Positions 1 to 3,944 of a stretch of DNA of 3,944 nt are shown piece by piece (positions within the stretch are counted from its first letter, which is position 1; each line of letters begins with the position of its first letter). Source of the stretch: Naegleria gruberi (Eukaryota); assembly GCA_000004985.1 (NCBI GenBank), contig GG739202.1; one strand, given 5' to 3'. Both the position numbers and the translations under genes were made by a program. The notes below the pieces were generated by a model. The model was not told where the DNA came from and did not search any database. It saw only the letters and a list, made by a program, of their open reading frames with translations.

Positions 1-152
1 TCTTTTATTTCATCATCATCATTCAATGGCAAAGTGGGATTATTAAAGGCTCTTTTAAAATCTTCCATCTTTTGTATTTTCTTCATTTCCCATTTTGAAA
101 TGGTATCAATATTTGCATCATTATGAATATATTCCTTTCTCTTTAGAGTCAT
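1..152 (-). CDS. Hypothetical protein, N-terminal 50 codons only. The gene continues beyond the left edge of the window (or into an intron).
   Basis: The reverse complement of 1-152 reads ATG(152-150) MTLKRKEYIHNDANIDTISKWEMKKIQKMEDFKRAFNNPTLPLNDDDEIK with no stop down to position 3. An in-frame stop (TGA, revcomp of 180-182) lies just upstream, so 152 is the first ATG of the frame. The start context on the minus strand is aataataaaaATG, typical of dictyostelids. The ORF was too short or edge-truncated for the supplied ORF track. I recognise no domain. Confidence 0.45.
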   Translation of the reverse strand, partial: MTLKRKEYIHNDANIDTISKWEMKKIQKMEDFKRAFNNPTLPLNDDDEIK

Positions 153-401
153 TTTTATTATTGTGAAAATTGTTAAATGTCATTAATTATTATCATGTAA
201 TTAGTTACTTTCGAATAGAGGATGTGATTATTGTCAGTTGACCAAGTTCATGAGAATACAGTATGATTTGAAGGCTTTAGAAATTAAGATTGTATTTAAC
301 TTTCAAAGAACACGATACAGCCTTTTAACATTTTCCAAAGCAAAAAAAAAGCCTCAACAAGTCAATTAAATAACCTTTTTCTCCCTCACTTAATCACAAC
401 A
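153..401. promoter_or_regulatory. Shared 249-bp intergenic region between the head-to-head minus-strand gene (ATG 152) and plus-strand gene (ATG 402). Presumed bidirectional promoter and 5' UTRs. Contains an A9 tract at 342-350.
   Basis: It lies between two divergently oriented start codons. It is non-coding in all frames over most of its length. The A-run gcAAAAAAAAAgcc is at 342-350. Its position is the only evidence. No specific motif was recognised. Confidence 0.4.
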
Positions 402-749
402 ATGGACTCAAACAAGCCTTCAACTCATCATCATCATGCTATAATGATACAACAATTGCATGAACATTCAATCAATGTAGATTTGACTAATCCATATATT
501 CTTCCTCCTCCTATTTATTCTCAAATTGCATTTCCTGTTAACAAATCTGAAACTAGCCTATTTCAACAACCTATGAACAATTCTCAACAACAACTATTTG
601 ATACCACCAACATTACTACTGCTACCCCTAATGCACCTAATACTCCTACTATTACCAATGTTCATGAATCATCAAGTAAGAAGAGGAAGGCTAAATCCAA
701 AGCCTATGAAATTGTCGATTCTACTACCATCACTGCTACTCCTAAATCA
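402..749 (+). CDS. Hypothetical low-complexity protein (H4 run, Gln/Asn/Thr-rich, basic SKKRKAKSK patch). 5' portion only (116 codons), truncated by the assembly gap.
   Basis: An ATG at 402 opens a frame that stays open to the first N at 750: MDSNKPSTHHHHAIMIQQLHEHSINVDLTNPYILPPPIYSQIAFPVNKSETSLFQQPMNNSQQQLFDTTNITTATPNAPNTPTITNVHESSSKKRKAKSKAYEIVDSTTITATPKS. The composition is typical of dictyostelid proteins. The 783-aa ORF in the track is an artefact of translating N as X. The true 3' end is unknown. Confidence 0.55.
426..437 (+). repeat. (CAT)4 trinucleotide repeat encoding His4 in the upstream hypothetical protein. The same CAT/ATC/ATG repeat unit also occurs at 11-22 and 3518-3529.
   Basis: Seen directly. 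Confidence 0.85.
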
Positions 750-2712
750 NNNNNNNNNNNNNNNNNNNNNNNNNNNNNNNNNNNNNNNNNNNNNNNNNNN
801 NNNNNNNNNNNNNNNNNNNNNNNNNNNNNNNNNNNNNNNNNNNNNNNNNNNNNNNNNNNNNNNNNNNNNNNNNNNNNNNNNNNNNNNNNNNNNNNNNNNN
901 NNNNNNNNNNNNNNNNNNNNNNNNNNNNNNNNNNNNNNNNNNNNNNNNNNNNNNNNNNNNNNNNNNNNNNNNNNNNNNNNNNNNNNNNNNNNNNNNNNNN
1001 NNNNNNNNNNNNNNNNNNNNNNNNNNNNNNNNNNNNNNNNNNNNNNNNNNNNNNNNNNNNNNNNNNNNNNNNNNNNNNNNNNNNNNNNNNNNNNNNNNNN
1101 NNNNNNNNNNNNNNNNNNNNNNNNNNNNNNNNNNNNNNNNNNNNNNNNNNNNNNNNNNNNNNNNNNNNNNNNNNNNNNNNNNNNNNNNNNNNNNNNNNNN
1201 NNNNNNNNNNNNNNNNNNNNNNNNNNNNNNNNNNNNNNNNNNNNNNNNNNNNNNNNNNNNNNNNNNNNNNNNNNNNNNNNNNNNNNNNNNNNNNNNNNNN
1301 NNNNNNNNNNNNNNNNNNNNNNNNNNNNNNNNNNNNNNNNNNNNNNNNNNNNNNNNNNNNNNNNNNNNNNNNNNNNNNNNNNNNNNNNNNNNNNNNNNNN
1401 NNNNNNNNNNNNNNNNNNNNNNNNNNNNNNNNNNNNNNNNNNNNNNNNNNNNNNNNNNNNNNNNNNNNNNNNNNNNNNNNNNNNNNNNNNNNNNNNNNNN
1501 NNNNNNNNNNNNNNNNNNNNNNNNNNNNNNNNNNNNNNNNNNNNNNNNNNNNNNNNNNNNNNNNNNNNNNNNNNNNNNNNNNNNNNNNNNNNNNNNNNNN
1601 NNNNNNNNNNNNNNNNNNNNNNNNNNNNNNNNNNNNNNNNNNNNNNNNNNNNNNNNNNNNNNNNNNNNNNNNNNNNNNNNNNNNNNNNNNNNNNNNNNNN
1701 NNNNNNNNNNNNNNNNNNNNNNNNNNNNNNNNNNNNNNNNNNNNNNNNNNNNNNNNNNNNNNNNNNNNNNNNNNNNNNNNNNNNNNNNNNNNNNNNNNNN
1801 NNNNNNNNNNNNNNNNNNNNNNNNNNNNNNNNNNNNNNNNNNNNNNNNNNNNNNNNNNNNNNNNNNNNNNNNNNNNNNNNNNNNNNNNNNNNNNNNNNNN
1901 NNNNNNNNNNNNNNNNNNNNNNNNNNNNNNNNNNNNNNNNNNNNNNNNNNNNNNNNNNNNNNNNNNNNNNNNNNNNNNNNNNNNNNNNNNNNNNNNNNNN
2001 NNNNNNNNNNNNNNNNNNNNNNNNNNNNNNNNNNNNNNNNNNNNNNNNNNNNNNNNNNNNNNNNNNNNNNNNNNNNNNNNNNNNNNNNNNNNNNNNNNNN
2101 NNNNNNNNNNNNNNNNNNNNNNNNNNNNNNNNNNNNNNNNNNNNNNNNNNNNNNNNNNNNNNNNNNNNNNNNNNNNNNNNNNNNNNNNNNNNNNNNNNNN
2201 NNNNNNNNNNNNNNNNNNNNNNNNNNNNNNNNNNNNNNNNNNNNNNNNNNNNNNNNNNNNNNNNNNNNNNNNNNNNNNNNNNNNNNNNNNNNNNNNNNNN
2301 NNNNNNNNNNNNNNNNNNNNNNNNNNNNNNNNNNNNNNNNNNNNNNNNNNNNNNNNNNNNNNNNNNNNNNNNNNNNNNNNNNNNNNNNNNNNNNNNNNNN
2401 NNNNNNNNNNNNNNNNNNNNNNNNNNNNNNNNNNNNNNNNNNNNNNNNNNNNNNNNNNNNNNNNNNNNNNNNNNNNNNNNNNNNNNNNNNNNNNNNNNNN
2501 NNNNNNNNNNNNNNNNNNNNNNNNNNNNNNNNNNNNNNNNNNNNNNNNNNNNNNNNNNNNNNNNNNNNNNNNNNNNNNNNNNNNNNNNNNNNNNNNNNNN
2601 NNNNNNNNNNNNNNNNNNNNNNNNNNNNNNNNNNNNNNNNNNNNNNNNNNNNNNNNNNNNNNNNNNNNNNNNNNNNNNNNNNNNNNNNNNNNNNNNNNNN
2701 NNNNNNNNNNNN
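750..2712. other. Assembly gap or masked region, 1963 consecutive N.
   Basis: An uninterrupted run of n from 750 to 2712. The length is probably an estimate, so frame relationships across it are meaningless. Confidence 0.99.
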
Positions 2713-2798
2713 TGAAATATTCCTTTTATCAATTAATCATTATCACTTCATGATCAACAAGAAGCATTTAAAATTTTATTTTTAAATTTAAAAAAAAA
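2713..2798. promoter_or_regulatory. AT-rich upstream region and 5' UTR of the PRP39-like gene, with an A9 tract (2790-2798) directly abutting the ATG.
   Basis: The sequence ...aaattttatttttaaatttAAAAAAAAAATGG matches the classic dictyostelid A-rich translation-start context. There is no long ORF. Whether 2713-2753 belongs to the 3' end of the upstream gene cannot be judged because of the gap. Confidence 0.35.
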
Positions 2799-3944
2799 AT
2801 GGATCATCAACATACAACAATAACAAATCCATCCTCAACATCAGCATCAACATCTTTAAAAACACCACAAGATTATATTAAAGAATATGAATTAATACTA
2901 TTAAATAATCCTAATGATTATTATACTTGGGAGAAGTATATTAAAGTATTAGAAATTGAAGAATCTAGTGATAAAGTATTAAAAGGCTATGAAAAATTTC
3001 TTGAACAATTTCCATTATTATTTGGATATTGGAAAAAGTATGCAACATTAACCTATCAAGTAACACAATCCTATGAAAAGACAATTCAAGTCTATGAAAA
3101 GAGTGTTGATAAAAAGACAGGTATATTTAATAATCCAGATTTATGGGCAAATTATTGTTTATTTGTTGCTGAACAATCACCTGATGTTAATGAAATTAGA
3201 AATTTATTTGAAAAGGCTATTCAAATTATTGGTAATGATTATTATGCTAGAACTTTATGGGAAAATTATATTGAATTTGAAATTTCACAAGATGAATATG
3301 AAAAAGTTGTAAAATTATACAAGAGAGCAATTCAAGTACCATGTAGAGATTTAACTTTAATTTGGTCTCAATTTAAAGATTTTTTAAAAAAACATTATGA
3401 TAATATTACTACAGTTCAAATACAAGTATTAATAATACAAGTAGTGTGGTGTGTGGTGGTGTTGGTGATGGTAATAGTATTAATAATACTACTAATAATA
3501 ATACTACTGATACATTGTCATCATCATCAAATGTAGATGTAAATTCCAATCAAAATGTTAATATAAAACAAATAATACAAACAAGTGAAGAAGAAGCAAT
3601 TTATCAACAATCACAAAAATTGAATGATTTAACAAGTTATTGGAGAGAACAATTATATATGCCAACTAAAAAAGAATTGGAAAGAATTCGTTCATTTGAA
3701 GATTTAATACGTAGACCATATTTTCATCCACAACCATTTCAAGATTATGAATTGGAACATTTTAGAAAATATATTGAAAATGAAAAGAATGAATATTATC
3801 AAAAACAAAACAAGTGGTGTGATCAAGAACATTTAATTCAAACATTTGAAAGATTTATTGTTTATTGTTCTTATTATATTGAATTTTGGAATTTATATTT
3901 TAATTTTTTAAAATCTGAAAATTTAAATTTAAATGAATTATATG
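2799..3944 (+). CDS. prpf39: Pre-mRNA-processing factor 39 (PRP39/PRPF39)-like HAT-repeat splicing factor. The N-terminal roughly 380 codons are visible and the gene continues beyond the right edge. The coding frame changes between 3404 and 3534. Frame 0 runs 2799 to about 3413. Frame 2 (codons starting at coordinates congruent to 2 mod 3) runs from about 3404 to 3944.
   Basis: The frame-0 translation is MDHQHTT...YYTWEKYIKVLE...FPLLFGYWKKYATL...PDLWANYCLF...ARTLWENYIEFEISQDEYEKVVKLYKRAIQVPCRDLTLIWSQFKDFLKKHYDN. This reproduces the spacing and key residues of the N-terminal HAT repeats of metazoan PRPF39 (GYWKKYADLE, RLWEMYINWE, YDRILGIPTQ...FQRFKEH) as I remember them. The frame-2 translation further on is ...NVNIKQIIQTSEEEAIYQQSQKLNDLTSYWREQLYMPTKKELERIRSFEDLIRRPYFHPQPFQDYELEHFRKYIENEKNEYYQKQNKWCDQEHLIQTFERFIVYCSYYIEFWNLYFNFL. 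This matches the next PRPF39 block (..KRPYFHVKPL..KNWKEYLEFEIENG..ERCVISCALYEEFWIKYAKY). The ATG at 2799 is the first in the frame and has an A9 context. The similarity is judged from memory, not from a search. Confidence 0.8.
3441..3472 (+). repeat. GT/GGT-rich low-complexity tract (gtagtgtggtgtgtggtggtgttggtgatggt) inside the PRP39-like linker.
   Basis: Seen directly. The composition is unusual (G+T-rich) in an otherwise A-rich coding context. In frame 2 it encodes SVVCGGVGDG, loosely comparable to the Gly/Asp-rich linker of animal PRPF39. Confidence 0.6.
3473..3510 (+). repeat. Imperfect tandem duplication (taataatactac / taataataatactac) built from AAT/ACT codons. In frame 2 it encodes an Asn/Thr tract (NSINNTTNNNTT).
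   Basis: Seen directly. 3481-3492 taataatactac is followed by 3493-3507 taataataatactac. It is trinucleotide-based low complexity, typical of dictyostelid coding sequence. Confidence 0.6.

What the first reader, a model, noticed from the sequence alone, without database searches (positions are those of the whole stretch)
3404..3536. Frame 0 to frame 2 switch inside the PRP39-like gene with no canonical intron to explain it
Conserved PRP39 blocks lie in frame 0 upstream of about 3413 and in frame 2 downstream of about 3554. Frame 2 is closed by TAA at 3401-3403. Frame 0 is closed by TAG at 3534-3536. The transition therefore must occur in this 130-nt window and needs a net 2-nt removal or 1-nt insertion. 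I enumerated every GT..AG pair compatible with that phase. The only candidates are 16-37 nt, which is far too short. One is a 140-nt GTGGTG-initiated segment that is GC-rich and non-consensus. The last is 3533-3585 (53 nt, GTAGAT..AAG), which would delete the conserved-looking NVNIKQIIQTSEEE segment. Frame 2 through the window gives a plausible dictyostelid linker, SSNTSINNTSSVVCGGVGDGNSINNTTNNNTTDTLSSSSNVDVNSNQ. Frame 0 gives an implausible Val/Leu/Ile string. The likeliest explanation is a 1-bp deletion or 2-bp insertion error near 3404-3440 in a draft assembly that already has a large gap nearby. A genuine frameshift allele (pseudogene) or an unusual splice cannot be excluded.
Basis: seen in the sequence. 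Interest (0 to 1): 0.5.

Follow-up and report, generated by a model that had tools for sequence, protein, structure and literature searches.

The report
Probable sequencing indel in Naegleria PRP39
The reading-frame break is really in the deposited sequence, but it is most likely a one-base sequencing or assembly error in a tiny draft scaffold of the amoeba Naegleria gruberi, and the public gene model hides it with an invented 50-base intron.

Summary
The frame switch is real in the deposited sequence. Frame 0 (ATG 2799) stays open to TAG 3534. Frame 2 opens after TGA 3398 and TAA 3401 and runs to the window end.

The organism is Naegleria gruberi, not a dictyostelid. The window is a whole 3,944-nt scaffold made of a 749-nt contig, 1,963 N and a 1,232-nt contig.

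That intron deletes WSQFKDFLKKHYDNITT. In this stretch W, S, Q, F, K, F and K are invariant in four heterolobosean orthologues, and all four orthologous genes are uninterrupted ORFs.

The only other GT..AG pair of at least 40 nt that keeps the conserved residues is 3451-3536 (86 nt). It lies in triplet-periodic sequence with frame-2 codon bias. No slippery heptamer lies in the permitted zone.

Exact repeats keep 3425-3504 in one phase, which places the break most likely at 3404-3424. A codon-usage score instead peaks near 3452-3455.

Best reading: a missing base, or a length error of 1 mod 3, in a low-coverage Sanger contig (about 0.75). This is unproven because no reads or transcripts could be reached. 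The finding is ordinary; its value is a correction to the annotation.

The parts
2799..3403 (+). PRP39 coding sequence read in frame 0, from ATG 2799. It holds the N-terminal HAT repeats. Conservation runs to KKH (3387-3395). Frame 0 must be used through 3403 because frame 2 has stops at 3398 and 3401.
   Evidence: HAT_PRP39_N matches residues 34-194 and reaches the end of the profile (168/168).
3398..3403 (+). TGA and TAA, the last two stop codons of frame 2. They set the lower bound of the switch zone.
3404..3424 (+). Most probable position of the missing base (or of a length error of 1 mod 3).
   Evidence: exact repeats at 3425/3476 (14 nt, 51 nt apart), 3430/3496 and 3430/3493 are all separated by multiples of 3, so no net indel lies between 3425 and 3504; a 14-nt exact repeat or longer arises in 1 of 1000 dinucleotide shuffles. 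Against: the codon score peaks at 3452-3455.
3404..3536 (+). Zone in which frame 0 and frame 2 are both open. A single-indel switch must occur here.
3425..3944 (+). PRP39 coding sequence read in frame 2. It comprises an N/S/T/G-rich linker (to about 3562), then conserved sequence up to the start of the C-terminal HAT repeats. It runs off the scaffold end.
   Evidence: The frame-2 codon score is positive from about 3440 in the 12-codon windows, and the switch-point scan falls steeply for switches placed after about 3460. HAT_PRP39_C matches residues 296-375 of the repaired protein.
3534..3536 (+). TAG, the first stop codon of frame 0. It sets the upper bound of the switch zone.
3365..3414 (+). 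The 50-nt 'intron' (GTCTCA..ACAG) of the deposited model EFC35474.1 / XP_002668218.1. Judged an annotation patch over the frame break.
   Evidence: reconstructs the model as 2799-3364 + 3415-3859. The intron removes WSQFKDFLKKHYDNITT. W, S, Q, F, K, F and K of that stretch are invariant in 5 heterolobosean sequences. HAT_PRP39_N falls from 132.7 to 126.7 bits and loses profile positions 160-168. The orthologous genes have no intron.
3451..3536 (+). The only other GT..AG pair of at least 40 nt that keeps all conserved residues (86 nt, GTGTGG..TGTAG). Rejected as an intron.
   Evidence: GC 0.30, above the 0.24 of the gene; frame-2 codon score of +8 to +13 bits per 12 codons inside it; the repeats inside it are spaced in multiples of 3.
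3386..3392 (+). An A7 run, the last of three slippery-type heptamers in frame 0 (starting at 3380, 3383 and 3386). Slipping by -1 here runs into TGA 3398, so it cannot join the two frames.
   Evidence: No X XXY YYZ heptamer lies within 3404-3533.
750..2712 (.). A run of 1,963 N. The scaffold is a 749-nt contig plus a 1,232-nt contig (2713-3944).

Best explanation
The window is a complete, very small scaffold of the Sanger draft genome of Naegleria gruberi NEG-M. It carries the 5' two thirds of the PRP39 gene, which encodes a U1 snRNP splicing factor. The gene is most likely one uninterrupted ORF, as in its relatives.

The deposited sequence probably lacks one base, or carries a length error equal to 1 missing or 2 extra bases modulo 3. 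The error sits in the low-complexity linker between the two HAT-repeat domains, most probably at 3404-3424. This throws the reading from frame 0 into frame 2.

The automatic gene model then restored an ORF by inventing a 50-nt GT..AG intron (3365-3414), which cuts out conserved residues.

Shown: the frame break, the organism, the exon structure of the model, the conservation of the deleted residues, the intron-less orthologues, and the absence of a frameshifting signal.

Inferred: that the break is an error in the sequence rather than a property of the genome.
For: 1. Organism and assembly. The best hit is 'predicted protein, partial [Naegleria gruberi]', EFC35474.1 / XP_002668218.1, on a contig of 3,944 nt, which is the window itself. 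The assembly is Sanger-based with 1,977 contigs in 784 scaffolds (PMC9928731 and PMC6125883). The scaffold is 749 nt + 1,963 N + 1,232 nt, so it was built from very few reads. The zone 3404-3424 lies 692-712 nt from the left end of the second contig, about one Sanger read length. That last point is inference.

2. Both sides are intact. [quoted passage not shown] Frame 2 has no stop for 180 codons after 3403, against 0.174 stops per codon before it.

3. The orthologous genes of N. lovaniensis, N. fowleri, an unnamed relative (P0004) and Willaertia magna are single ORFs of exactly 3 x (aa + 1) nt, with no internal stop.

4. The annotated intron removes invariant residues and the end of the HAT_PRP39_N domain.

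5. 3456-3536 carries frame-2 codon bias. 8 of 9 exact repeats of at least 8 nt in 3396-3562 are spaced in multiples of 3. This is expected of coding low-complexity sequence, not of an intron.

6. No slippery heptamer lies in 3404-3533.
Against: - No read, trace, EST, RNA-seq or second assembly of N. gruberi could be reached, so the error is not demonstrated.
- The exact site is unresolved. The repeat phase points to 3404-3424, but a codon-usage score trained on 328 codons of this gene peaks at 3452-3455, with a plateau over 3404-3458.
- There is no homopolymer longer than 3 nt in 3404-3424, so no obvious error-prone run.
- Read in frame 2, the N. gruberi linker is about 30 residues longer than in the other Naegleria species. 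A real intron of about 90 nt would remove that excess.
Confidence: 0.75

Rival explanations
1. A genuine frameshift allele. The NEG-M genome really carries this sequence on at least one haplotype, as a recent loss-of-function mutation of PRP39. An intact allele elsewhere, unassembled or not annotated, would allow the cell to tolerate it.
For: - N. gruberi is reported as heterozygous (PMC9928731, citing Fritz-Laylin 2010).
- Tiny orphan scaffolds can be divergent haplotypes.
- The downstream ORF is fully intact, which fits a very recent mutation as well as it fits an error.
- The absence of a second N. gruberi PRP39 is weak evidence. The same tool missed known relatives.
Against: - PRP39 belongs to the core splicing machinery, and N. 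gruberi has introns (1.7 exons per gene, PMC8296547).
- No second copy was seen.
- There is no sign of decay anywhere else in 1,146 nt.
- A scaffold made of a 749-nt and a 1,232-nt contig is the typical place for a base-calling error.
Confidence: 0.13
2. A real spliceosomal intron restores the frame. It would be either the annotated 3365-3414 (50 nt) or 3451-3536 (86 nt).
For: - Both candidates have GT..AG ends and the right phase.
- Naegleria introns are short: median 80 bp in N. lovaniensis (PMC6125883), and a minimum of 30 bp was used for N. fowleri (PMC8296547).
- 3365-3414 has a GC content of 0.18.
- Removing 3451-3536 would bring the linker close to the length seen in N. fowleri and N. 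lovaniensis.
Against: - 3365-3414 deletes W, S, Q, F, K, F and K, which are invariant in 5 heterolobosean sequences, and it truncates HAT_PRP39_N.
- 3451-3536 begins with GTGTGG and is richer in GC (0.30) than the exons. It has frame-2 codon bias and triplet-spaced repeats. It would also leave the hydrophobic string VQIQVLIIQVVW in a linker that is hydrophilic in every relative.
- All four orthologous genes have no intron at all.
Confidence: 0.07
3. Recoding at expression. The genome is as deposited, and the frame is restored by programmed -1 ribosomal frameshifting, transcriptional slippage or translational bypass.
For: - Frame 0 to frame 2 is formally a -1 shift.
- Both frames overlap for 133 nt.
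- The region folds somewhat better than shuffles: -36.9 kcal/mol, z = -1.9, with 7 of 200 shuffles folding as well.
Against: - No X XXY YYZ heptamer lies in 3404-3533.
- The three heptamers at 3380-3392, including the A7 run, lie upstream of the frame-2 stops TGA 3398 and TAA 3401, so slipping there terminates at once.
- The fold z-score is unremarkable.
- From my own knowledge, no such mechanism is known for nuclear genes of Heterolobosea.
- The relatives encode the protein in one frame.
Confidence: 0.02

Closest known systems
PRP39 / PRPF39 (U1 snRNP-associated pre-mRNA processing factor 39, a HAT-repeat protein)
   Same: HAT_PRP39_N (132.7 bits) and HAT_PRP39_C (94.3 bits) are both far above Pfam's cut-offs. 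[quoted passage not shown]
   Different: Only the N-terminal 382 or so residues are on the scaffold, out of roughly 625-694 in relatives. The inter-domain linker carries about 30 extra N/S/T/G-rich residues. The deposited reading frame is broken.
Frameshift-compensating pseudo-introns in automatic eukaryotic gene models
   Same: A very short GT..AG interval (50 nt) with a weak donor (GTCTCA) sits exactly over a frame break. Its removal restores an ORF at the price of conserved residues. The same model also stops at 3859, directly before a GT, although the conserved ORF continues to the scaffold end.
   Different: Nothing distinguishes this case from the usual one. That gene predictors behave in this way is my own knowledge and was not tested here.
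Programmed -1 ribosomal frameshifting (viral gag-pol type)
   Same: The direction of the shift (0 to -1) and a long overlap of the two ORFs.
   Different: No slippery heptamer lies in the permitted zone, there is no outstanding downstream structure, and the orthologues are encoded in a single frame.

Membership tests
PRP39 / PRPF39 family | N-terminal PRP39 HAT-repeat domain (Pfam PF23240) above the gathering score | tested here: met
   132.7 bits against a cut-off of 27.7. Residues 34-194 match profile positions 7-168 of 168 in the repaired protein.
PRP39 / PRPF39 family | C-terminal PRP39 HAT-repeat domain (Pfam PF23241) | tested here: met
   94.3 bits against a cut-off of 33. Only profile positions 2-73 of 139 are matched because the scaffold ends.
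PRP39 / PRPF39 family | Orthology to PRP39 of close relatives (highest-scoring hits, colinear alignment) | tested here: met
   The N. lovaniensis, N. fowleri and Willaertia magna proteins align along the whole length. Conserved gene neighbours could not be confirmed in the window.
Spliceosomal (U2-type) intron | GT..AG ends with a length and phase that restore the ORF | tested here: met
   3365-3414 (50 nt) and 3451-3536 (86 nt), among others.
Spliceosomal (U2-type) intron | Removal leaves the conserved protein sequence intact | tested here: not met
   3365-3414 removes WSQFKDFLKKHYDNITT, in which W, S, Q, F, K, F and K are invariant in 5 sequences, and it costs 6 bits and 9 profile positions of HAT_PRP39_N. 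3451-3536 keeps the conserved residues but removes sequence with frame-2 codon bias.
Spliceosomal (U2-type) intron | Non-coding character: no codon bias, no triplet periodicity, base composition unlike the exons | tested here: not met
   Frame-2 codon score is +8 to +13 bits per 12 codons across 3456-3536. 8 of 9 repeats are spaced in multiples of 3. GC is 0.30 for 3451-3536 against 0.24 for the gene.
Spliceosomal (U2-type) intron | An intron at the same place in orthologues | tested here: not met
   all four orthologous genes are uninterrupted ORFs.
Spliceosomal (U2-type) intron | A spliced transcript | not testable with these tools
   No N. gruberi EST or RNA-seq data could be reached. The exact-product look-ups found nothing.
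Programmed -1 ribosomal frameshift site | A slippery heptamer X XXY YYZ in the zero frame, inside the overlap of the two ORFs | tested here: not met
   none in 3404-3533. Those starting at 3380, 3383 and 3386 lie before the frame-2 stops at 3398 and 3401.
Programmed -1 ribosomal frameshift site | A stable stimulatory structure a few nucleotides downstream | tested here: inconclusive
   3380-3560 folds at -36.9 kcal/mol, z = -1.9. Without a slippery site there is no anchor position to test.
Sequencing or assembly indel artefact | Low-coverage draft context | tested here: met
   a whole scaffold of 3,944 nt made of contigs of 749 and 1,232 nt joined by 1,963 N, from a Sanger assembly. Actual read depth is unknown.
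Sequencing or assembly indel artefact | Intact, conserved ORF on both sides, and a single frame in relatives | tested here: met
Sequencing or assembly indel artefact | Independent reads or a second assembly that show a different length | not testable with these tools
   The metagenome scan found no close relative. A Nanopore + Illumina re-assembly of N. gruberi exists (PMC12695648) but is not in the collections.

The most novel reading that the evidence does not exclude
The genome of N. gruberi really has this frame break in its only PRP39 gene, and the cell still makes full-length protein by an unrecognised recoding event in the 3404-3460 linker. That event would be frameshifting without a canonical slippery site, or excision of a tiny non-canonical intron.
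Probability: 0.02. Interest if true: 0.6.

Novelty: not a real feature. Interest (0 to 1): 0.08.

Why it matters
It matters little for biology.

In practice, the deposited protein XP_002668218.1 / EFC35474.1 is wrong in two places. It lacks 17 residues, seven of them invariant, at the end of the first HAT domain. It also stops 28 codons before the scaffold does. N. gruberi is widely used as the reference heterolobosean in comparative studies of the spliceosome and of intron evolution. A phantom intron in a splicing-factor gene is the kind of error that propagates into counts of intron gain and loss.

If the break proved genuine, it would be a natural null allele or a recoding event in a core U1 snRNP gene. 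That would be interesting, but nothing here favours it.

Tried and rejected
- **Dictyostelid origin.** Rejected by the homology search.
- **Exact-product look-ups.** I looked up the annotated protein and the 245-aa frame-0 product in public assemblies, including Logan, hoping for independent N. gruberi contigs. Neither is on record.
- **Metagenome scan for close relatives** that would make the linker alignable. The best hit was 30-40% identical, so it was useless for this purpose.
- **Search with the C-terminal half of the N. lovaniensis protein** for the missing 3' part of the N. gruberi gene. It returned nothing, not even the query's own parent.
- **Search with the whole N. lovaniensis protein.** It did not list the N. 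gruberi protein, although links the two at E = 1e-135. Negative results of that tool cannot be used as evidence of absence. I therefore weakened the claim that no second N. gruberi copy exists.
- **Synteny.** The relatives have a C2-domain gene upstream and a CCDC81-like gene downstream. tblastn of those proteins against the window gave only noise.
- **Codon-usage localisation of the switch.** It gave a broad plateau, and the result depended on the training set.
- **The 7-nt tandem duplication GTGTGGT x2 (3444-3457).** It is the only out-of-phase repeat. Removing one copy shifts the frame the wrong way (7 = 1 mod 3, while 2 is needed), so it is not the cause.
- **The 53-nt (3533-3585), 137/140-nt (3449 or 3446 to 3585) and 17-32-nt GT..AG pairs.** These either delete the IKQIIQT segment, whose Q aligns with an invariant Q, or are GC-rich and too short.
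- **Bypass at ATG-TAG-ATG (3531-3539).** The landing site stays in frame 0 and meets TAA at 3540.
- **The genome paper (Cell 2010).** It is not held in the library. No source for the Naegleria splice-site consensus was found. The single example intron recovered from N. lovaniensis (GTAACG..ACAG, 83 nt) is too little to build a model.

Full report
**1. The observation**

- The ORF that starts at ATG 2799 (frame 0) is open to TAG 3534-3536.
- Frame 2 has 35 stops between 2799 and 3403. The last two are TGA 3398-3400 and TAA 3401-3403. It then has none up to the window end at 3944.
- Frame 0 gives MDHQ...LTLIWSQFKDFLKKHYDNITT, followed by the hydrophobic run VQIQVLIIQVVWCVVVLVMVIVLIILLIIILLIHCHHHQM*.
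- Frame 2 gives YYYSSNTSINNTSSVVCGGVGDGNSINNTTNNNTTDTLSSSSNVDVNSNQNVNIKQIIQTSEEEAIYQQSQKLNDLTSYWREQLY... to the end.
- At the upstream frame-2 stop rate of 0.174 per codon, 44 stop-free codons over 3404-3536 are not a chance event.

**2. Where the sequence comes from**

A protein search with the conceptually repaired product shows otherwise.
- The top hit, 337 aa and 95% identical, is 'predicted protein, partial [Naegleria gruberi]'. Its longest contig is 3,944 nt, which is the window itself.
- Its accessions are EFC35474.1 and XP_002668218.1.
- The next hits are N. lovaniensis (59%), N. fowleri (60%) and an unnamed relative from two metagenomes (P0004, 49%). One search added Willaertia magna (P0121).
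- Pfam places HAT_PRP39_N at residues 34-194 and HAT_PRP39_C from residue 296. The break therefore sits in the linker between the two HAT-repeat domains of a PRP39 orthologue.
- The N. gruberi NEG-M assembly was Sanger-sequenced and has 1,977 contigs in 784 scaffolds (PMC9928731 and PMC6125883).
- This scaffold consists of a 749-nt contig, 1,963 N and a 1,232-nt contig.

**3. What the deposited annotation does**

Reconstructing the 337-aa model from the window gives exon 2799-3364, an intron at 3365-3414 (50 nt, GTCTCA..ACAG), and exon 3415-3859.
- The model reads ...DLTLI-C-SNTSINN... The intron deletes WSQFKDFLKKHYDNITT.
A donor may lie anywhere upstream in frame 0.
- One search lists 172 phase-compatible GT/GC..AG pairs.
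- If the conserved residues on both sides must survive (donor after 3395, acceptor before about 3563), only 17-, 20-, 29- and 32-nt pairs and one 86-nt pair (3451-3536, GTGTGG..TGTAG) remain.

**4. Is either intron credible?**

Four lines of evidence say no.
- **Orthologues have no intron.** The genes are single uninterrupted ORFs: N. lovaniensis 1,974 nt for 657 aa, N. fowleri 2,007 nt for 668 aa (in an NCBI assembly and in an independent Logan contig), P0004 1,878 nt for 625 aa, and W. magna 2,085 nt for 694 aa. None has an internal stop.
- **The deleted residues are conserved.** In the five-way alignment, D-L-T-L-I-W-S-Q-F-K-x-F-x-K is invariant. The annotated intron removes seven of these invariant residues. 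In Pfam terms the N-terminal HAT domain reaches the end of its profile (168/168, 132.7 bits) only in the repaired protein. In the deposited model it stops at 159/168 with 126.7 bits.
- **The sequence inside 3451-3536 looks coding.** A codon log-odds score trained on the 328 confidently coding codons of this gene gives frame 2 +8 to +13 bits per 12 codons over 3456-3536, and gives frame 0 -7 to -14 bits. GC is 0.30, not lower than the exons.
- **The repeats are triplet-spaced.** 8 of 9 exact repeats of at least 8 nt in 3396-3562 are spaced by multiples of 3. This is the signature of codon-wise low-complexity sequence.

Intron length alone would not have excluded these candidates. Naegleria introns are short: median 80 bp in N. 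lovaniensis (PMC6125883), average 203 bp in N. gruberi, and a 30-bp minimum used for N. fowleri (PMC8296547).

**5. Recoding**

Going from frame 0 to frame 2 is formally a -1 shift.
- A scan for X XXY YYZ heptamers in frame 0 finds three, starting at 3380, 3383 and 3386. The last is an A7 run. All lie upstream of the frame-2 stops at 3398 and 3401, so slipping there terminates at once.
- There is none in 3404-3533.
- The region folds at -36.9 kcal/mol with z = -1.9, which is unremarkable.
- The same stops rule out transcriptional slippage at the A7 run.

**6. Where the break lies**

Frame 0 must be used through 3403. The switch-point scan falls steeply for any switch placed after about 3460, so frame 2 must be in use by then.

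Two indicators disagree within that interval.
- The codon score is highest for a switch at 3452-3455, inside a GT-rich stretch. Tandem Repeats Finder reads that stretch as an imperfect period-3 array. The plateau spans 3404-3458, and the training set is a helical HAT protein, which favours Q, L, V and I codons.
- The repeat structure points further upstream. The 14-mer AGTATTAATAATAC occurs at 3425 and 3476, 51 nt apart. TAATAATAC occurs at 3430 and 3496 (66 nt apart), and TAATAATA at 3430 and 3493 (63 nt apart). A 14-nt exact repeat or longer arises in only 1 of 1000 dinucleotide shuffles.

These copies straddle the GT-rich stretch and are all in phase. There is therefore no net indel between 3425 and 3504, and both copies should be read alike, as S-I-N-N-T in frame 2. 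That places the break at 3404-3424.

I give this more weight, also because TVQIQVLIIQVVW would be a strange insert in a linker that is hydrophilic in every relative. The site is not settled.

**7. Best explanation**

A base is missing from the deposited sequence, or more generally there is a length error of -1 or +2 modulo 3. The cause could be a base-calling error or a slightly misaligned overlap of two reads in low-complexity sequence.
- The second contig is 1,232 nt long, and the first contig is 749 nt, about one read.
- The zone 3404-3424 lies 692-712 nt from the left end of the second contig. That is where the tail of a read starting at the contig end would fall. This is inference from contig sizes only; I have no read layout.
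- The gene predictor then patched the break with the best available GT..AG pair.
- I put this explanation at about 0.75.

**8. Rivals**
- **A genuine frameshift allele (0.13).** It cannot be separated from an error without reads. N. gruberi is reported to be heterozygous. My evidence that there is no second PRP39 copy is weak, because the search tool demonstrably misses relatives.
- **A real intron (0.07).** It is disfavoured for the reasons in section 4. Its one attraction is that the frame-2 linker is about 30 residues longer than in the other Naegleria species.
- **Recoding (0.02).** It has no supporting signal.

**9. What would settle it**

A Nanopore assembly polished with Illumina reads and re-annotated with RNA-seq exists for N. 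gruberi (PMC12695648), and public genomic and RNA-seq reads exist. Neither is in the collections available here. Comparing 3380-3560 with those data, or a simple PCR on DNA and cDNA, would decide among all four readings.

**10. Verdict**

The organism is Naegleria gruberi, not a dictyostelid. GT..AG candidates do exist, and one is used in the public record. The useful outcome is an annotation correction, not a new biological feature.

Noticed in passing
window 3860-3944: The deposited model ends at 3859 (..ERFI), directly before GTTTAT. Frame 2 continues without a stop to the scaffold end as VYCSYYIEFWNLYFNFLKSENLNLNELY, which aligns with VYCSYYTEFWNRYISFLEKQNL of the orthologues. The model is therefore 28 codons shorter than the scaffold supports.
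   Followed up: partly
window 3404-3500 (frame 2): Read in frame 2, the N. gruberi linker between the two HAT domains carries about 30 extra N/S/T/G-rich residues (..SSNTSINNTSSVVCGGVGDGNSINNTTNNN..). These are absent from N. fowleri, N. lovaniensis, P0004 and Willaertia. The stretch is built from 15-nt and 51-nt in-phase repeats.
   Followed up: partly
window 402-749 (+), running into the gap: An open ORF of at least 116 codons starts at ATG 402 (MDSNKPSTHHHHAIMIQQLHEH...TPKS). It is T/P/N/Q-rich with strong C-over-G skew (GC skew about -0.5). It has no Pfam match.
   Followed up: partly
window 1-152 (-): A 50-codon ORF starts at ATG 152 on the minus strand and runs off the left end (MTLKRKEYIHNDANIDTISKWEMKKIQKMEDFKRAFNNPTLPLNDDDEIK). 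It has no significant Pfam match.
   Followed up: partly
L001, L002, L004, L086 compared with window 1-749: In N. lovaniensis, N. fowleri, the P0004 species and Willaertia magna, PRP39 is flanked by a divergently transcribed C2-domain gene upstream and a convergent CCDC81-like gene downstream. tblastn finds no trace of the C2 protein in the window. Either that gene lies wholly inside the N run (about 2.1 kb needed, 1,963 N given), or synteny is broken, or the scaffold join is wrong.
   Followed up: partly
window 2799-3944 compared with the orthologous genes: The N. gruberi PRP39 sequence has 24% GC. The values are 33% in N. lovaniensis and N. fowleri, 37% in the P0004 species and 20% in W. magna. 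The N. gruberi genome average is 33-35%. Low GC may have contributed to poor clone coverage of this locus; that is speculation.
   Followed up: no
window 3444-3457: A perfect 7-nt tandem duplication, GTGTGGT x2, is the only out-of-phase repeat in the linker. Deleting one copy does not restore the frame.
   Followed up: yes
L001 4994-6696 (-), N. lovaniensis CCDC81-like gene: This model contains one 83-nt GT..AG intron (GTAACG..ACAG, GC 0.46). The N. fowleri orthologue is annotated as an uninterrupted 625-codon ORF. This may be another gene-model patch or a real lineage-specific intron.
   Followed up: no
tool behaviour: the search for homologous proteins returned no hit for the C-terminal 301 residues of P0002, not even P0002 itself. 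With full-length P0002 as the query it did not list P0001, although links the two at E = 1e-135. Absence of a hit in this tool is not evidence of absence.
   Followed up: yes
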